This document shows, piece by piece, positions 1 through 64,000 of a stretch of 64,000 bases of DNA. This DNA comes from Pseudomonadales bacterium (lineage in GTDB: Bacteria; Pseudomonadota; Gammaproteobacteria; Pseudomonadales; JAHRWD01), in NCBI GenBank assembly GCA_016763075.1, contig JAESUM010000068.1, positions 13,051-77,050 of the forward strand, read 5' to 3'. The notes below the pieces were generated by a model, which was given only the letters and a program-made list of their open reading frames with translations, searched no databases and was not told the DNA's origin. Position 1 is the first letter of the stretch. Each line of letters begins with the position of its first letter. The translations under genes were made by a program, and so were the position numbers.

Positions 1-896
1 TCTGCCAGTGCTGGCAAAATAGACTCTGCGTAGCCCCGTAGCTCAGTGTAGGCTTGCTCGGTAGTGCTATTATCAAAGCCAACATTTTCTAGTGTGCTTC
101 CCACTAAAATATGGCCGTCTCGGCGTGGTATTAAATACCGGTTGCCTGAAAGCACGATTCGTTGCAGTAACGGTGCGGCAGGCTTGTACAGAAGCATTTG
201 CCCACGAATAGGCCAAATCGGCGTCTCGCTGCCGACGTTACTCAACAACTGTTGGCTCCATGCACCGCTGGTAATCAGCGTTTTCTCTGCGTGAAATCGT
301 TGTGTTTGACTCGCTGCGCCGCTCACTCGCTGGCCTTCTATTAAAAACTCGGTAATTGAAGTATTTTCTTCCACGCAAATAAGTGGCTGCTGGGAGATGG
401 CTTGCTTTAGTGCTTTGAGTAACCGCGGATTACGCACGTTGCAGACTTGAGGCATCCATATTCCACCCGTTGCGCGGTGATTCAGCCCTGGCTGTAGAGT
501 CTCGATAATATCCGAGCTTATTAGCTTCAAATCAACGCTATGCTGAGCCGCCCATGCTTGTACTCGTGCTGGTACCTCATTGACGCTGGAGCGCTCATCA
601 ACATCACCAAAAAGTGAAATCAAACCGGTTTGATAGAGTTGGGAATCTATTCCGGTTTCGCTCATCAGTTGTTCAATCAAAGAAGGGTAGAGCTGCTGAG
701 ATAGCTTAGTGAGATTGGTGATTGAATCTGCATAATCCCACGGGCTTAGGGGTGAAACAATGCCGCCGCCAGCCCAAGATGCTTGCTGTCCGCAGCGCTG
801 GCTTTCCACTAACCGAATGGAGAAACCTTTTTTGGCCAGCGCATAACTGCTGAGCATACCCATGATGCCGCCACCAATAATCAAAAAGTCACTCAC
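1..896 (-). CDS. thiO: FAD-dependent glycine oxidase / D-amino-acid-oxidase family protein (ThiO-like); C-terminus lies beyond the window edge
   Basis: Absent from the ORF track because it runs off the edge. The minus-strand frame is open from position 1 up to GTG at 896-894. My translation starts VSDFLIIGGGIMGMLSSYALAKKGFSIRLVESQ, a GxGxxG FAD-binding fold, and stays open. The ThiO name is by resemblance only. Confidence 0.6.
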   Translation of the reverse strand, partial: MSDFLIIGGGIMGMLSSYALAKKGFSIRLVESQRCGQQASWAGGGIVSPLSPWDYADSITNLTKLSQQLYPSLIEQLMSETGIDSQLYQTGLISLFGDVDERSSVNEVPARVQAWAAQHSVDLKLISSDIIETLQPGLNHRATGGIWMPQVCNVRNPRLLKALKQAISQQPLICVEENTSITEFLIEGQRVSGAASQTQRFHAEKTLITSGAWSQQLLSNVGSETPIWPIRGQMLLYKPAAPLLQRIVLSGNRYLIPRRDGHILVGSTLENVGFDNSTTEQAYTELRGYAESILPALA

Positions 897-1072
897 AATC
901 GTTTCGACCCTAAAAAAGGGGTTCATTATAGCGTTTTGATTAAAAGGTTGGCAGCAGGACTGCAGATAACCGCGAACGCGGTTTTATATCAGATGGGATT
1001 TAGTTCAGTACAAAGTAGTACGAACTTTCGGTCACTGCAATGAGCCAAGCAATTTAACGCTTTTTACTAACA

Positions 1073-1489
1073 TTACCAACAGGTTGTAGTTGCCGCAGGA
1101 GTGTCGTTTGCGGATGTTTTTGCACCGGTTTGCGTTAGCGTAAAGGTTCTGCAGGTTGTGTCGTCTAATTGAGATCCGGTGGCTGTAGCTACAATGCTGT
1201 AGGTCAGCGTAGCGGCCGTCACCGTAATACCATAAAAGCCTTCAGGTGAACTAATACCACCAACATTCGTCGCACTTGAAGTATAAGTATTGTTACTGGA
1301 AAACCAGCGTTCTTCAGAAGCCGCTGCTTGAACCAGCGCAATTTTTGCATCAGAACGTCGCGATTTTTGAATGCTGTCCTGGTACGCAGGATAAGCAACT
1401 GATGCCAAAACGGCCGTGATAGCCACCACGATCATTAATTCAATAAGCGTGAAGCCGGCTATAGAACGATGACTAACGGGACGATTCAT
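1073..1489 (-). CDS. pilE: type IV pilin-like protein PilE (minor pilin)
   Basis: 138 aa. Prepilin leader MNRPVSHRSIAG|FTLIELMIVVAI with Glu at +5. C-terminal Cys pair (CRTF...TTCW). Last gene of the pilVWXY1E block. Confidence 0.8.
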   Translation of the reverse strand: MNRPVSHRSIAGFTLIELMIVVAITAVLASVAYPAYQDSIQKSRRSDAKIALVQAAASEERWFSSNNTYTSSATNVGGISSPEGFYGITVTAATLTYSIVATATGSQLDDTTCRTFTLTQTGAKTSANDTPAATTTCW

Positions 1490-1723
1490 ATGACCTTGCT
1501 CAATGCGGTAAAAGGATTACAAGTATAGCTTGAGTGCGTTGATGGCGCTTATTATGCACGCCGGAGCCGGTGCAAAACGCGACGCCGTCGTCATTCCATT
1601 TTTCTGGGCACGTTGTGAATGCGTTGATAGCAGAGCCGTTTTGTTTTGCTCCAACCCTGCTACAGACTCAAGCCATTCATTGTGTTTGCCCTACACACTG
1701 TTTTGTATGCAGGGCTTGGAGTA

Positions 1724-4246
1724 TTACAGAGGTAGGATTCGCCACGATTTACGACCACCGATGGCCGATGACCCCGATAGTGGAAAGTAAGATACACCGC
1801 CAATTGATTTGGGCAGAACGATAACGGGCAGTCCATCGGAAATCATCACCACCGGCGATTGCGTGTTTGCACCTGGCCCCAAATCAACCGTGGCCACTGT
1901 AATTTCGTCACCGGTAGTTGATGGCTCGGTCAGAATATTCCTTTGCTCAGCGGTGCCTGTTTTGTAATGTACCGCCGTCAGCTCGCTGCGCCCACCAAGG
2001 TTACCCGCGGAGTCAGGCCCTGGTCGATAAGTGGTGTAAAACAACGTGGTTCCAAATCGGGTTGCCGCAGACAACACACGAGAGCTTGAACTATCTAGCA
2101 GGTTAATCCAGCCGGCCTCACCTTCAATAGCGTGAAGTAACTCTGTAAAAGTAGTGGGGGTGTGTAGTGATTCGCCGTTATAAAAAGTAGGTGCGTTGTC
2201 TACGTCGCCATCTTCGTATACTACTATGTCACTCGTGTCTATTAACGCTGAAAGCGACACCGTCCCAAAGGCTAAAGAACCCTCACTGGAAAGCGGCTCT
2301 TTCACTCCAAAGAATTGGCTACTGTCGTGCGAGCCTAAGTCACTCGGCGACAGCAACACACCAGAACCAACGTACACCCACGATGCACCGGTATCGTCTT
2401 TGGCGGTAATGGGTGCGTTAAAGATCGGTGATGTTGCATTCAGTAATGTCGATAATTCGAGCGTTGCGCCCAATTTTGCTCGCATCAAATTGCCTGAATG
2501 GATCGTTCCACTTACCCCGCTGTTACGAGCTACCGTGCCGAAGTAGAGAAGGTCATCTTGATAATCATCATTCCAGTCGGTTGAATTCACCCCACCAACA
2601 AAACTGTTTGGCTCATGTACAACTGTTTCTGAAACCAAACCAGAAATCAGGTCATATTGAAACACGCTATAACTGCTTCGATCAGACAATACGTCTCTCA
2701 AGTTATTCGGACCTGAACCAAACACCAACTGCCATTCATTTTGTGATGGGTGCAGCCAGTCGTTACCTGCACCAGCGGCGCGTTTTTTCACCAGCGCGGG
2801 TTGGCTGGTGGTGTATTTGAGGTTCTCGTGGGTGACTTCAGAGATCAGCTGTGGCGCTAATTCTGGGTCGGTGATATCAAACACAAGGTACGCAGAGCGG
2901 AATGTACCCTCAATTGGCCCGCCACCAAGTCGCATACCCACTACTAATATCGTGCCCCAACCATTTGGATGAACATCGTCAGATGGGAAAATATTGACGT
3001 CAAATGCCTGAGGCGCACCATCAACATAATAAACGTGTGGATATTCGGTCTCTGTTAACCATTTCAAATGGGGCAAAAGGCTTTCTGGTGCATAGGCCCA
3101 GATCTCGGCACCCAGCGGATGTTCCACCTCGTTATTGTCTGCGCTCAATGCAAAGCTCTGATCTGCTGCATTCCAAAACCCGCCGTTGAATGCATGTAAT
3201 AAACCATCATTGGCCCCTACATAAACCATCCGCCGTCGGTCTGCATATTGGGCTTTAAACGCGGTGTAAGTAGCGTCGTTATATCGAGTATCGTAGTTAG
3301 CGCTTGAGCCATCGACTACCAGCGGAACCGAATTAACAATGTCACCCAATCTCCAGGTTACGCTGTCCATTGTGCGGTTACGCAAACCAGCTATTTCATT
3401 ACCGCGGATAAAATCAATAATGTCTCGAGCCTCAGAAACACTGGCCGCACCGAATAATTCGTAGTTACTCGTCGTTAATACAGTGTGATCAAAATCTGCC
3501 GCGGCGCCATCAAACGATGTGAAAATGTAACGTCCTCCGGTTACGCTGCTGTTGATACGATTACCGTATCCGCGTTGCTCTACCGGGTTAATATGCGCCA
3601 ATTGCTGCTGCGCGCTCCAAATTGGTTTCAGCTCATTGAGAGATAACAACGGCCCAAGCGTCGTACATCCGCTTCCCGTCATGCGCTGCAGTGAAGCGGC
3701 TCTATTCCCCGTAACGAAGAACCGAACCACTGGGTCTGCGTCGCAATTAGATGCATCCAACTTACCATTGCCGTTGCCGTCTTCGCGTACACGGCCATGG
3801 CTGTCGATAAACAATGCGTCTAAAACACCCGGCCAAGTGATACGATTTGCGCCATCGCCTAACTCATCCAAATAACCCGCTTGGTAACTGGTTAGGGTAC
3901 TTGAGCCCTCATTCGATACGATGGTTGATTTAAGAACCCCTATTCCACCAAGCGGGACGGATGTAAAATCGCCGGATACCGGCGATGGGATTTCGGTTTC
4001 TTCACCCTCCCCCGATGCTTCTTCACCTTCGCTGTCATGGCCTAAACCAGCACCGCCAGCGTGTTCGTTTGCGTGCTCATTTGCATGACCAGAAACCGCG
4101 GCTCCATAAGAAAAGTCAGGGCTGAATTCTCCCGCTAGAACCGAATCCCACTCAGCCTGAGCTACATTTGTGCTGATCAGCAGCGTAACCGCACTGACCG
4201 TTAGTATTCGGGTGCTTAATCGACAGGTTTTTTCAATCCGTTTCAT
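1724..4246 (-). CDS. pilY1: type IV pilus tip-associated protein PilY1 (PilC family)
   Basis: ORF 1724-4294. Preferred start is ATG 4246 (MKRIEKT..., signal peptide ending NVAQA|EW), 10 nt after the pilX stop. About 840 aa, in the pilX-pilE position expected for PilY1. Contains a DGNGNGKLD Ca-loop-like motif. Confidence 0.75.
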   Translation of the reverse strand: MKRIEKTCRLSTRILTVSAVTLLISTNVAQAEWDSVLAGEFSPDFSYGAAVSGHANEHANEHAGGAGLGHDSEGEEASGEGEETEIPSPVSGDFTSVPLGGIGVLKSTIVSNEGSSTLTSYQAGYLDELGDGANRITWPGVLDALFIDSHGRVREDGNGNGKLDASNCDADPVVRFFVTGNRAASLQRMTGSGCTTLGPLLSLNELKPIWSAQQQLAHINPVEQRGYGNRINSSVTGGRYIFTSFDGAAADFDHTVLTTSNYELFGAASVSEARDIIDFIRGNEIAGLRNRTMDSVTWRLGDIVNSVPLVVDGSSANYDTRYNDATYTAFKAQYADRRRMVYVGANDGLLHAFNGGFWNAADQSFALSADNNEVEHPLGAEIWAYAPESLLPHLKWLTETEYPHVYYVDGAPQAFDVNIFPSDDVHPNGWGTILVVGMRLGGGPIEGTFRSAYLVFDITDPELAPQLISEVTHENLKYTTSQPALVKKRAAGAGNDWLHPSQNEWQLVFGSGPNNLRDVLSDRSSYSVFQYDLISGLVSETVVHEPNSFVGGVNSTDWNDDYQDDLLYFGTVARNSGVSGTIHSGNLMRAKLGATLELSTLLNATSPIFNAPITAKDDTGASWVYVGSGVLLSPSDLGSHDSSQFFGVKEPLSSEGSLAFGTVSLSALIDTSDIVVYEDGDVDNAPTFYNGESLHTPTTFTELLHAIEGEAGWINLLDSSSSRVLSAATRFGTTLFYTTYRPGPDSAGNLGGRSELTAVHYKTGTAEQRNILTEPSTTGDEITVATVDLGPGANTQSPVVMISDGLPVIVLPKSIGGVSYFPLSGSSAIGGRKSWRILPL

Positions 4247-4256
4247 TCTAGCAATC

Positions 4257-4901
4257 CTATTTTTGGTATGTGGTTTGGAGCATGATTCGGCCACGGTCTG
4301 AAAGATCCGATGCCAAAGTGGTTACACGGAACATTTGCGGGCATGAAGCCAGTGAAGGTGTATTAATACAATCGGCATAACTGGGCATCGATGCTCCCGT
4401 AACCGCGACCGGGAAAACACCCATATATTCAATGATATAACGTGCTTTTACATTGGAGGTTAAAGCTAAATTACTTGATGTATAAGCGATACTTCGAGTT
4501 GAGCTATTCCATACATCGAGGTTCCCTTGGCAGCCATTTGCAAGGGCCCAGCGCTCCTCAAGATGAGCAGCATTTGCACAGGGCTTACCAATGCTAGCTG
4601 GATAAGCCGGGTCCATTTTTCGGCTTGTACATAATCCGTTGGTGCAGGTATTCGTGGCTATCGGTTCAATATCTAGCGCTTCAATTAAGCGTTCGCCTTC
4701 GAGCAAAGCGGCTTCGCCAGCCTGGGTTATGAGCTGCTCAAGGCGATAATTAGCGGCTATTTTCCCCTCCAACGCGGAGTTTTGCATGGCCGATACTCCC
4801 AGTATGGTGAGCACCATTAAAATCACCAAACTCACTACAAGCACAGCGCCTTGCTGGTTGCTCGGCGCTACAGCCGCTGCGGTTATTTTTGCTTGGAACA
4901 T
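4257..4901 (-). CDS. pilX: type IV pilus minor pilin PilX
   Basis: ORF 4257-4970. Preferred start is ATG 4901, one nt after the pilW stop (4903-4905). N-terminal hydrophobic helix QGAVLVVSLVILMVLTILGVSAMQ is typical of the PilX N-terminal domain. Operon position fits. Confidence 0.7.
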   Translation of the reverse strand: MFQAKITAAAVAPSNQQGAVLVVSLVILMVLTILGVSAMQNSALEGKIAANYRLEQLITQAGEAALLEGERLIEALDIEPIATNTCTNGLCTSRKMDPAYPASIGKPCANAAHLEERWALANGCQGNLDVWNSSTRSIAYTSSNLALTSNVKARYIIEYMGVFPVAVTGASMPSYADCINTPSLASCPQMFRVTTLASDLSDRGRIMLQTTYQK

Positions 4902-4902
4902 G

Positions 4903-6090
4903 CTAAATACCACCATTTCGTAGCTGCACAGTGGTCGATACCGTCTTACGTAAGTAACGATCTGAGCCACTGTTAATGGTGGCTTCTGCCATTAACAAAC
5001 TATCGGTGTTTACCACTTCTTCTACTTCTTCGATGCTACGCAGCAGTAAGCTAATTCGCACGCTAACCACGGTATCGGCATAAGCCGAGCCGCTTGTACC
5101 AATGGCATTGAGTATTTGTGCAGTAACATAGCGGTTTGGAACGGCATCGTCGTCAGTATCAATTCCGTACAATACCTGCATCGACTCAACACCTTCTACC
5201 AAGGGCACCGCATTTAACGGTGCGCCGTTGCTGTAGTCTTTTCGGTACAAAGTAGGTGCATTATCCTGCCCCAACCCGATGTAATAGCTGTTGATAGACA
5301 CCGCAGAGATCGTGGCATCTTCGTTACCTTCAAGCACTCGGTAAACATGCCCTAGCGATAAACTGGCTTTATTACTTGGTACCGTGCCGGGGCAGCCGGC
5401 AGTATTTCGGTTAACTTGGCCTACCACTGCCGAGCAATTTCTAAACAAATCTGCTGCGCTGCAATCCGATATCACCACCAAACGCCCGGCATCATTGCTG
5501 CCATCATTTGCATCTAGAAAACCACTGATAGGGAAGTTGGTGCTTGTCGTGAGTATGGTTTGAGCGCTGGTGTAGGCTAAATCCAGTGGTGGCTCTGTTC
5601 GCTTCACCACTAAAACATCAGTCCCTTTAAGTACTTTACCCGTTAATGTTGCATCAAGGTCTGAGCTAACTGCGTTGCCATTGTGCCACTGGTCCAGCGA
5701 ACTAGAACTAGAGAGCGAGCTCGTCAAGGTATAGACCTCGGTTGGTCCGGTGCCCGCACCAGAGTTAGAGTACTCCCAGCCGCCAACGGCTTGGTTTAAG
5801 CTAAACAAAGTATCCGAATACCCAGCCAAGCTATCGTCGAGTAAATTGGTGATTTGTGAATTTGCAGAACAGCCACTCACGCCAGCCATTTGCAGCTCTT
5901 GGCGCAATACCGTCAGCGCATATCGGCCGTTTTCTTGCATACGCGCAAGCTCGCTTTGGAACAGGTAATGTTGTTTGTTATTGGCCATCAATTGAATAAT
6001 GCCGGTGATCAACATCATGCCAACCGTCATAGAAATCAACAGTTCAAGTAGGGTAAAACCGCGCTGCTTACTGCGCATTAAAGTGGTCAT
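4903..6090 (-). CDS. pilW: type IV pilus minor pilin PilW
   Basis: 395 aa. Prepilin motif MTTLMRSKQRG|FTLLELLISMTVGMML. 4-nt overlap with pilV. Confidence 0.8.
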   Translation of the reverse strand: MTTLMRSKQRGFTLLELLISMTVGMMLITGIIQLMANNKQHYLFQSELARMQENGRYALTVLRQELQMAGVSGCSANSQITNLLDDSLAGYSDTLFSLNQAVGGWEYSNSGAGTGPTEVYTLTSSLSSSSSLDQWHNGNAVSSDLDATLTGKVLKGTDVLVVKRTEPPLDLAYTSAQTILTTSTNFPISGFLDANDGSNDAGRLVVISDCSAADLFRNCSAVVGQVNRNTAGCPGTVPSNKASLSLGHVYRVLEGNEDATISAVSINSYYIGLGQDNAPTLYRKDYSNGAPLNAVPLVEGVESMQVLYGIDTDDDAVPNRYVTAQILNAIGTSGSAYADTVVSVRISLLLRSIEEVEEVVNTDSLLMAEATINSGSDRYLRKTVSTTVQLRNGGI

Positions 6091-6611
6091 ATTTCTGATC
6101 TCAACTGAAGCTGAGCTTTGCTCTTTTTTCTAAGCTTTGCATCGTTTTCATCGAAAACAGTTTCATCCCAGCGCAGGGTGACCACGTAAATCACGCCCGA
6201 AGGAAGTGCTTCTCGGGCAATTTCTGCCTCACCGCCGGGGAGCTGGTTGCCCACATCGGTCTTCCATTGATTCAGGTCATGGTCAACAAGCGCAGCCGGA
6301 GCACAGGCTGTGCAATTTGCGTAGCCGCTTGCGGCATCATCAAAACCAGAAACATAACGGCTTGTCGTTACTGCTTGCTCCCGATTAGCGCGCATCCGAT
6401 CAAGAATATCGTAGCTCAGCAGTGAGGCTTCGGAGCGCAACAAAGCACCGTGGTTATTGATTACGCTGACCGACTGCAAACCCGCCAGACCCAATAATCC
6501 AACCGCCAAAATGACCAGCGATATCAATACTTCGAGCAGGGTAAAACCTTTTTGAGAAAAGGCCCCTTTAGCATCATGGTTTGAGGTCATGGATAAATAT
6601 TGAATCTTCAA
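6087..6611 (-). CDS. pilV: type IV pilus minor pilin PilV
   Basis: 174 aa. Prepilin motif ...FSQKG|FTLLEVLISLVILAVGLLG. First gene of the minus-strand operon. The start may be the internal Met (MTSNHD...). Confidence 0.75.
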   Translation of the reverse strand: MKIQYLSMTSNHDAKGAFSQKGFTLLEVLISLVILAVGLLGLAGLQSVSVINNHGALLRSEASLLSYDILDRMRANREQAVTTSRYVSGFDDAASGYANCTACAPAALVDHDLNQWKTDVGNQLPGGEAEIAREALPSGVIYVVTLRWDETVFDENDAKLRKKSKAQLQLRSEI

Positions 6612-6866
6612 TGTTGAGTGACAGTTTTCCTGCTAATTATCTGCGCGATTTTACCGATCCTTTAGTACACAACACAGGTTTTATCCAATTTAAACCGATA
6701 AACGGTCAAATTAACCCGACAATCGGTCGTTTATTGGCAAATCAATCCGCTCATTTACTCGGCGGCTGTAGAAGCCTGCGTGCAGGTTTTGTTATGCTCG
6801 GCCTTTTGAGACGCAACAGGTCTCACACAAACCTAACGCACAGTCCCAAAACTACGGCCATTCGAG

Positions 6867-7436
6867 ATGCTACTAGAGCAATATTACAGCCAAAAACACC
6901 CTCAAAAAACGCCCTGTAACCAGCGTCAAAGCGGCTTCAATTTGGTCGAGCTTATTGCCACTATGGCTATCGCAGCAATTCTTCTAGGCGTTGGTGTGCC
7001 TTCATTACTTCGGATGATCAATGGCAGCTTAATCACTGGGTATGTCGATGCCATGACCGGCGGTTTGGCGGTTGCTCGCACCGAAGCCATCGTCGAAAAA
7101 AACAGCGTGAGTATCTGCAAAAGTGCCGACCTTCTTAACTGTGACAACAGCGTTGATTGGCACGACGGGTGGATCGTTTTTATTGATGCTAATGGCAACC
7201 AAAGCGTTGATGGCGCCGACCGCATCGTACGCGTACATGAAGCATTATCGGCGCAAACCAAGCTCGTATACAGCGGCGGCACATACCTTCAATACGGTTA
7301 CAAAGGCGATCTCGAAAGCAGCGCCGGCAGCTTTGTTTTTTGCCCGCAAGACAACGACGACACCTTGGCTCAAGGCATTACCATTGCAACCAGTGGTCGC
7401 GTAAGAAAAGACAGCGGGCCCTTTAACTGCCCTTAA
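6867..7436 (+). CDS. GspH/FimT/FimU-family type IV minor pilin
   Basis: 189 aa. Motif ...RQSG|FNLVELIATMAIAAILLGVGVPS followed by a GspH-like body. Transcribed divergently from pilV. The leader is unusually long (22 aa) if ATG 6867 is the start. Confidence 0.7.
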   Translation: MLLEQYYSQKHPQKTPCNQRQSGFNLVELIATMAIAAILLGVGVPSLLRMINGSLITGYVDAMTGGLAVARTEAIVEKNSVSICKSADLLNCDNSVDWHDGWIVFIDANGNQSVDGADRIVRVHEALSAQTKLVYSGGTYLQYGYKGDLESSAGSFVFCPQDNDDTLAQGITIATSGRVRKDSGPFNCP

Positions 7437-7555
7437 ATTTACGGCAATTTAGCTGGCCCATCTAACGCTGGCCGGCCTCACAAACTTGTCAGCGAATATT
7501 GGATATTGTTACAGTGGCTGATTTTATTCCTAGCAACGTTACTGGACACAGCACC

Positions 7556-8611
7556 ATGGCCACAGAATTTTCTAAAACCGTCGGTATTATCGCCAACCCC
7601 ATGTCAGGCCGAGACGGCAGACGCCTTGCGGCACGAGCCAGTACAGTCCCTCACGAAAGCAAACGGTTACAGATCACCCGAGCAGTGGTCGGGGCTATTG
7701 CGGCCGGCGCAGACCACATTGTAGTGGTTAACGAGCCACGCAGAATCTCTACCGGCGCGGTTGAAAACCTAACACTCGATGCACACTTCACTTACTTAGA
7801 TGTAGAAATCACCCACAACGCCGCCGAAACCGTATCGGCGGTCGAGCAAATGAAAGCCCTCGATTGCAAAGCGCTGATCGTACTTGGCGGCGACGGCACT
7901 AATCGAATTGTAGCTAAAGCGTGGCCAGATGCGCCGATCGTGCCGATATCTACCGGAACTAACAACGTATTCCCGCTAATGGTTGAAGCCACCTTAGGCG
8001 GCATGGCAGCAGGCTTAGTGGCCTCTGGCCGGCTTCCGCTTGAAGATGCCGGACGCCCTGCAAAAGTAGTGCGGGTCGATGTAGACGGTGAGCCAGAAGA
8101 TATCGCATTGATTGACGCTGTATTTTTGATCAACGACATCATTGGCAACGCCATGCCCTACGAATCAGATTCTATTCGGCACATCATTTTAGCCCGCGCT
8201 GAACCAGCATCCGTCGGTATTTCACCGGTCGGCGGGCTGCTTTGCCCTTCCAGTGCTGAAGACGAATTTGGCGTAGAAGTGCAATGTTGCGATCACGGCG
8301 AAGCTGGAACCCACCTGCTGGCACCCATCTCTCCGGGGCTATTTCGCAGCCTTCATATTAGAAGTGCAGAAAGAATTGAATTGGGCGAGCCCGTCGAGAT
8401 TACCGGCCCTGGCATTCTAGCCTTCGACGGCGACCGCGAGCGAGTGTTGGAGCCCGGCCAAAAAGCCTATATTCGAGTCGAGCGCAACGGGCCACATGTG
8501 ATCGACGTACATAAAAGCCTGCAACTGGCGGCACAGCGCGGGCTTCTTACCGGGCACATGCATTGGAAAGACAACTACGACGGCGCGCTGCAAGGCATTG
8601 GTTGCTGCTAA
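7556..8611 (+). CDS. ATP-NAD kinase / diacylglycerol-kinase-fold family protein (AcoX-like)
   Basis: ORF 7499-8611. Preferred start is ATG 7556 (MATEFSKTVGIIANPMSGRDG...). The GGDGTNR motif is typical of the NAD-kinase fold. Confidence 0.6.
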   Translation: MATEFSKTVGIIANPMSGRDGRRLAARASTVPHESKRLQITRAVVGAIAAGADHIVVVNEPRRISTGAVENLTLDAHFTYLDVEITHNAAETVSAVEQMKALDCKALIVLGGDGTNRIVAKAWPDAPIVPISTGTNNVFPLMVEATLGGMAAGLVASGRLPLEDAGRPAKVVRVDVDGEPEDIALIDAVFLINDIIGNAMPYESDSIRHIILARAEPASVGISPVGGLLCPSSAEDEFGVEVQCCDHGEAGTHLLAPISPGLFRSLHIRSAERIELGEPVEITGPGILAFDGDRERVLEPGQKAYIRVERNGPHVIDVHKSLQLAAQRGLLTGHMHWKDNYDGALQGIGCC

Positions 8612-8652
8612 AAGCGCGCAACCTACACCGGTATGTTTTGCCACAGCCTTCA

Positions 8653-9177
8653 GTGAGCACCCCGATTATCATTGACGTAGAAGCCTCCGGTTTTGGCCGG
8701 GGCAGCTACCCCATTGAAGTGGGGTTTGTCTTGCCCGATGGCACGCCGTTTTGTTTTTTGATTAAACCCCTTAAACAGTGGACACATTGGGACAACAGCG
8801 CAGAGCAAGTTCACGAAATAACACGCGCACAGCTCGAAAAACATGGCTGCAGCGTGCTCGAAGCTGCTCAGAAACTCAATGATCAGCTCGCAGGTCAGAC
8901 GGTATATTCTGATGGCTGGGGCAACGATTTCAGCTGGATTTCGCTGTTATTCGAGTGCTCTGGGCTCACTCAACAGTTTAAGCTCGAGTCTCTTCGCAGC
9001 ATTCTTGATGAACAGCAAGTCGAGCTATGGCACCAAACCAAAGCGCAGGTCGAGCTAGAATTAGACGTAAAACGCCACCGCGCCAGCGGTGATGCTCGCA
9101 TTTTGCAGCAAACCTTTTTAAAAACCGCAGCACAAACCAGCCACCACCATCCGCAAGATAGCTCGCCTAAACCCTGA
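8653..9177 (+). CDS. DEDD-type 3'-5' exonuclease family protein
   Basis: ORF 8563-9177. Preferred start is the in-frame GTG 8653 (VSTPIIIDVEASGFG = Exo I DxE motif). The C-terminal HRASGDARIL resembles Exo III (H-x4-D). Confidence 0.55.
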   Translation: MSTPIIIDVEASGFGRGSYPIEVGFVLPDGTPFCFLIKPLKQWTHWDNSAEQVHEITRAQLEKHGCSVLEAAQKLNDQLAGQTVYSDGWGNDFSWISLLFECSGLTQQFKLESLRSILDEQQVELWHQTKAQVELELDVKRHRASGDARILQQTFLKTAAQTSHHHPQDSSPKP

Positions 9178-9285
9178 CCAACCGCGACATCACAGCCATC
9201 GCACCGCCCATCGCAGATAGCAACTAGGCCCATTAACCGTTAGAGTAGCCCGTTGCACGAATATTCAACCCTCCCGAGATTCCTG

Positions 9286-10503
9286 ATGAGCGATCAAACA
9301 GAACAAATTGCTGAACAAAAGCCCGCTGAAAAAGCTGAGCAGAAGCAGGTTCGGTTCACCGAATTCGCTCTACCTGGCACGCTACAAAGCGCGATTCAAC
9401 AGGCTGGTTTCGAATTTTGCACCCCTATTCAGGCCGAATCGTTACCCCATACACTCGATGGCAACGACTTGCTGGGTAAAGCCCAAACCGGCACCGGTAA
9501 AACCGCAGCCTTTTTGGTCACGATTATTGCCGGATTACTCGATAACCCGATCGAAGAACATTACGCGGGCGAAACCCGCTCGCTCATCCTTGCACCCACC
9601 CGCGAACTGGCTATGCAAATTGCCAAAGACGCCGAGCAACTCTCCAGAGGTTCGGGCTTAACCGTACTCACCTTAGTTGGCGGCGTAGATTATGAAAAAC
9701 AGCAATCGATGCTGGAGCAAGCATCTATCGATATTTTAGTAGCCACCCCCGGCCGCCTGCAAGATTTCTTAGGCAAACGGAAAGTGTATCTCGATCAACT
9801 AGAAGTATTGGTAATAGACGAAGCCGACCGCATGCTCGACATGGGGTTTATTCCACAAGTTCGGCGCATTATTCAAGCCTCAACCAAAAAAGGCTACCGC
9901 CAAACCCTGCTGTTCAGCGCCACTTTTAGCGAAGACGTGATGCGACTTGTTGAGCAGTGGACCAACGACCCAGTAAGAATCGAAATTGAGCCCGATTCGA
10001 TCGCTTCCGATAACGTTGACCAGCGGGTTTATCTGGTCACCAAACACGATAAATTCCCGCTACTGTGCAACCTCATCAAACAAAACAAAGGCGAACGTAT
10101 CATTGTATTCGCTAACCGCCGAGACACGGTTCGGACGCTGGAAGCCAAACTCAAAAAGAAGGGCCTCTCCTGCGGCATGCTCAGTGGTGAAGTTCAGCAA
10201 AATAAACGAGTACGGGTTTTAGAAGATTTCCGCAGCGGAAAAATACAAGTTTTAGTGGCCACCGACGTTGCCGGCCGCGGCATTCATATCAACGATGTTT
10301 CTTACGTTGTGAACTACACGCTACCTGAAGATGCCAAGGATTATATCCACCGCATTGGGCGAACAGGCCGAGCCGGAAGCAAAGGCTCCTCGATCAGTTT
10401 TGCCTGTGAAGATGACTCTTTCATCCTGCCAGAAATTGAGCAGTTATTGGGTGCGCCGCTTGAGTGCGAACATCCGCCTGCGGAGTTGTTGAGTAACGGA
10501 TAA
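9286..10503 (+). CDS. rhlB: ATP-dependent DEAD-box RNA helicase RhlB
   Basis: Motifs [18 protein letters not shown] (VIDEADRM), [13 protein letters not shown]. Preferred start is ATG 9286 (MSDQTEQ). Confidence 0.85.
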
Positions 10504-10602
10504 GCTCACTAGCTTCCAACCGGTCTTCTTCGAGAAGATCGGTGCTGACCCAGCTCAAAAACAGCGCGAGCTCCCTTGTGAGCTAATATGGCACTGATTC
10601 AA

Positions 10603-11412
10603 TCACCTCGCCGCCAACTCTTCTAACTCCTCCATCCAAAACATGGTCGCACCAATAACTGCTGCCGGAATCACCATTAAATTGATGAACGGTATCATGG
10701 TAAACAGCAACGTGACGGAACCAAACCCCATAGAGCTAAGCCGCCTTTGCGCCAGCAATTTTCGCAGCTCTGGCACGCTAATATTGTGATTATCGGTTGG
10801 GTAATCGCAATATTGAATGGCTAAAAACCAAGCACTAAAAAGGTACCAAAGGGGCATGGCGATGATATTCACTCCCGGAATCATCGATAGCACCAACAGC
10901 AATAATGCCCGTGGAATAAAGTAGCTTAGCTTGGATGCCTCGCGACCTAGACTGTGGGGTACACTTGCCAATACTGCTGTAATAGTTGCAGATTGGTTGG
11001 CTGCCGATGCATTTTGCGCTGTGGCATCGCTAGGAGAATGGGCAGGAAAGTGAGTAGGAGAGTGCGGAATCAACGCCTGCGAAAGTTTTTGCTCCACCCT
11101 TTCTGACAGCAAGCCATTAAAGGGTGATGCTATTAAGTTGGCGACCATGCTGAAGCTATAAAACACAAAGATCATTAGGCTAAGAAACAACAGCGGCCAA
11201 ATCACCCAACTTAGGAAGCTAAGCCAGCCGGGAATCCAGCTAAGCATTGATTCGACGGTTTGATCTATCCAGCCAAAGCCCAGCCAAATCAGGCCGCCAA
11301 ACAGCAATATGTTGAGCGCCAAGGGCACCGCTACGAAGCGACGCAGCCCAGGCTGGTTTAACATTTTGAAGCCTTTGAGCAGGTAACCTGCGCCCGTTAT
11401 AAAACCTGCCAT
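10603..11412 (-). CDS. cysZ: sulfate transporter CysZ
   Basis: 269 aa. Colinear by memory with E. coli CysZ (QPGLRRFV..PL..NILLFGG, APFNGLLSE, WFLAIQYCDYP). Carries a low-complexity insertion (HSPTHFPAHSPSDATAQNASAANQSAT). Confidence 0.8.
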   Translation of the reverse strand: MAGFITGAGYLLKGFKMLNQPGLRRFVAVPLALNILLFGGLIWLGFGWIDQTVESMLSWIPGWLSFLSWVIWPLLFLSLMIFVFYSFSMVANLIASPFNGLLSERVEQKLSQALIPHSPTHFPAHSPSDATAQNASAANQSATITAVLASVPHSLGREASKLSYFIPRALLLLVLSMIPGVNIIAMPLWYLFSAWFLAIQYCDYPTDNHNISVPELRKLLAQRRLSSMGFGSVTLLFTMIPFINLMVIPAAVIGATMFWMEELEELAAR

Positions 11413-11465
11413 AACACCCTACATTTCATATAAATTAAACACGCTAAAAAGCAGGGTGCTGGGGT

Positions 11466-12491
11466 TTATCGTATGAATTCCCAGGAACCCTGTTCATTGG
11501 CAAACCGTTTGAGCCGACCGTTGTACATCAACATGTGAAGGTGCGCGACGGCCTCACCGAGGGCCATTAAGACATCAAAGTCATTGAGTTCACGGTGTGC
11601 AAACATGATGTCTGTAACCTCCATTGCGCTTTTACTTTGTTCGCAATTATCGACAATCAATTGGCAACGTTCATGGTGATGGGCTTTAAGCTCATCGAGC
11701 CTGGTGTGCAAATTGTAGTAGGGCAGCTCATGAGAGGGTAAAACCAATACGCTGTCTGGAATATCGTAAAACTGCTCTAATGAATCTAGGAATTGTTGCA
11801 ACGGATTGCCGTTGGGCTCTTCCATTGAAACACTGATGGCCGGGGTTATTTTGGGCAGCAACATGTCGCCACCAATGATGACATCCAGCTCTTCGCAGTA
11901 GTAACTGGCGTGCTCTGGCGAATGGCCATGGCCAATTAACACGGTCCATTTACGGCCGTTGATCATGATTTCTGAATCGCTCATAACCCGATGATAAGTA
12001 AGCGGGAACTCGCCGTTCATGTTTTTGAAGAAACCTTGGATGCGGCGCATGCGCTTCATTGCATCACCGGGCACACCCAAGCTCTTATAATGGGCTTCCA
12101 TCAGTTTTGAGCTGGTTTCTGGGTCTGACATCGCACCCATCCGAGCTTGCTGCCATTCCGATTGGGTTATCCACAGCTCTACGTCCCAGTGCTCGGTTAA
12201 CCAACCTGCGGAGCCAATATGGTCTGGGTGGCAATGGGTGGCAATCACCCGCGAAACCGGTTTTCCGTCCAAGTATTTATCGAAAATTTGCTGCCAAAGG
12301 GCCGATGTTTCGTCGCTACAAACGCCCGTATCGACGATAACCCACGAGTCGTTATCTTCCAGCAGCCAAAGGTTAATGTGCTTAAGACTAAAGGGCAGCG
12401 GCATACGCAGCCAAAACACACCGTCGGCAACTTTTTTGATTTCGCCAGCTTCCGGTGCGGTTGAAAAAGGAAAATTGAGGTTTGCGGTCAT
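11466..12491 (-). CDS. MBL-fold metallo-hydrolase
   Basis: ORF 11466-12548. Preferred start MTANLNF (12491). HCHPDH metal-binding motif (ATHCHPDHIG). Confidence 0.7.
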   Translation of the reverse strand: MTANLNFPFSTAPEAGEIKKVADGVFWLRMPLPFSLKHINLWLLEDNDSWVIVDTGVCSDETSALWQQIFDKYLDGKPVSRVIATHCHPDHIGSAGWLTEHWDVELWITQSEWQQARMGAMSDPETSSKLMEAHYKSLGVPGDAMKRMRRIQGFFKNMNGEFPLTYHRVMSDSEIMINGRKWTVLIGHGHSPEHASYYCEELDVIIGGDMLLPKITPAISVSMEEPNGNPLQQFLDSLEQFYDIPDSVLVLPSHELPYYNLHTRLDELKAHHHERCQLIVDNCEQSKSAMEVTDIMFAHRELNDFDVLMALGEAVAHLHMLMYNGRLKRFANEQGSWEFIR

Positions 12492-12661
12492 GGTTATTAT
12501 TCTTATTAAGTAAATGAACCCCGCAGTATAGCAGCCTGATATATTCATGGACTCGCGGCACTTAATGGAATAAATGCTAAAAATCCACTAAAATCCGGTC
12601 GCAAGCTCATCCGCGCTAAAACGCCCGATATTCAACCAATAGGCACTAAAGAATCAGCCCT

Positions 12662-13651
12662 GTGCAACAAACCTCTCCAGATACTCTACAAAAGCAAATA
12701 TACGACGTCGCCGCTCAAGAACTCGAAGAGCTAAACCGTTGCATCGTTTCTGAACTGCATTCCGATGTTGGCATGGTCGAAGAGATCGGTCATTACATTG
12801 TAAAAGCCGGCGGCAAACGTTTGCGGCCACTGCTTGCGCTACTTTCAGCCAAGTGCTGCGGGTATCAGGGCGATATGCATATCAAATTGGCCGCCATCAT
12901 CGAATTTTTGCACACCGCTACGCTGCTTCACGACGACGTCGTCGATGTCTCTGACTTACGCCGTGGCCACGAAACCGTAAACGCCCGCTGGGGCAATGCA
13001 CCGAGCGTCTTGGTAGGCGATTTCATTTACACCCGCTCCTTCCAGCTAATGGTGAGTTTGGGTGACATGCAAATCATGAAAATTCTCGCTAAAGCATCCA
13101 ATTTGTTAGCCGAAGGCGAGGTCATGCAATTGGCCAGAGCGCGAGACGCCTCTACCGATGAAGCTCAATATTTTGAAGTGATTCGGCGTAAAACCGGCAC
13201 TCTTTTTGAGGCTGCCTCACATACTGCGGCGGTTCTTGCAGATGCCAGCGCACAACAACAAAATGCACTGCAACAGTTCGGCGCGCATTTGGGTTTGGCA
13301 TATCAGTTAGTAGATGATGTATTGGATTACGACGGCGACGAACAACAAATGGGGAAATCACTGGGGGATGATCTGGCAGAAGGCAAACCCACTTTGCCGT
13401 TGATCTACACCATGAAACACGGCAACGCTGAAGATGCCAAACTGGTCGAAAATGCCATCAACGACGGCAGCATTAACGACCTTAAACAAATCATCGCTGC
13501 GATAAACCGCTCCGGCGGTCTTGCGTATACTCGCAAGCAAGCATTCGAGCAACGCGACAAAGCCATTGAATGCATGACTGAATTTGATGACTCAGTCTAT
13601 AAAAGCGCAATGATCAACCTTGCTGAATTTTCAGTTTCGCGAGCTTACTAA
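12662..13651 (+). CDS. ispB: octaprenyl-diphosphate synthase
   Basis: 329 aa. Two Asp-rich motifs (LLHDDVVD and QLVDDVLD) of trans-polyprenyl synthases. Length and N-terminus resemble IspB. Confidence 0.85.
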   Translation: MQQTSPDTLQKQIYDVAAQELEELNRCIVSELHSDVGMVEEIGHYIVKAGGKRLRPLLALLSAKCCGYQGDMHIKLAAIIEFLHTATLLHDDVVDVSDLRRGHETVNARWGNAPSVLVGDFIYTRSFQLMVSLGDMQIMKILAKASNLLAEGEVMQLARARDASTDEAQYFEVIRRKTGTLFEAASHTAAVLADASAQQQNALQQFGAHLGLAYQLVDDVLDYDGDEQQMGKSLGDDLAEGKPTLPLIYTMKHGNAEDAKLVENAINDGSINDLKQIIAAINRSGGLAYTRKQAFEQRDKAIECMTEFDDSVYKSAMINLAEFSVSRAY

Positions 13652-13666
13652 AAAACTATCGGGAAA

Positions 13667-14326
13667 CTAGTCCGAAGCTAATAGCTTTTTCATTCCCGCT
13701 TCGAAATCTTTTTTACCTCCATAGGAAGGGTGCCGGATATAAACCACCTCTTCGTCTGGAAATATATTTTCCAGCGCAGCAACGCCTTTTCGCCCAACCC
13801 CTGCCATGGTAGTTGGACAAAATATTTCTATAAGCTCCTTTAGATAACTTGCACCTTCTTGCACTTCTTTTTTAATAGGCGCTCGGTTTTTATTCTTGCT
13901 CCCTTTGGGGAAAGGATGAAAGGGGAATGCGTTCCAGAATAACGGGTATATTTCCGAGTCATTTAATGCAGCCCACACCAAAGACGCACTATTTTCCGAA
14001 ATCACCTGCACCAGAATAATCTTACGATCAATAATTTGAAATATTCTATGTTCTTTCTGTCGTATTAACGCGCCGCTAGAAAATGGTATGCCTGTAAGAC
14101 GAGCACCTTTGTACCCTGGTGCTTCGCCTATCAACATTTTTACAGGCTTTTTATTCAACCCCTTAACTTCGTATCTTCCCTGATTCACTATATACAATAA
14201 ATATATTTTCAGATTTTCACAAAGACTTGGATTTCTATAAGGGTTGAAGACAGTTGAGCTGTTTCTTCTTTCTGAAAGACGCGATATAAACTGATCAATA
14301 CTATCTTGCTGATTAATGCCAACCAT
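13667..14326 (-). CDS. uracil-DNA-glycosylase-superfamily protein of unknown specificity
   Basis: 219 aa. UDG motif A GEAPGYKGARLTGIPF and motif B IRHPSYGG. Only two Cys, so it lacks the four-Cys Fe-S ligand set of classical family 4. The start lies 3 nt after the HK stop. AT-rich. Confidence 0.65.
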   Translation of the reverse strand: MVGINQQDSIDQFISRLSERRNSSTVFNPYRNPSLCENLKIYLLYIVNQGRYEVKGLNKKPVKMLIGEAPGYKGARLTGIPFSSGALIRQKEHRIFQIIDRKIILVQVISENSASLVWAALNDSEIYPLFWNAFPFHPFPKGSKNKNRAPIKKEVQEGASYLKELIEIFCPTTMAGVGRKGVAALENIFPDEEVVYIRHPSYGGKKDFEAGMKKLLASD

Positions 14327-14329
14327 ATT

Positions 14330-15007
14330 CTATGGCAAGAGTATTGAAAACATACCGCCGCCTTCATAATTTTCTAATCGCATTGATCCTCTAGCCTCAC
14401 CTTTTGCATGCTCAGCAGCAATACGCGATGCGAAAAATAAACCTAATTGAGTGCTGCCGGCAGAAAAATTAAAACCCTCTTTTAGGCTTTCTAAATTAGA
14501 TAACATTTTCTGTGGGTAACCCAAACCATCATCCAGCACCGAAACAACCAGCTCATCACCAACGGCGCCAGCTCTCAATATTACTTTATTATTTGCGTAT
14601 TTTACGGCGTTAATAAGAACGTTACATATAACATCTGAAATAAGCTGTTCGTCAAAAATCCAGCTTAACGATTCATCACATTCGATACTCACGTCTATAC
14701 CGCTTGCCGTGAATAATATGTCATTGTTAATTATTTGATCTTGCAGAAGATCAAATACATAACATTCTTGGTAATTTAGAACAAGCTGGTCTTGGTCAAT
14801 TCTATAAATACCCAGTAAGTGAACAAGATCATTATTAATTCGAGCCGCTTCTGCATGCAACAAAGCAAGCTGTGATTTTGACTCGCTATCTTTTGCTAAC
14901 TCCGATTGATCGAGCTGCTCTACAGTAGATAACAACATTCCAACCGAGTTCTTCATATCATGTACGGCAGATGCTAGCAATAGAGAAAAATCTAATGTTG
15001 ATTTCAT
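14330..15007 (-). CDS. sensor-less histidine kinase core (HisKA + HATPase)
   Basis: 225 aa. H-box SAVHDMKNSVG, N-box NVLINAVKYANN, DDGLGYP (G1), GSTQLGLFFA (G2). No TM or sensor domain. Confidence 0.75.
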   Translation of the reverse strand: MKSTLDFSLLLASAVHDMKNSVGMLLSTVEQLDQSELAKDSESKSQLALLHAEAARINNDLVHLLGIYRIDQDQLVLNYQECYVFDLLQDQIINNDILFTASGIDVSIECDESLSWIFDEQLISDVICNVLINAVKYANNKVILRAGAVGDELVVSVLDDGLGYPQKMLSNLESLKEGFNFSAGSTQLGLFFASRIAAEHAKGEARGSMRLENYEGGGMFSILLP

Positions 15008-15026
15008 CGTTAAATAGTCTCTTGAG

Positions 15027-16670
15027 TTAGAATCGATTAATTTGGCTTTCTAATTTTTTGTAACGTCCGTACAAACGATTATCTTCAGCGATATGATCAA
15101 TTCTTTTCAAACTAATTTTGCAACGTTCAATTTCATCAGCTTCCATTCGTTTGTCTTCTGAACTTTTAACTAATGCAAAAACCATATTGATATTTAGCGC
15201 AATGTTATTTGGAAATAGCACCAATCCACGAGAAAAGAAATCCGCCGCTTCGGTATACTGTTTTTGATCAAACAGGGTCTTACCTTCTTTGTTTAACGTG
15301 ATCGCGTTCTGCTTGCCTTCTTTTGTTAGAGGCTCATCAGAAAGTTTATCTAATTGCTGAGCGATTTTTTCGTCACAGCCGTCTCGGCTGGCGATCTCTC
15401 GAAGGATGCCTTGAGCCTCATCATTATCCCCAACAGCCAATAATGTTTTAGCCATTTCCAACATTACCTCCGGCGAAGTTTCAGCACCCTCAATACTGTC
15501 CATCTTTTTGTACAGTACGGCTGCGCTATCCATCATGCTTTTTGCTTTGTCTGCTTGATCACTACTTGCGTAAACTTGCGACTCAACCAATTTTGACTGA
15601 AGCGTTACTTGTGGATTATTCGGATACCTTCGCTCGACCTTTTTAAGTACCGTTTGCGCTTCAATCATTTGTTTCTTATCTTTGACCTCGCTTGAATCTA
15701 TTAGCACCGATAACGAACGTGCATAACCAAGATAATTTTCTGGTTCTTCGTAACAGGAGTGGGGGCTTAGTTTTACAATCGACTTGTGTGCTTTAACCGC
15801 GGTTTCTAAATCGCCGCAGGTTTCGCTTAAGTCCGCGTAAGCCTTTTGCCTTAGAATTGCGTGGGGCGATATTTGTAACGCTTGCTCCAAGGTTTCTTGC
15901 GCTTCTTTATTTTCTTGTTTTTTCTGTAAAATTTCTGCAAGACAATCATAGATTTCCATGCAGTTACAGCCAGCGCTAATCAAACGTCTAAATATTTTCT
16001 CGGACGACTCCAAATCATCCATTAACAAAAGTACTTTACCTAACCCGATGGTTGCCCATTCAATCGGCCGGTCTGTGATCACTTTTTTATACAGCTTGCA
16101 AGCATGTGCGTACTGAGCCGTACTTACATACAAACCTGCTAGCTTTCTAATTAGCAGTGTTTTGTATTTGCTGCCGCCTTGCAATTGCTCAATGCAAAGC
16201 TTGATGCCGGTTTCATATTCTTTTTTATCGATGGCATCATTGATATCCCGTATCGACTCTTTTTCTAGCATGATTCGGTCAAGACGGCTGCGTAACGCAT
16301 TTTGCGTAAACGGCTTGGTTATGTATCCATCGGGCTGGTATTCAAGTGCGCTGAACACCATGTCGCGGGTCGCCTCCGCTGTGATCATGATGTACATGCT
16401 GGTATTTTTCAGAAGATTCCTATACCGCAATTCTTCCAATATTTGCTGGCCGTTTTTGCTGATATCGCCCAGGTTATAATCTGCAAAAATAATGTCGTAT
16501 TCGTTAAATTCACATTTGCTTATAGCTTCGTCACCATTTGAGGCGGTATCGACAGATTCGGCTCCAAACAGCATGACGGCGCGGCGGATGAATCCGCGCA
16601 TCTCTGGGAAATCGTCTATCACCAGGCATTTCTTGCTGGCGTAGATCTTGATGATGTCTATTTGACGCAT
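15027..16670 (-). CDS. response regulator: receiver domain + TPR-like helical-repeat output
   Basis: 547 aa. REC residues are intact (VIDD, FADYNLGD, IMITAE, YITKPF). About 400 aa of TPR-like repeats follow. No DNA-binding or enzymatic domain recognised. Confidence 0.7.
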   Translation of the reverse strand: MRQIDIIKIYASKKCLVIDDFPEMRGFIRRAVMLFGAESVDTASNGDEAISKCEFNEYDIIFADYNLGDISKNGQQILEELRYRNLLKNTSMYIMITAEATRDMVFSALEYQPDGYITKPFTQNALRSRLDRIMLEKESIRDINDAIDKKEYETGIKLCIEQLQGGSKYKTLLIRKLAGLYVSTAQYAHACKLYKKVITDRPIEWATIGLGKVLLLMDDLESSEKIFRRLISAGCNCMEIYDCLAEILQKKQENKEAQETLEQALQISPHAILRQKAYADLSETCGDLETAVKAHKSIVKLSPHSCYEEPENYLGYARSLSVLIDSSEVKDKKQMIEAQTVLKKVERRYPNNPQVTLQSKLVESQVYASSDQADKAKSMMDSAAVLYKKMDSIEGAETSPEVMLEMAKTLLAVGDNDEAQGILREIASRDGCDEKIAQQLDKLSDEPLTKEGKQNAITLNKEGKTLFDQKQYTEAADFFSRGLVLFPNNIALNINMVFALVKSSEDKRMEADEIERCKISLKRIDHIAEDNRLYGRYKKLESQINRF

Positions 16671-16883
16671 AAATACTTGTACTAGTTAAGTTCCATTTTT
16701 ACCCGCAGGCACACGCCTTTAATAGTAGTTGGTTTTGCTTTATTCACCTGGTAATTTACATCGAAGACATAGGCTTTTTACATTGCTGTGGTGCCACCAC
16801 ACCACAGCCGTTAACGCCTTTGGTAGCGGCTAATTCGGCCTCATATCCTACCCCTTTACTCACATATGTAACTCGCCCTAATT

Positions 16884-16899
16884 TGGCGCTAAATATGCG
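16884..16899 (+). promoter_or_regulatory. candidate sigma-54 (-24/-12) promoter upstream of gcvT
   Basis: TGGCGC-TAAAT-ATGCG versus consensus TGGCAC-N5-TTGCW. GG and GC have the correct 12-nt register. Lies about 60 nt upstream of the gcvT ATG. Pattern match only. Confidence 0.3.
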
Positions 16900-16959
16900 T
16901 GAATATCACAGCCAAAAAGGCTAAAATGCGCCGCATAAATATCAGGCATAATTAGGCAT

Positions 16960-18042
16960 ATGGGCAACAAAACTATTTTATACACCCAGCACGTAGAAGC
17001 TGGCGGTAAAATCGTCGATTTCGGCGGTTGGGATATGCCTTTGCATTACGGATCTCAGATCGAAGAACACAAACAAGTGCGCGATTCTGCCGGGATGTTT
17101 GATGTATCGCACATGACCATTGTCGATATCGAAGGCAGCGATGCCAAAACGTATCTTCAACGGCTATTGGCCAACGATGTTAATCGTTTAAGCTCCCCCG
17201 GGCGCGCCCTGTACACCGCTATGCTAAACGAGCAAGGCGGTATTATTGACGACCTGATTGTCTACCTCACTGAGACTGGCTACCGGCTGGTAGTGAACTG
17301 CGGCACCCGCGAAAAAGACCTAGCCTGGATGGAGCAGCAAAGCCCTGGCTTCAATGTGAATATTATTGAGCGCCCGGAGCTCGCAATCATTGCGGTTCAA
17401 GGGCCCGACTCACTGCGCAAGCTCATCAAAGTGCTCGACCCACAAAGAGCTGCTTTAGTAGCGCGGCTCAAGACTTTTCAGGGGCTGCCCGTCGCTGGCT
17501 GGTTTATTGGCCGCACTGGCTATACTGGCGAAGATGGCGTCGAGATCATTTTGCCCCAGGAGCAAGCCGTTGAATTGTGGCAAGCATTGGTAGAAGGAGG
17601 CGTGGCTCCCGCCGGTTTAGGTGCCAGAGACACATTAAGACTTGAAGCCGGGTTCAACTTGTATGGCTCCGACATGGACGAGTCGATCACACCCTTTGAA
17701 GCCAATATGGCCTGGACCATTTCATGGACCAATGAAACCCGTGATTTTATCGGTCGCGGCACGCTACAAACCATTCGTGCCGACCAATCCCAACAATTCA
17801 AATTGGTAGGGTTAGTTATGACTGAGCGCGGCGTTTTGCGCGGCCATCAAAAGGTCATTACAGCGCACGGTGAAGGCGAGATCACCAGCGGAACCTTTTC
17901 TCCGACGCTGGGCTATTCTATTGCCTTTGCTAGAGTCCCGGTAGACGCTGAAGAAAATTGCCAGGTAGAGATACGTAACAAGCTGATTGAGGTTAAAATG
18001 GTCAAATTGCCATTTGTACGTCACGGCAAAAAAGTATTTTAG
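16960..18042 (+). CDS. gcvT: glycine cleavage system aminomethyltransferase T
   Basis: 360 aa. The N-terminus ...[31 protein letters not shown] is typical of GcvT. Confidence 0.9.
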
Positions 18043-18130
18043 CGGGCTATATTGCACTGCAAACACACCGCAAAAAAACTAGATACATCCCGATCAACCC
18101 TAGCCAGACCAGATAAACCGAGGAATCCCA

Positions 18131-18526
18131 ATGAGTAATTTGCCCGACAACATTAAGTATCTTTCCAGCCACGAATGGGCTCGATTAGAAGCAGATGGCA
18201 CCGTAACGGTTGGGATTACCGATCACGCGCAAGATCAACTTGGCGATGTGGTTTATGTCGAGCTACCCGACAAAGCCACCGCATTTGCCGCCGGTGATGA
18301 ATCTGCGGTTGTTGAGTCTGTAAAGGCAGCCTCTGATATTTATGCGCCGGTTAGCGGCGAAATTATCGCCTCCAATCCAGAGCTTGATATCAAACCTGAG
18401 TTGGTCAATACCGACCCTTACGGCGCAGGCTGGTTCTACAAAATACAGCCCAGCGACGTGTCTGAACTAGAAAACTTACTGGATGCTGCAGGCTACCAAG
18501 CAACCGTCGACGCAGACGCGCAATAA
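18131..18526 (+). CDS. gcvH: glycine cleavage system lipoyl carrier protein H
   Basis: 131 aa. Lipoyl-lysine motif ESVKAASD. The YSSHEWAR N-terminus is typical of GcvH. Confidence 0.9.
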
Positions 18527-18531
18527 CCAAA

Positions 18532-18553
18532 CAGCCCGAGCTTCATCGGGCTG
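18532..18553 (+). terminator. hairpin after gcvH (weak terminator/attenuator)
   Basis: CAGCCCGA-gcttca-TCGGGCTG, an 8-bp perfect stem. Only a weak T tract follows. Confidence 0.35.
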
Positions 18554-18625
18554 CTTCATACCCCTTGTCCGAATTTGCCTGAGTAACACTCAAGCGCTAT
18601 AAACCCGTCACCCCGGAGGGCTTGA

Positions 18626-20029
18626 GTGCCTTTTATTCCACACACTGAAGAAGAAATTGCCGAGATGCTCGGCGTCATTGGCGTTGAGCAAATTGATGAT
18701 TTGTTCGATGAAGTACCGCAAGAAATTCAAGCTCCACCGCTCAATGGCATTAACCTCGGCATCAACGAAATGCAGATGCTGCGCCAACTACGTGATCGCG
18801 CAAACCAGGATGACGGGGTACTTTGTTTTGCCGGTGCCGGTGCCTATCAGCACCATATTCCTGCAGCGGTTTGGGATATCACCAGCCGTGGCGAATTCAT
18901 GACGGCCTACACGCCGTACCAGGCTGAAGCCAGCCAGGGCACCCTACAGTTGGTTTATGAATTCCAATCGATGATCACTCAATTGATGTCGATGGAGGTT
19001 GCCAATGCTTCCCTTTACGACGGCGCAACCGCCGTTGCCGAAGCCGCTTTAATGGCGATTCGCGCTAACCGTAAATCCAAATCTCGCAAGTTATTGGTAG
19101 CCTCTAGCCTGCACCCGCTGTACCGCGACGTACTGACAGCCATTTTGGTGAACCAGAAAATAGAACTGATCGAAATACCCTTCGGCAACGATGGCATTAT
19201 CGAGCTCAGCCAGCTTGATGAATTTACAGGCCAAGACTACGCCGCGCTTATTATCCCGCAGCCCAACTTTTTTGGGCGGCTCGAAAGCGTTGACCAACTC
19301 ACCGATTGGGCCCACGACAACGGCCAACTCGTCATCGCCGTGGTAAACCCAACCGCAATGGCATTACTCACGCCGCCAGGCGAATGGGGCGAGCAGGGCG
19401 CAGATATCGCCGTTGGCGAAGGCCAACCCTTGGGCGTTCCGGTGGCATCCGGCGGCCCTTATGTTGGTTTTATGTGCTGTAAACAAAAAATCGTCCGGCA
19501 AATGCCTGGCCGCATTATCGGCCAAACCGTTGATAACGAAGGCAATATTGGCTACACACTTACCCTGCAAGCGCGCGAGCAACATATTCGGCGCTCCAAA
19601 GCGACTTCTAACATCTGCACCAACGAAGGTTTATTGGTCACCGCTGCCACCATTTATATGAGCCTATTAGGCTACCAGGGCCTTCGCGATGTCGCGCTTA
19701 CCAGCCATGCCAATACTCGCTCACTGGTTAATAAACTTTGCGCTATTGACGGAGTCGAGCAGGTCTTCGACGGGCCATTCTTCCACGAAGCCGCTATCCG
19801 TTTGCCCTGCTGTGCAGACACTGTTTTAACCCAACTGGCAGATCAAAAAATCCTTGGTGGTTATGCACTACAAGGCGACTATCCTGCGCTGGGCAATACC
19901 TCTGCTCCGAGCAATACTCCGTCGTTAAGCAATACGATTTTAGTATGCGCCACAGAGATTAAAACTGAGCAAGATTTACAGCGCTTCGCTACTGCTCTCC
20001 AGCAATGCCTGTTGGAGGCCACATCATGA
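18626..20029 (+). CDS. gcvPA: glycine dehydrogenase (decarboxylating) subunit 1
   Basis: 467 aa, two-subunit P-protein type. Its stop overlaps the gcvPB ATG (ATGA at 20026-20029). Confidence 0.9.
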
Positions 20030-21515
20030 AATTGATTTTTGACCATAGCCGAGCAGGCTGCAGCGCCACGGCGCAATCACCACGGCCTTTACAGAATTTG
20101 GCCAGCGCAGAAAGCGCTCTTGATGACTTACCACAAGAGTTACTGCGCAAAACCGCCGCAGCACTGCCGGAAGTATCGGAGCTGCAAACCGTGCGCCATT
20201 ACACCAAACTATCCCAGCGCAATTTTTCGATCGACACGCACTTTTACCCACTGGTTCCTGCACCATGAAGTACAACCCGCGAGGCGCACATCGCGCTGCA
20301 AGCCTGCCGGGTTTTCTCGATCGCCACCCGTTGGCACCGGCATCTTTAAGCCAGGGTTATTTGGCCAGCGTATTTGAATTACAAGAATTGTTACAAGAGC
20401 TCACCGGAATGAAGGGCTCGTCTCTCACACCAATGGCCGGTGCGCAGGGCGAGTTTGCAGGCGTTGCAATGATTCGCGCCTACCACGAGTCCCGCGGTGA
20501 TGATCAACGTCAAGAAATTCTGATCCCCGAAACCGCCCACGGCACCAACCCTGCAACCGCCACTATGTGTGGCTACCGAGTTCGCGAGGTACCTGTTCTG
20601 GCCAATGGCGATGTCTGCATCGAGGCACTAAAAGAAGCCGTTGGCGAACAAACCGCCGGGCTGATGATGACCAACCCATCAACGGGCGGGGTGTTCGAAC
20701 GTAATATCAAACAAATCGCCGAAATCGTACACCAGGCAGGTGGCCTGCTTTATTACGACGGTGCCAATCTCAATGCTATTATGGGCAAAGTGCGCCCCGG
20801 TGACATGGGTTTTGATGTACTCCACATGAACCTACACAAAACCTTTGCTACCCCCCACGGCGGTGGCGGCCCCGGTGCTGGGCCGGTTGCGGTTAACGAA
20901 CGACTGCTGCCGTTTTTGCCTACTCCGATAGTTGGGTTTGAACAAAACCCAGAAGGCGAGCGCAGCTACCGTTGGCTCGATAAAAAAGACATTCCGCAGA
21001 CCATTGGCCGGCTTTCGGCATTTATGGGTAACGCCGGCATCTTGTTGCGCGCCCTGAGTTACGGCTTGCTACTTGGCCGCGACGGCCTGACCCGTGCATC
21101 ACAGTTCGCCACGCTCAACGCCAATTACATGGCCAAACGCCTGCAAAATGCCGGCTTTGAACTAGCCTACCCGGATCGCCGCGCGACACACGAATTCATC
21201 ATCACCTTCAAAAAAGAAGCCAAAGAGCTGCACGTTAGCGCCATGGACATTGCCAAACGGCTGCTCGACTACGGAGTGCATGCCCCCACCACCTACTTTC
21301 CGCTGGTGATTCCCGAGTGCTTTTTGATCGAACCAACAGAAACTGAAAGCAAAGAAGAGCTAGATGGCTTTATCGATGCGTTAATTCAGATTCTAGAGGA
21401 AGCAAAACAAAACCCCGAGCTACTAACCAGCGCGCCACACACCATGCCGGTTGGCAGGCTGGATGACGTAAAAGCAGCACGCGAGCTTAACCTGGCCTGG
21501 CCCGGTAACGCATAA
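20026..21515 (+). pseudogene. gcvPB: glycine dehydrogenase subunit 2, interrupted by a 1-nt frameshift at about 20254 (or an assembly error)
   Basis: The N-terminal 80 codons ([11 protein letters not shown]...[10 protein letters not shown]) end at TGA 20266-68. The rest (MKYNPRGAH...) reads in the -1 frame from 20265. Adding one G after 20254 restores the conserved [13 protein letters not shown]. Confidence 0.85.
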
Positions 21516-21519
21516 AACC

Positions 21520-21540
21520 AGCCTCTGTTTAACAGAGGCT
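21520..21540 (+). terminator. hairpin terminator after gcvPB
   Basis: AGCCTCTG-tttaa-CAGAGGCT, 5 nt after the stop codon. The downstream T tract is modest. Confidence 0.5.
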
Positions 21541-21682
21541 CATTCTTCAAGTTAGCGCTCAACCCATCACCGAAACGATATTTTAGCTAGCCTATATTTG
21601 ACAGCGTAGTTTTTTAGCGCACTTATACCGCGCTGTATTTCGCGCACTATAAATTTACCCAACAACAACCTGGACACTTAAC

Positions 21683-22918
21683 ATGACCGAAGCCACTTTG
21701 CGCCTTAAGAAAAACGGCGAACGCCGAATCCGCCGCGGTCACCCCTGGGTGTACAGCAACGAAATCGATATCGCTAAAACCCCCTTAAAAGGGCTGACAG
21801 CAGGTATTCAAGCCACCATCGAAGCCTATGATGGCAAGCCACTCGGTAGCGCCTGCATCAACCCCGGCGCGCTGATTCGCGGGCGGCTTTACAGCCGCAG
21901 TGGCGGAACATTGCTAGATATCAGACTGATTTCGCGATTACTAAAGAAAGCGCTTTTACTGCGTGAGAAGCTATTCTCGGCTCCCTACTACCGGCTTTGT
22001 TACGGCGACGGCGATGGCCTTTCTGGGCTAGTGATAGACCGTTACGGCGATGTGCTGGTGGTCCAAATTTCGACTGCCGGAATGGAAGCGCTCAAGCAAC
22101 CCATCATCGATGTATTGCAGAAAATACTGTCACCCAAAACCATTTTGCTAAAAAACGACAGCGGCCAACGGGTGCTGGAAGGGTTAGAAAAATACAGCGA
22201 AGTAGTGGTGGGTACGCTTGATGAACTCACCCCCCTTGAAGAAAACGGCGTACGTTTTCTTGCGCCGCTGGCCAAGGGCCAAAAAACCGGCTGGTTTTAC
22301 GACCACCGCTTTAACCGCGCCCAGCTCAGCCGTTACGTAAACGGCATGCGCGTACTCGACTTATACAGCTACGTCGGCGGTTGGGGCATTCAAGCTGCCA
22401 CCTTTGGAGCCAGCGAAGTGGTGATGGTAGACAGCTCAACCCTGGCATTAGAAGTGGCCGGTGAAAATGCCCGTTTGAATGAAGTACAGGACAAATGCAA
22501 AACCGTTCATGCAGAAGTATTGGAAGCGCTAAAACAGTTTCGTGCCGACGGCGAGAAATTCGACATGGTAATTCTCGATCCACCTGCGTTAATCAAACGT
22601 AAAAAAGACCAGCGCAAAGGCGAAGAGCATTACCACAACCTCAATCAGCAAGCCGTACAGCTGTTAAACCCCAATGGCTTTTTGGTTTCTGGCTCCTGCT
22701 CAATGAACCTTTCCGAAGAGCGCCTTATCGATATTCTCGGCACCGCCGCCCATCGCAACGGCCGCACTATTCAAATTTTAGAAAAAGGTGGCTTAGGGGC
22801 CGATCACCCACTGAGCCCAGCGATACCTGAAATGGATTATTTGAAATCGGTGTTTTGTTACATGACTAAGAATCATATTCAGCATCAAACAACACAAGAA
22901 AGTAATACTGATTCGTAA
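21683..22918 (+). CDS. rlmI: 23S rRNA m5C1962 methyltransferase RlmI-like (PUA + class I SAM MTase)
   Basis: 411 aa. The N-terminus LKKNGERRIRRGHPWVYSNEI resembles RlmI. SAM-binding motif VLDLYSYVGGWG. Confidence 0.75.
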   Translation: MTEATLRLKKNGERRIRRGHPWVYSNEIDIAKTPLKGLTAGIQATIEAYDGKPLGSACINPGALIRGRLYSRSGGTLLDIRLISRLLKKALLLREKLFSAPYYRLCYGDGDGLSGLVIDRYGDVLVVQISTAGMEALKQPIIDVLQKILSPKTILLKNDSGQRVLEGLEKYSEVVVGTLDELTPLEENGVRFLAPLAKGQKTGWFYDHRFNRAQLSRYVNGMRVLDLYSYVGGWGIQAATFGASEVVMVDSSTLALEVAGENARLNEVQDKCKTVHAEVLEALKQFRADGEKFDMVILDPPALIKRKKDQRKGEEHYHNLNQQAVQLLNPNGFLVSGSCSMNLSEERLIDILGTAAHRNGRTIQILEKGGLGADHPLSPAIPEMDYLKSVFCYMTKNHIQHQTTQESNTDS

Positions 22919-22979
22919 TCCAAGCGCTGGCGGGCTTACCCACCGCCATGATTTCAAAAGGCACACATTGTGCTAAATT

Positions 22980-23258
22980 ATGGCGGTGGGTCATCACGCA
23001 TGGAATGCAAAAAAGAATGCCAAGCTAATCGCGGCATCTCTTTTGAACGTATTATTTACCATATAGAAAGGGATGGCCTGTTAGATGTCATAGGCCATCC
23101 CAACCCTGCAAAATACCCCAATCAAAAATGTTCATCGTAAACAGTAGCCAATACGCTTATTTGGTTCCTTTTGTTGAGACAGACACAGAAATTTTTTAAA
23201 AACAATCATTCCCCGCAGGAAAGCCACCAAAAAATATCTTGAGGTGAATAAGTCATGA
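22980..23258 (+). pseudogene. BrnT/DUF497-like toxin gene inactivated by three -1 frameshifts
   Basis: Four frame segments: MAVGHHAWNAKKNAKLI / RGISFERIIYHIERDGLLDVIGHPNPAKYPNQK / MFIVNSSQYAYLVPFVETDTEIF / LKTIIPRRKATKKYLEVNKS*. The final TGA overlaps the antitoxin ATG. Lesions lie near 23029, in the A5 run 23124-28 and in the T6 run 23192-97. Confidence 0.6.
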
Positions 23259-23533
23259 GTAATCAGCTAACCAAAAAAGAAGAGCAAGAACTTCTTGAGT
23301 CCTATGAAAAAGGTGAATGGGTATCTGTTTCAAAGCCATCGGATATTGCCCGATATAAAACCGCCGCAAAGAATACTTTTAAAAAAGACAAACGCGTCAA
23401 TATTCGTATATCAGAACTGGATCTTGAGTTATTGCAGGAGCGGGCACTGATTGAAGGGCTGCCTTATCAAACCCTAATGTCGAGTGTGCTGCATAAATAT
23501 GTTACTGGGCGACTGACTGATAAAGGCATATAA
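23255..23533 (+). CDS. BrnA-like / CopG ribbon-helix-helix antitoxin
   Basis: 92 aa, intact. ...KDKRVNIRISELDLELLQERALIEGLPYQTLMSSVLHKYVTGRL is typical of RHH antitoxins paired with BrnT-type toxins. Confidence 0.65.
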   Translation: MSNQLTKKEEQELLESYEKGEWVSVSKPSDIARYKTAAKNTFKKDKRVNIRISELDLELLQERALIEGLPYQTLMSSVLHKYVTGRLTDKGI

Positions 23534-23569
23534 ATTTACAATGTTTTCTTTTCTTAAACAGTAGATACC

Positions 23570-23965
23570 ATGAATTTACAGGAACTTACTCCATCTGAAA
23601 AAATCCTTCTGGCCGATAAGCTATGGGGTAGCGTGGCTTCTGATGATAAATTATTCCCATTAACTAAAGACCAGAAAGCAGTGCTTGATGCTCACCTCGC
23701 AAGCTACTCTAGTAATCCTCAAGAAGGCGATTCATGGATTCAAATCATAAGAGATGAAGAAAAACAAATGTTAAGAATAATTCTACTCATACTAAATTTG
23801 TCCGCATTAGCTTGGATCGGTTACGTAACCCAAAATGACGGAATAAAAAACTTGAACGGCGGTTTGCTGCTAGTTGGTATATGCACTTTCCTTTTCGGTA
23901 ATGTTTATTACATCTATAGGCATGCAGCGTCTAAAAAAATAGACCTTGGGTTGGCTTATACCTAG
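23570..23965 (+). CDS. addiction-module antitoxin-like N-terminal domain fused to a two-TM C-terminal tail
   Basis: 131 aa. Residues 1-60 (LTPSEKILLADKLWGSV...LTKDQKAVLDAHLASYSSNPQEGDSW) resemble the 'putative addiction module component' antitoxin family. Residues about 68-125 form two hydrophobic helices (LRIILLILNLSALAWIGYV, GGLLLVGICTFLFGNVYYIY). Confidence 0.5.
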   Translation: MNLQELTPSEKILLADKLWGSVASDDKLFPLTKDQKAVLDAHLASYSSNPQEGDSWIQIIRDEEKQMLRIILLILNLSALAWIGYVTQNDGIKNLNGGLLLVGICTFLFGNVYYIYRHAASKKIDLGLAYT

Positions 23966-23997
23966 AGAGAAAAGCCATGGAGGAACAAAATAAAATT

Positions 23998-24023
23998 TAA
24001 GAGCTTCAATCATAAAGCTCTTA
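23998..24023 (-). terminator. hairpin terminator downstream of the HAD-IB gene
   Basis: TAAGAGCTT-caatcata-AAGCTCTTA, a 9-bp perfect stem. On the minus strand it is followed by AAATTTTATTTT. Confidence 0.5.
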
Positions 24024-24094
24024 GCATCATGTACATCAAAAATCACTCCTAAGCCCACATCTTTTATGTCGGTACTGACGCATTCATTCAAAAT

Positions 24095-24751
24095 TCAATC
24101 CCTCAAACTAATCACTTCCCAGCCCTTCTTTTTGGCGAACTCCTCCAGTGCCTCATCGGGATCCACCGCCACCGCACGTTCAACCTGTTCTAGCAACGGA
24201 ATATCATTGTGGGAATCACTGTAAAAAACACTACCTTCTAAACTCATATTATTTTCCTGCAACCACTCGTTCAAACGAACTACTTTACCTTCCTGATAAC
24301 TCGGCACTCCCGCGATTTTACCGGTATAACGTCCGTCAACTTTTTCCGGGTTAGTCGCAATCAGATCATCAACTTCTAGCAGCTTTGCTATTGGCGCCGT
24401 CACGAAATGGTTGGTGGCGGTAATGATTAACAGGTAGTCGCCCTTTTTACGATGCTTATCTAGCAGCTCCGCAGCTTTGGGCAACATGATTGGCTCTATG
24501 TGATGTTGCATAAATTCCTGCTGAAGCTCTGCTAGCAATTCATCACTGAATCGTGTCAGTGGTTCAATGGCGAATTCGATGTAATTGTGGATGTCGAGCT
24601 TGCCATCGAGATAATCCTGGTAAAACTGATCGTTGGTTTTTTTAAAATAGTCCCGATCAACCAATGATTTCTCAATCAGGAATTCACCCCAGGCATGGTC
24701 GCTGTCGCCGGCGATTAAGGTATTGTCGAGATCAAATATTGCTAATGCCAT
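24095..24751 (-). CDS. HAD-IB family hydrolase (phosphoserine-phosphatase-like)
   Basis: 218 aa. Motif I FDLDNTL. Divergent from rppH, as in Pseudomonas-type genomes. Confidence 0.75.
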   Translation of the reverse strand: MALAIFDLDNTLIAGDSDHAWGEFLIEKSLVDRDYFKKTNDQFYQDYLDGKLDIHNYIEFAIEPLTRFSDELLAELQQEFMQHHIEPIMLPKAAELLDKHRKKGDYLLIITATNHFVTAPIAKLLEVDDLIATNPEKVDGRYTGKIAGVPSYQEGKVVRLNEWLQENNMSLEGSVFYSDSHNDIPLLEQVERAVAVDPDEALEEFAKKKGWEVISLRD

Positions 24752-24897
24752 GGAGTACGCCTAGGATGTCGAAAAATAGTAGACCTTCGTACAGGAGCCA
24801 TTTTGCTCCCATGCCGCGTTAAAAACGTGCTCAAAGATCTCTTAAGGTTATAAACGAATAAAAATCCCAATCATGCTGTTACAGGAGTTTTAGAAAA

Positions 24898-25398
24898 ATG
24901 ATTGATGTAGATGGGTACAGACCCAACGTCGGCATCATTATATCAAATCAGCAGGGGCAGTTATTGTGGGCAAAACGGATTGGGCAGGATGCCTGGCAGT
25001 TTCCCCAGGGCGGCATCCAAAAAGGCGAAAACGCCGAGCAAGCGATGTACCGCGAGTTGCACGAAGAAGTTGGTTTGTACCCCCAAGATGTCGAGATCAT
25101 TTCCAGCACCCGTGGCTGGTTACGCTACCGTTTACCAAAAAATTTACTGCGCCCCCGTGGCCGCGCTAAATTTATTGGCCAGAAACAAAAATGGTTTTTG
25201 TTGCGCTTGGCTGCAGATGAACAAAAAATTGCACTGCAGCATTCTGGCACGCCAGAATTCGATGACTGGCGCTGGGTTAGCTATTGGTACCCAATGAGCG
25301 CCGTGGTGCCTTTTAAAAAAGATGTGTACCGCAGCGCGCTTAGAGAGCTACTACGCCCCCTAGAAAAAACCATGAGCCCTGAGCTTCTATACGAGTAA
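24898..25398 (+). CDS. rppH: RNA pyrophosphohydrolase (Nudix)
   Basis: 166 aa. The N-terminus [15 protein letters not shown] and Nudix box [23 protein letters not shown] are typical of RppH/NudH. Confidence 0.9.
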
Positions 25399-25404
25399 CC
25401 AACA

Positions 25405-26178
25405 CTAGCTATTCACCCCAAAGCTGTAGCGCCTGTTTCCGGTTTCTATACCTAACGCGCGGTATCGTGTTTCATCCATTGTGGCCACCGTTTGCGCTGG
25501 GTCCTTGCGCGTCACAATCAACGAGCTGCTCGCACACGTACCGTAATCTTGGCTCCATAAGAATGGGTTATGTTTAATATGATCCAGGTTACTATTGGCT
25601 GTCTTACCGCTATTTGCCTCGGCCTTAACCGGTTGCTGCGCCATCACATGCTGTAGGGTTTGGTGGCTAACCTTGTTTTGCTCTACCAGTTCTTTTAGGC
25701 CCTGCTGGCTACTTTTTGTTTTGGGCCACGTTTCATCAAACAAGTGATTACTCACTCCATGAATGCCTGGCTTGATGGGGTTAAGCCTTTCGGTGCGATT
25801 GGAGTAATGAAACAACTCGTTCAGATCACCCAGCAAAAGGTGAAAACCACCGTATTGCCGCCCAGGTTGCAGCGTTTTAACGTATTGTGCGGGGCTAAGA
25901 TCACCCTGCAAATAATCCTTCGCCAAGTCACCACGGGACACCGGGAAGCGTTTTTTAAGTAGCCCTTCACGAATATTAGTGACGGCGGCAAACCTACCAT
26001 TACGTGTTATGCCAAGCCAAACACCACCTCGTGTTAGGTCCTGGCCTGCTAGCATTTCTCCTTTATTGCCCCAAAACGAGATCGGCGCGCTGGCTCGCTG
26101 ATAGAACTCATCGCGGTTCGCCGCAACAATAAGTGGGTATTCGCGGCTCGTTTGGTAAGCAAGAACAATCAGGCACAT
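25405..26178 (-). CDS. NRDE-family protein (TANGO2/DUF833-like)
   Basis: Preferred start MCLIVLAYQ (26178). Contains the eponymous AANRDEF motif. Confidence 0.7.
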   Translation of the reverse strand: MCLIVLAYQTSREYPLIVAANRDEFYQRASAPISFWGNKGEMLAGQDLTRGGVWLGITRNGRFAAVTNIREGLLKKRFPVSRGDLAKDYLQGDLSPAQYVKTLQPGRQYGGFHLLLGDLNELFHYSNRTERLNPIKPGIHGVSNHLFDETWPKTKSSQQGLKELVEQNKVSHQTLQHVMAQQPVKAEANSGKTANSNLDHIKHNPFLWSQDYGTCASSSLIVTRKDPAQTVATMDETRYRALGIETGNRRYSFGVNS

Positions 26179-26301
26179 ATCATCAGTTATCAAAGTCGTT
26201 GAAGGGGTAGCATTGAAGCTGCGACATCGCTGTCGTACGAATGGTATTATCGCCAGAATTTATAATAAAGAAATCACTTTAAATCTTATTGATAGGCCAT
26301 T

Positions 26302-27096
26302 TTGAGTATTCTCCTTTATCTTTTTATCGGTTCTATCGCCGGGTTACTGGCCGGGCTGTTTGGCGTGGGCGGCGGCGTTGTGATTGTGCCGGTGCTAATT
26401 TTTGTTTTCCGCGACCAAGGGTTTTCAGAGCAAATTTTGACTCACATGGCGGTGGGTACTTCGCTGGCCACCATCATCATTACCTCCTTTAGTTCGGTTT
26501 ATCAGCACCATCAGTCTGGCGCTGTGCAGTGGCGGCTGTTTTTACTGATGGCCATTGGCATCTGCGTTGGCGTGCTGTTTGGGGCGAAAGCCGTGCAGCT
26601 GATGCCTGGCAATGTATTACAGCTCGCCTTTGGCGCGTTCTTGGTATTGATCGCCCTACAAATGGCGTTTGGATTTCAGCCCAAGGCCGCGGGCACCAGC
26701 CACGGCAAGCCTCTTTTAGTAGGTTCCGGTGGTGTGATTGGCTTTTTCTCTGCGATGTTTGGCATTGGTGGCGGTTCACTAAGCGTGCCATTTTTAACGT
26801 GGCGCGGCATTGCTATGCAAAAGGCTGTGGCTACCTCTGCTGCCTGCGGTTTACCCATTGCGATTGTCGGTGCAGGAGCCAATATTGTAAATGGCTGGGG
26901 GCACCCAGCATTGCCCAGCAACAGCACTGGATTTGTATATTGGCCGGCCTTTTTTGGCGTCGTGATTACCAGTACGATAGTCGCTAACTGGAGTGCAAAA
27001 CTGGCTCACCGTGTTCCGCAGCAATTGCTTAAACGGCTTTTTGGCGGCCTTTTGCTACTCGTTGGTTTGCAATTTTTAATCCGAAACAGCTTTTAA
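26302..27096 (+). CDS. TauE/SafE-family anion exporter (membrane protein)
   Basis: 264 aa, polytopic. Repeated GxGGG motifs (GLFGVGGGVVIVP, MFGIGGGSLSVP). Confidence 0.75.
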   Translation: MSILLYLFIGSIAGLLAGLFGVGGGVVIVPVLIFVFRDQGFSEQILTHMAVGTSLATIIITSFSSVYQHHQSGAVQWRLFLLMAIGICVGVLFGAKAVQLMPGNVLQLAFGAFLVLIALQMAFGFQPKAAGTSHGKPLLVGSGGVIGFFSAMFGIGGGSLSVPFLTWRGIAMQKAVATSAACGLPIAIVGAGANIVNGWGHPALPSNSTGFVYWPAFFGVVITSTIVANWSAKLAHRVPQQLLKRLFGGLLLLVGLQFLIRNSF

Positions 27097-27169
27097 AGCG
27101 GCTATATCCGCACAGAATTAGCACACAATCAACACACAACTTTTGAATGAATTTTAAGACAGGTACACC

Positions 27170-27970
27170 ATGCTCAGTTACCCCAACATTGACCCGGTCG
27201 CCATTGCTATTGGCCCACTAAAAGTACATTGGTACGGCGTGATGTACTTGGTGGCCTTTGGTGCAGCCTGGTGGCTGGGCAACAGGCGCGCAAGCAAACC
27301 CGGCTCGGTTTTTACTAAGGAGCAAGTCAGCGACCTGATCTTTTACGGAGCGCTGGGGGCTGTTCTTGGTGGGCGATTCGGCTATGTGATTTTTTACAAC
27401 TGGGCAACCTTTGTGCAAGACCCGTTGTGGCTGTTTGAAGTATGGACCGGCGGCATGTCGTTTCATGGCGGGTTACTTGGGGTAGGGGTGGCTATTTGGC
27501 TGTTTGCCCGCAAGACCGGCCATAGTTTTTTTACCGTTGGAGATTTCGTCGCACCGCTGGTACCCATTGGGCTTGGCGCAGGCAGACTGGGCAATTTCAT
27601 TGGCGGCGAACTGTGGGGCCGAGCAACGGATGCGCCCTGGGGCATGATTTTCCCAACGGATCGTTTGCAGTTGGTGCGTCACCCATCGCAGCTTTATCAG
27701 CTGTTTCTTGAAGGATTTGTACTGTATACTATTGTTTGGTGGTATTCGTCCAAACCACGGCCCAAAATGTCGGTCAGCGGGCTGTTTATTGCTTGTTATG
27801 GATTCCAGCGCTTTTTGGTCGAGTTTGTTCGAGAACCTGATTCCCATATCGGTTTTGACGCCATGGGCTGGCTCACTCGCGGGCAAATACTCTCTTCACC
27901 GATGATCGTGATCGGTATTTTTATGATGATACTCGCTTACCAACACGCAAAAGGCCCTGCTCACAAATGA
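27170..27970 (+). CDS. lgt: phosphatidylglycerol-prolipoprotein diacylglyceryl transferase
   Basis: 266 aa. [11 protein letters not shown] and GRLGNFINGEL-like ([14 protein letters not shown]) Lgt signatures. 4-nt overlap with thyA. Confidence 0.9.
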
Positions 27971-28761
27971 AAAACTACCTCGAGCTGCTGGAAGATATTC
28001 TTAAAAATGGCACAACAAAAGAAGACCGAACCGGTGTCGGCACCGTCTCCGTATTTGGTCGGCAAATGCGTTTTGACCTCTCTAAAGGTTTCCCGTTAGT
28101 TACTACCAAAAAATGCCATCTTCGCTCGATCATTCATGAACTTCTGTGGTTTCTTAGTGGTGACACCAATATTCGTTATCTCAAAGAAAACAGCGTAACG
28201 ATTTGGGATGAATGGGCTGATGAAAATGGTGACTTGGGTCCAATTTACGGGCATCAATGGAGGTCTTGGCCCACTCCCAACGGTGATAGCATGGACCAGA
28301 TCAGCATGGTGATCGAGCAAATCAAAAACAACCCGAATTCACGCCGTCATATTGTCAGCGCTTGGAATGTCGCCGAAGTCGAAAACATGGCATTACCGCC
28401 GTGCCACCTGCTGTTTCAATTTTACGTGGCTGATGGAAAGCTTTCCTGTCAGTTATACCAGCGCAGCTGCGATACTTTTTTGGGTGTTCCCTTCAACATT
28501 GCTTCCTATGCACTGCTTACCCATATGGTGGCGCAACAATGCGATTTAAAAGTCGGCGATTTTGTTTGGTGCGGGGGTGATACGCACCTGTACTTGAATC
28601 ATCTTGAGCAAACTAAACTGCAGCTCTCGCGCACGCCATTCGCATTGCCAACTCTCAACATCTTGCGTAAACCCGAAACTATCTTTGATTATAAATTCGA
28701 AGATTTCGACATTACAAATTACCAAGCTCACCCCTCTATTAAAGCGCCCATTGCAATATAA
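27967..28761 (+). CDS. thyA: thymidylate synthase (ThyA type)
   Basis: 264 aa. [24 protein letters not shown] and active-site PPCH ([13 protein letters not shown]). Confidence 0.95.
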
Positions 28762-28916
28762 ACAGCGGGGGCATGTGCGATATTGCGAGCCACATCACTT
28801 TCTTGACGCTTTATCTGTGATACTCGTCGAAGTAGCTATAGTTACGTGCGTGTCCTAAACTACACCGATTCAACTATTCCCCTTTTTATTTATTTCCCGC
28901 CTAGGAAAATACAACT

Positions 28917-30143
28917 ATGGAACATACCCCAATGACCACAAAGCTAATGCTAGGAGCCGTTGGACTTGCCTCAATGTGCGTTGTAGGAAACGTTAGTGCC
29001 GTGCCATTCAGCCCATTTGATGCACGGGCAATGGGTATGGGCGGAACCGGCGTTGCCTCGGCAAAAAGCGCCAGCGCTGCCAACTTCAACCCGGCTTTGC
29101 TGGCTTCGCAATCTGACGAAGATGATTTTGGAATGATCTTCCCAGCGCTTGGCCTTATAGCAACCGACGCCGACGATTTGATCGACGGCATTGACGGCAT
29201 CCAAGACAACAATCTTGATGCACTAAGTGATGCCATCACCGCCAGCAACATTCCTGCTATTGAACAAGCCGCTGGGGATTTGGCCGCCGCGCTACGTGAT
29301 ATCAATGGCGATAGCATTCAGCTATCGTTGGGTGGCGGCGCAAGCTTTTCAATACCCAGCAAGAAATTCGGCGTAGCACTGAATATTTCATCCTTCACAA
29401 CCGTAGCAATCAGCCCTGAAATAAGCACTGCTGATCTTGCCGCGATTGACAGCATTGCCGTCGGTTACACCGGCCAAGCCGACCCAACCGACTCACTCAC
29501 CTCAACCGTAAACGCAGTGGCGGTAGGCGTGGTAGAAGTTGGACTGACATTTGCCCGTGCGTTTAATAGCGCCGGCGGATGGGCCATGGGTATCACCCCA
29601 AAGCTACAACAGGTCATCACATATGATTACCAAGTGAGTTTTGATGCTGACGAAGGAGAAGGGTTTGATTCTGGCGATATTTCAGACTCCGAAGAATCAG
29701 AATCATTTTTTAACGTCGATGTTGGTTTCAGTAAACAATTTGGCTCAACCAAAAGCTGGCAGGTTGGATTGGTTGTAAAAAACCTTATCGAACAAGAAGT
29801 CACCAGCGCGCTGGGAAAAACGCTGTCGATTGCTCCTCAGGCGCGTATCGGCCTTGCTCATAGCACCAGCTGGAGCACTGTAGCTATCGACCTAGATTTA
29901 ACCGAAAACGACTCGGCAATTGTAGGCGACAGCACTCAGTACTTAGCGGCTGGCATCGAACTGAACGCGTTTGATACCGCGCAAATCCGCCTTGGGTACC
30001 GCCACAACCTTAGCGATGACAATGGCGAAGATCTGGTCACCGCAGGCTTAGGTTTATCTCCACTCGGGATCAGCCTCGAAATCAGCGCAATCGCCAGTGA
30101 AAATACCGTCGGCCTGGTATTTCAAACCGGCTTCCGCTTCTAG
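28917..30143 (+). CDS. TraF-like outer-membrane beta-barrel protein (non-conjugative 'TraF_2' type)
   Basis: 408 aa. Signal peptide, ARAMGMGGTGVA motif, alternating beta-strand pattern, and a C-terminal ...FQTGFRF ending in Phe (OMP beta-signal). Confidence 0.6.
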   Translation: MEHTPMTTKLMLGAVGLASMCVVGNVSAVPFSPFDARAMGMGGTGVASAKSASAANFNPALLASQSDEDDFGMIFPALGLIATDADDLIDGIDGIQDNNLDALSDAITASNIPAIEQAAGDLAAALRDINGDSIQLSLGGGASFSIPSKKFGVALNISSFTTVAISPEISTADLAAIDSIAVGYTGQADPTDSLTSTVNAVAVGVVEVGLTFARAFNSAGGWAMGITPKLQQVITYDYQVSFDADEGEGFDSGDISDSEESESFFNVDVGFSKQFGSTKSWQVGLVVKNLIEQEVTSALGKTLSIAPQARIGLAHSTSWSTVAIDLDLTENDSAIVGDSTQYLAAGIELNAFDTAQIRLGYRHNLSDDNGEDLVTAGLGLSPLGISLEISAIASENTVGLVFQTGFRF

Positions 30144-30161
30144 CACCCATTCAAAAAACGT

Positions 30162-30197
30162 CCGAAAGGCCATCAATACTGGCCTTTCGGCGCTTTT
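30162..30197 (+). terminator. rho-independent terminator after the TraF-like gene
   Basis: CCGAAAGGCCA-tcaatac-TGGCCTTTCGG, an 11-bp perfect stem, followed by CGCTTTT. Confidence 0.75.
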
Positions 30198-30360
30198 GGA
30201 CCCCTCACTGCTAAAGGTACCCCCACCGACCCCTAGCTCTATTCTCACTCGCTGATTTCTGAGCTATGATGGAATACGTTTGCATTCGGGGCACACCCCC
30301 TAGTCATAATAATATGTAGGAACTTCGATCACAGCATCGAACCCTCTTGTCGGATACTCC

Positions 30361-31176
30361 ATGACCGAATCAGAAAAAAACCTGATAGAAATACGAGATC
30401 TGCGGTTTACCCGCGGTGAACGCACTATTTTTGACGGGATCAACATGAATTTCCAAAAGGGCAAAGTCACTGCAATTATGGGGCCTAGCGGCTGCGGTAA
30501 AACCACCCTGCTAAGGCTTATCGGCGCGCAGTTAAAGCCTGATTCCGGAGATATTTGGCTCAACTCGCAAAACGTTCCCACACTCAAACGAAAAGAACTG
30601 TTTGAACTGCGCCAGCATATTGGCATGCTGTTTCAAAGCGGCGCACTGTTCAGCGATCTCAACATTTACGACAACGTCGCCTTTCCTATTCAAGTGCATA
30701 CCGATCTGCCCGCTGACATGATTCACGATCTTGTATTGATGAAACTACATGCAGTGGGATTGCGCGGCGCACGGAACTTAATGCCCACAGAACTATCTGG
30801 AGGTATGGCGCGGCGTGCAGCACTGGCTCGTGCAATGGCACTTGACCCTGAATTAATCATGTACGATGAGCCCTTTGCTGGACAAGACCCCATCTCGATG
30901 GGCGTACTGGTTCGTTTGATTCGGCTGCTCAACGAAGCGATTGGCATCACCTCGATCATCGTGTCACATGACTTACAAGAAACCGCCAGTATCGCGGACT
31001 ACATTTATGTGATTGCCGATGGCAAAGTAATTGGCGAAGGAACCCCAGAACAAGTCATGAACGATACCTCTCCGATGATTCAGCAGTTTACACAGGGCGC
31101 TGCAGATGGCCCGGTACCTTTTCATTTTCCTGCACCGGATTACCTTAAAGACCTGATGGATGTTCATGATGCTTAA
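30361..31176 (+). CDS. mlaF: phospholipid ABC transporter ATP-binding protein MlaF
   Basis: 271 aa. Walker A GPSGCGKT, signature LSGGMARR, Walker B IMYDEP. First gene of the mlaFEDCB order. Confidence 0.9.
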
Positions 31177-31951
31177 TCAGGTGCAGAAGATCGGTGCTGC
31201 CACCATCGGTTTTACACAACGCTTTGGTCGTGCAGGCTTATTTCTATTTTATTCGCTTTGGGGCATTCCTAGCCTCAAAGCCGGGATGCCGCTACTGCTG
31301 AAGCAGCTGTATTCTGTCGGTGTATTGTCTTTAGTTATCATCGTTGTTTCCGGCACATTTATCGGCATGGTATTGGCCCTTCAGGGTTACACCATTTTGT
31401 CTGATTTTGGCACCGAAAACGCCCTAGGGCAGATGGTTGCACTATCACTGGTACGCGAATTAGCTCCGGTCGTAGCGGCTCTACTTTTTGCAGGTCGTGC
31501 AGGTTCAGCACTCACCGCAGAAATCGGTTTGATGAAAACCACCGAACAATTGGCCAGCATCGAAATGATCGGCGTTGACCCTCTTAAGCATGTTATTGCT
31601 CCGCGATTACTGGCAGGCTTTATTTCAATGCCTATTTTGACCGCCATTTTTTGTGCCGCCGGAATATGGGGCGGCTACTTGGTTGGAGTGCAGTGGCTCG
31701 GACTATACGAAGGTGCATTTTGGGCCAACATGCAAAATGCCGTGTCGTTTCAGCACGATGTATTAAACGGCATCTTAAAAGGCTTTGTATTTGGAATAGC
31801 GATCACTTGGATCGCCGTTTTTCAGGGTTACGAATCAGAACCCACATCCGAAGGGATTAGTGTTGCCACTACCAAAACCGTGGTCTACTCATCCCTAACT
31901 ATTTTGGCGTTGGATTTCATTTTGACCGCAATGATGTTTGGAGATTTTTAG
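31160..31951 (+). CDS. mlaE: phospholipid ABC transporter permease MlaE
   Basis: 263 aa polytopic permease. The start is ambiguous (ATG 31160/31166/31169, overlapping the mlaF end). Confidence 0.85.
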
Positions 31952-31953
31952 AA

Positions 31954-32412
31954 ATGACGAAGAAATGGATTGAAACACTCGTAGGTGGATTGATGCTGGC
32001 GGGCGCTCTGGCGCTATCCATGCTGGCGTTTAAAGTCAGTGGCATTCAGGTAGGCAGCAACGATAGCTACTACCACGTGACTGCGGACTTTGAAAACGTC
32101 GGCTCGTTACAGACCCGCTCGAAAATCTCTCTTTCAGGTTTGATCATTGGTGAAGTTTCACAGATCGAATATGTACCTGAAGATTTCACCGCTCGTGTCA
32201 CGCTAAAGATCAAATCAAACTACGACAACCTGCCCATTGACAGCACCGCCGCTATTTTGACTCAGGGCATGCTTGGCGACCAATACATCGGCTTATCGGT
32301 GGGTGCAGAAGAGGAATTATTAGAAGATGGTAGTGTCATAGAGGAAACCCAATCGGCACTGGTGTTAGAAGAATTGATCGGTGCGTTTTTATTGAGCATG
32401 ACCAAGGAATAA
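31954..32412 (+). CDS. mlaD: MCE-domain phospholipid-binding protein MlaD
   Basis: 152 aa. N-terminal anchor followed by an MCE domain. Operon position fits. Confidence 0.85.
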   Translation: MTKKWIETLVGGLMLAGALALSMLAFKVSGIQVGSNDSYYHVTADFENVGSLQTRSKISLSGLIIGEVSQIEYVPEDFTARVTLKIKSNYDNLPIDSTAAILTQGMLGDQYIGLSVGAEEELLEDGSVIEETQSALVLEELIGAFLLSMTKE

Positions 32413-32422
32413 GAGACTACAA

Positions 32423-33055
32423 ATGCAAAACCCATTTAAGATTGCTTTCTTCACGCCGTTACTCGTCGTCATAAGCCTTTTACCCGGCCTTGCTCAAGCG
32501 GAAACTGTTCACCCGCAGCAAGTTATTCAAAATGTAACCGATCAATTACTTGCGCTGCTCGAACACACCAAACAAGACGCCACAGCAGAGCCCAACAACC
32601 CTGCTTTTTTGGCTAAATTGGAAGTTATCCTCGACCCAGCCATCGACTATGAAAAATTCTCGAAAGGTGTGATGGGCAAGTACTACCGTAAATCCAACGA
32701 CCTACAACACCAACAGTTTATAACCGTGTTCAAAAAGAGCCTATTTGCTGCCTACGGTAATGCATTTATGGCCCTCGACAGCACCAACATCACCATTCAA
32801 AACTATAAAAAACCACTGATCAAAAAAGCGACCATTAAAATGGACGTGCATACGTCCGGTGGCAAAATCTTCCCCGTTTCCTACAGCATGCACCTCACCA
32901 AAAAGGGCGAATGGAAGGTTAAAAACGTGATTGTGAACGGCATGAACCTGGGCCTTACCTTCAAAAATCAATTTCTTGGTCTTATGAGCAAGCATCGTGA
33001 TATTGATAAAGCCATCCAAAATTGGTCCTCCGATCTTTCAAGCGGGTCTAGCTAA
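32423..33055 (+). CDS. mlaC: periplasmic phospholipid-binding protein MlaC (Ttg2D/toluene tolerance family)
   Basis: 210 aa with a signal peptide. Operon position fits. Confidence 0.8.
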   Translation: MQNPFKIAFFTPLLVVISLLPGLAQAETVHPQQVIQNVTDQLLALLEHTKQDATAEPNNPAFLAKLEVILDPAIDYEKFSKGVMGKYYRKSNDLQHQQFITVFKKSLFAAYGNAFMALDSTNITIQNYKKPLIKKATIKMDVHTSGGKIFPVSYSMHLTKKGEWKVKNVIVNGMNLGLTFKNQFLGLMSKHRDIDKAIQNWSSDLSSGSS

Positions 33056-33367
33056 ATGGCCGCCGCTGCTATTTTACAGCCCGCAACAGACACCGGCCCG
33101 GTACTCGTATCGGGCTGCATTAACTTTGAAACAGTGCTGAACTACCGCCAAATTGGCGAAAAAATGATTCGGTCAAGTGTTGGGCCAAACCTAACCTTTG
33201 ATCTTTCAAATGCAGATATTGGCGGCAACATTGGCGTGTCGTTACTGCTGTGCTGGCTACGGTGCGGTAATAATTTGGGCAAACAAGTCACCTTTTCACA
33301 GATACCCAAAAACCTCTGCGAGATGATTCGGGTAAGCGGCGTCGAGAAAATATTGTCCTATGAATAA
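33056..33367 (+). CDS. mlaB: STAS-domain protein MlaB
   Basis: 103 aa. Begins immediately after the mlaC stop. Size and position are those of MlaB. Confidence 0.7.
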   Translation: MAAAAILQPATDTGPVLVSGCINFETVLNYRQIGEKMIRSSVGPNLTFDLSNADIGGNIGVSLLLCWLRCGNNLGKQVTFSQIPKNLCEMIRVSGVEKILSYE

Positions 33368-33593
33368 GGCCAGTTGGCACATTCGTCGCGACAACCGCGC
33401 CGTTTCAACCCATTAACGCACTGCTTACCAACCACAATAAATTATACCGCTGCACGGCCAACTGCTGGCACGGGCCTATTCACCCCATTTAGACGCCAAC
33501 TATCGTCTTTAGCCGGCTTTTTCGGTATGATCTTGCGCCAAAATAACCCTATGAAGTCGGCATTACTGACTCCAATCTCAGGAAGTTATCATT

Positions 33594-33839
33594 ATGAACT
33601 CTGCTGACGTCGAAAAACTCATTCATTCAGAAATCGAAGGCTCAAAAGCCATTGCCGAAGGCGAAGGTTGCAGCTTCCAACTCACGGTGATTAGCGAACA
33701 GTTTGCGGACAAATCTGCCGTCAAAAAGCAGCAGCTTGTGTATGCTTGCCTACAAGACCTGATCTCCAGCGGAGAAATTCACGCCGTGCAGATCAAAGCG
33801 TTCACACCGCAACAATGGCAGGATAAAAACCCTGCCTAA
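33594..33839 (+). CDS. ibaG: BolA-family protein IbaG (YrbA)
   Basis: 81 aa. Sits between the mla operon and murA, as in E. coli and Pseudomonas. Has the BolA-like ...HAVQIKAFTP motif. Confidence 0.75.
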   Translation: MNSADVEKLIHSEIEGSKAIAEGEGCSFQLTVISEQFADKSAVKKQQLVYACLQDLISSGEIHAVQIKAFTPQQWQDKNPA

Positions 33840-33880
33840 GCTCAACACATCCCTGTTTATAAATTATTTCCGGTGCCTGA

Positions 33881-35149
<1,269 letters not shown>

Positions 35150-35159
35150 GTACCCAACC

Positions 35160-35801
35160 ATGATTTGTGACCCTATCGTCATTGCGCTCACCAAAGGGCG
35201 CATTTTAAAAGAAACCTTACCTCTGCTGGCCGCTGCGGGTATTGAGCCCCTCGAAGACCTCAGCAAAAGCCGCAAAATGATTTTCGATACTACCCTCGCA
35301 AACGTGCGGCTTATCGTGCAACGCGGCGTAGATGTTCCAACCTATGTTGAGTTTGGCGCTGCCGACGTTGGGATTTCTGGCAAAGACATGCTGCTCGAAC
35401 ACGGCAGCGACGACCTGTACGAACCGTTAGACCTAAAAATTGCACCGTGCCGTTTAATGACCGCGGGGCCTGTAAAACGCGCGCCTGCCACCGGCCGTAT
35501 CAAAGTCGCCAGCAAATTTGTTAACGTTGCAAAGCGTTACTACGCCAGCCAAGGCATACAGGCTGATGTGATCAAACTGTACGGCGGTATGGAGCTTGCG
35601 CCAATCATGGGGCTTGCAGACCAGATTGTAGATATCGTCGATACCGGCAATACGCTCAAAGCCAACGGGCTTGAGCCGTATGAACTGATTGCACCCATTT
35701 CTTCACGGCTGATCGTCAATAAGGCCTCGATGAAGACCAAACATGCATCCATTCAGCATCTGATTGATCAAATTGCCGAAGCCGTGCAAGCCAGCGCCTA
35801 A
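35160..35801 (+). CDS. hisG: ATP phosphoribosyltransferase, short (HisZ-dependent) form
   Basis: 213 aa. [16 protein letters not shown] and [14 protein letters not shown] motifs. Confidence 0.9.
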
Positions 35802-35894
35802 TATTAGGTTTCGCACTTTAGGCTATACATATTCGCCCACGGCTAATACCCAGCTACAACAAACGTAACCAACCTTGAGCAACCTTTAGTAACA

Positions 35895-37244
35895 ATGGCT
35901 ACTAACAAACCAGCCGTTTCCCGGCTGAACTACCAAGCAAAAGATTTTATTCCTCAATTGGATGCAGCTCTTAGCTGGGAGTCCATCGCCAGCCCTGAGG
36001 TTGAAAAAACCGTACATCAAATCATTCAAGATGTGCGGGCCAACGGCGACCAAGCCGTGCTCGCGTACACCAACCGGTTTGACCGCCGCACGCTAAAATC
36101 CGCCGCCGAATTTAAAATTGGCGCAGATCAACTCGAAGCTGCTGCGAACCGAATTGACCCCATTCAACTCGAAGCACTGCAGCAAGCCGCCCAACGCATA
36201 ACGGATTTTCACCAGTACCAAACGCAAGACAGCTGGGATTTCACCGATGCTGGCGGCAGCCGCCTAGGCCAGCTAATACGCCCGTTAAACCGAGTTGCGG
36301 TCTACGTGCCCGGCGGCAAAGCAGCCTACCCATCAACCGTTTTGATGAACCTCATCCCTGCCAAAGTGGCTGGCGTACGGGAAATTGTGATGCTAAGCCC
36401 ATCACCCGATGGCCAATTGAACGATGTTGTGATGGCCGCTGCACACATTGCCGGTGTAGAACAAATGTACAGCATTGGCGGCGCTCAAGCCGTGGCTGCA
36501 GCCGCCTACGGCACCGAAACCATTCCAGCCGTCGATAAGCTGGTTGGCCCTGGTAACATTTATGTTGCCGCTGCTAAGCGGATTGTATTTGGCCGAATCG
36601 GCATCGATATGATCGCAGGGCCATCAGAAATTCTGATCATTTGTGATGGCAAAACCGACCCAGACTGGATTGCAATGGACCTGTTCTCACAGGCCGAGCA
36701 CGATGAAAATGCCCAGTCTATTTTAATGACCCCTGACTCAGGGTTTATTGAACAGGTTCAGCGATCGATCGACCGGCTACTGCCCACCATGGAGCGCTAC
36801 GAGGTGATTGCGGCCTCTTTGGAGAATCGCGGTATCTTTATTGAAGTACCCGATATGGACGCCGCCATAGAAATCAGCAACCATATTGCCCCAGAACACT
36901 TGGAGCTATCGGTTGAAGACCCACATTCAATGATCGATAACATCACCAATGCTGGGGCTATTTTCTGCGGCCGCCATACCAGTGAAGCATTGGGCGACTA
37001 CTGTGCTGGGCCCAACCACGTATTGCCCACCTCTGGTACAGCGCGATTTTCATCACCCTTGGGTGTGTATGATTTCCAAAAGCGCACCTCGTTAATTGAG
37101 TGCAGCCCAGAATCCGCAGCCCAGCTTGGCGAAATTGCATCGATACTGGCTCGCGCCGAAGGCTTTGAAGGCCATGCCCGCGCAGCAGAAATGCGCATTC
37201 CAACCAAACAGACTCCGCCGATAGGCAACGACAAAAAAGGGTAA
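35895..37244 (+). CDS. hisD: histidinol dehydrogenase
   Basis: 449 aa. AGPSEILII and SQAEHDENAQ motifs. About 15 extra C-terminal residues. Confidence 0.9.
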   Translation: MATNKPAVSRLNYQAKDFIPQLDAALSWESIASPEVEKTVHQIIQDVRANGDQAVLAYTNRFDRRTLKSAAEFKIGADQLEAAANRIDPIQLEALQQAAQRITDFHQYQTQDSWDFTDAGGSRLGQLIRPLNRVAVYVPGGKAAYPSTVLMNLIPAKVAGVREIVMLSPSPDGQLNDVVMAAAHIAGVEQMYSIGGAQAVAAAAYGTETIPAVDKLVGPGNIYVAAAKRIVFGRIGIDMIAGPSEILIICDGKTDPDWIAMDLFSQAEHDENAQSILMTPDSGFIEQVQRSIDRLLPTMERYEVIAASLENRGIFIEVPDMDAAIEISNHIAPEHLELSVEDPHSMIDNITNAGAIFCGRHTSEALGDYCAGPNHVLPTSGTARFSSPLGVYDFQKRTSLIECSPESAAQLGEIASILARAEGFEGHARAAEMRIPTKQTPPIGNDKKG

Positions 37245-37263
37245 GCCGAAGCCTACCCTTTTT
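37239..37263. terminator. bidirectional rho-independent terminator between hisD and the peroxiredoxin gene
   Basis: AAAAAA-GGGTAAGC-cgaa-GCCTACCC-TTTTT. 8-bp stem with one mismatch. Overlaps the hisD stop. Confidence 0.7.
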
Positions 37264-37314
37264 GATACCACTGACAACGTTGCAAGGCCCTACTTTGGTA
37301 CGGCCTTCGAATGC

Positions 37315-37920
37315 TTACAACGTGTCTGCATTTCCTGCCAAGTATTCAGCAACACCGTCTGGTGTATCTTTCATACCTGATTTTCCTTCCTGCCAGCCGG
37401 CTGGGCAAACTTCGCCATGTTCTTCGTGGAACTGAAGCGCATCAACCATGCGGATCATTTCGTCAATGTTACGGCCCAAAGGCAGGTCGTTAACCACTTG
37501 GTGACGAACGACACCAGCTTTATCGATAAGGAATGAACCACGGAAGGCAACTGCGCCATCAGGTGTTTCAACGCCATATGCGCGGCATATGTTGTGTGTT
37601 ACGTCAGCAATCAGTGGGTAGCCTAATGGCCCGATTCCACCTTTGTTGATTGGAGTATTTCTCCACGCGTTGTGAGTGAATTGTGAATCGATAGAAACAC
37701 CGATAACTTCAACTCCGCGTTTTTTGAAGTCTTCCAGTCTGTGATCAAAAGCGATCAGTTCAGAAGGACAAACAAAGGTGAAGTCCAATGGGTAGAAGAA
37801 CACAACCGCTTCTTTGCCAGCAATGGTTGCTGCAAGGTTGAATTCATCAACAATTTCGCCGGTGCCTAAAACAGCTGCGGCGGTAAAATCTGGCGCTGGA
37901 CGGCCTACAAGTACGCTCAT
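37315..37920 (-). CDS. typical 2-Cys peroxiredoxin (AhpC/Prx1 family)
   Basis: 201 aa. Peroxidatic motif FFYPLDFTFVCPSE and resolving Cys in HGEVCPAGW. Confidence 0.9.
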   Translation of the reverse strand: MSVLVGRPAPDFTAAAVLGTGEIVDEFNLAATIAGKEAVVFFYPLDFTFVCPSELIAFDHRLEDFKKRGVEVIGVSIDSQFTHNAWRNTPINKGGIGPLGYPLIADVTHNICRAYGVETPDGAVAFRGSFLIDKAGVVRHQVVNDLPLGRNIDEMIRMVDALQFHEEHGEVCPAGWQEGKSGMKDTPDGVAEYLAGNADTL

Positions 37921-38221
37921 AAATATCCTTTAAATATCTTTAATTAATCTGTTACTGGGGAACTGGTCAGAACCCCTCGCGTTGTATCTCAAGATTGCCG
38001 TTTCCTCGTAAGCCAACAAGTGTGTAACCGCGAAAACTAATGTCTTTTTGTAACGCGAAATACCACTATAAAAACAAGGTATTATGAACAAACCAAAGAA
38101 TAGCCGGTTCGATAAAAACGGGTCGCTATTGTAAGATGGCGCGGTACTTTTCAGCAAGCAATACAAACCATTTTGCTGATCAAAATCTGATAAAACCCAC
38201 AATACCTGTCGAGGGTAGAAC

Positions 38222-39085
38222 ATGAGCAGCAGCCCAGTAGTAGAAAACCTGATCCGATTGCTAGATTTGGAACAGATCGAGGTAAACCTGTTCCGTGGGT
38301 TTAACCCAGAAAAAAAGCGCCCTCGGGTGTTTGGCGGGCAAGTACTGGGGCAAGCGCTGGTTGCCGCTGGTCGCACGGTTGAGGGCCGCGAAGCCCACTC
38401 ATTTCATGGCTATTTCTTGCGCCCGGGCAACTCCGATTTACCCATTATTTATGAGGTAGATCGTATCCGCGATGGCAAAAGCTTCACTACCCGACGGGTC
38501 GTCGCGATCCAAAACGGTAAAGCCATTTTTAACATGTCTTCCTCATTTCAGGTACAAGAAGAGGGCCTCGAACATCAGTTCGATATGCCCGACGCTGAGC
38601 CACCAGAAGGCCTAGACACCGAAGAGATGCAACTAGAAGTGCTGGCTGAAACTGACCCGGACAATTACAAACCCGCTACCTTTTATGACTGGCCTATCGA
38701 ATTCCGCCATATTGATCAGGGCAAAAGTAACCGCGCAGGTAAACACAGCCCCCACCATATGTGCTGGTTTCGCGCTACCGAAAAGCTGCCCGACCTACCC
38801 ATATTACACAAATGCATACTGGCCTATGCTTCAGATCGCGGACTACTCGCCACCGCACTATTGCCACACGGTGTCTCGATCGATAACAAAAAATTACAGG
38901 CTGCCAGCCTCGACCACGCCATGTGGTTTCATCATGAAATTCGCGCTGACGAATGGCTTTTATATGTGCAAGATAGCCCCAGCAGCTCGAATGCCCGAGG
39001 CTTTTGTCGCGGCAGTATCTACAGACGCGACGGCCTGTTGGTCGCATCAGTAACCCAGGAAGGTTTGATCCGCCACTGGGACTAA
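38222..39085 (+). CDS. tesB: acyl-CoA thioesterase II
   Basis: 287 aa. Colinear by memory with E. coli TesB (NLI.LLDLE.IE..LFRG......VFGGQVLGQAL, HSFHGYFLRPG). Confidence 0.85.
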   Translation: MSSSPVVENLIRLLDLEQIEVNLFRGFNPEKKRPRVFGGQVLGQALVAAGRTVEGREAHSFHGYFLRPGNSDLPIIYEVDRIRDGKSFTTRRVVAIQNGKAIFNMSSSFQVQEEGLEHQFDMPDAEPPEGLDTEEMQLEVLAETDPDNYKPATFYDWPIEFRHIDQGKSNRAGKHSPHHMCWFRATEKLPDLPILHKCILAYASDRGLLATALLPHGVSIDNKKLQAASLDHAMWFHHEIRADEWLLYVQDSPSSSNARGFCRGSIYRRDGLLVASVTQEGLIRHWD

Positions 39086-39111
39086 CCCTTTACAGTTCAG
39101 ATGGAATGGAT

Positions 39112-40110
39112 ATGAAAGCAATTCAGATTGACGATCAAAAACTCAGCTGGACTGAAACCACAGCGCCCCAACCCGGCCCCGGCGAGGTGGCCATTCGTAT
39201 ACGCGCAACCGCAATCAACCGCGCGGATTTGGCGCAACGCGCTGGAGTTTACCCACCACCGCCCGGGGCCAGCGAAATACTCGGCCTTGAATGTGCGGGG
39301 GAGATTCAGCAATTGGGTGAGGGCGTGACCAACTGGAAAATAGGCGACCCAGTATGCGCACTGCTATCCGGCGGCGGCTACGCAGAAACCGTGGTTTGTC
39401 CCGCGGGACATCTGCTTCCAATACCTGCCGGTTTTAGCTTTGAGCAGGCAGCCGCATTGCCCGAAGTATTTGCCACCGCATGGCTAAATATCTTTCAGGA
39501 AGCCGCACTACAACCGGGTGAATCGGTACTGCTACACGCCGGAGCCAGTGGCGTGGGCACCGCAGCCATCCAACTATGCCACCATTTTGGCAACCCCTGC
39601 TTTGTGACCGTCGGCAGCCAGCAAAAGCTGGATTACTGTATAGAACTAGGGGCCGATGCGGGCTTTGATCGCAACTCTTCTGATCACACCACGGATCACA
39701 CCTCTGAAAGCAGCTTTGCGAGCGCAGTTAAAACCTGGCGCAACGGCAAGGGCGTAGATGTTATTCTCGATCCCGTTGGCGGTAACTATCTGGCCGGCAA
39801 CATGAGCTGCATGGCCGTGAATGCCCGCTTAGTACTCATTGGCCTAATGGGCGGTGCCAGCGCAGATATCAGCCTTGGCTTGCTGATGGTGAAACGATTT
39901 AGGCTAATCGGCTCTACCCTGCGCAGCCGCACGGATTTACAGAAAACCCAGCTTATTCAGTCATTACGCGAGCAGGTCTGGCCACTGTTTGATAGCGGTG
40001 AGTTAAAACCGATCATTCATAAAACCATGCCCATCACCGAAGCAGAGCAGGGTTTTGCACTGGTCGATTCCAATCAGACCATCGGCAAAGTAGTTTTAAC
40101 CATCCCTTGA
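39112..40110 (+). CDS. NAD(P)H:quinone oxidoreductase, zinc-free MDR (PIG3/QOR) family
   Basis: ORF 39004-40110. Preferred start ATG 39112 (MKAIQIDD...). GASGVGTAAIQL nucleotide-binding motif. Contains a short S/T/H/D-rich insertion. Confidence 0.75.
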   Translation: MKAIQIDDQKLSWTETTAPQPGPGEVAIRIRATAINRADLAQRAGVYPPPPGASEILGLECAGEIQQLGEGVTNWKIGDPVCALLSGGGYAETVVCPAGHLLPIPAGFSFEQAAALPEVFATAWLNIFQEAALQPGESVLLHAGASGVGTAAIQLCHHFGNPCFVTVGSQQKLDYCIELGADAGFDRNSSDHTTDHTSESSFASAVKTWRNGKGVDVILDPVGGNYLAGNMSCMAVNARLVLIGLMGGASADISLGLLMVKRFRLIGSTLRSRTDLQKTQLIQSLREQVWPLFDSGELKPIIHKTMPITEAEQGFALVDSNQTIGKVVLTIP

Positions 40111-40931
40111 TAGAGAATCAACCAATAGGGATATTTGATTCCGGGGTCGGCGGGCTTTCGATACTCGAGTCTATCCGCCAAACCCTGCCTAACGAACAAC
40201 TGATCTACGTGGCAGACGCCGCCAACGCACCCTACGGCAAACAAAGCGATGCACAGATCGTAGATCATTCATTACGAGTCTGCCGTTTTTTAATTGCCCA
40301 AAATGTAAAAGCAATTGTAGTGGCCTGCAACACCGCCACCACCATTGCCATTAGCGCCATCCGCGCCACTACCAACATTCCCGTAATAGGCGTAGAACCA
40401 GCCATAAAACCCGCCGTAGAACAAAGCAAAACTGGAGTGGTGGGTGTACTCGCCACCGCCGGCACCCTGCAAAGCACCCAGTTTGAAAAGCTAAGTAACC
40501 TTTATGGTAAAAACATAGAAGGTCGCGAAATAGAATTAATAACCCAGCCATGCAACGGACTAGTCGAAAGAGTAGAAGCGGGTGACATCGACGGTCCTAT
40601 CGTTACCCAATTGCTAGAGCAACATCTGCAACCACTGTTAAAACGAAACGTCGACACATTGGTACTGGGCTGTACCCACTATCCATTTTTAATTGAAACC
40701 ATTTCGCAAATTACCGGTTCCGCCGTAGCCATAATTCACCCCGGTGAAGCCGTTGCCCGGCAGCTTGAAAAACGTATTGGGCAAGAATCCCAACTGCGCG
40801 TTAAAACCGATCAACCTTCAATTCAGTTTTTCTCCAGTGAAGTTACTGAGCGTTATCGGTTTAGGTTTGAAGCTCTTCTTAAGCAATCAATCACACTTCA
40901 GTCCATCAACTTGCCGCTTCACCAATCTTAA
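40107..40931 (+). CDS. murI: glutamate racemase
   Basis: 274 aa. IGIFDSGVGGLS, VVACNTAT and LGCTHYP catalytic-Cys motifs. The TTG start overlaps the upstream stop (TTGA). Confidence 0.9.
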   Translation: MIENQPIGIFDSGVGGLSILESIRQTLPNEQLIYVADAANAPYGKQSDAQIVDHSLRVCRFLIAQNVKAIVVACNTATTIAISAIRATTNIPVIGVEPAIKPAVEQSKTGVVGVLATAGTLQSTQFEKLSNLYGKNIEGREIELITQPCNGLVERVEAGDIDGPIVTQLLEQHLQPLLKRNVDTLVLGCTHYPFLIETISQITGSAVAIIHPGEAVARQLEKRIGQESQLRVKTDQPSIQFFSSEVTERYRFRFEALLKQSITLQSINLPLHQS

Positions 40932-40953
40932 AAATGAATATATCTTATATGGT

Positions 40954-41235
40954 ATGTGGGGAATATATGAACATAAGCGTGTCACTAAGAGTCTGAAATC
41001 CGCCTCCATTGATGTACTAAAAAAGTACGAAAAATGGAAAGATATCGTGGCTATTTCTGGCCCGCAAGGCTTATTAAGAATCAAAGGATTCCGAGACGAA
41101 TTACTCTCAGGTGAGTGGAAAGATTATCGTTCCTCACGCCTAAACCTACAATATCGCGTCATCTACAAAGTAGAAACCGACAAAATTATGGTTCATGTGG
41201 AAAACGTTACTCCCGACGATTATCCGATAAAATAA
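40954..41235 (+). CDS. RelE/StbE-superfamily (HigB-like) mRNA-interferase toxin
   Basis: 93 aa from ATG 40954. ...LSGEWKDYRSSRLNLQYRVIYKVETDKIMVHVENVTPDDY resembles RelE-fold toxins that precede an HTH antitoxin (toxin-first HigBA order). AT-rich. Confidence 0.6.
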   Translation: MWGIYEHKRVTKSLKSASIDVLKKYEKWKDIVAISGPQGLLRIKGFRDELLSGEWKDYRSSRLNLQYRVIYKVETDKIMVHVENVTPDDYPIK

Positions 41236-41236
41236 T

Positions 41237-41505
41237 ATGAAAAATTACAAAAAGGCAAAAAGGCAAAAAGGACAGCCGTAGTTTCCGTTGGTGAATCTGT
41301 AAAACTTATCAGGGAACTTCAAGCACTCAGCCAAAATGAGTTAGCAAAATTATCAGGCATTCCCCAATCCACTATCTCTGCCATCGAAAACGACAGAATT
41401 CAGTTAGGCGTTGAACGGGCCAAAGTGCTGGCCAGGGCATTAAATTGCCACCCTGCGGTACTGGTATTTCCCACCTGGGATATTGAACAGGAATCAGCGG
41501 CATAG
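41237..41505 (+). pseudogene. XRE-family HTH antitoxin (HigA-like), start separated from the HTH body by a frameshift inside an 8-bp tandem repeat
   Basis: The ATG 41237 frame stops at TAG 41279-81 after 14 codons. The HTH frame (...VVSVGESVKLIRELQALSQNELAKLSGIPQSTISAIENDRIQLGVERAKVLARAL... to TAG 41503-05) has no ATG/GTG/TTG ahead of the HTH. Confidence 0.65.
41248..41271 (+). repeat. perfect tandem repeat CAAAAAGG x3
   Basis: Units at 41248-55, 41256-63 and 41264-71, read directly from the sequence. Confidence 0.95.
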
Positions 41506-41619
41506 ATAGATCCATATTTTGTGCCTTAAATCACAATACGTGGAAAATCGGTTCCGCTTGTTCACACGGCTAGAGCTAACAAATAACTGAGACTATAGAA
41601 GCAATAATTAATTGGACCA

Positions 41620-42264
41620 ATGAAAACTCAAGTTTTTTCGCCCTTATCTTATTTTTAGCCGCTCTATTTTTGGGTTGGGTAAGTGGCGCGTTTAAAGCAC
41701 TAAGGCGCAAGCCTGACTTAAAAGTAGAAGTCCTACCGGGGTCAACATTTTGTGCTTTGTTTGAAACCCTCGCAACAAGGAATGGGCGACACACGCATAG
41801 GACTGCCGTTGCACTTTATCTATCCATAACAAATGTTGGTGGCGCGCCGACTGATATCAAAACTATTCATGTAGGTTATAACTCGAAAAGTCACTTCATT
41901 CCATTTCGCTGGTTCTGACTAAAAGAGCTTACAGTTTCAAAATCCGACTTCATTATGAAGCTTGGAGAAGACCGAAAGGTTTACCCGTTCCTTGTTCAGA
42001 GAAATCAGCATACTGACAATCAAATTGATACTTATTTACTTGAAGGGAAAAAATGTAAGGGTAGTTTGTTTCGAACAAGAAGAATCTTGGGGCAACTATT
42101 TACCCAAGACCCGCGATAATAAAATGAAGATTAAAATCAAAGTGTTGGATATGCACGGCAACCGTTATTTTTATACGTCGGTAATTAATAAGGTAACCAT
42201 TGATGCCGCTAAAGAAGTTAGTGCGAAGTTTGGTGAGACAAGAGAGTCACTGAGTAAAGCCTAA
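41620..42264 (+). pseudogene. membrane-anchored protein of unknown function, disrupted three times
   Basis: ATG 41620 (MKTQVF) shifts -1 in the T6 run 41633-38 into FALILFLAALFLGWVSGAF... (track ORF 41670-41918). In-frame TGA at 41916-18. A +1 shift in the A6 run 42048-53 leads into ...NVRVVCFEQEESWGNYLP...SLSKA (track ORF 41962-42264). Confidence 0.5.
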
Positions 42265-42389
42265 AGCCCTAACAAATCAATCACCAAATTCAGCAACCCT
42301 TTCCTCAAGCACAGCCTTTACCGCTTACTTCTGATTTCCTTTTCCCATTACGTTGCCTTGTATTTCCGACTCCATCAATAATCCTGCTT

Positions 42390-43114
42390 CTACCGATAAA
42401 TAATTTGCGGCACTAAATAACCGTTTATTACCCCGAATTGCATCGGGGTTTTTGTGGCTATTTCTTTAGCGGTTTCAAATGTGGCGGCAAGTGGGTTTTC
42501 ACTTATTCGTGTTATAAATCCATATTCCAATGCTTGTTGCGCGGTAAATATTCTACCTGTGTAGGCCAGTTCACTCACGATATCTTCACGGGCTAAATGG
42601 CGCATTAATTGTGTGCCTGCCATATCGGGCACGATACCCCATTTTATTTCCATAATTGAAAAGCGGGGCTCTGGTGCGGCGTAACGTATATCAGCCCGTA
42701 GGGCGATTTGAAAACCACTACCATAAGCAACGCCATGCACTGCTGCGATAACCGGCATGGGTAAATTGCGCCACATCCACACGGCATACTGAACGTAGTT
42801 GGCTATTCCGTGGGTTCTTGTTACTAGCGGCTCGCTGCGTTGTGGAGGTTTGTTGGCAGCGCTTTCTTGTAGGTTTTCTTCGGAATTATTATCAGCAGCC
42901 ATGTTAGAAAAACTGCTCATATCTAACCCTGCGCAAAATGCCGGCCAGTGCCAGATAACACCGCTACGCGCACTTCAGGCACATTACGCAGTCGCTCGCC
43001 AACTTCGGTTATTGCAGCGAACATTTCACCATCGAGCGCGTTCATTTTTTTGCTACGTACAAAGCGTACATCTACAATACCGTCGGTAATGCTTAGGATG
43101 ATTCGACCCTCTAT
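42390..43114 (-). pseudogene. enoyl-CoA hydratase/isomerase (crotonase) family gene with a frameshift and no canonical start
   Basis: The upstream segment IEGRIILSITDGIVDVRFVRSKKMNALDGEMF...VAVLSGTGRHF ends at TAG. One extra T (plus-strand A run 42935-38) would give HFCAGLDMSSF..., continuing into track ORF 42390-42920 (...VIAAVHGVAYGSGFQIAL). The codon at the homology start is ATA (43114-12), behind AAGGGAGAA. Confidence 0.75.
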
Positions 43115-43325
43115 GTTGTTCTCCCTTTATTTTGTTTTCAGTTTTTATGTTGATTGGTAATAAAATACCATTACCTAAATTACCAGACATCTAATTATTC
43201 ATCGGCTCCGTTTGAATATTAAACATTACATAACAGGTGTAATTTGTTATACCTCGGCCTCCAAAAATAGCCTGCATTAATATGCCGGCGAAGCATACAT
43301 AACATCAACCTTACGGAATAAAAAC

Positions 43326-44027
43326 ATGGAACGCATTTTGAATTTAAGAACACTCGCATTAACTGTAATTGTTGCTGTACTGGTAGGTTGTGCAGCCCCT
43401 CAAATATCAATGAGTACGCAAGCTCAAAGCAACATTGAGCAAATTGAGGGTGTGCTAACGATCCCTCAAAGCTCTTTAGATGTTACGGTTCAAGCTACCA
43501 ACCCAGGCAACAGTGGTTTACTTGGTGCACTCATTTTTTCAGCGATAGATTCTTCTCGAAAATCAAGCGCGGAGGAATCTGCTGTTCCAATGCTGGCCAC
43601 ACTTCGCGATTATGATTTCCGCGAAGTCATGTTGAAGGCTTCGACTGATGCATTCAGTAAAATTCAAAACGTTAAAGTAGCACTTCCATTGCAGCTTGAT
43701 AAAATAGGTAGCGAGTCTTCTTCACGAATCACGCTGGATCAGTCAACCGCTAGCGCTGTGCTTTTTTGCCATATTGGCTACCGGTATGAATCCGATGCGC
43801 TTATTGTTACTGCGAATGCGGTAATGTACCCCAAAGCGGCTTCGCTACAGCAGTACCGAAAATCACCCAGTGAATCTAACCCGCTTGCAGACGGCAATGT
43901 GATTTACCGCAAAACATTCACGTACACACGACAGAATGTCTCTTCGAATACGATGAAAGACAGCCTAAACCAGGCTGCTATTAGTCTTTCAAAGCAGATC
44001 GCGGCGGATATTAACCACGGCCGCTAA
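43326..44027 (+). CDS. lipoprotein of unknown function
   Basis: 233 aa. Signal peptide with lipobox LVG|C (MERILNLRTLALTVIVAVLVGCAAPQ). Confidence 0.6.
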   Translation: MERILNLRTLALTVIVAVLVGCAAPQISMSTQAQSNIEQIEGVLTIPQSSLDVTVQATNPGNSGLLGALIFSAIDSSRKSSAEESAVPMLATLRDYDFREVMLKASTDAFSKIQNVKVALPLQLDKIGSESSSRITLDQSTASAVLFCHIGYRYESDALIVTANAVMYPKAASLQQYRKSPSESNPLADGNVIYRKTFTYTRQNVSSNTMKDSLNQAAISLSKQIAADINHGR

Positions 44028-44058
44028 TACTAGCTTTAGGTGTTGTAAGACCATTGCC

Positions 44059-44110
44059 GGATACTTCGTGTTGAGCCTTTGTTACACGGCTGTACCAACA
44101 CGAAGCATCC
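44059..44110 (+). terminator. long hairpin terminator between the lipoprotein gene and cysQ
   Basis: GGATACTTCGTGTTG ... CAACACGAAGCATCC. 15-bp stem with one mismatch and a 22-nt loop, followed by GCAATTTTA. Confidence 0.55.
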
Positions 44111-44148
44111 GCAATTTTAGTTAGTGCCTTTCGTAAAGCTATTCAGCG

Positions 44149-45009
44149 TTACGCCTGTGGAGCCATTACCGGCTCTAAAATTTCAGACCAGCCAAAATCG
44201 GTATCACCAATCACGTAAAAAAATGGGTTTAGCATTGGCTCTTTTTGGTTGTAACGCAGCGGTTTTAGCTCGGTATCTACCAATGTTGCGCCGGCGGCTT
44301 CTACCACTGCTTGTGCGGCGGCGGTGTCCCATTCGCAGGTGAGTGCAAGGCGTGGGTAGATATCGGCTTTGCCTGCGGCTACCAGACAGATTTTTAGCGA
44401 GCTGCCCATGCTGGTCATTTCTACCGGGCCAATGTGTTGGCGCATACGGGTTAAGCAACGTTTAAGTGCATCGGCTCCGTGACGGCGGCTTCCCACTACG
44501 ATTAACGGTGTTTCTTCAGTCACTTTGGCAGGTACGCTGCGCGAGCGAATGGCCACTGGCTGACCGTCACCTTCGGTTAAATATGCGCCGCAACCATCGC
44601 CTTCGCCAGCTACACCCGTGAACAGTTGTTTTAGAACCGGCACATAAACCACCCCCAAAACCGGCACGCCATTGTCTATTAGCGCGATGTTTACGGTGAA
44701 CTCGTCGTTACGGTTGATGAACTCTTTGGTGCCGTCGAGTGGGTCTACCAACCAGTATTTTTCCCATTGGCTACGCACGGAGTATGGGATTTCGTCGGAT
44801 TCTTCTGACAACACGGGGATATCTGGGGTCAGCGCGAGTAAGCCGGCTTCTATTATTTTGTGCGCGCCGAGGTCGGCTTCGGTTAAGGGCGAGTCATCCG
44901 ATTTGTAGTCGACATCGATATCTTGTTCGCGGTTGTACACTTCAAGAATGCAGTCGCCTGCGCGTTTACTGATTTCAACTACCGGCTGGATTAGTTCGGA
45001 TAATGTCAC
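44149..45009 (-). CDS. cysQ: 3'(2'),5'-bisphosphate nucleotidase
   Basis: 286 aa, GTG start. Inositol-monophosphatase-fold motifs WLVDPLDGT and EWDTAAAQAV. Confidence 0.85.
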   Translation of the reverse strand: MTLSELIQPVVEISKRAGDCILEVYNREQDIDVDYKSDDSPLTEADLGAHKIIEAGLLALTPDIPVLSEESDEIPYSVRSQWEKYWLVDPLDGTKEFINRNDEFTVNIALIDNGVPVLGVVYVPVLKQLFTGVAGEGDGCGAYLTEGDGQPVAIRSRSVPAKVTEETPLIVVGSRRHGADALKRCLTRMRQHIGPVEMTSMGSSLKICLVAAGKADIYPRLALTCEWDTAAAQAVVEAAGATLVDTELKPLRYNQKEPMLNPFFYVIGDTDFGWSEILEPVMAPQA

Positions 45010-45107
45010 AATGAAGCTCCTGGAAAATGGGCGATCCTACTCAAGTGTCTTTTTAGGAATGCCTTTAATGGTTTAAACTGCTGTTTTTCAAACGGATAAG
45101 TGTAGCT

Positions 45108-45761
45108 GTGAAGATAGATTGGAACAATGTGGATACGGTTTTGTTAGACATGGACGGCACCCTGCTGGACCTGCATTTCGATAACCATTTTTGGCTTGAG
45201 CATTTGCCGCAACGTTATGCCGACCACAACGGCATCACCCGCGACCAAGCCTTTGAAAAAATGATTGTGCTGTTTCAGAAAACCAAAGGTAGCCTCAATT
45301 GGTACTGCTTAGATTACTGGTCCGATGCGCTGAGTATTGATATTGTCGCGCTTAAATTAGAGGTAAAACACTTGGTGCAGATTCGCCCATTTGTTACGGA
45401 GTTTCTAGTTTTTTTACAACAAAAAAACTGTAACCGTGTTTTGGCAACCAATGCTCACCGTTCTGGGCTTGAGCTCAAATTAGCGATCACAAACATTGAT
45501 AATGGGCTAGATGAAATTTACAGCTCCCACGATTTTGGTCACCCCAAAGAATCTCAATTATTTTGGCAAGCGCTGAACGATGTTCAACCCTTTGACCCTG
45601 CCCGCACCATGCTAATTGATGATAATCAGTCGGTGTTACAAAGCGCCCGAACTTATGGCATTAAACACTTGCTTAGCATTGCTCAGCCGGATAGCCAAAA
45701 ACCGCCACAACCAGACGGTGAGTTCGTGGCTGTGGAATGCTTTAATAACTTAATAACTTAA
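45108..45761 (+). CDS. yrfG: HAD-family GMP/IMP nucleotidase YrfG-like
   Basis: 217 aa. Colinear by memory with E. coli YrfG (VDTVLLDMDGTLLDL.FDN.FW, LNWYCLDYWS). The last 6 codons and the stop lie inside the 8-bp tandem array. Confidence 0.8.
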   Translation: MKIDWNNVDTVLLDMDGTLLDLHFDNHFWLEHLPQRYADHNGITRDQAFEKMIVLFQKTKGSLNWYCLDYWSDALSIDIVALKLEVKHLVQIRPFVTEFLVFLQQKNCNRVLATNAHRSGLELKLAITNIDNGLDEIYSSHDFGHPKESQLFWQALNDVQPFDPARTMLIDDNQSVLQSARTYGIKHLLSIAQPDSQKPPQPDGEFVAVECFNNLIT

Positions 45762-45812
45762 TAACTTAATAACTTAATAACTTAATAACTTAATAACTTA
45801 ATAACTTAATAA
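45743..45812. repeat. tandem repeat TAATAACT x8 plus a partial unit
   Basis: Eight perfect 8-bp units at 45743-45806, then TAATAA. Overlaps the 3' end of yrfG. Confidence 0.95.
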
Positions 45813-45866
45813 TATTTTGTCCGTACTCAGGCCTGCGCTGTTTTTTGTACTAAGCCCACTTTAACG

Positions 45867-46904
45867 TTAAAGCATTTCTTCTGCTAAAAACCGCATGGTC
45901 TCAATCGACTGTGTACCAATCATCATGGTGTCGACGTGGCGTTTTTTGCCGGCTTCTTTCCAGGGTTGTAGCTGCTCTCTAATACGTTCGCGTGGGCCAA
46001 TCAATGCAATGTCGTCAACCAGTTGGTTTGGCACTGCTGCGGCGGCCTCTTCTTTTTTTCCATCCAGATATAAATCCTGAATTTTCACAGCAGCATCTTC
46101 ATAACCCAAGCGTTTGGCGTAATCATTGTAAAAGTTTTTTTCACGTGCACCCATGCCGCCAATGTACAGGGCCATATGTTGTTTTATGGGTTCACGACAG
46201 GCTTCAAGGTCATCGCCTTCTATCACGGTTACTGAGGGTATGATGTCATAATTTTGTAATGTTTTATCCGTGGTTTTGTCAAAACCCTTTTGAATATTCG
46301 GTGCAAAAATATCGTATCTTTCTGGGTTCATCCACAATGGGAAAACGCCGTTGGCAACTTCGGCACTGGCTTCAATGCCTGCATTGGTAATAGAAGCCGT
46401 GTAGATTTTAATATTTGGATTGCCATGCAAAATACTTTTTAACGGTTTACCCAACCCAACAGATTTTTCGCCTCTATTAGGCAGCTGGTAATGATAGCCA
46501 TCAAATGTGACCGGGCCTTCGCGTTCTAAAATTTTACGAATAATGGCAATATATTCTTTGGTACGAGTCACTGGCCGTTTGTAACCAACTCCGTGCCAGC
46601 CTTCTACAACTTGAGGGCCCGATGCACCAAGGCCCATAATAAAACGGCCACCAGAAAGTGCGTCTAATGTCATGGCTGTCATCGCTGCGTTGGCAGGTGT
46701 ACGTGCAGGAATTTGCATGATTGAAGTACCCACTTTTATTTTGGTAGTCTGCGCCAAAATCCAAGCTGCTGGGGAAACCGCATCGGAGCCGTAAGCTTCG
46801 GCAGTCCAGACTGAATCAAAACCAAGGTTTTCTGCTTCTTTGATTCGTGTCATATCCATACCTATTTCACGGCCGGAATAACCTATCGATAAACCTAATT
46901 TCAT
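45867..46904 (-). CDS. luciferase-like (LLM class) flavin-dependent oxidoreductase
   Basis: Preferred start ATG 46904 (MKLGLSIGYSG...), 6 nt after GAGGG. TIM-barrel LLM signatures (FDSVWTAEAYGSD, GRFIMGLGASGP). Confidence 0.75.
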   Translation of the reverse strand: MKLGLSIGYSGREIGMDMTRIKEAENLGFDSVWTAEAYGSDAVSPAAWILAQTTKIKVGTSIMQIPARTPANAAMTAMTLDALSGGRFIMGLGASGPQVVEGWHGVGYKRPVTRTKEYIAIIRKILEREGPVTFDGYHYQLPNRGEKSVGLGKPLKSILHGNPNIKIYTASITNAGIEASAEVANGVFPLWMNPERYDIFAPNIQKGFDKTTDKTLQNYDIIPSVTVIEGDDLEACREPIKQHMALYIGGMGAREKNFYNDYAKRLGYEDAAVKIQDLYLDGKKEEAAAAVPNQLVDDIALIGPRERIREQLQPWKEAGKKRHVDTMMIGTQSIETMRFLAEEML

Positions 46905-47036
46905 AATCAACCCTCTCGTTTTATTTTGTAATTATTTTTTAACTTAAGGAGATATAAAAAAGTCTCCGCAATCAAATATATTTCGCGTATCACAGGCATA
47001 TTTATTTGCACAAAAAATTATTCCTCTAACGAACCG

Positions 47037-47333
47037 CTAAAGCCATTGCGCCCCAATCAAAACAAATAACAGATAAGAAACAAGGCTTGCCGGATACGCT
47101 TTCTCACCTAGGTCTGTGCCCATAAATTGTTGCCGTGATGAATAGATCAAAGAGCCGCCCACCAAAGTTAGCAAAAATGCAGTTGCGCCAACAGATGCTT
47201 TGCTAAGCGTTACCGGCACATCATAAAAAGGTAATACGGCTAAACACAATAACGCCGGTAGGAAGTGCAACCAACCAAAATATTCGGTGCATTTATAGAT
47301 CCATTGTTTGTTCATGGCGCGCTCAGTTGTCAT
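47037..47333 (-). CDS. small membrane protein, unknown function
   Basis: 98 aa with three predicted hydrophobic helices. No motif recognised. Confidence 0.4.
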   Translation of the reverse strand: MTTERAMNKQWIYKCTEYFGWLHFLPALLCLAVLPFYDVPVTLSKASVGATAFLLTLVGGSLIYSSRQQFMGTDLGEKAYPASLVSYLLFVLIGAQWL

Positions 47334-47384
47334 TTAGTTTTGGTATGCATTATTTTATCTATTTTGGCTTTTTTAGTGCTGGGC

Positions 47385-47927
47385 TTAAATAGAGGTTTCA
47401 ATCCATTTTCCTTGCTCTAGGCCGCTGAGTTTCCACGGCCCAATTTGATACCGTATTAACCGTAACGTAGGAAACCCAACCGCTGCGGTCATGCGTCGCA
47501 CTTGGCGGTTTTTTCCTTCGGCTATCTGTAGTTCTAACCAACTTGTGGGTATGTTTTGGCGTTTTCTGATGGGCGGGTTGCGCTCCCACAGGCTTTCTGG
47601 TTGCGAGATTATTTTTGCTTTGGCGGGCGCTGTTTTGCCATCTTTTAACATAACGCCGGTTCGCAGGTTATCGAGCGCTTTTGAATCTAACTCGCCTTCT
47701 ACTTGTGCCCAGTAGGTTTTCCACATTTTATTGCTCGGGTCGGTAATGCGTTTGTTCAGCCGCCCGTCACTGGTGAGTACCATTAGGCCTTCGCTGTCGC
47801 GGTCTAGCCTACCGGCTGCGTAAATATCCTTTATTTCAATGAAGTCTGCCAACGTTTTCCGGCCTTCTTGGTCGGTAAATTGGCTGAGCACATTAAATGG
47901 CTTATTAAATAGGATAGTTGTGGTCAT
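47385..47927 (-). CDS. rluE: 23S rRNA pseudouridine(2457) synthase
   Basis: 180 aa. Colinear by memory with the E. coli RluE core (ILFNKPFNVLSQFTD..GRKTL, AAGRLDRDSEGL, NRQVRRMTAAVGFPTLRLIRY). Confidence 0.85.
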   Translation of the reverse strand: MTTTILFNKPFNVLSQFTDQEGRKTLADFIEIKDIYAAGRLDRDSEGLMVLTSDGRLNKRITDPSNKMWKTYWAQVEGELDSKALDNLRTGVMLKDGKTAPAKAKIISQPESLWERNPPIRKRQNIPTSWLELQIAEGKNRQVRRMTAAVGFPTLRLIRYQIGPWKLSGLEQGKWIETSI

Positions 47928-48120
47928 GGATGGTCGCTAAAGGTAATAAACAAGGGGCTTGCAGGGGTCTTTTTATGGGATTTAGAAAATACCCTCTATA
48001 CTCAAGTGAACATAACGTGTGTAGATAACGTGCAGTTTATATCACCTGTTCGCATAAAATAAACTCGCTGGTGATTCTAGGCTTACGTATTTACCGTAAA
48101 TTTACAAAAGGCAGCCACTC

Positions 48121-48732
48121 ATGGCGGACCCCAGAGATACAGACGAAGAACCCAGCAAGGCCGAGCCGCTGTCAGACAGCGCGCGGATTGCCAATCTTGA
48201 AAAATCATTAAAACTACAACGAATAATCAGTGGCGCGGTTACGGTCATCGTACTGGCGATGCTAACGTTTTTTTCAGTGGGTTATTTTGCCTTAAATGGC
48301 AGGGTTACCGCGAATACGGATAGCGCGACAGAACTACAGGGCGGTGACATTGGCGCTGATCTTGACGAAAAATTTGCAGCCTACACCAAAACACTTCCCA
48401 CGCCGGATGACCTTTCAGACAAATACGCCGATAAAATCACCGCTTTTAACGAGCGGCTCCAAGGGTTAGATGTATACACCAAAAAAAGCTCAGTAGCCGA
48501 ATTGAGAGTGCTGATGCTTGACAACGAAAAAGGCAACCAGGCATTTTTGTTTGCGCTCGGTAGCGGCATGTTGAGCCTTTCAAAAATGGTGCGCGGTTCA
48601 CGCACCTGGTTTCAAGAATACGATGCGCAAATTATTAGCGCTATAAAAACTAGCAAGCTGCGTGAAAAGTCCCTCAAAAGGCTAATCAAAGCTGAAAAGA
48701 AACGCCTTGAAAAAACCGCAGGGCGGCGTTAG
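48121..48732 (+). CDS. single-pass membrane protein, unknown function
   Basis: 203 aa. Acidic N-terminus, one TM helix (IISGAVTVIVLAMLTFFSVGYF), and a Lys/Arg-rich C-terminal tail. Confidence 0.45.
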   Translation: MADPRDTDEEPSKAEPLSDSARIANLEKSLKLQRIISGAVTVIVLAMLTFFSVGYFALNGRVTANTDSATELQGGDIGADLDEKFAAYTKTLPTPDDLSDKYADKITAFNERLQGLDVYTKKSSVAELRVLMLDNEKGNQAFLFALGSGMLSLSKMVRGSRTWFQEYDAQIISAIKTSKLREKSLKRLIKAEKKRLEKTAGRR

Positions 48733-49083
48733 CCAGGCGGCTCAATACCTCACTCGTCACATCCGCTTCGGCACTTGTTATTTAAAGCGCATGCCGAAGC
48801 GCAAGGCATATACCTGCAACACGCACCCTGCATGATCCGCGACCCCTCGCAATAAGCACAAAATAAGCACGCAACAAGCCAATAACAAACCACTTTCTCG
48901 CTGCTAACATCTCGTTTCAAATTCTCACCTATTGACTGTTTTACTGTGCAATTTTTATGGCTACAAGGTCTGGCCGTTACTGAGCATAAGTGCTACGATT
49001 TTTGAAAATAATAATTAGATTCCCACTGGTAACGTTCTTCTCGTCAAAGGCATTCCACAAACCCGTTTTGAGCAATCAATTTT

Positions 49084-49992
49084 ATGATTAAGCTGGATCA
49101 AGTCAGCAAGCAGTTTGGGCCATTTAGAGCCGTAGATAACCTTAGTTTTTCGGTTAGCGCTGGAGAAGTATTGGGGTTTCTAGGCCCCAACGGAGCGGGC
49201 AAAACCACCACCATGAAAATAATCACCGGGTTCCTTGCGCCAACCTCTGGCAGCATTGAACTATTCGGCCAATCGTTGCCCAAAGATGGCCTTAAAGCGA
49301 AAGAGATGATCGGTTATTTACCCGAAGGCGCACCTGCCTGGGGCGATATGAGCGTATGCGGTTTTTTACGTTTCATTGCAGAACTACGCGGTTACAAAGG
49401 TGCGCAACGCGATGAACGAGTCGCTCAAGTTGTTGAGTCTTTAGAGCTTACACAAGTATTCGAGCGCACTATTGAGACGCTCTCAAAGGGTTTTAAACGC
49501 CGCGTTGGTTTGGCCCAAGCACTGATACATGACCCGAAAATCCTAATACTCGATGAACCCACCGATGGCCTCGACCCAAACCAAAAATTTAAGGTTAGGG
49601 AGCTGATTCGTAACTTATCGAAAGACAAAATTGTGATCATCTCTACCCATATATTGGAAGAGGTGAACGCGCTATGCAGCCGCGTCATTATGATTGCAGA
49701 CGGTAAATTGGTAAGCGATGCCACTCCCGCCGAACTCGAGGCGCAATCTGATTATCATCAGGCAGTTACCGTTCGCTTTAGCAGCGCCATTGACCCACAA
49801 CAAAAACTACAACAGCTCAGTAATGTTACCCGCATAGAAGCCGCCGATGGCTGTTTTACGCTTTTAAGCACCCCCGGAAACAGCGTTCTTGAAGACGTTA
49901 AACAACTGGCTGAACAAGAAAACTGGGACATTGCAGAGCTGTATATCGAAAAGGGCCGGCTCGACGACGTGTTCCGTAAATTAACTACCTGA
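49084..49992 (+). CDS. ABC transporter ATP-binding protein (GldA-like, ABC-2 type)
   Basis: 302 aa. Walker A GPNGAGKTT, signature LSKGFKRR, Walker B LILDEPT. Confidence 0.85.
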   Translation: MIKLDQVSKQFGPFRAVDNLSFSVSAGEVLGFLGPNGAGKTTTMKIITGFLAPTSGSIELFGQSLPKDGLKAKEMIGYLPEGAPAWGDMSVCGFLRFIAELRGYKGAQRDERVAQVVESLELTQVFERTIETLSKGFKRRVGLAQALIHDPKILILDEPTDGLDPNQKFKVRELIRNLSKDKIVIISTHILEEVNALCSRVIMIADGKLVSDATPAELEAQSDYHQAVTVRFSSAIDPQQKLQQLSNVTRIEAADGCFTLLSTPGNSVLEDVKQLAEQENWDIAELYIEKGRLDDVFRKLTT

Positions 49993-50023
49993 ACCGCACC
50001 TACCCACCGTATCCACAACCACT

Positions 50024-50779
50024 TTGAATGTTAGAGATTTATCCGTGAACCGACTTCCCATTATTTTTAAACGCGAGCTAGGTAGCTATTTTTCGACGCC
50101 TTTGGCTTACGTATTTATTGTTATTTTCCTCATTGTTTCGAGCATATTCACCTTCAATATTGGTGGTTTTTACGAAACAGGCCAAGCTGACCTACAGGTG
50201 TTTTTTAACTTTCACCCATGGCTTTACCTGTTTTTTGTACCTGCCATTTCCATGCGCTTATGGGCCGAAGAGCTGCGCGCCGGCACTGTAGAGCTATTGC
50301 TAACACTACCCATCAAACTTTCAGAAGCGGTGTTGGGTAAGTTTTTAGCGGCTTGGGTTTTTATTGGCATTGCGCTGCTACTCACCACGCCTTTATGGGT
50401 TACCGTCAACTACCTTGGCGACCCGGACAATGGCATTATTTTGGCCAGTTATCTGGGCAGCTGGTTGATGTCGGGGGCTTTTTTGGCCATGGGTTCATGC
50501 ATGTCTGCAACCACTCACAACCAAGTGATCGCCTTTATTCTTACCATCAGCCTGTGTTTTATATTTATGTTCACCGGCTTTCCTATGATCCTTTCGGTGT
50601 TCAACGGTTGGTTGCCGGCAGCACTGGTAGACATGATTGCTTCAATGAGTTTGCTGACTCACTTCAATGCCATTAGCCGTGGGGTGCTCGACTTCCGCGA
50701 CCTGCTGTTTTTCATCATTATGATGGTGGGCTGGCTGTTTGCTACCGCCATCGTGATTGAAAAAAAGAAGGCGGGGTAA
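50024..50779 (+). CDS. ABC-2 family transporter permease (GldF-like)
   Basis: 251 aa, six hydrophobic segments. The start is uncertain (TTG 50024 or GTG 50045). Confidence 0.75.
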   Translation: MNVRDLSVNRLPIIFKRELGSYFSTPLAYVFIVIFLIVSSIFTFNIGGFYETGQADLQVFFNFHPWLYLFFVPAISMRLWAEELRAGTVELLLTLPIKLSEAVLGKFLAAWVFIGIALLLTTPLWVTVNYLGDPDNGIILASYLGSWLMSGAFLAMGSCMSATTHNQVIAFILTISLCFIFMFTGFPMILSVFNGWLPAALVDMIASMSLLTHFNAISRGVLDFRDLLFFIIMMVGWLFATAIVIEKKKAG

Positions 50780-52743
50780 TGAGCATGTTTTCAGTGAATA
50801 CGCTTAAATCTTCTTCGTCGCTATTGTTGGTTGCAGTGGTATCGCTTGTCGCCATCACGCTGAGCCAAAGCCTGTTCAATAATGCACGACTCGACCTTAC
50901 ACAAGACAAGTTGTACAGCTTGTCACAGGGCTCTGCCAATATCATCAATGCCATTGAAACCCCTATCACCCTTACCTTTTATTATTCAGACAAAGCCACC
51001 CGCGAAATGCAGCAGGTTCGCGCCTATGCCAAACGCATTACCGAGCTATTGCAAGAATACCAAGCCGCCGCAAACGGTAAAATAATCTTTGAATTAATCG
51101 ACCCAGAAAGCTTTTCTGAACAAGAAGACCAAGCCGTTTCTGCGGGCATACAAGGCATACCCACCAGCCCCGGGGGGCCTGTTTTGTACTTTGGGCTAAC
51201 CGGTACAGCGGGGACTACTGATATAACCGACCAAACCAAAACCCAAGTACTGCCGGCTTTTAGCCCAGATCGTGAAGAATTTCTTGAATACGATATCAGC
51301 CAGCTGATCTACAAATTGGGCCAAACCGACAAGCCCATCGCTGGGGTGTTATCCACACTTAAAATAGACGGCGCCCGCGACCCACGCACCGGCCAGCCCA
51401 CCAAACCCTGGGCTGCAGTTGCACAACTTGAACAGTTGTTTCGGGTAAAAAGTATTAACCCAGCCACCGATAACATTGACGATGACATTGCGCTATTGCT
51501 GGTCATGCATCCGCGCCAGCTTTCGCCAGCAACCTCATTCGCCATCGACCAATACGTGTTAGGCGGTGGCCATGCCATCATCATGCTCGACCCGGTGGCC
51601 GAACAAGATCAAGCCCAAACCGCAGGGGGTGTAAGTAGTTCAGACATGCCCAACCTGCTAAAAGCATGGGGCGTTCAATACGATTCAACCCAAGTACTGG
51701 GGGACCTCACCCATGCCATGCGGGTAAACATTAGCCGCGACCGGCCACCCGTACGCCACCCAGCGCTGCTGCTGTTTGACCAAAACACTGGAGCCGATAC
51801 CGGCGCCAGTAACTTTAACCGCGAAGATATCATCACCCGCCAGCTAGAAAAACTACATGTTTCTAGCGCTGGCGTGCTCTCTGCACTACAAGGCGCAAGC
51901 ACTACATTTACAACCTTAATACAGTCAAGCCAACAAGCAGGGCTCATTGAAGTTAGCAAGTTTGCCAACCTGGAAGACCCCGACGTACTGTTGGGTGCTT
52001 TTGACACCACCGGCCAACAGTACGTGGTTGCGGCGCGTATTTCTGGGCCAGTTAAAACTGCCTTCCCACAGGGTAAACCGGCTGCTGAGTTGGCTGCAGA
52101 TCCTGCTTCTACAGCAACCACTGATGAAGCCAATAACGATACCCACAACATACCTGCACTGAGCGAATCTATAACCGACATACAGTTAATCATTGTTGCC
52201 GATACCGATATTTTTTCAGACCGCCTTTGGGTGCAAGTTGAAGAGTTCTTTGGCCAACAAGTAGCAACGCCCTTTGCCGATAACGGCAATTTTATGATCA
52301 ACAGCGCAGAAAATTTAATGGGCAACTCAGACCTCATCAGCATTCGTAGCCGAGGCCAGTTTTACCGGCCCTTCCACGTGGTAGAGCAACTACGCCGTAA
52401 TGCAGAAGACCAGTTCCGGCTAAAAGAACAAGAGCTCATTGCGCGTTTAAGCGAAACCGAAGGACAACTTGCCGCACTTCAGCAGCCACCCCAAGCCGGT
52501 CAGCAACAAACCCTAAACGCTGAGCAACAGGCAGCCATAGATAGCTTTGTAGAAAAGAAATTATCGATCCGTAAAGAACTGCGGGAAGTTCGCCATCAGC
52601 TAGACCAAGAGATTGAAAGCCTCGGTACTTGGGTGAAACTAATTAACACCCTGCTAGTACCGCTGCTACTAACCGTGCTGATTTTGATTAGAAGCTGGAT
52701 CCGGCGTTTGCGGGCAAAAAGAGCGCTGGGGAACACGCCATAA
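50779..52743 (+). CDS. GldG-like ABC-transporter auxiliary protein
   Basis: 654 aa, with N- and C-terminal TM anchors. The ATG overlaps the permease stop. Follows ABC-2 permeases as in GldA/F/G-type clusters. Confidence 0.7.
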   Translation: MSMFSVNTLKSSSSLLLVAVVSLVAITLSQSLFNNARLDLTQDKLYSLSQGSANIINAIETPITLTFYYSDKATREMQQVRAYAKRITELLQEYQAAANGKIIFELIDPESFSEQEDQAVSAGIQGIPTSPGGPVLYFGLTGTAGTTDITDQTKTQVLPAFSPDREEFLEYDISQLIYKLGQTDKPIAGVLSTLKIDGARDPRTGQPTKPWAAVAQLEQLFRVKSINPATDNIDDDIALLLVMHPRQLSPATSFAIDQYVLGGGHAIIMLDPVAEQDQAQTAGGVSSSDMPNLLKAWGVQYDSTQVLGDLTHAMRVNISRDRPPVRHPALLLFDQNTGADTGASNFNREDIITRQLEKLHVSSAGVLSALQGASTTFTTLIQSSQQAGLIEVSKFANLEDPDVLLGAFDTTGQQYVVAARISGPVKTAFPQGKPAAELAADPASTATTDEANNDTHNIPALSESITDIQLIIVADTDIFSDRLWVQVEEFFGQQVATPFADNGNFMINSAENLMGNSDLISIRSRGQFYRPFHVVEQLRRNAEDQFRLKEQELIARLSETEGQLAALQQPPQAGQQQTLNAEQQAAIDSFVEKKLSIRKELREVRHQLDQEIESLGTWVKLINTLLVPLLLTVLILIRSWIRRLRAKRALGNTP

Positions 52744-52802
52744 AATGGATCGCTATTATCGGCGCGCTAATAATAGCGGTTAGCGGCGGTTGGTATTTGT
52801 GA
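52740..52802 (+). pseudogene. 20-codon remnant of the DUF4340-type gene that normally follows gldG-like genes
   Basis: ATA-AAA-TGG... reads (I)KWIAIIGALIIAVSGGWYL*, like the N-terminal anchor of DUF4340 proteins. It has ATA instead of ATG, stops at 52800-02, and nothing follows. Confidence 0.35.
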
Positions 52803-52918
52803 ATAAATAGCGCCTTTATAGGGGTGGGTGGATGCCTGCCTCGACAACGGCGGCAAATACAACCACGAAATTCACCAATGCGAACACCTTAAAAAGCCAT
52901 GAAACACAAACTAAAAAA

Positions 52919-52940
52919 GGGCCGATAACGGCCCTTTTTT
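52919..52940. terminator. bidirectional rho-independent terminator
   Basis: AAAAAA-GGGCCG-ataa-CGGCCC-TTTTTT, between the ABC operon (+) and the acyl-CoA dehydrogenase gene (-). Confidence 0.8.
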
Positions 52941-52963
52941 ATACCTTTTAATATAGTGAAGCG

Positions 52964-54187
52964 CTACATCATGGCCCAACCCTTGGCACCCATGGTTACA
53001 CGCGGCTCGCGGGGCATTCCAAGACCACGTTCGCTGATCACATTTTTCTGGATCTGCGCAGTACCGCCGCCAATAATGCTAGAGAACGAACCGAGGAACA
53101 TCTTCTGCCAGTCGAGTTCACTTTGGTAGGCATCGCCGCCGTACAACGTACCAAGCTCGCCCATTACATCTACGCCTAAGGAATAGAGTTCGTGGTTGAG
53201 GTAGGCGGTGGAGTATTTAACAATTAAGCCGCCGTGGTCTGGGGCTTTGCCATTCAGGTCATCACTTAGCAAGCGCAGTGAGTGCAGTTTAAGCCCCAAC
53301 AACCTGCCCTGTAGCCGCATCAAACGGTCACGGAAAACCGGCATATCGACTGCGCGAATACCGTCGCAGGTTTCGGCTTTCATCAATTTAATCAATGCAT
53401 TGAGGTTGGCCTCGGTCTGCGCTGGGTTACCAATCATGCCGCGCTCATGTTTGAGTGTGGCGTTGGCCACCATCCAGCCTTTACCGCGCTCGCCAACTAG
53501 TTGGTCGCTACCAATTTTCACATCGGTTAGGAACATTTCATTGAACATGGCATCACCAGTGATGGTAACCAACGGCCGCACTTCAATGCCTTGGGTTGTC
53601 ATTGGCATCAATAGGTAGCTAATGCCGTGGTGTTTTGGTGCGTCCGGTTCGGTGCGAACCAAGATAAAACACATGTCTGAAAAGTGCGCAGAGCTGGTCC
53701 AAATTTTCTGACCATTGATGACGAATTGATCGCCTTCAATCACCGCTTTTGTTTTTAGGCTGGCCAAGTCGCTGCCTGCACCAGGCTCGGAATAACCCTG
53801 ACACCAAACAACGTCGCCTCGAATGGTTGCGCTAATCCATTTTCGTTTTTGCTCTTCAGTGCCTAGCTCTAATAGTGTTGGCACCAACATCGAGATTCCT
53901 TGGCCAGTAAGACCAGTGGAAACATCCGCTGCGATGAACTCTTCCTGAATGATCAGGCCTTTAATAAGGTCTGCTTCGCCTCCGTAGCCGCCGTATTCTT
54001 TTGGGATGGTGCGTGCGGTATAGCCGTTTTCTATCAGTATGTGCTGCCAGCGCTTCACGGACGGTGTCGGCGCTGAGGATGTACCGTTTACAGCTTTCAT
54101 GTTGGGCGCTGTGCCTTTGTGTTCTTCTAAAAAACCTTGTACTTGTTTGCGAAAATCCTGGTGTTCTTGGCTGAAAGTTAAATCCAT
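52964..54187 (-). CDS. acyl-CoA dehydrogenase family protein
   Basis: 407 aa. ACAD N-, middle- and C-terminal domain pattern (WCQGYSEPGAGSDLA, GGGTAQIQKNVIS). Confidence 0.85.
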   Translation of the reverse strand: MDLTFSQEHQDFRKQVQGFLEEHKGTAPNMKAVNGTSSAPTPSVKRWQHILIENGYTARTIPKEYGGYGGEADLIKGLIIQEEFIAADVSTGLTGQGISMLVPTLLELGTEEQKRKWISATIRGDVVWCQGYSEPGAGSDLASLKTKAVIEGDQFVINGQKIWTSSAHFSDMCFILVRTEPDAPKHHGISYLLMPMTTQGIEVRPLVTITGDAMFNEMFLTDVKIGSDQLVGERGKGWMVANATLKHERGMIGNPAQTEANLNALIKLMKAETCDGIRAVDMPVFRDRLMRLQGRLLGLKLHSLRLLSDDLNGKAPDHGGLIVKYSTAYLNHELYSLGVDVMGELGTLYGGDAYQSELDWQKMFLGSFSSIIGGGTAQIQKNVISERGLGMPREPRVTMGAKGWAMM

Positions 54188-54257
54188 GATTGAGCTCTCT
54201 TTTTCGGGCCATATTAATCAAAGGTGTGGCCGCTATTGTGATAGAGGTGTCGGGTAG

Positions 54258-55349
54258 TTACGCGACAAGACCCTGCAATTTGGCTGCAGCTTCGCGGGTT
54301 GCTTCGGGGCCACCCAATAATTGCCGGTTCAGCTCAATGCGTTTTAGCCAATAGTGCAGACCCATTAAGTCGGTGAAGCCCATACCACCGTGGATTTCGG
54401 TTGCGCTACGGGCCACCATTTTGGCCACTTCTTGGGTATTGGCTTTGGCATGACAGGCCATCAAACTGGCCTCTTCGGGTAGTTCATCATAGGCGTATGC
54501 GGCGTACCAAATAAGAGAGCGACAGGGTTCTAAGTCGGCAATCATTTCTGCGCACAGGTGTTTGATGGACTGGAATGAGCCGATAGGGCGCTCGAACTGG
54601 TTGCGTTCAAGGGCATAGTCGCGGGCGCGGTAAAACAATATTTCAGCAGCACCAAAAGACTCCGCTGCCAAGCCAATGCGCCCAGCATCGATCATTTTTT
54701 CGATGGTTTGAGTGGCCGAACCGGCTGCGCCGATTAGTTCGCAATCGACATGATCAAGCAGTACTTCTGCGATGCCACGGGTTTTGTCGCTTACGTTTAA
54801 GCGGTTTCGCGTGAGGCCTGCTGCAGTGGCACTCACGCTGACTAAGGTGTCTGAGCCTACCGCCAAAATCAGTTGGTCGGCTTTTAAGCCATCCATCACA
54901 AACAGTGCTTTGCCGCTAAGTTTCGTGCCGGTTAAGGTAAGGCCGGCATCGCGTCGTACGCCGGTGGCTTCGGTTAAACCCACACCAAAGGTTACGTCCC
55001 CCGCGCTGATTTTATTGAGCCCGTCTTGTTGTTGTGCGTCGCTACCGCTGCCCAGCAATGCTATGGGCGCCAGCACCGCCGTACTGAGATATGGAACCGG
55101 CGCAACAGTGCGGCCAATCGCTTCCATGATTACGGTGGCATCAAACATGCCTAAATCGCTGCCGCCAAATTGCTCGGGGATAATGACGCCGGTTGCGCCA
55201 AGGTCTATCAACCCTTGCCATATGCTGGCTTGCAGGCCGTTGCCATCTGCAGCAAATTTACGAATGCTATCAAGAGGCGTTTGCCCTTCAAGGAAGCCCC
55301 GAATGGCGTCTTGAAGTAGCCCCTGTTCATCGGAAAGTCCGAAGTTCAT
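54258..55349 (-). CDS. acyl-CoA dehydrogenase family protein
   Basis: Preferred start ATG 55349 (MNFGLSDEQ), behind AGGAGA. C-terminal ...HGGMGFTDLMGLHYWLKR is typical of ACADs. Confidence 0.8.
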   Translation of the reverse strand: MNFGLSDEQGLLQDAIRGFLEGQTPLDSIRKFAADGNGLQASIWQGLIDLGATGVIIPEQFGGSDLGMFDATVIMEAIGRTVAPVPYLSTAVLAPIALLGSGSDAQQQDGLNKISAGDVTFGVGLTEATGVRRDAGLTLTGTKLSGKALFVMDGLKADQLILAVGSDTLVSVSATAAGLTRNRLNVSDKTRGIAEVLLDHVDCELIGAAGSATQTIEKMIDAGRIGLAAESFGAAEILFYRARDYALERNQFERPIGSFQSIKHLCAEMIADLEPCRSLIWYAAYAYDELPEEASLMACHAKANTQEVAKMVARSATEIHGGMGFTDLMGLHYWLKRIELNRQLLGGPEATREAAAKLQGLVA

Positions 55350-55454
55350 GCTGATTCTCCTGTTATTGTTAGAATAGGATTTTAGCTTTTCTTTCGTATC
55401 ACCCATGATAGTAATCCATCACAAGTGCGCGGAAATACCCCTTAGGTACAAAAC

Positions 55455-56219
55455 ATGAAATTAATTGAACAGCTCACAATTGCCTCTCAATATTGCGGGC
55501 CACCAGATTCTGCCAATGGCGGCTACGTAGCCGGTGTATTGGCAAAACCCCTGCGAGCGGCAAGTAACGCCAGTGGCCGGGGAATTCAGGTTCGGCTAAT
55601 GGCTCCTCCGCCACTTGAACAGGCACTTGAGCTGTTTGAAACGCACTCGGAACAAGGTGAATTAGGCATGCTACTGCGCTGCGGCGACACGGACTTAGCG
55701 GTAGGGTCTTTGGTCGATGGGCTTACTGCACCTCCCACTGCACCCACTATTAAACAAGCCGAGCAGGCGATGGGTAATTTTGATGGCTCAGACCACCCTT
55801 TTCCCGGCTGCTTCGTTTGTGGCCCAGCCCGCAACCAATCCGATGCACTGTGCATTTACCCGGGCTCTGTTGGCCCCAGCGACAAACCGATGGTGGCATC
55901 CACTTGGCAGGTAGCCGCGGACTATTGTGATGATAATGAGATACTTAAAACGCAAGTGCTGTGCGCTGCGCTAGATTGCCCAAGCTCATTTGGAATTTTA
56001 GAAATACCTGGCAACAAAGAGATGGAACCGATGGTATTGGCCAGTTTCACCTTTATGCTAAACGGCGATCTAAAAGCCGGCGAGCAAGCCATCGCTATTG
56101 GATGGGCTGAATCACGTAAGGGAAGAAAAGCCTTTGGCGGATCTGCAATCTACAATTCAGCCGGGCAATGTGTGGCTCAAGCGCAAGCATTATGGATTTC
56201 GCTAAACCGCGATTTATAA
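55455..56219 (+). CDS. hotdog-fold thioesterase-like protein (uncertain)
   Basis: 254 aa. The FPGCFVCGPARN motif resembles PaaI-type hotdog proteins. Divergent from the ACAD pair. Confidence 0.45.
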   Translation: MKLIEQLTIASQYCGPPDSANGGYVAGVLAKPLRAASNASGRGIQVRLMAPPPLEQALELFETHSEQGELGMLLRCGDTDLAVGSLVDGLTAPPTAPTIKQAEQAMGNFDGSDHPFPGCFVCGPARNQSDALCIYPGSVGPSDKPMVASTWQVAADYCDDNEILKTQVLCAALDCPSSFGILEIPGNKEMEPMVLASFTFMLNGDLKAGEQAIAIGWAESRKGRKAFGGSAIYNSAGQCVAQAQALWISLNRDL

Positions 56220-56326
56220 GCTAAATACAAATATTTGGCGATCATTGAACTTATCTGGGGAAAGCGCACTCAGTAATAGTGAAGATTTTAGTTATCTTTT
56301 TATTATTTTGAAGCTCTCCCCCTCTG

Positions 56327-56365
56327 CCCTGGTATGCATCCTCTGATCATACCGGGGCTTTTTTT
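56327..56365 (+). terminator. rho-independent terminator
   Basis: CCCTGGTATG-11 nt-CATACCGGGG, a 10-bp stem with one G-U pair, followed by C-TTTTTTT. Confidence 0.75.
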
Positions 56366-56443
56366 GCCTGCAACTTGCGCCGGTTTAGCTGGGGTTACGT
56401 ACGTTGTGCCCGTTACTCGAAGGCGAGAGCGCACACCCCATCG

Positions 56444-56962
56444 CTAGGCCGTGCGCTGATACCAACTATTAAGCCGGTTAACCAACTCTTTAACGCCAGT
56501 ACTCTTTGTTGATGAGAACAACTGCACGCTGACCAAATCAGTTTGATCAGCAAAAACTTTTTGTATCTTCATTAGTTGGGTTTTTGCCGCGCCGCTTTTC
56601 AGCTTATCCGCTTTGGTTAGCAGCAGGTGCACTGGGATATCTGACTGCAAACACCACTCAATCATGCTTTCATCAAAAGGTTTGAGGGGGTGGCGAATAT
56701 CCATCACCAATACCAAACCACACAGGCACGTCCGATTAACCAGATAAAGGTCGAGCTGTTTTTGCCAACGATCTTTAACTGATTTCGCCACTTTAGCGTA
56801 GCCATAGCCGGGCAAATCGATCAATTTTCGTTCGTCATCAAGCTTAAAAAAGTTGATGAGCTGAGTCCGCCCCGGAGTTTTACTGACCCGCGCAAGCTTG
56901 CCGCCAGTTAAGGCATTAATGGAACTAGATTTACCCGCATTCGAGCGGCCAGCAAATGCCAC
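56444..56962 (-). CDS. engB: ribosome-biogenesis GTPase EngB (YihA); the true N-terminus probably lies upstream of the annotated GTG
   Basis: G1 motif [12 protein letters not shown]. The open frame with EngB-like sequence ([27 protein letters not shown]) continues up to 57070 but has no ATG/GTG/TTG there. Confidence 0.85.
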
Positions 56963-57268
56963 CTCGAAACCTTCGTCTTCTGGACATTGGTCGAAACTAG
57001 CGGCGCTGATCAGAAATTCAGCCTGTTGATAAAAGCGGTCGATGGGAGTTCTCCGGCGGTCTATTTTGGATCAGAATATTAACAGAAAATGCATGGCTTC
57101 ACGTTTTAATGACTATTGTTATATAATGCGTCGCGTTGTGTAGCTTGTGCATGTTCAAAATGCTCGCTACGAACTAGGTTTTGATACTTTGTCATACGTT
57201 CTCTGGCCGCACAAAAATTAAAACGGTTGAGAGAATCAGTTGCAGAAATGCAAGGAAACGGTATTTTT

Positions 57269-57559
57269 ATGAAAAAATTGATCTCGATTATCGCTCTTAC
57301 GGTAGTGGCTTTTTCTGTTCAGGCAGAACGCAGCGGCGAAGAAGTCTTTACTAAATCTTGTACTTTCTGTCACGCTTCCGGCGTTGCAGGCGCTCCAAAG
57401 GTAGGTGACAGCGCAGCTTGGGCTACACGCCTTGAAGGCGGTATGGACGCGGCTATTGCCACTGTCAAAAAAGGTAAAGGCGCTATGCCTGCAACCGGTA
57501 TGTGCGGCGACTGCAGCGATGCAGAGTACAAAAATGCTATCGATTTTATGAGCAAATAA
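57269..57559 (+). CDS. cytochrome c5
   Basis: Preferred start MKKLISIIAL (57269). Signal peptide, one CxxCH (CTFCH), and the c5-type disulfide pair (CGDC). Confidence 0.8.
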   Translation: MKKLISIIALTVVAFSVQAERSGEEVFTKSCTFCHASGVAGAPKVGDSAAWATRLEGGMDAAIATVKKGKGAMPATGMCGDCSDAEYKNAIDFMSK

Positions 57560-57616
57560 GGCAGGTTTTACCACCTGCTCACTACGATCACCGAAGAAAT
57601 GATATTGGATAATCTT

Positions 57617-58219
57617 ATGAAAAAACTGACACTGGGTCTTATACTGTTGCTGAGCTTCAGTGCGGTTGCTACCGCTCAAGGCGATGCAGCTGCAGGCGAA
57701 GCTAAAGCGGCTGTTTGTGGTGCATGCCACGGTGTCGATGGTAATAGCATGATCAGCTCATTCCCTAAACTAGCTGGCCAAAATGTTCGTTACCTTGTTA
57801 AACAGATGCAAGATATCAAAAATGGTGATCGTGCTGCTCCTACCATGACGGGCCTTTTAGCGAACTCGTCTGATCAAGACATGCAAGATATCGCAGCCTA
57901 CTTTTCCTCACAAACTGTGAAGTTAGGCACTGCAAAAGCAGAACTGGTCGCACTGGGCGAGCAGCTTTACCGCTCTGGCAGCAAGCGCAAAGGCGTATCG
58001 GCTTGTTCAGCATGCCATTCTCCAACCGGTTCAGGTAACGCACCTGCGGGCTACCCTTCATTGAAAGGTCAGCACGCCGCTTATACCGCAGCGCAGCTTA
58101 AAGCCTTCCGCGCTAGCGAGCGTCACAATGATGCGGACAAAATTATGCGTGATAACGCAGAGCTACTCAGCGACAAAGATATTGAAGCACTAGCTAGTTA
58201 CATTTCTGGATTACGTTAA
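57617..58219 (+). CDS. di-haem cytochrome c4
   Basis: Preferred start MKKLTLGL (57617). Two CxxCH motifs (CGACH, CSACH). Confidence 0.85.
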   Translation: MKKLTLGLILLLSFSAVATAQGDAAAGEAKAAVCGACHGVDGNSMISSFPKLAGQNVRYLVKQMQDIKNGDRAAPTMTGLLANSSDQDMQDIAAYFSSQTVKLGTAKAELVALGEQLYRSGSKRKGVSACSACHSPTGSGNAPAGYPSLKGQHAAYTAAQLKAFRASERHNDADKIMRDNAELLSDKDIEALASYISGLR

Positions 58220-58258
58220 TCCAGTTGCTAGGCAGCGCCCTAGGCGCACAAAGATATA

Positions 58259-58293
58259 AACAACAAAGGCGGCTAAAACCCGCCTTTGTTGTT
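58259..58293 (+). terminator. rho-independent terminator after cytochrome c4
   Basis: AACAACAAAGGCGG-ctaaaac-CCGCCTTTGTTGTT, a 14-bp perfect stem. Confidence 0.7.
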
Positions 58294-58462
58294 TCTGGGA
58301 TCTGCTAATATTACTCTATTGACCCAGCTGCCTAATAACGGCTTAACCGCTATAAACACCTAGCCTTTCTGTGAACAGGAACTCCCTTCTCGATAGATTG
58401 TCTGTTCAACTTCACGTTTCGATATTAATTAATAGTGCCAACGAGCACGATTTTGGAGCCTT

Positions 58463-59107
58463 TTGCGTATGCGATCAAATTATAAAAATAATTTACTGAG
58501 TTTATTTTCCGGGCTCGTTTTATTAGCAGTCTCAACCGTATCCGCCCAGCCATACATTGCTGGGGTTCACTATGCTGAAGTCCCCACACAGAAAAGCTTT
58601 GTGCGCACAGATAAGGTTCAGGTAACTGAATTCTTTTGGTACGGCTGCCCGCATTGCTTCAAGTTTGACCCACTGGTAAACACTTGGCAGGCCACTCTTC
58701 CTGAAGATGTAGCGTTTAACCACTCGCCTTCAATGTGGAGCGAGCCGATGAAACTGCACGCGCGTGCATACTACGCAGCCATCACGCTTGGTGTGCTAGA
58801 CAGCGTACACCCCGCGCTATTTAATGCGATGAACGTCGATGGCCAGCGCTTAACAAGCAAAGCCGAAATCGCCAAAATATTTGAACAACAGGGCGTCAAA
58901 GCTGAAGAGTTCAATAATGCATTCGATGCCTTTGGCACCATCTCAAAAGTAAAACAAGCCGACCAACGTGCCCGTAGCCTAAGGGTTTCTGGGGTGCCAG
59001 CAATAATCATCAACGGTAAATACCGGGTAAGTGCTGGCATGGTTAAAACCTACGCCGAGATGCTCAAGGTAGTTGATTTTTTGATCGAGAAAGAACGTAA
59101 CCTGTAA
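58463..59107 (+). CDS. dsbA: thiol:disulfide interchange protein DsbA
   Basis: Active site FFWYGCPHCF with a signal peptide. The start is TTG 58463 or ATG 58469. Confidence 0.9.
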   Translation: MRMRSNYKNNLLSLFSGLVLLAVSTVSAQPYIAGVHYAEVPTQKSFVRTDKVQVTEFFWYGCPHCFKFDPLVNTWQATLPEDVAFNHSPSMWSEPMKLHARAYYAAITLGVLDSVHPALFNAMNVDGQRLTSKAEIAKIFEQQGVKAEEFNNAFDAFGTISKVKQADQRARSLRVSGVPAIIINGKYRVSAGMVKTYAEMLKVVDFLIEKERNL

Positions 59108-59138
59108 AGACATTCATTCATCGGAGAACCCAGTCGCT

Positions 59139-59975
59139 TTGAGTACACACTCAACATCTAGTTCTGACAGCAACGATAACGAGCCAACCGATGAGGCTGG
59201 CTCAAACGCGGCGGCTGCACGCAAAACACACCTTCGATTAGTGACCTACAACATTCAAGTCGGCATTCAAACCGAAAACTACCATCACTACGTGACCCGT
59301 GGTTGGCAGCATTTACTACCCAACAATACACGCAATCAAAACCTAGACCGGATGGCAGATGCGTTAAAGGATTTTGACGTAGCCGCACTACAAGAAACCG
59401 ATGGCGGCAGTTATCGCAGCGGGTTTGTTAATCAGGTTGAATATCTTGCCGAAAAAGCTGAATTTCCGTACTGGTACCAGCAACGCAACCGCAACCTTGG
59501 GCCACTCGGGCAACATGGCAATGGCCTGTTAACCCGCATCAAACCAGAAATTCTTGAAGACCATAAACTGCCCGGCATCATGCCTGGTCGTGGGGCTATC
59601 ATTGCCCGCTTCGCCTTAGAGCACAGCAGCTTACTGATTATTGTTGCGCATTTGTCCCTTGGGGTAAGGGCGCAGCACCAGCAGCTAGAATATTTACAGG
59701 AACTGATCACAGACGCGGATCACGCCATTGTGATGGGAGATCTCAACAGCCACTTAACCTCGCTGCTGACGGATTCGCCCCTCAAAGACTCTGGGCTACG
59801 CGGGCCTGAACAGCCTCAAAATACGTTCCCAAGCTGGGCTCCGGTTCGTTCGCTTGACCATATTTTAGTGAGCAGCGAGCTTAAAATAGATTCACTCGGA
59901 ACGCTCGATATTCCAATTTCAGATCATCTGCCCGTCGCAATGGATTTAATCTTACCCGAGCCGCTAATCAGCTAA
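59139..59975 (+). CDS. endonuclease/exonuclease/phosphatase (EEP) family protein
   Basis: 278 aa. LRLVTYNIQ N-terminal strand and C-terminal ISDHLPV catalytic motif. Confidence 0.75.
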   Translation: MSTHSTSSSDSNDNEPTDEAGSNAAAARKTHLRLVTYNIQVGIQTENYHHYVTRGWQHLLPNNTRNQNLDRMADALKDFDVAALQETDGGSYRSGFVNQVEYLAEKAEFPYWYQQRNRNLGPLGQHGNGLLTRIKPEILEDHKLPGIMPGRGAIIARFALEHSSLLIIVAHLSLGVRAQHQQLEYLQELITDADHAIVMGDLNSHLTSLLTDSPLKDSGLRGPEQPQNTFPSWAPVRSLDHILVSSELKIDSLGTLDIPISDHLPVAMDLILPEPLIS

Positions 59976-60067
59976 TTACAAGTCTGCACCGCTCGTGTTT
60001 ATACCGGCTGTGACGTCACTTCTCTTTTTTATTTTCTTCAAAACTTTACAGGTTTATTAACCCAAGA

Positions 60068-61711
60068 CTACTCTAACAGCCGCGTGGCAGGAACTTGATC
60101 CTTCAACCGTATCGCAGTTTCTTGAAACTCTTCCCGACACGCCAAAAACGCTTCAACAATCAATGGGTCAAAATGCGTACCTATTCCTTCGGTAATTATC
60201 CCCATCGCTTTTTCATGCCTGAAGGCAGGTTTGTAGACCCTTTGACTGGTGAGAGCATCGTAAACATCTGCTAATGCCAAAATTCTCGCACTCAATGGAA
60301 TCTGCTTACCGGCAATGCCTTTTGGGTATCCGGAGCCATCCCATTTTTCATGATGGCAATACGCGATCTGCATGCCCATTTTCAAAAAGCTATGGTTGTG
60401 GCCATCCAAAACAATTTGCTTAAGTGTATCCCCGCCAATCGCAGCATGGGTTTTCATGATCTCGAATTCTTCATCGGTCAAACGGCCAGGCTTACATAAG
60501 ATGCTATCGGGTATACCCACTTTTCCAATGTCATGCAGCGGCGACGAGCGGCCTAAATCGTAGACAAATTCATCGGTTATTTCTGATGCGTAAGGTGAAT
60601 CGGTTTGCAGATACCGAGCCATATAGTCGCAATAATGCTGCAGCCGTTTAAGATGACCGCCGGTTTCCGGATCGCGATACTCCGATAACGTCGCCAACGC
60701 CAGGATGATGGCCTCTTGCGCCTCATCACGCTGCGCCATGTGATTTTGGCTTGAGATTGCAGTTGCGGTAGACTCCGCTATCGAACGAGCGCCTTGAATA
60801 TCTTCGTCGCTATAGGCCTCGTTACCTAAGTGGCCAGTAATATTGAGCACACCTACGGTTGTCCCCGATGACACCATAGGTACGCAGATCAGCGCATTTT
60901 GCTGAAAGAAATCGTCACCATCTTGGTACTGCAGCGTTACCTCTTCATCACTTCGTAACACCTGCGCTCGCTTGCTGGCAAATACTTGCGCGGTGATGCC
61001 TGTTCCGGTTAAAAGCTTTTGTAATGCGGCTTCTTCGCCAACACCGATACTGGCTCGAACATGTAATGATTGGCAGTTTTTGTCTGGCAGAAAAATGGCC
61101 ACTTGCTCGCTGTGCAGCAGCTCTGCTGTGGCATGCGCCGCGTATTCACTGATTTCTGCCACTGAGGTCAGGCCATTTAGACCGGTGATAAATTCATTCA
61201 TTGAGCGAATCGTTTTGGTTCGCTGTTCAACCTTTTGTTCTAGCTGGGTGTTTAAACCTGCCAGTTGCGCATTGGCGTATTCCAGTTGAACCTTTAAGTC
61301 ACGCTCAGACTTTATCAGCTCGAACTGTTTGAACCCGTCTTCTATCGCCTGTTCCAATACTTCACTCAGGCAAGGCTTGTTTAAGAAACGAAAAATCCGG
61401 CCTTCGTGTAGCGCCTTTACTGCAATATCTAGCTCCGCTCGCCCGGTTAGCATCACCATCGAGCTGTCGGGGCGGTATTGCCGCGCTGCACCAAGAAACT
61501 CGATGCCATCCATGCCGGGCATATTAAAGTCAGAAATAATCACACCAAAAGGTTTTTCCGATTCTGACTTTAGCAGCTCTAGTGCTTCGGCTCCGCTGGA
61601 GGCAGTGCTGACCTGATACTGTTTGCGGTATTGCCTCCGAATTGCATCAACAACATTCGGTTCATCATCCACGCAAAGAATATGAGGCCTATGATCATTC
61701 GCTGTCGCCAT
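60068..61711 (-). CDS. response regulator REC-GAF-HD-GYP (c-di-GMP phosphodiesterase type)
   Basis: 547 aa. REC (ILCVDDE...ISDFNMPGMDG), a central GAF-like region, then HDIGK and HHEKWDGSGYP motifs. Confidence 0.85.
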   Translation of the reverse strand: MATANDHRPHILCVDDEPNVVDAIRRQYRKQYQVSTASSGAEALELLKSESEKPFGVIISDFNMPGMDGIEFLGAARQYRPDSSMVMLTGRAELDIAVKALHEGRIFRFLNKPCLSEVLEQAIEDGFKQFELIKSERDLKVQLEYANAQLAGLNTQLEQKVEQRTKTIRSMNEFITGLNGLTSVAEISEYAAHATAELLHSEQVAIFLPDKNCQSLHVRASIGVGEEAALQKLLTGTGITAQVFASKRAQVLRSDEEVTLQYQDGDDFFQQNALICVPMVSSGTTVGVLNITGHLGNEAYSDEDIQGARSIAESTATAISSQNHMAQRDEAQEAIILALATLSEYRDPETGGHLKRLQHYCDYMARYLQTDSPYASEITDEFVYDLGRSSPLHDIGKVGIPDSILCKPGRLTDEEFEIMKTHAAIGGDTLKQIVLDGHNHSFLKMGMQIAYCHHEKWDGSGYPKGIAGKQIPLSARILALADVYDALTSQRVYKPAFRHEKAMGIITEGIGTHFDPLIVEAFLACREEFQETAIRLKDQVPATRLLE

Positions 61712-62963
61712 TACTCAAACGCTCCATAATTGGTTCTGCTAGTTCTCGCCAGTGTTCTATCTCATCCAGCACTCCCACCTCCTCAAGATATTTCATATCC
61801 AAGAAGGTTTTGAAGGGCCAACCGGCCGCTTCGTATTCACAAATAATGGCCGCTGCACAATGAACTGCCGTAGTTGCATTCATACCTCGGTAGCCCGAAG
61901 CGCTCGGCGTATGATGAAAATAAACCGCCTCTACTACTCGCGCGGGTATATTCCAAAGGCTCAGCAAATACCCTGCGGCCTCATTGTGGCTGACTTCAAA
62001 TATCTGTCTTTCAAGTGTTTCGGGGGTTTCAATGGTTTCGTCGGTGTCATCGCAGGCACTATCACGGAGACTATCGCCGGGATTTCGCTTAATAGCTTCA
62101 CAAAGCTGGCCAAATTTTTCGGCGTCGTGATCCACCAAAATTAAATAACCTATTTCGTGCATCAGCCCAGCAATGTAGGCCTGATCAAGCCTATCGCCTT
62201 CTTGGCCCGTAGCAAAAGCGATCTCTTTTGCTAGCTCCGCTACCGCCAAAGAATATTTCCAAAAGCTGTCGGTGATCACTTCTGGGGTGGCATCGGAGGC
62301 TTCAAAGCACTGGAACAGAGAGCAACGCAGCACTAACAGCTTCAGTTGTTCCATGCCAAACCGAGTAATCGCTTCTTGGATACTTGAGACAAACCGAGTG
62401 CCAAAAAACAATGGCGAGTTTGCTAACTGAAGAACTTTGGCACTCATTCCGCCGTCTTTTTCTATCATCAGCGCAATTTGGTCGGCGCTCGCGCTTTGTG
62501 AATCAATGGCGTTGGAAACGTTGTGATACACCGAGGGAAGGCTTGGCAATTTGCCAATCTTCCCCATCAGCTCTCGAATCAGGTCGTTATCGACCATTTT
62601 TTGCGTGAACAGCAGCTCTTCAATAATTTCGATCAGTTGGTCACCCGCACAAGGTTTGCTAACAAACCGGTGAGCGCATTCCGATGCCTTTGCAAGCTTA
62701 GCGAGGTCAGCATGGCCGGTGAGCACAATCCGTGCGGTGGCAGGGGAAACCGCTATCACTTTGCCCAGTAGCTGATCTCCAGACATTCCAGGCATTTGCA
62801 TGTCGGTAACTAAAACATCTACGGTTTGCTTATTAAAAATATCGAGCGCCGATGCGCCGTTATCTGCGAACAACATGTGCCATTGGTCGCGCTGTTTACG
62901 CAGAGATCTTTTTAGCCCGGAAAGAACGTTGATTTCGTCATCTACAAACAAAATGGTTTTCAT
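61695..62963 (-). CDS. response regulator REC-HDOD
   Basis: 422 aa. REC (ILFVDDE...VTDMQMPGMSG) followed by an HDOD-like domain (LPSLPSVY..., MHEIGYLIL). 17-nt overlap with the downstream gene. Confidence 0.75.
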   Translation of the reverse strand: MKTILFVDDEINVLSGLKRSLRKQRDQWHMLFADNGASALDIFNKQTVDVLVTDMQMPGMSGDQLLGKVIAVSPATARIVLTGHADLAKLAKASECAHRFVSKPCAGDQLIEIIEELLFTQKMVDNDLIRELMGKIGKLPSLPSVYHNVSNAIDSQSASADQIALMIEKDGGMSAKVLQLANSPLFFGTRFVSSIQEAITRFGMEQLKLLVLRCSLFQCFEASDATPEVITDSFWKYSLAVAELAKEIAFATGQEGDRLDQAYIAGLMHEIGYLILVDHDAEKFGQLCEAIKRNPGDSLRDSACDDTDETIETPETLERQIFEVSHNEAAGYLLSLWNIPARVVEAVYFHHTPSASGYRGMNATTAVHCAAAIICEYEAAGWPFKTFLDMKYLEEVGVLDEIEHWRELAEPIMERLSNGDSE

Positions 62964-64000
62964 CAGCCCACCGCCTGAATCGGGCTATCGTGGCTTTCTT
63001 CACGCTTTACTCGCTCGGGGATTTTTAGCCTAAACTGAGTCCCTTCGCCAACCCGCGTATCTAAAAATATTCGGCCATTGTGCTTACGTTCAATCGTTTG
63101 AAATGCAAGGTTGAGCCCTTGGCCCGTGCCTTTGCCAACTTCTTTGGTGGTAAAAAATGGATCAAATACTTTATGGCGCACCTCTTCTGGTATGCCGCAG
63201 CCGTTATCGCTCACGCAAACCTCAATGTAACCTGGCTCCGGCACTGAAGTTGAAATACGAATCAAACCACGCTGACTGCCTTTTTCTTCAATCGCATGGG
63301 CGGCATTCACAATCAAATTCAAAAACACCTGATTAAGCTCACCTGCATGGCATTCAACCAGCGGGATTTCAGCCAAGTTAGTTTCGATATCGGCAATGTA
63401 TTTGTATTCGTTGCGCGCCACTATCAAGGTATTGCTAATAGCCTCGTTGATATCAAGCAGAGATACTTGCCCAGAGCCGGAAGGCGAGAAATTCTTCATG
63501 GCTTTAACAATTTCAGAAACCCGGGTGATCCCTTCAAGGGACTGCAGCATGGCCGCCGGGGCATCTTCCAGCATGAACTCAAGGTCACACTCTTGTTCCA
63601 GCTTTCGAATAGTGGCCACTTGTTCGCTCAATACGTTTTGCGCCTCCAGCTGTGTCAATAACTGCTGATAGCCATTGCTGAGTGATTCGATATCAACCAA
63701 ATACTCCGAAATGGTACGCATGTTGTCGTTAACGTATTGAATGGGGGTGTTAATTTCATGGGCGATACCCGCCGCCAGCTGGCCTATCGATTCTAGTTTT
63801 TGAGCCTGATTAAGCTGCTCTTCAAGCGTTGCCCGCTCGCTCACATCACGCACAACCAACACTATTTTGGTATCCAGCCCATCACCCACTAAGCTGACGC
63901 TGAATTCAATTGAGAAACAGCTGCCATCTTTGCGCAGCCCTTGTTGGTCAAACACTTGATAGGGCTCAACGTCGCCGCTGGCCATTTCGGCGAATTTTTC
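62963..64000 (-). CDS. PAS-containing sensor histidine kinase; N-terminus lies beyond the window edge
   Basis: HisKA H-box [12 protein letters not shown]-box [22 protein letters not shown]. The frame stays open at position 64000. Its stop overlaps the REC-HDOD ATG (TGATG). Confidence 0.85.

Follow-up and report, generated by a model that had tools for sequence, protein, structure and literature searches.

A conserved response regulator-histidine kinase pair and an adjoining UDG-superfamily gene in a Pseudomonadales bacterium: probably two independent functional units

The analyzed stretch of DNA (64,000 nucleotides, hereafter the window) carries at positions 13667-16670 three adjoining minus-strand genes, distinguished on the basis of the ORF listing and the sequence itself, which encode a response regulator (RR), a histidine kinase (HK) and a UDG-superfamily protein (UDG-like). 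The block and its surroundings consist of the following elements:

12662-13651, plus strand: ispB, encoding an IspB-type polyprenyl synthase; flank on the UDG-like side
13652-13666, no strand: gap of 15 bp between the convergent stops of UDG-like and ispB, read from the sequence
13667-14326, minus strand: UDG-like, UDG-superfamily protein of 219 aa, free of an Fe-S site (PF03167, E 3e-9)
14327-14329, minus strand: spacer of 3 nt from the end of HK to the ATG of UDG-like, read from the sequence
14330-15007, minus strand: HK, minimal cytoplasmic histidine kinase of 225 aa (HATPase_c, E 1.6e-7; family invariants; AF2; Foldseek)
15008-15026, minus strand: spacer of 19 nt from the end of RR to the ATG of HK, read from the sequence
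15027-16670, minus strand: RR, REC+TPR response regulator of 547 aa (ORF; Pfam Response_reg, E 1.4e-18; TPR_14, TPR_19, TPR_2 and TPR_12)
16671-16959, no strand: divergent intergenic region of 289 bp between the RR and gcvT starts, delimited by the ORF bounds
16960-18042, plus strand: gcvT; flank on the RR side

An earlier inspection of the letters alone (the sequence-only reading) had placed three minus-strand genes with spacers of 19 and 3 nt between ispB and gcvT and had regarded their packing as operon-like; the ORFs lie exactly so, and both spacers were confirmed from the sequence. A consensus scan revealed neither promoter-like nor terminator-like sites on the minus strand within the block, which, together with the short spacers, is compatible with, though not proof of, a single transcription unit. 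In the window, the 3-nt spacer and the lack of a detectable internal promoter or terminator suggest co-transcription of HK and UDG-like, and co-regulation of UDG-like with the RR-HK pair is possible in this lineage. The promoter of the unit is presumed to lie in the 289-bp region between RR and gcvT. No match to Rfam families (a glycine riboswitch or any other RNA) was obtained for this region or for the block (12-19 kb, E ≤ 0.1), and the 15-bp gap between UDG-like and ispB contains no terminator-like hairpin. In three related loci (L001, L002 and L089) a 530-aa gene with a Glu_synthase domain (PF01645) is placed between RR and gcvT; it is absent from the window, where no remnant was detected by tblastn.

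At 0.407, as against 0.483 for the window, the computed G+C content ranks the block among the lowest 1% of 3-kb windows and bears out the earlier hand counts, according to which the block is AT-richer than its flanks. The G+C content at third codon positions (GC3) is 0.36 for UDG-like, 0.32 for HK and 0.44 for RR, with a mean of 0.50 and a standard deviation of 0.06 for 59 ORFs. Such a composition could be read as a trace of foreign origin, i.e., the block would be a horizontally acquired islet. This reading draws on the block being the lowest-GC 3-kb stretch of the window, on GC3 values up to three standard deviations under the mean, and on the gene content beside the block, which differs by the presence of the Glu_synthase-domain gene in the relatives. 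We nevertheless consider it improbable. L001, L002 and L089 show this dip too, at the corresponding site of the chromosome, and it is common to relatives diverged by 24-40% in protein sequence. Moreover, conserved residues show third-position identities of 0.39-0.53 in the block genes and of 0.42-0.51 in ispB and gcvT; the block and its flanks are thus saturated to the same degree at synonymous sites, and a recent horizontal transfer was rejected as an explanation of the dip. Equal saturation implies that any acquisition predates the clade, in which case amelioration should have erased the compositional signal. The RR-HK pair also lies 1-7.5 GC points under its flanks in all six loci of distant genomes (named below). 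No tRNA or tmRNA gene was found in the whole window, and no mobility genes at the block; only short AT-rich chance repeats were present, none of which brackets it. Given that relatives share the dip and that synonymous saturation does not differ from that of ispB and gcvT, the low G+C content is a long-maintained property of the block genes and not the mark of a recent transfer. The suggestion of the sequence-only reading that the genes sit inside a horizontally acquired islet is therefore not supported for a recent event; an ancient acquisition of the block is conceivable.

The first gene of the block encodes a protein with an N-terminal receiver domain followed by approximately 400 aa of TPR repeats:

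16281-16625, minus strand: REC domain, residues 16-130 (Pfam; BLASTP against CheY, 30% identity, E 1e-18)
15186-16154, minus strand: TPR-repeat region, approximately residues 173-495, the sole output domain (Pfam and NCBIfam TPR matches)

The phospho-acceptor set of RR, with the residue roles as listed in PMC5847659, is complete: in the BLASTP alignment D19, D20, D64, T97 and K119 correspond to D12, D13, D57, T87 and K109 of CheY. Both this alignment and the Pfam and NCBIfam matches agree with the earlier description of a regulator with all phospho-acceptor residues and only a TPR-like output. The homologues of RR (n = 335), named by NCBI as "tetratricopeptide repeat-containing response regulator", have a constant length of approximately 545-560 aa.

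HK is composed of a DHp hairpin and a CA domain and nothing else: it lacks TM, HAMP, PAS or any other input domain, and its phospho-acceptor histidine lies only 16 residues from the N-terminus. This residue (H16; codon 14960-14962), located in the sequence VHDMKNS on a predicted helix (residues 7-33), is invariant in 19 family members. The match to Pfam HisKA is weak (E 0.057), while HATPase_c is recognized with 32.2 bits (cut-off 26.4). The residues invariant in the family, H16, N133, D159-x-G161-x-G163 and L188-G189-L190, represent the H, N, G1 and G2 boxes. The AF2 model (pLDDT 84) consists of two helices (residues 7-33 and 41-71) and an alpha/beta domain (residues 79-224), and in Foldseek searches it matched the DHp-CA cores of HK853, ZraS, CusS and DivL over its full length. 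The domain matches, the model and the structural search all point to the bare HisKA-HATPase core without a sensor that had been recognized by eye.

The third protein passes the PF03167 model with 37.4 bits (cut-off 24.3), and its AF2 model (pLDDT 92) predicts the UDG fold with high confidence. All its significant fold matches in the PDB (Foldseek) are UDGs, although its identity to any solved UDG is only 14-20%. Two motifs were distinguished:

14114-14128, minus strand: motif A, GEAPG (residues 67-71), followed by the Phe-stacking motif TGIPF (F82); G67, E68, A69, G71 and F82 invariant
13715-13732, minus strand: motif B, HPSYGG (residues 199-204); R198, H199, P200, S201, G203, G204 and K205 invariant

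Invariance was judged over 21 diverse family members, in all of which the active-site residues E68 (motif A), F82 (stacking), N132 (WN motif) and H199 (motif B) are retained. UDG-like contains two cysteines (C36 and C170) and its relatives one to four, with no quartet conserved in the family; this confirms the earlier observation that the UDG motifs are present in a protein with too few cysteines for the Fe-S site of family 4. The family comprises at least 689 homologues and 413 species-genome loci, as well as 317 clusters at 50% identity with E ≤ 1e-30. An exact search with the UDG-like protein of the window retrieved no contig encoding it. Most of the 150 best-scoring relatives listed are approximately 200-215 aa long (a few are longer, up to 354 aa) and are thus too short to contain a fused signaling domain. 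Nothing specific to this subfamily was found in the literature searched. UDG-like represents a distinct, broadly distributed, mostly stand-alone and uncharacterized family, in which the active-site residues of glycosylases are intact.

The gene neighborhoods were surveyed from two sides: (i) the best 80 of 413 genome loci of UDG-like relatives, and (ii) the best 80 of at least 570 metagenomic HK loci, of which 72 had room upstream and 64 had room downstream. In 56 of the 72 loci, HK is directly preceded by a same-strand gene for a TPR-type RR, and 68 of the 80 loci contain the RR cluster. The remaining 16 of the 72, lacking RR in a single-sequence search, may reflect the limited sensitivity of this search or be genuine orphans, such as P0177. 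The order RR-HK also occurs in all six distant genomes (Teredinibacter, Marinobacter, a Cellvibrionaceae MAG, Oceanicoccus, Dasania and Hahella), in which the genes following HK differ and UDG-like is never among them. The RR-HK pair adjoins only two UDG-like relatives in the best 80 of the 413 genome loci, namely the closest ones, L001 and L002, both Pseudomonadales MAGs, and UDG-like follows HK in only one of the 64 metagenomic loci with room downstream, again that of a close relative. Since RR precedes HK in most loci and in every distant genome, while UDG-like is rarely found there, the conserved unit is the two-gene RR-HK pair.

A conserved third gene after HK was considered and rejected, as no such gene recurs across the HK loci. 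cmoA and cmoB, found upstream in approximately 20 HK loci, and an M16 peptidase gene, found downstream in 10, represent lineage-level synteny. UDG-like has no conserved neighbor above the genus level in the genome loci surveyed. The RR-to-HK spacer is short throughout, with a median of 4 nt in 60 related loci (19 nt in the window), whereas the HK-to-UDG spacer varies, from 3 nt in the window to 8, 32, 36 and 82 nt in relatives. At least five contigs have nevertheless retained the adjacency of HK and UDG-like while their proteins diverged by approximately 40%.

These results bear on the proposal, put forward in the sequence-only reading, that a phosphorelay and a glycosylase are co-transcribed as a module for signal-gated DNA-base surveillance or defense. 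If this were true, the coupling of a phosphorelay to a DNA glycosylase would represent a novel mode of control over base excision repair. In its strongest form, the three genes would be a true module of the Pseudomonadales clade, in which the TPR-type RR binds or controls UDG-like. The operon-like packing in the window would agree with this, as would the retention of the trio in L001, L002, L089 and L090 and the nature of TPR domains, which are protein-binding modules. We regard such a module as very unlikely, as the comparative data take away most of the support for the idea. The four loci share with the window the whole gene order gcvPHT ... RR-HK-UDG / ispB / MBL / CysZ, and the trio occurs only where this entire surrounding order is also conserved, so its synteny within the close clade is explained by vertical inheritance. 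It is absent from 78 of the 80 UDG loci (the best 80 of 413), from 63 of the 64 HK loci and from all six distant genomes. The drift of the HK-UDG spacer up to 82 nt and the length of most of the 150 best-scoring UDG-like relatives listed, which leaves no room for a fused signaling domain, also speak against it. The co-occurrence across taxa that the sequence-only reading had proposed to look for is thus confined to close relatives, and the lack of conserved synteny, which it had named as grounds for abandoning the module, is what was found outside one narrow clade. The suggested defense function fares no better, since none of the three proteins matches any PADLOC-DB defense model at E ≤ 0.01. 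A variant in which UDG-like was captured into the RR-HK operon in one Pseudomonadales lineage, becoming a client of the TPR-type RR with base excision switched by phosphorylation, appears more doubtful still.

The block is probably composed of two independent functional units, adjacent by chance in one lineage, and the confinement of the trio to one narrow clade favors the chance neighborhood that the sequence-only reading had kept as its fallback. The adjacency of HK and UDG-like is inherited local gene order and not conserved functional coupling. The first unit is the RR-HK pair, predicted from the encoded proteins to be a conserved, uncharacterized cytoplasmic two-component system. HK would autophosphorylate on H16 and pass the phosphoryl group to D64 of RR, whose phosphorylation would change which protein partners are bound by the TPR superhelix; since RR has no DNA-binding or enzymatic output, we infer that it acts via such partner binding. 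Because HK has no sensor, its input must be delivered by another protein, and the TPR domain may well be this partner. The second unit, UDG-like, would be a stand-alone base-excision glycosylase that excises uracil or a similar product of base deamination. In the Pseudomonadales clade of the window, its gene directly follows the pair, whose promoter probably also serves it by read-through. The RR-HK pair is a conserved, unstudied pair of marine Gammaproteobacteria (nothing specific on an experimental study of this family was found in the literature searched) and offers a clean system for examining how a sensor-less kinase obtains its input, while the UDG-like clade is sizeable and fits none of the described UDG families.

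Among known systems, RR resembles the response regulators with protein-interaction output (REC + TPR-like) of Galperin's census (PMC5847659), with which it shares a complete REC domain fused to TPR repeats and the lack of a DNA-binding or enzymatic output, so that signaling is expected to proceed via protein-protein interaction. Unlike this general class, RR belongs to one orthologous family of constant length, which occurs in marine Gammaproteobacteria and is paired with its own mini-kinase. HK retains the H, N, G1 and G2 boxes of the HK853, CusS, ZraS and DivL cores, to which it is structurally similar over its full length; however, those structures are cores cut from larger sensor kinases, whereas in HK the 225-aa core is the entire natural protein.

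Comparison of UDG-like with the described UDG families gave a mixed picture. With the family 4 enzymes UDGa of Sulfolobus tokodaii (4zbx) and TM0511 of Thermotoga (1vk2/1l9g) it shares motif A (GEAPG) and the G-x-PF stacking motif, and residues 89-150 of 4zbx align to its N-R-x-P-x3-E-I segment. In family 4 UDGs, four conserved cysteines ligate a 4Fe-4S cluster; UDG-like lacks this quartet. The motifs of this family are GE(A/G)PG (motif A) and HPS(S/A)(L/V)(L/V)R (motif B) (PMC10359453), and UDG-like, with HPSYGGK, shares only the HPS of the latter. It reaches 26 bits with the family 4 NCBIfam model TIGR00758 (cut-off 125.3), over residues 146-187 only, and the structures of family 4 and UdgX proteins match it with a TM score of only approximately 0.5. 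UdgX is characterized by motif A GEQPG and the R-loop KRRIH (PMC10359453); UDG-like has GEAPG instead, and KRRIH is absent from its sequence.

The distance from any solved UDG, the score far under the family 4 cut-off, a motif B that departs from that of every described family, and the example of UdgX, which indicates that relatives of family 4 can have non-canonical chemistry (PMC10359453), might mean that UDG-like is not a uracil glycosylase but a DNA-binding protein devoid of activity, or an enzyme whose substrate is a different modified base or some other compound. We consider this unlikely, given the invariance of the motif A glutamate, stacking phenylalanine, WN-motif asparagine and motif B histidine in the 21 diverse members, the confidently predicted UDG fold and the lack of the UdgX R-loop.

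The best structural matches of the putative glycosylase are SMUG1 and SMUG2 (family 3; 1oe4, 5h93, 9gk0 and 5h0j), which occupy the top 15 Foldseek PDB positions (TM score 0.62-0.66, E 1e-7), ahead of family 4 and UdgX, and which, like UDG-like, have no Fe-S cluster. Pedobacter SMUG2 (5h0j) aligns to the N-terminal half of UDG-like, including the NP(Y/F) and TGIPF segments. Identity to the SMUG1 and SMUG2 proteins is 16-20%, and the PDB profile E-values against SMUG1 (0.03-0.26) are not significant. Motif A of SMUG1 is GMNPG and that of 5h0j is GINPG, in contrast to the GEAPG of UDG-like, with glutamate in the second position. UDG-like may represent an undescribed Fe-S-free UDG family, in which motif A of family 4 is placed on a SMUG-like scaffold.

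The block comprises three minus-strand genes coding for a REC-TPR response regulator (RR), a mini histidine kinase (HK) and a UDG-like protein, and is arranged as follows:

12662-13651, plus strand, polyprenyl synthase of the IspB type, flanking the block
13667-14326, minus strand, UDG-like ORF (219 aa)
14330-15007, minus strand, HK ORF (225 aa)
15027-16670, minus strand, RR ORF (547 aa)
16960-18042, plus strand, gcvT, flanking the block

The RR stop is separated by 19 nt from the HK ATG, and the HK stop by 3 nt from the UDG-like ATG, while 15 bp separate the UDG-like stop from that of the convergent ispB. The three ORFs, their positions and their spacers were as described in the sequence-only reading in every particular, and its domain calls were all recovered with Pfam and NCBIfam: REC (E 1.4e-18) and many TPR families in RR, HATPase_c (E 1.6e-7) and a weak HisKA match in HK, and UDG (PF03167, E 3e-9) in the third protein. 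A consensus scan of the minus strand inside the block identified no promoter-like or terminator-like site.

The proposal that the three genes form a module was examined through synteny from both sides. From the UDG-like side, the best 80 of the 413 species genomes with a relative were analyzed, with up to 8 kb fetched per side (less at contig ends). A REC-TPR gene and a short HK gene precede the UDG-like gene in only two of these loci, L001 and L002, which are Pseudomonadales MAGs carrying its closest relatives (58-60% identity). The pair is absent from the other 78, which span Neptuniibacter, Arenicella, Cycloclasticus, Marinicella, Halomonas, Arcobacter and Sulfurimonas, as well as Latescibacterota, Bacteroidota and archaeal MAGs; among the best 80 loci, the UDG-like gene has no neighbor conserved past genus level. 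From the HK side (metagenome scan, 80 loci), an RR-family ORF was found in 68 of the 80 loci, and a TPR regulator directly precedes HK in the same orientation in 56 of the 72 with room for it. A UDG-like gene occurs in one of the 64 HK loci having at least 700 bp downstream, that of a close relative (L090; 66% identity). Six distant genomes, named or with long contigs (Teredinibacter purpureus, Marinobacter sp. 1Y8, a Cellvibrionaceae MAG, Oceanicoccus sagamiensis, Dasania marina and Hahella sp.), all have RR followed by HK, and the gene after HK differs each time (M16 peptidase, LysE, another REC protein, 4HBT thioesterases, SpoU methylase, GST). The commonest neighbors of the pair are cmoA-/cmoB-like tRNA-modification methyltransferase genes, located divergently upstream of RR in about 20 loci (within the metagenome set L090-L169, plus L081 and L084); this adjacency is probably lineage-level synteny.

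In the loci surveyed, linkage of the UDG-like gene with the two-component pair is therefore missing outside one clade. That clade (L001, L002, L089 and L090) keeps the full order gcvP-H-T, Glu_synthase-domain gene, RR-HK-UDG, ispB, MBL, CysZ; because all of the surrounding gene order is shared, its trio is inherited synteny that says little about function. RR and HK are closely spaced throughout (median 4 nt), and the HK-UDG spacer drifts (3, 8, 32, 36 and 82 nt). The three-gene "module" does not hold up as a real system. The Glu_synthase-domain (PF01645) gene encodes 530 aa between gcvT and RR (L001 3870-5465, L002 3826-5418, L089 4251-5843); since the window has only a 289-bp gap at this site (16671-16959) and tblastn detected no remnant, the gene was cleanly lost or gained in a lineage-specific manner.

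The hand counts that had suggested an AT-rich block agree with the computed profile: its G+C content is 0.407 vs. 0.483 for the window, in the lowest 1% of 3-kb windows. The four ORFs of lowest G+C, out of the 59 in the window, include all three genes, and the GC3 of HK (0.32) is about 3 sd under the mean (0.50). Acquisition as an islet had been put forward for this block. The dip, centered on HK (0.38), recurs in L001, L002 and L089, and the RR-HK pair of each of the six distant genomes lies 1-7.5 GC points under its surroundings. Third-codon-position identity at conserved residues, window vs. relatives, is 0.39-0.53 for the block genes and 0.42-0.51 for ispB and gcvT, so synonymous sites are near saturation to an equal degree. 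The block has diverged in step with the adjacent housekeeping genes, and its low GC3 has been kept in every lineage. Recent transfer as the cause of the low G+C was rejected on these grounds, and a search for a tRNA, a bracketing repeat or a mobility gene revealed none; an ancient acquisition is conceivable. We infer that these genes have retained their low G+C over time, e.g., because codon selection is weak where expression is poor. Overall, the description given by the sequence-only reading and its fallback of a chance neighborhood hold, but its signal-gated repair or defence module and its acquired islet are not supported.

Two other low-GC stretches were distinguished in the window, 22700-24000 (0.37-0.42), probably a small toxin-antitoxin islet, and 40900-44100, of which 40931-42390 lacks an ORF of at least 120 aa:

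23570-23965, plus strand, 131-aa ORF matching addiction-module antitoxin family PF09720
42390-42920, enoyl-CoA hydratase fragment (176 aa)

The latter covers only positions 85-195 of the 251-position profile, and is thus possibly a decayed gene.

RR residues D19, D20, D64, T97 and K119 align to D12, D13, D57, T87 and K109 of CheY, the positions defining a phosphorylatable receiver (PMC5847659); beyond REC, it contains TPR repeats alone (about residues 173-495). The HK family (225-256 aa) has invariant H16 in VHDMKNS, N133, D159-x-G161-x-G163 and L188-G189-L190. The HK AlphaFold model (pLDDT 84) comprises a two-helix hairpin (7-33, 41-71) and an alpha/beta domain (79-224), and is a DHp-CA core over its whole length; the earlier description of a bare core with no sensor is thus correct, and applies to the entire family. 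One member (P0177, 38% identical; L085, 6001-6687) stands without an adjacent TPR regulator, so orphans exist. In Marinobacter sp. 1Y8 (L083, 770-7612), the strand of the pair also encodes a 1171-aa PAS-HisKA-HATPase-REC hybrid kinase just upstream of it and a 249-aa REC protein just downstream, which hints that in some genomes the pair belongs to a longer phosphorelay, a possible source of the absent sensory input.

Judging from conserved residues and folds, HK would be a soluble kinase that dimerises via the DHp hairpin and, after autophosphorylation at H16, hands the phosphoryl group on to D64 of RR, which would alter the set of proteins that the TPR domain binds. As HK has no input domain, its signal would have to arrive via a protein partner, most economically the TPR domain of RR. 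Using its motif A Glu, stacking Phe, Asn and motif B His, the UDG-like protein is predicted to act as a monofunctional glycosylase on uracil or a related deaminated base, which it would flip out and remove. In the window lineage, its gene is probably transcribed by read-through from the pair, which may cause incidental co-expression. Nothing that we found points to a shared function, a defence role has no backing from PADLOC, and it seems very improbable that the glycosylase was captured in this one lineage as a client of the TPR regulator.

The UDG-like family (317 clusters at 50% identity with E<=1e-30; nearly all of the best-scoring 150 relatives about 200-215 aa) occurs in Gammaproteobacteria, Campylobacterota, Latescibacterota, Acidobacteriota, Bacteroidota and two archaeal MAGs (L063 Methanophagales, L071 Methanobacterium). 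Motif A GEAPG, the Phe of TGIPF, the Asn of WN and the His of RHPSYGGK are invariant in 21 diverse members. These show no conserved Cys quartet, and hence no family 4 Fe-S site, as had been noted for the window protein. The model of the window protein (pLDDT 92) best matches SMUG1 and SMUG2 (TM 0.62-0.66), then family 4 and UdgX (TM about 0.5), with an identity of 14-20% throughout. In sequence profiles, the C-terminal half resembles family 4 enzyme 4zbx (E 1e-5), and the N-terminal half SMUG2 5h0j. The window protein carries a 9-residue insertion (YEVKGLNKK, about residues 53-61), found in none of 20 aligned relatives and coinciding with the sole low-confidence model segment (pLDDT <50 at residues 53-55). 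Literature searches gave no paper on either the RR-HK or the UDG-like family.

DHp-CA cores are textbook, and a natural protein made of such a core alone is uncommon; HK superposes over its full length on those of HK853, ZraS, CusS and DivL. Each of the three proteins is of an already known kind. RR belongs to the REC-TPR combinations, protein-interaction response regulators that form a recognised, though unstudied, class (PMC5847659). The UDG-like protein shares with family 4 the motif A form GE(A/G)PG (PMC10359453), but differs in motif B and the Fe-S site and scores far under the NCBIfam cut-off (26 vs. 125 bits); it lacks the characters of UdgX, and resembles SMUG by its fold though not by its motif A. 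The protein is therefore filed solely under the UDG superfamily, and its family, combining a family 4 motif A with a SMUG-like fold, a SMUG2-like N-terminal half, the invariant RHPSYGGK motif B and no Fe-S site, fits none of the described UDG families and is best described as a distinct, uncharacterised clade with an apparently intact active site.

What the first reader, a model, noticed from the sequence alone, without database searches (positions are those of the whole stretch)
41237..41505. An 8-bp x3 tandem repeat (CAAAAAGG) knocks the HTH antitoxin out of frame beside an apparently intact RelE/HigB-like toxin
One nucleotide after the toxin stop (41233-35), ATG 41237 opens a frame that runs through three perfect CAAAAAGG units (41248-41271) and hits TAG at 41279. 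The XRE-type HTH body lies in the -1 frame, which has no ATG/GTG/TTG ahead of the HTH.

Deleting one 8-bp unit joins them perfectly: MKNYKKAKRTAVVSVGESVKLIRELQALSQNELAKLSGIPQSTISAIENDR.... Because the unit length is not a multiple of 3, the copy number sets the reading frame. Two copies put the gene in frame. Three or four copies put it out of frame.

This could be a slipped-strand ON/OFF switch on an antitoxin. It could also be a one-off duplication that is tolerated because the toxin is inactive or because the antitoxin is still made by frameshifting or reinitiation.
Basis: seen in the sequence. Interest (0 to 1): 0.6.

Follow-up and report, generated by a model that had tools for sequence, protein, structure and literature searches.

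The report
Decaying toxin-antitoxin pair, frameshifted antitoxin
An 8-base duplication has broken the antitoxin gene of a small toxin-antitoxin pair whose toxin and promoter also carry damaging changes, so this looks like ordinary gene decay rather than a genetic ON/OFF switch.

Summary
CAAAAAGG occurs three times in perfect tandem at 41248-41271. ATG 41237 runs into TAG 41279-81, and the HTH body sits in the -1 frame with no start codon before GTG 41425. Removing one unit gives an 86-aa protein that aligns end to end with a very large family of 86-aa XRE antitoxins. These sit 1 nt after a 93-aa RelE/YafQ-like toxin.

The switch reading is not supported:
- Five assemblies from at least three North Pond crustal-fluid samples all carry three units, although they differ by SNPs elsewhere.
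- No in-frame allele exists among 5.8 billion proteins.
- None of 85 relatives has the extra unit.

The "intact" toxin is the most deviant of 116 family members. It has seven changes at columns that are at least 90% conserved, including HDYRRK to DDYPIK at the C-terminus. The only other H88D toxin found (L023) also has a frameshifted antitoxin. The family promoter TTGACA-16-TATACT is eroded to TTCACC-17-TATCTT. A neighbouring enoyl-CoA hydratase gene is also a pseudogene.

Best reading: a fixed one-off slippage duplication in a TA module that is already disarmed. Low-level -1 frameshifting at in-frame A_AAG / A_AAA sites cannot be excluded.

The parts
40107..40931 (+). murI (glutamate racemase). 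This is the upstream housekeeping gene, and its stop TAA 40929-31 lies inside the remnant of the TA promoter.
   Evidence: ORF. Pfam Asp_Glu_race on the identical gene in L001-L003.
40918..40953 (+). Eroded TA promoter/operator. It reads TTCACC (40918-23), a 17-nt spacer, TATCTT (40941-46), then ATATGGT before the toxin ATG. The family consensus is TTGACA-16-TATACT with an ACCATA...TATGGT palindrome.
   Evidence: Alignment with relatives. Consensus of 83 loci. 79 of 83 relatives keep TTGAC and the window does not. No promoter-like site was scored here.
40954..41235 (+). 93-aa RelE/StbE-YafQ-like toxin ORF. It is open but carries P18S, G57D, L79M, Q81H, H88D (codon 41215-17), R91P (41224-26) and R92I (41227-29).
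   Evidence: TIGR02385 31.3 bits against a cut-off of 27.9. hhalign to YafQ gives probability 92%. Per-column frequencies. Outlier test.
41237..41281 (+). Truncated antitoxin start: ATG followed by 13 codons (MKNYKKAKRQKGQP), then TAG 41279-81.
   Evidence: ATG 1 nt after the toxin stop is the family arrangement.
41248..41271 (+). CAAAAAGG x3 perfect tandem. The third unit is an 8-bp duplication that shifts the frame by +2 (equivalent to -1).
   Evidence: Relatives have an imperfect two-unit version, for example TAAAAAGGCTAAAAGA.
41248..41272 (+). Three potential -1 slippery sites in the ATG frame: C_AAA_AAG (41248-54), A_AAA_AGG (41257-63) and A_AAA_GGA (41266-72). A -1 shift at any of them would give an 89-aa HTH protein.
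   Evidence: Read from the sequence. A_AAG is the minimal -1 shift site in E. coli (PMC5009743). AGG is the rarest Arg codon here at 1.7 per 1000. There is no stimulatory structure: fold z-score is -0.32.
41272..41505 (+). Body of the XRE/HTH_3 antitoxin in the -1 frame (TAVVSVGESV...EQESAA, then TAG 41503-05). It is well preserved, with only I21L and G77T at conserved columns.
   Evidence: Pfam HTH_3 2.6e-15. End-to-end alignment with 86-aa homologues. Outlier test.
41506..42389 (.). About 0.9 kb with no called gene and no Pfam match. It is context for local decay.
42390..43100 (-). Enoyl-CoA hydratase pseudogene. It has a 1-nt deletion between VLSGTG and PAFCAGLD, and probable loss of the start codon (ATG to ATA).
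   Evidence: The same split gene is called in L001.

Best explanation
This is a chromosomal type II toxin-antitoxin module in the course of decay. It consists of a 93-aa RelE/YafQ-like toxin followed 1 nt later by an 86-aa XRE-HTH antitoxin.

In the ancestor, codons 5-9 of the antitoxin (K-K-A-K-R) happened to form two 8-bp direct repeats. One replication-slippage event added a third unit and frameshifted the antitoxin after codon 9. That allele is now fixed in the population.

It is tolerated because the module is already disarmed. The toxin has lost the near-invariant C-terminal His and both Arg residues (HDYRRK to DDYPIK) and carries four more changes at conserved positions. The module's own promoter/operator has also eroded.

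What is shown: the lesion, its fixation at assembly level, the ancestral two-unit state, the outlier status of the toxin, and the promoter erosion. What is inferred: that H88D, R91P and R92I abolish toxicity (by analogy with YafQ H87), and the order of events.
For: 1. The repaired two-unit protein is 86 aa and aligns over 100% of its length with thousands of 86-aa homologues. In 85 related loci the antitoxin starts 0-4 nt (nearly always 1 nt) after the toxin stop, and none has an extra unit.
2. All five contigs that carry the exact toxin (L001-L005; BioSamples SAMN03458685, SAMN03458686 and SAMN03458688, JGI Ga0071101, SRR2226463) have three units. They differ from the window by 0-2 SNPs elsewhere.
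3. No protein more than 87% identical to the repaired antitoxin exists in the 5.8-billion-protein collection, and no gene is called there in L001-L005.
4. The toxin has seven deviations at columns that are at least 90% conserved, against a mean of 1.3 and a maximum of 6 in 115 relatives. H88 is His in 113 of 115 relatives, R91 in 109 and R92 in 110.
5. The only other H88D toxin (L023/P0190) also has a frameshifted antitoxin. That makes 2 of 2 against 0 of 84, hypergeometric p about 3e-4 by my arithmetic.
6. The YafQ H87A mutant shows no mRNA cleavage at all (PMC4652777). H88 here and H87 in YafQ both lie 5 residues from the C-terminus.
7. The promoter's -35 and -10 elements and the left operator half-site are degraded.
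8. A neighbouring ECH gene is a pseudogene, and 0.9 kb next to it is gene-less.
Against: The toxin ORF is still open with its ATG. The antitoxin HTH body is barely degraded, with two deviations that fall within the family range. So the frameshift may be recent, or the HTH frame may still be under selection.

Loss of toxicity is inferred, not measured. The equivalence of H88 with YafQ H87 is positional only: hhalign aligned residues 40-76 only, and the structure model was too poor to use.

Consensus assemblies cannot reveal minority alleles within a sample. All samples come from one site and one sampling campaign.
Confidence: 0.75

Rival explanations
1. The indel is compensated by leaky translation. 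The three-unit allele still yields some full-length (89-aa) antitoxin, because ribosomes shift -1 at C_AAA_AAG, A_AAA_AGG or A_AAA_GGA before they reach TAG 41279. The pair would then remain functional with a throttled antitoxin supply.
For: The frame change needed is exactly -1, and the HTH frame is open across the whole tract. A_AAG in the zero frame is the minimal -1 shift site in E. coli and has been seen to compensate frameshift mutations (PMC5009743). AGG is the rarest Arg codon in this genome, at 1.7 per 1000, which favours P-site slippage on A_AAA. The HTH body is well preserved.
Against: There is no downstream stimulatory structure: the fold z-score is -0.32. There is no Rfam match. 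The arrangement is not conserved, being seen in 0 of 85 relatives. Unstimulated A_AAG shifting is typically only a few percent (my knowledge). The toxin and promoter lesions make a need for antitoxin doubtful.
Confidence: 0.12
2. The tract is a slipped-strand contingency locus. It expands and contracts reversibly (2 units ON, 3 or 4 units OFF) and so switches antitoxin production within the population.
For: The unit length of 8 is not a multiple of 3, and the tract lies at the 5' end of the ORF. The same genome holds another perfect 8-bp array, TTAATAAC x8.9 at 45742-45812, whose length is unresolved in another assembly.
Against: The tract has only three units, whereas known phase-variable tracts are much longer (my knowledge). 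Copy number is identical in five assemblies from at least three samples. No ON allele is found in any database. No relative shows copy-number change. An OFF antitoxin beside an active toxin would be lethal rather than a usable phase. The other 8-bp array is intergenic and unrelated in sequence.
Confidence: 0.05
3. The extra unit is an assembly or sequencing artefact, and the real gene is intact.
For: The source is a metagenome-assembled genome, and short repeats can be mis-assembled.
Against: Five contigs from different samples and pipelines (ENA re-assemblies, JGI, Logan) agree base for base across the tract. A 24-bp tract is far shorter than the reads.
Confidence: 0.02

Closest known systems
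E. coli DinJ-YafQ and the RelE/StbE family of ribosome-dependent mRNA interferases
   Same: The toxin family matches TIGR02385 RelE_StbE above its cut-off. It aligns to YafQ over the WKGYR...IYK core with hhalign probability 92%. It is about 92 aa long, with a conserved His 5 residues from the C-terminus, like the catalytic H87 of YafQ.
   Different: Gene order is toxin first, and the antitoxin is an XRE-HTH protein rather than the RHH protein DinJ. Sequence similarity to YafQ is marginal: the Pfam YafQ and HigB models score below their cut-offs. The window's copy lacks the C-terminal His.
HigB-HigA type modules (toxin upstream, XRE/HTH antitoxin downstream)
   Same: They share the reverse gene order and an HTH_3 antitoxin. 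The stop and start are tightly coupled (TAAnATG), and the promoter overlaps a palindrome.
   Different: The HigA equivalog TIGR02607 scores only 18.5 bits against a cut-off of 47.7, and HigB-like Pfam scores 21.3 against 27. This is therefore a separate, uncharacterised subfamily with no solved structure.
Simple-sequence-repeat contingency loci (phase-variable genes of Haemophilus, Neisseria, Campylobacter)
   Same: A tandem repeat whose unit is not a multiple of 3 lies inside the 5' end of an ORF, so copy number sets the reading frame.
   Different: There are only three units, no copy-number variation among assemblies, no ON allele on record and no conservation of the tract. No TA antitoxin precedent turned up in the literature search.
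Degenerate or orphan chromosomal TA modules (pseudogenised toxin or antitoxin)
   Same: Damage has accumulated in the toxin's active-site residues, the antitoxin's frame and the promoter. A parallel case is L023, with H88D plus an antitoxin frameshift.
   Different: Nothing essential differs. This is the category the locus belongs to.

Membership tests
RelE/StbE-YafQ superfamily toxin | Sequence profile match above the curated threshold | tested here: met
   TIGR02385 scores 31.3 bits against a cut-off of 27.9, E 2.2e-7. hhalign to YafQ gives probability 92% over residues 40-76. Pfam HigB-like and YafQ models score below their cut-offs.
RelE/StbE-YafQ superfamily toxin | Microbial RNase fold (beta-sheet plus helices) | tested here: inconclusive
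   The AlphaFold2 model has mean pLDDT 63. Foldseek against PDB gave no match with E<=0.001.
RelE/StbE-YafQ superfamily toxin | Conserved catalytic residues, including the C-terminal general acid (His in YafQ/YoeB-type toxins) | tested here: not met
   The family has H88 in 113 of 115 members, and the window has D88 together with R91P and R92I. YafQ H87A is inactive. The equivalence of the two His residues is inferred from position.
RelE/StbE-YafQ superfamily toxin | Ribosome-dependent mRNA cleavage and growth arrest | not testable with these tools
   This needs expression and cleavage assays.
Type II TA module (toxin plus cognate protein antitoxin in one operon) | An intact adjacent antitoxin ORF with its own start | tested here: not met
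   In the window the ATG frame stops after 14 codons, and the HTH frame has no start before 41425. The feature is met in 83 of 85 relatives. L023 is frameshifted, and L087 is cut by the contig end.
XRE / HTH_3 antitoxin | Cro/C1-type helix-turn-helix domain | tested here: met
   PF01381 scores 56.6 bits against a cut-off of 23, on both the repaired and the raw -1-frame translations.
SSR phase-variable (contingency) locus | The repeat unit is not a multiple of 3 and lies inside an ORF or promoter | tested here: met
   8-bp unit at codons 5-12.
SSR phase-variable (contingency) locus | Copy number differs among strains, samples or reads | tested here: not met
   All five assemblies from at least three BioSamples have three units. 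Read-level data were not available.
SSR phase-variable (contingency) locus | Both ON and OFF alleles are observed | tested here: not met
   The best database match to the ON protein is 87% identical, from another lineage.
Programmed -1 ribosomal frameshift | A slippery site in the correct frame ahead of the zero-frame stop | tested here: met
   C_AAA_AAG, A_AAA_AGG and A_AAA_GGA. A_AAG shiftiness is described in PMC5009743.
Programmed -1 ribosomal frameshift | A stimulatory element, and conservation of the arrangement among relatives | tested here: not met
   Fold z-score is -0.32. There is no Rfam hit. The arrangement occurs in 0 of 85 relatives.

The most novel reading that the evidence does not exclude
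The 8-bp duplication acts as a 'savior indel'. It places three A_AAA / A_AAG slippery sites in frame, so a small, tunable fraction of ribosomes shifts -1 and makes an 89-aa antitoxin. This would keep a weakened toxin just neutralised. Alternatively, rare slippage back to two units restores full expression.
Probability: 0.08. Interest if true: 0.5.

Novelty: new member of a known kind. Interest (0 to 1): 0.15.

Why it matters
As it stands this matters little. It is one more chromosomal TA module being lost, in a free-living deep-subseafloor gammaproteobacterium.

Two modest points are useful:
- The very abundant but uncharacterised 93-aa/86-aa family gets a natural-experiment pointer to its key toxin residue. 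H88D co-occurs with antitoxin loss in two independent lineages.
- The case shows how a lysine-rich N-terminus (KKAKR) can create a short direct repeat that seeds a frameshifting duplication.

If the antitoxin were shown to be made by -1 frameshifting, the locus would be a rare example of translational compensation tuning a TA ratio.

Tried and rejected
- Variable-gap DNA scans (flank-N{8,38}-flank) of metagenome contigs and genome contigs, and a plain flank scan of metagenome contigs, all gave 0 hits. These collections do not contain this organism, so the scans say nothing about allele variation.
- Pairwise dN/dS between the window and relatives failed because dS is saturated. The ratio of toxin dN to antitoxin dN (1.49) does not differ from the background (1.40). 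The conserved-column outlier test was used instead.
- The AlphaFold2 model of the toxin (pLDDT 63) and the Foldseek PDB search gave meaningless matches. They could not place H88 in an active site.
- An RNA fold of 41225-41345 showed no significant structure, and there was no Rfam family in 40700-42400.
- tblastn for a second copy of the toxin or antitoxin in the window, which could neutralise in trans, found none.
- A literature search for phase-variable antitoxins found no direct precedent.
- I considered stop-codon readthrough of the toxin TAA, because the HTH is in the toxin's frame. I rejected it as a 1-in-3 coincidence with a strong TAA-T terminator context (inference).
- I considered an internal start at GTG 41425, which would give a 26-aa C-terminal peptide. 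It is untestable here because the codon is conserved for coding reasons.

Full report
**Observation.** The window sequence and Tandem Repeats Finder confirm three perfect CAAAAAGG units at 41248-41271. The upstream ORF 40954-41235 ends in TAA at 41233-35. One nucleotide later, ATG 41237 opens a 14-codon frame (MKNYKKAKRQKGQP) that stops at TAG 41279-81. The helix-turn-helix body lies in the -1 frame, which is open from the toxin stop to TAG 41503-05. Its first ATG/GTG/TTG is GTG 41425, past the HTH. Both the repaired and the raw -1-frame translations match Pfam HTH_3 at 56.6 bits against a cut-off of 23.

**What the two genes are.** The 93-aa protein passes the NCBIfam RelE/StbE subfamily model (31.3 bits, cut-off 27.9). 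It scores below cut-off on the Pfam HigB-like and YafQ models. A profile of the family finds E. coli YafQ as the nearest solved structure (E 0.003). hhalign aligns residues 40-76 to YafQ 41-77 at 92% probability, across the shared WKGYR...IYK core.

Database searches show that both proteins belong to a very large, uncharacterised family:
- The antitoxin search returned 8000 hits, capped at 8000, almost all exactly 86 aa.
- The toxin search returned 2214 hits, almost all exactly 93 aa.
- At least 523 loci occur in GTDB species representatives across Gammaproteobacteria, Desulfobacterota, Nitrospirota and Acidobacteriota.

In 85 related loci the antitoxin ATG follows the toxin stop by 0-4 nt, nearly always 1 nt, as it does in the window. 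The repaired two-unit protein aligns to the 86-aa family over 100% of its length. Two units is therefore the ancestral state and the third unit is the lesion.

**Origin of the repeat.** Relatives encode K-K-A-K-R at codons 5-9 with sequences such as TAAAAAGGCTAAAAGA or TAAAAAGGCCAAAAGA. That is an imperfect 8-bp direct repeat imposed by the lysine- and arginine-rich N-terminus. In the window's lineage the two units had become identical. That sets up slipped-strand mispairing, which added one more unit (inference).

**Is it a switch?** The exact toxin sequence occurs on five contigs:
- three ENA re-assemblies of BioSamples SAMN03458685, SAMN03458686 and SAMN03458688;
- JGI Ga0071101;
- a Logan assembly of SRR2226463.

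These are the North Pond crustal-fluid metagenomes of Meyer et al. 2016 (PMC4776111). All five carry three units, base for base. Yet three of them differ from the window by 1-2 SNPs elsewhere, so there is some population diversity but none at the tract.

No gene is called downstream of the toxin in any of the five contigs. The best match to the repaired antitoxin in the 5.8-billion-protein collection is only 87% identical. So neither a two-unit nor a five-unit in-frame allele of this gene has ever been assembled. None of 85 relatives has a changed unit number. Three units is also far below the tract lengths of known contingency loci (my knowledge).

A second perfect 8-bp array in the window, TTAATAAC x8.9 at 45742-45812, behaves differently. 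In one sample's scaffold it is broken by a 100-N gap between two 6.9-unit blocks. The assemblies therefore do flag unstable arrays where they exist. Consensus assemblies cannot exclude minority alleles, so read-level counting remains the decisive test.

**Is the toxin really intact?** The ORF is open, but column-by-column comparison with 115 ungapped 93-aa relatives shows rare residues at strongly conserved positions:

| Substitution | Family residue frequency |
|---|---|
| P18S | 95% P |
| G57D | 97% G (within the WKGYR motif shared with YafQ) |
| L79M | 97% L |
| Q81H | 90% Q |
| H88D | 98% H |
| R91P | 95% R |
| R92I | 96% R |

The window has seven deviations at columns that are at least 90% conserved. 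The family mean is 1.3 and the maximum is 6, so this is the most deviant toxin in the set. The antitoxin body has two deviations (mean 0.8, maximum 4), which is unremarkable.

The C-terminus has changed from HDYRRK to DDYPIK through three single-nucleotide changes within five codons. In YafQ the His 5 residues from the C-terminus (H87) is the proposed general acid, and H87A abolishes cleavage (PMC4652777). H88 here occupies the same distance from the C-terminus. This equivalence is inferred from position only: hhalign did not extend that far, and the AlphaFold2 model (pLDDT 63) gave no usable fold matches.

**An independent natural replicate.** Among the 86 loci in which both genes could be examined, only one other toxin has H88D. 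It is L023, a Chromatiaceae MAG (P0190). Its antitoxin is also frameshifted, by a 1-nt deletion at N67/C68, and its toxin carries further odd substitutions (G36W, V69A, VEN to AGS). Two of two H88D toxins have broken antitoxins, against none of 84 H88 toxins. That gives a hypergeometric p of about 3e-4 (my arithmetic; some relatives are not independent). This fits the expected logic: an antitoxin can be lost only when the toxin is harmless, or its loss selects immediately for toxin inactivation.

**Promoter.** Relatives share a strongly conserved upstream element. It consists of TTGACA, a 16-nt spacer containing ACCATAT, then TATACT and ATTTATGGT directly before the ATG. The -10 hexamer is only about 10 nt from the start codon, and an ACCATA...TATGGT palindrome is the likely operator. 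Of 83 relatives, 79 keep TTGAC. The window instead has TTCACC, a 17-nt spacer and TATCTT, and the left palindrome arm is replaced. The murI stop codon (40929-31) lies inside this region, and the promoter scan scores nothing there. Any remaining transcription probably reads through from murI (inference).

**Neighbourhood.** The region 41506-42389 has no called gene and no Pfam match. The enoyl-CoA hydratase gene at 42390-43100 (minus strand) is a pseudogene. It has a 1-nt deletion between VLSGTG and PAFCAGLD, and a probable ATG-to-ATA start loss behind a good Shine-Dalgarno sequence. Local gene decay is therefore not confined to the TA pair.

**Residual alternative.** The shift needed to reach the HTH frame is -1. 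The tract supplies C_AAA_AAG, A_AAA_AGG and A_AAA_GGA in the zero frame. A_AAG is the minimal -1 shift site in E. coli and has been seen to compensate frameshift mutations (PMC5009743). AGG is the rarest Arg codon in this window's long ORFs, at 1.7 per 1000. A shift at any of the three sites would give an 89-aa antitoxin with three extra residues in the variable N-terminus.

Against this, there is no stimulatory structure (z -0.32), no Rfam hit and no conservation among relatives. I give it about 12%. The well-preserved HTH body is equally explained by a recent frameshift.

**Verdict.** The more exciting interpretation, a slipped-strand switch on an antitoxin, is not supported. The locus is a decaying member of a known kind of system: a RelE/YafQ-like toxin with an XRE antitoxin in HigBA-like gene order. 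The lesion is a fixed 8-bp slippage duplication, tolerated because the toxin and promoter are already damaged. Interest is low. The modest by-products are a pointer to H88 as the key toxin residue of an abundant uncharacterised family, and the family's conserved near-leaderless promoter/operator.

Noticed in passing
window 45742-45812 (and L093 2333-2542): There is a perfect TTAATAAC x8.9 tandem array. It straddles the stop of a HAD-hydrolase ORF (45108-45761, +) and the intergenic gap before a convergent luciferase-like monooxygenase (45867-46904, -). In the scaffold from sample SAMN03458686 the array is 6.9 units, 100 N, then 6.9 units. It is therefore longer or unresolved there, and may be genuinely length-variable.
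   Followed up: partly
window 42390-43100 (- strand): The enoyl-CoA hydratase gene is a pseudogene. It has a 1-nt deletion (GGCCCGG to GGCCGG) between VLSGTG and PAFCAGLD, and a probable ATG-to-ATA start loss 6 nt after the Shine-Dalgarno sequence AAGGGAG. The same split is called in L001.
   Followed up: partly
window 41506-42389: About 0.9 kb has no called gene in any assembly, and the two longest ORFs (82 and 100 aa) have no Pfam hit. This may be degraded DNA that arrived with the TA module.
   Followed up: partly
L006-L092, 45 nt upstream of each toxin ATG; window 40909-40953: The family shares a promoter/operator: TTGACA, 16 nt, TATACT, with the toxin ATG only about 10 nt after the -10 hexamer (near-leaderless mRNA). 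An ACCATA...TATGGT palindrome spans the -10. The element is 80-99% conserved across phyla.
   Followed up: partly
L023 1501-2060 (Chromatiaceae MAG JALWWO010000022.1): This is a second, independently decayed pair. The toxin has H88D, G36W, V69A and VEN to AGS. The antitoxin has a 1-nt deletion at N67/C68 that puts the conserved CHPAVLLFPDWDIEQESAA tail out of frame.
   Followed up: yes
L009 1501-1761 (GCA_027000025.1 JALTOU010000022.1): An 86-aa antitoxin homologue has no toxin upstream. It overlaps the 3' end of a transketolase-C-domain gene by 4 nt. It may be an orphan antitoxin, or the toxin may have been replaced.
   Followed up: no
window 41233-41505: With three units, the HTH frame coincides with the toxin's reading frame. 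A single TAA (41233-35) is all that separates the toxin from an in-frame HTH domain. This is probably a 1-in-3 coincidence.
   Followed up: no
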